Positions 1-5,640 are shown, counted from the stretch's first letter. The stretch is 5,640 bases of DNA from an uncultured archaeon (GCA_964510585.1 CAZECW010000068.1:1-5640); one strand, 5' to 3'. Made by a program: numbers and translations. Notes: a model not told the origin generated them from the letters alone.

Positions 1-139
1 CAGCCCCCATGAGGGTGCCAACATAGACGCCGTTCCCTTTGAGGGAAGGGCGTGTTAACTGGGTGATGGCACACCCATTGCTTCGAAGGCGATGAGCCAG
101 AAGCAAGAATCTCCCGACTTTAGTCGCGGAGAGTGTCAA
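1..139 (+). mobile_element. Right end of an IS200/IS605-family (tnpB/IS1341-like) element; the rest lies upstream of the window
   Basis: GAAT (107-110) directly precedes an imperfect hairpin CTCC-CGAC-ttta-GTCG-c-GGAG (111-131), followed by AGTG and TCAA (136-139). GAAT guide, subterminal hairpin and TCAA cleavage site match the established right-end layout of IS608/ISDra2. No terminal inverted repeats are expected for this family. No tnpA/tnpB coding sequence is recognisable in the window, so autonomous versus non-autonomous status is unknown. Confidence 0.85.
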
Positions 140-159
140 AAACCTCCCCGTAGTTTTCG
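1..159 (+). ncRNA. Putative TnpB omegaRNA/reRNA (3' part of scaffold plus about 16-20 nt flank-derived guide); 5' end probably outside the window
   Basis: Stacked hairpins by eye: 27-53 (ACGCC/GGCGT + TTCCCT/AGGGAA), 60-77 (TGGGTG/CACCCA) and 111-131. TGGCAC (67-72, mostly loop) can pair with GTGTCA (133-138), giving a pseudoknot at the element end. It is established that TnpB omegaRNAs derive from the IS right end and take their guide from the flank (here 140-159, AAACCTCCCCGTAGTTTTCG). Expression is not shown. Confidence 0.65.
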
Positions 160-488
160 AATCCTATAACACCCTTAAAGGAACCGACGAAAACGTTAGC
201 CCAAGTAGTAATTATGAGTAATATTGGCAGTGAAAGAATAAAGAGAAACGCCATAAACAAGGTAATACCGGTAACCACAGGAACCACTAGATTACCAAAA
301 AGTTTCAAACCAGAGGAAGTCAACTCAAAGACCAATCCGTACCCTGTATAAAAACTAAAAGAGAACCCCAGCAAAACCTGATAAAGAACGAAGATAAGAG
401 GTATCAAAAACAGCACTGCAAAAGGTAAACCCAAAATACGTAACCTTCTTACCGCGCTTTTCGTATCCAAGTTCCGCCAAAAGATCAC
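120..488 (-). pseudogene. Membrane protein gene, probably truncated at the 3' end by the IS insertion (possible N-terminal part of a carbohydrate ABC permease-like protein)
   Basis: GTG start (486-488) with AGGTGA SD at 493-498. Long hydrophobic stretches (ILGLPFAVLFLIPLIFVLYQVLLGF; LVVPVVTGITLFMAFLFILSLPILLIITTW). Codon 117 straddles the IS junction (140/139). The final DTLRD and the TAA (120-122) lie inside the IS hairpin. Confidence 0.65.
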
Positions 489-505
489 ATCATCACCTTC
501 CAGTG

Positions 506-528
506 AAGTGAAAAATATTTTTCCACTT
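506..528. promoter_or_regulatory. Palindromic AT-rich site upstream of the membrane-protein gene (operator and/or promoter)
   Basis: Perfect 14-bp palindrome GAAAAATATTTTTC (510-523) within AAGTG...CACTT, about 20-40 nt upstream of the GTG start. Confidence 0.3.
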
Positions 529-570
529 CTCTTTATTGAACTTCAATCTTCGTCAATATAAAGGATATAC

Positions 571-975
571 TTATACAGATATAGGTGGTACGAAATACCC
601 CAGCCAGATCCAAGTGTCAAGACCAGCCGCATATTCAACGGATGCAAAGTAACTCCACAGAATCCAAGCGTTAGTCCCAGTAAAAGCAGGAGGAAGAACT
701 GAAATCTTTTTTAAGCCACCATCACAGTATACAACATAATAATCACACCAGGATAATCTTTCGATAGGGTTAGTAGTAAGCACTAGATGATATCTATTCA
801 TCTGGCAGACACCGAAAGTTGGGTTACGTATCATATTGTACTCAGCGGAATAAAGGTATTCACTGTAAAAAATTTTGGCTATCTCACTGACGGCTCTACC
901 AACACTTGCTAATATAAACGCTGCAACACACTCAAAGTCAGCAACTGGTTTCTCAGGGTTAAAGTAGGGTAGCAT
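571..975 (-). CDS. Hypothetical protein (about 134 aa from ATG 975; start uncertain)
   Basis: Long open frame filling the gap between two genes with no competing ORF. It is aromatic-rich with four Cys, and no family was recognised. The ORF-track start at 1167 overlaps the opposite-strand Fe-S gene, so it is unlikely. Confidence 0.5.
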   Translation of the reverse strand: MLPYFNPEKPVADFECVAAFILASVGRAVSEIAKIFYSEYLYSAEYNMIRNPTFGVCQMNRYHLVLTTNPIERLSWCDYYVVYCDGGLKKISVLPPAFTGTNAWILWSYFASVEYAAGLDTWIWLGYFVPPISV

Positions 976-1067
976 GTGGGTGGGAGCGGAAATATCCTCC
1001 CATAAGAAGACCTTGGAACTGGGCCTATAGGTTTTGAATTTGTGGGAAAATACTTTTTTTCTTGGTC

Positions 1068-1082
1068 GAAAAGGTCTTATAC
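1068..1082 (+). promoter_or_regulatory. Possible archaeal BRE/TATA promoter of the Fe-S gene
   Basis: GAAAAG followed by TCTTATAC, about 30 nt upstream of the SD at 1111-1120. Weak match to consensus. Confidence 0.3.
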
Positions 1083-1128
1083 TGAAGAAATCATTATAAG
1101 GAGAAATGATGGTGAAGGAGACGTTTGG

Positions 1129-2211
1129 ATGAGCTGTGAGGATGTTTATAGGGAGTTGCAGAAACATCTCGACAGGATGCCTGTTGGTTTTCCAGCCACA
1201 AACTCAGGTGTGGAAATAAAAATACTGAAATACCTCTTTACACCCGAGGAAGCGAAGATAGCTACAAAACTGAGCTGGGAATTTGAGCCCCTTGAGACCA
1301 TCTATAGCCGCTTTGACAAGCCAAAAATCTCAAAGGAAGAGTTGAGAAACAAATTGCACGACATGGCTAAGAAGGGCATTGTCCACTACAAAATTGTAAA
1401 CGGCGAACGATACTATGCAAATCCACCACTTGTCGTAGGCATGTACGAGTTTCAAGTGAAAAGGCTCACTAAAGAGTTCCAAGAAGACATTGACAAATAC
1501 ATTTCGGAAGCGTTCGCCCTAGAATTTTTACGCACCGGCGTTAACCAGCTCAGAGTCATACCCATAGAACAAAGTATAACAAGCGAGGGCTTCGTGGCAA
1601 CTTACGACGACCTAAGAGAAATTATTAGAAAAGAGGAGGGACCCTTCTGCGTGTCTGAATGCATATGCCGCAAAGCCGCAGAACTTAAGGGAAACCCCTG
1701 CAGTAAGACCTCCCTGCGCGAAACATGCATATCCCTCGGAGACACAGCCCAACTATACATAGATAGCGGATGGGGCCGCCCCATAAACAAGGAGGAACTT
1801 CTCGAAATACTAAGAAAAAATGAGCAAGAAGGCCTAATACTGGAACCAAATAACGCGCAGAAGCCAGACTACATATGCAGTTGCTGCACATGTTGCTGCG
1901 GAATCTTATCAAGACTAAAAGCCTTTCCCCGCCCCACAGACATTATTAGCTCAAACTACTTCGCCCAAATAGACCCCGAACAATGCACTGGCTGCGAAAC
2001 ATGCATTCAGCGATGCCAAATGGAAGCACTAAAAATAGTGGACGAAGTTTGCACAGTAGACACAGGCAGATGCATAGGCTGCGGAAACTGCGTACCCACA
2101 TGTCCCACCAAAGCAATCACCCTGCAGAAAAAAGAAAAACAATGGGTTCCACCCAAAACTCTAGAGGACCTCTTCAGGAAAATAAAGAGTATAAAAGACC
2201 AGACAACCTAA
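1129..2211 (+). CDS. Cys-rich 4Fe-4S dicluster (ferredoxin-domain) protein, 360 aa, function unknown
   Basis: The C-terminus has two ferredoxin motifs, CTGCETCIQRC and CIGCGNCVPTCP. The middle has ECICR, NPC, ETC and ICSCCTCCCG. The N-terminus (LFTPEEAKIATKL...KLHDMAKKGIVHY) looks winged-helix-like. ATG 1129 has GGTGA/AGGAG SD at 1111-1120, preferred over the ORF-track start at 1042. Confidence 0.9.
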   Translation: MSCEDVYRELQKHLDRMPVGFPATNSGVEIKILKYLFTPEEAKIATKLSWEFEPLETIYSRFDKPKISKEELRNKLHDMAKKGIVHYKIVNGERYYANPPLVVGMYEFQVKRLTKEFQEDIDKYISEAFALEFLRTGVNQLRVIPIEQSITSEGFVATYDDLREIIRKEEGPFCVSECICRKAAELKGNPCSKTSLRETCISLGDTAQLYIDSGWGRPINKEELLEILRKNEQEGLILEPNNAQKPDYICSCCTCCCGILSRLKAFPRPTDIISSNYFAQIDPEQCTGCETCIQRCQMEALKIVDEVCTVDTGRCIGCGNCVPTCPTKAITLQKKEKQWVPPKTLEDLFRKIKSIKDQTT

Positions 2212-2318
2212 AAAGTATATTTCCAGTCACCAGTAGTTCCCTGTTTGCTCAACCAACCAATTCTAAAATCACTATTCGCCAAGAGGAGACAAGCTAATTT
2301 TCCAGAAGCCTAAACATA

Positions 2319-2339
2319 TTTTTCTTTTTACCAAAAAAA
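2319..2339. terminator. Oligo-T terminator-like tracts for the two convergent genes
   Basis: The plus strand has TTTTTCTTTTT (2319-2329). The minus strand has T7 (2333-2339) after a pyrimidine-rich run, 30 nt past the hydratase stop. Oligo-T termination is typical of archaea. Confidence 0.45.
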
Positions 2340-2368
2340 GGAGAGGGGAGAACCGTTTCTTGATTGGT

Positions 2369-3163
2369 TTACGCGCCCTTGAATTTAGGTTCTCTCTTTT
2401 CAAGGAAAGCCATCACGCCTTCCTTGGCGTCTTCGCTGGCTGTTGCGATGCTTGCCAGTGCTCCCTCAAATATTAGACCAGCATCCACCGGTCCTTGGGA
2501 TCCAAAGTTCAGCGCATATTTTGCCACTCTCTGGGCCACCGGTGGCCCTTTTGCCAGCTTCAAGGCGTACTGTCTCACTTCCTCCTCAAAATTTTCGAAG
2601 GACAACACCTTGTTTACCAAGCCAATCCTGTAGGCTTCTTCCTCATTTATTGGTTCTCCTGAGAGTATCAACTCCTTAGCTTTAGCAAGTCCAATTAGTC
2701 TGGGTAGCCTTATGGTGCCGCCCCATCCCGGTATTATTCCTCTGTCAACTTCTGGTTGTCCAATTTGGGATCCTTTAGCAGCCACTCTGAAGTCGCAGGC
2801 GCAGGCTAATTCGCATCCTCCGCCGAGAGCGAAGCCTCTTATTGCGGCTATCACAATCTTGGGAAACTTTTCAATTTTGGTGGTTAGCTTGGCCATGAGG
2901 AGAGCGGTGTCCATCTGTGCTACGGCCATGGGAACCCCAAGGGTTAGTGTCGGTGGCTCCTTGAGGTCAGCTCCCGCGGAGAAGAATCGGTCGCCAGCAC
3001 CCATCAAAATGACTACGTGAATATCTTGTTGGAACCATAGGTCGTCAAATGCCTTGTCAAGGGCGTTAATTAGTGCTACGTTTAATGCGTTGGCTTTCGG
3101 CCTGTTCATAATAACCCATGCCAAGGGAGGCTCCTTTTTGACAATAACAATGTTTTCTGACAA
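2369..3163 (-). CDS. Enoyl-CoA hydratase/isomerase (crotonase) family protein, 264 aa
   Basis: Motifs MNRPKANAL, FSAGADL (oxyanion hole), GGGCELA (E118), QPEVDRGIIPGWGGT (E138) and C-terminal EGVMAFLEKREPKFKG. Both catalytic Glu are present, consistent with a hydratase. TTG start with GGGGTG SD at 3172-3177. Confidence 0.95.
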   Translation of the reverse strand: MSENIVIVKKEPPLAWVIMNRPKANALNVALINALDKAFDDLWFQQDIHVVILMGAGDRFFSAGADLKEPPTLTLGVPMAVAQMDTALLMAKLTTKIEKFPKIVIAAIRGFALGGGCELACACDFRVAAKGSQIGQPEVDRGIIPGWGGTIRLPRLIGLAKAKELILSGEPINEEEAYRIGLVNKVLSFENFEEEVRQYALKLAKGPPVAQRVAKYALNFGSQGPVDAGLIFEGALASIATASEDAKEGVMAFLEKREPKFKGA

Positions 3164-3194
3164 TTCTCTTACACCCCAATTTTTCCAAAACCGA

Positions 3195-3250
3195 ACAATT
3201 TTAGTTCAAATTGTAAATGAACGCTTTTCAGCCCTTTATAAAAATCTTCC
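3195..3250 (-). promoter_or_regulatory. BRE/TATA promoter plus downstream inverted repeat for the hydratase gene
   Basis: The minus strand reads GGAAGA-TTTTTATAAA (3250-3235). The inverted repeat ACAATTT-N6-AAATTGT (3195-3214) sits at the expected transcription start, about 25 nt downstream of the TATA box. Confidence 0.5.
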
Positions 3251-3457
3251 GCAAAATAGTGGGTACCAAAACCATGGAATAGCACAAGCGTAAATACTCT
3301 AATTCTTAAAGTTCCAAAGAAGTTTGCGAAATTTAAAAACAAAACAAGATTCTTTTATATCTGCCAAGTTTTGGCGATTGACTCTAGAATATCCTTTTGG
3401 ATTATGTGTTTTCTCTAGAAATTTATTTTCAGTCCAGTTATCAGGGAATCTAAATTC

Positions 3458-3470
3458 AAAAAAATAAAAA
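3458..3470 (-). terminator. Oligo-T terminator-like tract after the V4R-like gene
   Basis: The minus strand reads TTTTTATTTTTTT, about 33 nt after the stop codon. Confidence 0.45.
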
Positions 3471-3502
3471 TAGTTGATTTGTTTCTTTGTCCCTTTTTGG
3501 GG

Positions 3503-3967
3503 CTATTTTTGCTCCGTTTTCACTGTGAGTTGGCATACTGTTTCATTGTTATCCACATTGGTGCCCAAAACTTGGACAATATTTGTGGCCTCAATTGCAC
3601 CCATCAGTATAATAGATGTGGGGCATAGGGGGCAGGCTTTGTATCCTACAGATTTCCCGTATTTGCACAGCTCCAGCCAGGGGCATTGAACAATTTTTAT
3701 ATTAAAATTGTTTCCCGAGTAGCTCCATTCGAACTCTTTGCCGAATACTCCGAAATTTTTGCCCATAATTTCTATATCCTTTAAGAGTTCTTCCATGGTT
3801 TTAGGCGGAGCCATACCCAAAAATTGTTGGGCCAGACTATCAACCATGGAACCTAATATTTTTGATGATTGGCGTCCAAGTAGCATAGGATTTATTCCCA
3901 TCTTGTCCGCGGCACTAAGTATGGTGCCAAAAACGAATCCATAAAAAAGGTTTACTGTATCCGACAT
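3503..3967 (-). CDS. Standalone V4R / methanogen-output-domain-like (H-NOX/TRAPP-Bet3 fold superfamily) protein, 154 aa
   Basis: ATG with AGGTGA SD at 3975-3980. It has a helical N-half with GRQSSKILG, then beta-strand-CPW (C95), C101, CPLCP (C112, C115) and a terminal VCQLTV strand (C145), which is the Cys layout typical of V4R/MetOD1-like domains. The gene is well supported; the family call is by eye. Confidence 0.7.
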   Translation of the reverse strand: MSDTVNLFYGFVFGTILSAADKMGINPMLLGRQSSKILGSMVDSLAQQFLGMAPPKTMEELLKDIEIMGKNFGVFGKEFEWSYSGNNFNIKIVQCPWLELCKYGKSVGYKACPLCPTSIILMGAIEATNIVQVLGTNVDNNETVCQLTVKTEQK

Positions 3968-4106
3968 AAATTGCTCACCTTCTCAAGAGTTTTTAAAAGC
4001 TTACAACTTGCTTAGGATAAGAAATTTTGTTTTTTATGTTTGTTCTGATTGTTTTCGCTTTCCGTTCTCACTGCCTTCAAATATAACTTGTTTATATAAC
4101 AGATTT

Positions 4107-4129
4107 ATTATGTAGTATATATACATAAT
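4107..4129. promoter_or_regulatory. Inverted repeat ATTATGTA-N7-TACATAAT upstream of the V4R-like gene
   Basis: Perfect 8-bp arms in the AT-rich spacer, about 140-160 nt upstream of ATG 3967. Confidence 0.3.
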
Positions 4130-4225
4130 TAATATTTAAATTTATTTGATTCCTCACCGAAATAATATTTTGCGTGAAGTCGTTATAAAAGGTCAAAGGA
4201 TTAAATTAATTTGAAAGGAGACCGA

Positions 4226-4233
4226 TAAAAAAA
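4226..4233 (-). terminator. T8 terminator-like tract after the cupin gene
   Basis: Eight T on the minus strand, about 100 nt after the cupin stop and after the hairpin cluster. Confidence 0.4.
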
Positions 4234-4246
4234 CATTTTTGCTATT

Positions 4247-4321
4247 AACACAATTTGATAAATGTGTTCGCATGAGTTAAGCCCACTCAACCCCATCGCT
4301 GGGCCAAATTGCCCACCTCAT
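4247..4321 (-). other. Cluster of three potential RNA hairpins in the cupin 3' region
   Basis: Minus-strand stems: TGGGC-aatttg-GCCCA flanked by ATGA...GA (4295-4321); ATG(G)GGTTGAG-tggg-CTTAACTCAT (4272-4296, two G-U pairs); AACACATTT-atc-AAAT(T)GTGTT (4247-4268). Confidence 0.35.
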
Positions 4322-4329
4322 TTTGCACG

Positions 4330-4683
4330 TCAAGACCGTATCATTATCAGAAGCATTTTGAATTTACTTAAAGCTCTAAGAGCGTGTGGTTGATTGGCTG
4401 GCATTATTACCATTTCCCCCTCATTCACGCGCAGAGGTTTACCGGAGATAGTGATTTCCGCCTCGCCTTCAAGAATGTGCACTAAAGCATCAAACGGTGC
4501 AGTATGCTCACTTAAACCCTGTCCCTCGTCAAAAGAGAATAATGTGACTGTCCCGGCCTTTTTGTCAATTATTGTTCTGCTCACCACAGCCCCCTCCTGA
4601 CAATCAATCAAATCCCTCAACCTCACTGCCTGCGCCACCAATTTCTTTGCATCAATTCCCTTCTTATAATGTTCCATTGCCAT
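4330..4683 (-). CDS. Cupin domain (cupin_2-type) protein, 115-117 aa
   Basis: Motifs VTLFSFDEGQGLSEHTAP, ALVHILEGE and MPANQPHAL fit a single cupin barrel with metal-binding His/Glu. GGGGTG SD at 4687-4692; the start may be M1 (4683) or M3 (4677). Confidence 0.92.
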   Translation of the reverse strand: MAMEHYKKGIDAKKLVAQAVRLRDLIDCQEGAVVSRTIIDKKAGTVTLFSFDEGQGLSEHTAPFDALVHILEGEAEITISGKPLRVNEGEMVIMPANQPHALRALSKFKMLLIMIRS

Positions 4684-4787
4684 TCACACCCCTAAATTAT
4701 TTTCAATCAATCATAATTAATCATTACTACTTTACAGTTAAGTAAAAAATTAAAAGGGTATGAAGTATTCTGGGTATAATTTTTAAT

Positions 4788-4814
4788 CCTAGCTTTTTAG
4801 ATGCCTAGCTTTTT
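4788..4814. repeat. 11-bp direct repeat spanning the cooS stop codon
   Basis: CCTAGCTTTTT occurs at 4788-4798 and 4804-4814 (16-bp period). Confidence 0.6.
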
Positions 4815-5640
4815 TCTTTTCTCCTCTATGTGTGCCAATATGGCTTCCGCTGCTCTTACCGGATCTTTTTCCAAATTGAGTTGAGCGCCCGTTATTTGTT
4901 TCAAGTCCTGTGTTAACAACTTGACCAGGTTCGGCCCCCCGGTTACCGTGGGCACTGGGTTAACGTAGGTGAATAGTCCCAAGGCCAAGGCAAATATTGC
5001 GTCAATGGTTGCTTTTTGCTCCATGTATTCTGGCGCAACAGCTGCAACAGGTAGGTCTGGTAAGGGTACTCCCCCAAGCGCATTTGAGACCGCAGCAAGT
5101 AGGTCGGCCAGACGCCCAGTATCGGTGCAGGTGCCATAGCTCAGAACTGGGGGAATCTTTAGCTTTTCACAAATACTTCTCAGGCCCGGCCCCGCAAAAT
5201 CTTTAGCTTCTAATGTGCAGAGACCAGCTACCTGCATGGCTGCGTTTCCGCAACCCATGGATAAAACCAGAACATCACGCTTAATCAATTCCTTGGCCAC
5301 GTTCACACTGTGTACGTCCTGACCATAATCCCTGAGAGTGGTGCATGAAACAAGCCCTACAACCCCTCTTAATGTTCCATTTTTTATTGCTTCGAGAAGT
5401 GGGTCAAGAGTTCCTCCCAAGGCTCCAGAATGCTTTCTGTGGAGAATCCAACTAAAACTTCTTTCATGGGTAGGTTGGTTACTGGTTCGATGGTGGCTCT
5501 GCGTTCCTTGAAGTTGTCTATAGCCATTTGCAGTAGCTGTGCGGCCTGTTGCTCAGCTTTTTCGGGATCATAGTTTACCCTTTCTTTTACGCCCTCGAAG
5601 GCCACCAGTTCACTTACTGGTACCAGTTTGAACTTATACC
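4797..5640 (-). pseudogene. cooS: Anaerobic Ni-carbon monoxide dehydrogenase catalytic subunit, 3' part (about 280 aa visible), frameshifted at about 5423 (real lesion or sequence error); 5' part outside the window
   Basis: The upstream frame is open to the window edge (YKFKLVPVSELVAFEGVKERVNYDPEKAE...GFSTESILE). The downstream frame reads LGGTLDPLLEAIKNGTLRGVVGLVSCTT...LSMGCG...KIPPVLSYGTCTD...PEYMEQKA. Adding one G (GAG GCC TTG) restores the CooS-typical GFSxExILEALGG. Three C-cluster Cys motifs and the catalytic Lys motif are visible. Confidence 0.88.

Follow-up and report, generated by a model that had tools for sequence, protein, structure and literature searches.

Our analysis of the first 139 nt of a 5,640-nt contig (C68:1-5640, the whole of which is called the window below) indicates that they are the right half of a non-autonomous IS608-type mini-transposon (PATE/MITE), which would be served in trans by the TnpA of its autonomous parents and its guide-RNA scaffold by their TnpB; we put the probability of this reading at about 0.72. 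The contig belongs to a 3.78 Mb assembly (217 contigs) of a hot-spring Asgard archaeon (Freyarchaeota/Jordarchaeia) and begins inside a repeat, at about position 145 of a 283-nt element. The sequencing runs that match the window are hot-spring DNA metagenomes, and one metatranscriptome run (X11) contains 0.13 of 16 sampled window words. A first-pass annotation, made from this DNA alone, had described an intact-looking TnpB omegaRNA scaffold with a pseudoknot and a readable guide at the right end of an archaeal IS200/IS605 element, with the cognate tnpB, if present, just upstream.

The 283-nt mini-transposon is present in about 75-100 copies in this genome; a BLAST search of the genome gave 87 matches and a covariance model of the scaffold gave 83, far above chance. 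All 69 copies that have a complete right end finish at ...GAGAGTGTCAA, the TCAA of which ends at window position 139, and they diverge from the next base on, so the placement of the element's end at 139 and of the guide's start at 140 is correct. The end at TCAA given in the first-pass annotation is thus common to every one of these copies, and its assignment to the IS200/IS605 group (IS608-like) is borne out by them and by the signals and hairpins described below. The 26 internal copies with enough upstream DNA have only about 275-290 nt in common, without an ORF, and the copies are 93-100% identical, that is, young. Another copy, the first to be examined for a tnpB gene upstream of it, directly follows an MCM helicase gene and not tnpB. 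In dozens of cases a contig start or end lies about 139-141 nt inside the mini-transposon; the fragmentation of the assembly is largely explained by this repeat, since most contig ends fall in it.

In an alignment of 29 full copies the left part consists of variable flank, TTAC, the element boundary, AAAACCTTGGCGAGAAAG, a hairpin with arms CCCCCGAC and GTCGTGGGG, ATGAATCGCC, AAAAAG and CTTATTTG, and the right part consists of three scaffold hairpins (H1, H2 and H3), GAAT, a hairpin with arms CTCCCGAC and GTCGCGGAG, AGTGTCAA, the second boundary and again variable flank. The two subterminal hairpins are imperfect palindromes on the same strand (CCCCCGAC-TTTA-GTCGTGGGG at the left and CTCCCGAC-TTTA-GTCGCGGAG at the right in the 29 copies), and the element has no terminal inverted repeats. 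The left hairpin is preceded by AAAG and the right one by GAAT, and in the same alignment AAAG is matched with TTAC and GAAT with TCAA. TTAC stands immediately 5' of 68 of the 69 strict left ends (27 of 27 in a second count), and it would be the TAM that the first-pass annotation had proposed to look for at the left end. There is no target-site duplication, as the right flanks do not contain a repeated TTAC. A tnpA promoter-like box (CCAAAAAG + CTTATTTG) lies about 55-70 nt into the element. Directly 3' of TCAA, 41 of 69 copies have an A, compared with a genome A content of 29%, and this excess suggests an extended target preference, TTAC/A. An empty site was sought by aligning the contigs of four hot-spring DNA runs to the copy on contig C49, and in none of them is TTAC followed immediately by the right flank; the two flanking contigs of run X4 stop at the edges of the element and go on into unaligned sequence. 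The summed depth over the C49 element is 130-240x that of its flanks, a value that is not a copy number.

Table 1. Features of the window (positions counted from its first base)
Feature	Position	Strand	Remarks
Right 139 nt of the ~283-nt gene-less IS608-like mini-transposon (PATE/MITE)	1-139	+	At least 69 copies with the same end; internal copies 275-290 nt
H1, first scaffold hairpin	27-53	+	ACGCC.TTCCCT / AGGGAA.GGCGT; present in minimum-free-energy fold
H2	61-76	+	GGGTG/CACCC, loop ATGGCA; the loop is the source of the pseudoknot 5' strand
Pseudoknot 5' strand TGGCA	67-71	+	Partner 134-138, paired in 96-97% of cells
H3	78-106	+	TTGCTTC...GAAGCAA; present in minimum-free-energy fold
GAAT, DNA guide tetranucleotide for TnpA	107-110	+	Directly 5' of H4, at its foot
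H4, subterminal imperfect palindrome of the right end	110-132	+	In fold; near-identical hairpin at left end of full copies
Tail GTGTCAA	133-139	+	Pseudoknot 3' strand 134-138; TCAA cleavage motif/transposon-encoded motif 136-139
Predicted guide (flank DNA)	140-159	+	Predicted from position only; flanks differ in every copy
TTTT run	154-157		Candidate archaeal transcript terminator (could act as such)
Host membrane-protein ORF	123-488	-	No Pfam match; last 6 codons and stop supplied by the element
Prismane/hybrid-cluster-protein gene	4797-5638	-	Two overlapping frames: 5384-5638 (Pfam profile positions 295-347) and 4800-5420 (positions 346-512)

The minimum-free-energy fold of window 1-160 as RNA has -62.8 kcal/mol (z = -3.9), and none of 200 dinucleotide shuffles folds equally well. 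The three hairpins originally placed at 27-53, 60-77 and 111-131 are present, with slightly adjusted limits, as H1, H2 and H4 (Table 1), and a fourth (H3) had been overlooked; the GAAT and TCAA end signals of the first reading were also located. H2 is seen in the opposite-strand fold and in every relative, and the inner stem of H3 has a 4-nt deletion in the subfamily to which the window belongs (CTCC is present in most copies of the alignment). By homology to IS608, H4 is certainly the hairpin that TnpA would bind in single-stranded DNA, and it is also the last stem of the predicted RNA. An Rfam scan of window 1-160 (E <= 1) found no family match, a spurious miRNA at E 0.46 being the sole entry.

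Alignment to the IS copies on contigs C8 and C81 and to more than 20 tnpB loci shows that the scaffold is homologous to the 3'-terminal part of tnpB together with the IS right end; H1-H3 overlap about the last 35 codons of tnpB in these copies (...ALNIGA...NW[AV]MAHP...). Between the mini-transposon and the C8 IS, H1 has two double compensatory changes (ACGCC/GGCGT versus GTGCC/GGCAC), and among the relatives its stem sequence is wholly different, yet always pairs. The H3 helix of C81-type IS copies holds a coding insertion of about 50 nt. The H3 of the mini-transposon is closer to that of other IS subtypes than to that of the IS type encoding P0002 (the full-length cognate TnpB described below), so it is uncertain which TnpB would load the mini-transposon scaffold. 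The structure was scored, as five helices, on a MAFFT alignment of 24 sequences (A2). In it 79.1% of the cells are paired, compared with 40-48% when the partners are slid by 1-3 columns, and the covariation score is 0.288, compared with 0.09-0.14 for slid partners and with 500 shuffles of which none scores as high. Cells changed on both sides number 98 where 42 are expected. H2 is paired in 94.8% of its cells, with covariation (CG 12/UA 9 and GC 20/AU 3), H3 has both-side changes in six of its seven pairs, and H4 is 82% paired with both-side changes in six pairs. Relatives belonging to many archaeal lineages retain the four helices, and compensatory changes occur in them; part of this conservation may be at the protein level, because H1-H3 overlap the tnpB coding sequence in the autonomous copies. 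The first-pass description of the scaffold as intact-looking holds.

Within the genome, the 69 copies have 0.79 minor alleles per paired site and 1.85 per unpaired site, with hot spots in the H1 loop (38-41) and the interior of H3. Most stem changes found in single copies disrupt pairing, which is preserved in 7 of 39 changed cells; neutral decay following insertion would produce such a pattern. The retention of the scaffold could merely reflect recency, because the mini-transposon copies are so young.

The pseudoknot of the first-pass annotation, in which TGGCAC (67-72) would pair with GTGTCA (133-138), is present as complementarity over its full 6 bp, of which a conserved core of 5 bp (67-71 with 134-138) stands. 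The sixth pair, 72:133, was rejected: C72 also closes H2, so this pair competes with that helix, and it is not conserved, being usually C-A in relatives with an ATGTCAG tail. In A2 95.8% of the pseudoknot cells are paired, and pair 69:136 is G-U in 17 sequences, A-U in 3 and G-C in 3. In a model-based alignment of 63 matches (A3) 97.2% of 246 pseudoknot cells pair, as against 4-42% when slid; there pair 69:136 is G-U 40, G-C 5 and A-U 4, and pair 71:134 is A-U 43, G-U 2, C-G 1 and U-U 2, the C-G case being a both-side change in locus L122 (TGGCC with GGTCA). When the tails were permuted among elements, the observed pairing was equalled in 123 of 2000 shuffles, which is not a significant loss, because the pseudoknot varies so little. 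In a second scaffold class a TTGACAC loop is perfectly complementary to an identical GTGTCAA tail, and in the distant relatives L125-127 a GAACT loop pairs, by eye, with an AGTTC tail. The covariation that had been suggested as a check is therefore clear for the stems (the 98 both-side cells), and for the pseudoknot the complementarity is kept with thin covariation. There is a good probability that the pseudoknot is real, mainly from its conserved complementarity and by analogy, covariation alone being modest; it fits the published omegaRNA pattern in which the loop of the second hairpin pairs with a transposon-encoded motif (PMC12558985).

Both tnpA and tnpB, which the first reading proposed to look for upstream, exist in this genome, but elsewhere and not upstream of the window copy. 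Pfam searches gave five TnpB zinc-ribbon and four Y1 TnpA matches, the latter (Y1_Tnp, E about 1e-37) including matches on C7, C169 and C162. The parent IS type is split over contig ends: C169, C162 and C7 carry its left end, tnpA and the N-terminal part of tnpB (with a frameshift in the C7 copy), and the C-terminal part of tnpB is found with the right end on C8, C45, C54 and C152. An intact cognate tnpB was sought by assembling the contig ends of this genome, and amino acids ~200-285 are absent from the assembly. The ends of the mini-transposon are homologous to those of the autonomous tnpA-tnpB copies over about 66 nt at the left and 120 nt at the right. The left end of the parent IS is 90-97% identical to the first ~66 nt of the mini-transposon, through a box (CCAAAAAG-CTTATAGG) that lies about 45 nt before the tnpA ATG in the parent and resembles an archaeal BRE/TATA. 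At the right end of the parent IS, identity to the mini-transposon is 97% over the final 37 nt and 80% over the final ~95 nt. Because tnpA and tnpB are encoded elsewhere in the genome, any action of their products on the mini-transposon would be in trans.

The full-length cognate TnpB (P0002, 393 aa) adjoins tnpA on a metagenome contig and is 99% identical to the C169 fragment. It has OrfB_IS605 and Cas12f1-like_TNB domains and retains the RuvC-I Asp (YVDLGV) and the RuvC-III Asp (HRDV), and its RuvC-II motif is IIVGDL, with the Glu replaced by Gly. It agrees in this with the "RuvC-II rearranged" clades defined by Altae-Tran et al. 2023, which were predicted to be active via an alternative Glu and were experimentally untested in that defining survey (PMC10691335). 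The first-pass suggestion that the cognate TnpB could be an uncharacterised archaeal variant is supported to the extent that it belongs to this Glu-to-Gly class. In the metagenome copy with the intact cognate tnpA-tnpB (L103:1975-2000), the sequence after H4 reads GGGGAGTTATACG and not GAGAGTGTCAA; as the cleavage motif and the pseudoknot 3' strand are both lost, this copy may be immobilised. The element on C81 is more divergent and is complete from TTAC to TCAA, with a decayed tnpA. Its tnpB (L035:1318-2589, minus strand, which is C81:5075-6346) has a 424-aa frame that crosses the whole right end and stops just past TCAA; the RuvC-II of this TnpB reads VLGRL, without an acidic residue at or beside the position of the usual Glu, and the protein may be inactive or repurposed.

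The last 26 nt of the right end (the 3' half of H4 plus GAGAGTGTCAA) were letter-identical in at least 62 contigs (L041-L102) in an exact-pattern scan. The hosts, among the matches listed, include Bathyarchaeia, Methanomethylicia, Nitrososphaerota, Aenigmarchaeota, Freyarchaeota, Archaeoglobus, Methanoperedens and others as well as several bacterial MAGs, and among the same matches the module is joined to at least three unrelated upstream scaffolds. Since the same 26 nt are attached to unrelated scaffolds, it seems from these sequences that the TnpA-recognition module moves or persists independently of the TnpB/guide-RNA module. A search of 400 genomes of the phylum with the P0002 protein found matches in 27 genomes (30 loci), with varied right-end tails, and a further protein search in five other genomes added few new tail variants. 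In the relatives the guide and cleavage tetranucleotides covary, GAAT occurring with TCAA and GAAC with TCAG or CCAG. In IS608 the fourth guide base pairs with the fourth base of the cleavage site, so the switch from GAAT/TCAA to GAAC/TCAG is as expected.

The 283-nt family was sought in two congeners (one a complete genome) and found in neither; it is specific to this genome. One congener (G119) has its own family of about 205 nt with 47 matches (for example L139:1505-1712 and L135:1366-1571, the latter on the minus strand), arranged as TTAC, left end, CCAAAAAG-AGTTTAATAAG, H1-H4 and a GTGTCAA or GTGCCAA tail; in one copy with the GTGCCAA tail the G-U pair of the pseudoknot becomes G-C. The present genome (G000) also has a second gene-less, low-copy family of about 360 nt with its own TTAC, left end, TATA-like box and a scaffold with a long H3 (C58:28190-28557; C107:~6865-7233; C32:13043-~13410, minus; C21:~1-398; C167:4150-~4520, minus). 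Left end, promoter-like box and complete H1-H4 scaffold are present in all three families (283, ~360 and ~205 nt). The sequence they retain far exceeds the ends that a PATE needs; a Haloquadratum PATE of 52 bp appears to have been mobilised (PMC3119063).

We propose that the mini-transposon, in single-stranded DNA form, would be moved by Y1 TnpA acting in trans, along the "peel and paste" route of IS608. Transcription from the retained tnpA promoter-like box would yield an RNA of about 190 nt that runs through the scaffold and on into the flank, and the parent IS's TnpB (393 aa) would load this RNA in trans after its 5' end has been trimmed. The first ~16-20 bases of the flank (here 140-159) would then guide cleavage of TTAC plus flank, that is, of the excised or empty site, and homologous repair after such cleavage would restore the element, which would so be retained. 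The first-pass idea of a flank-derived guide aimed at the empty site agrees with the boundary in the 69 copies, which puts the guide, as judged from position, at 140 onward; at the window locus the empty site would read TTAC and then AAACCTCC...

The predicted guide lies within the membrane-protein gene of Table 1, and the predicted transcript would be antisense to it. This ORF has about 116 aa before the element, compared with open frames of 202-221 aa in homologues and paralogues in the genus, and because of this difference the gene has probably been truncated by insertion of the mini-transposon. The missing C-terminal part was sought beside a left end elsewhere in the genome and was not found. 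Farther along the window, the division of the Prismane gene into two frames could be due to a frameshift or to a tRNA-type mini-intron.

A simpler view of the scaffold is that it is a functionless relic, the element being merely a TnpA-mobilised PATE of which only the ends matter (hairpins, AAAG/GAAT and TTAC/TCAA), and H1-H3 and the loop-tail complementarity being undecayed leftovers of a tnpB 3' end in a recent burst. The 93-100% identity of the copies, the pair-breaking nature of most stem changes within them and the non-significant shuffle test of the pseudoknot all agree with this view, and since Haloquadratum PATEs go down to 52 bp (PMC3119063) a scaffold is not needed for mobility. It does not account well for the fact that three independently derived families keep the whole ~120-nt scaffold and the promoter box as opposed to ~45 nt around a hairpin, nor for the concentration of the among-copy variation in loops and linkers or the conservation of the scaffold, with compensatory changes, across distant elements, and we consider it unlikely. 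A different possibility is that the folded region acts as DNA or as a host regulatory RNA and not as a nuclease guide, either through single-stranded DNA hairpins that aid TnpA or through antisense silencing of the membrane-protein gene. H4 certainly is a DNA-level TnpA site by homology to IS608, and the predicted transcript is antisense to ORF 123-488; on the other hand we know of no part for H1-H3 in TnpA chemistry, the same scaffold stands beside about 80 unrelated flanks, and it is most closely related to tnpB 3' ends, all of which makes such a role highly improbable.

The first-pass version, in which the window copy is the right end of a full-length IS with its own tnpB just upstream of the contig start, draws on the fact that the contig begins inside the repeat, so that the DNA upstream of this copy is unassembled, and on the presence in the genome of autonomous copies with related right ends. 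However, window 1-18 matches the mini-transposon-specific sequence of all 29 aligned full copies and is unlike the stretch of tnpB that occupies this position in the autonomous IS, and all of the 26-29 internal copies are gene-less, with only about 275-290 nt in common. In addition, tblastn finds tnpB only at C81, C169, C7, C162, C8 and C204, never joined to the right-end subtype of the window. A tnpB upstream of the window copy is therefore very unlikely, and we have little hesitation in setting this version aside. The reading of a non-autonomous element with a trans-used scaffold can be carried further: the mini-transposon, and not the IS, might be the main user of RNA-guided homing here, with about 80 self-promoted guide cassettes served by a few trans copies of a thermophilic, RuvC-II-rearranged TnpB, and some guides might have been co-opted to act on host DNA. 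This extension is speculative, and we think it doubtful. If true, promoter-plus-scaffold mini-transposons would have arisen in the genus on three or more occasions, and such repeated origin would point to selection of guide-only elements as units; guides such as the one inside the membrane-protein gene might act on host DNA.

The family constitutes a natural experimental set, with about 80 guides, a ~120-nt scaffold that has a testable pseudoknot, a TTAC motif and a cognate TnpB. The latter belongs to a catalytic-site variant class without experimental test as of the 2023 survey (PMC10691335). The host is a thermophilic relative of eukaryotes, and the 26-nt right-end module recurs, in archaeal as well as bacterial lineages, with guide-RNA scaffolds that differ greatly from one another. 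Among known elements, IS608 of Helicobacter pylori has TTAC, with AAAG, as its target and left cleavage site and TCAA, with GAAT, as its right cleavage site. It lacks terminal inverted repeats, and each of its ends has an imperfect hairpin, on the same strand, whose loop is of the CTTTAG type. The mini-transposon has the same four signals and similar end hairpins (a likeness of features, not a comparison of sequences), but IS608 is autonomous (tnpA + tnpB), bacterial and has a TnpB with a typical RuvC, whereas the mini-transposon is gene-less.

Meers et al. (preprint 10.1101/2023.03.14.532601) state that PATEs "often encode omegaRNAs", which then have to be used in trans. Like the ISGst PATEs of Geobacillus stearothermophilus described there, the present elements are gene-less, have ends that match autonomous or TnpB-only relatives, and bear a guide-RNA scaffold at the right end, so that TnpA and TnpB would both have to act in trans. 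They differ in their archaeal (Asgard) host, in their number (about 75-100 copies, versus 47 IS elements with similar ends, "several" PATE-like ones included, in Geobacillus), in that the window family keeps the tnpA promoter-like box directly upstream of the scaffold, and in the rearranged RuvC-II of the cognate TnpB. The PATEs of Haloquadratum walsbyi (PMC3119063) are likewise archaeal, of high copy number (177-194 per genome) and derived by an IS605-type core deletion, and one of them, HqIRS71, keeps an extended terminal segment that includes C-terminal coding sequence of tnpB. They belong to a haloarchaeal host and a different sequence family and were assigned no RNA structure, pseudoknot or guide, because they were described (2011) before guide RNAs were known. 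The scaffold itself resembles the ISDra2 omegaRNA, as far as it is represented by the cryo-EM structures cited in PMC10097598, and the guide RNAs of Halobacterium salinarum (PMC12558985): it overlaps the tnpB 3' end and the right end, has a multi-stem fold and a probable pseudoknot between an internal hairpin loop and the sequence at the transposon-encoded motif, and would be followed by the guide right after the element's end. No sequence similarity to either was detected (there being no Rfam match); moreover, the TAM would be TTAC and not TTGAT, and in a PDB sequence search the C81 TnpB matched solved TnpB/Cas12f chains weakly (E about 1e-5). Gene-less IS605 derivatives (PMC3119063) and the principle that such elements carry guide RNAs used in trans (10.1101/2023.03.14.532601) are thus already in the literature, and the window element is a real, well-preserved example of this already described kind.
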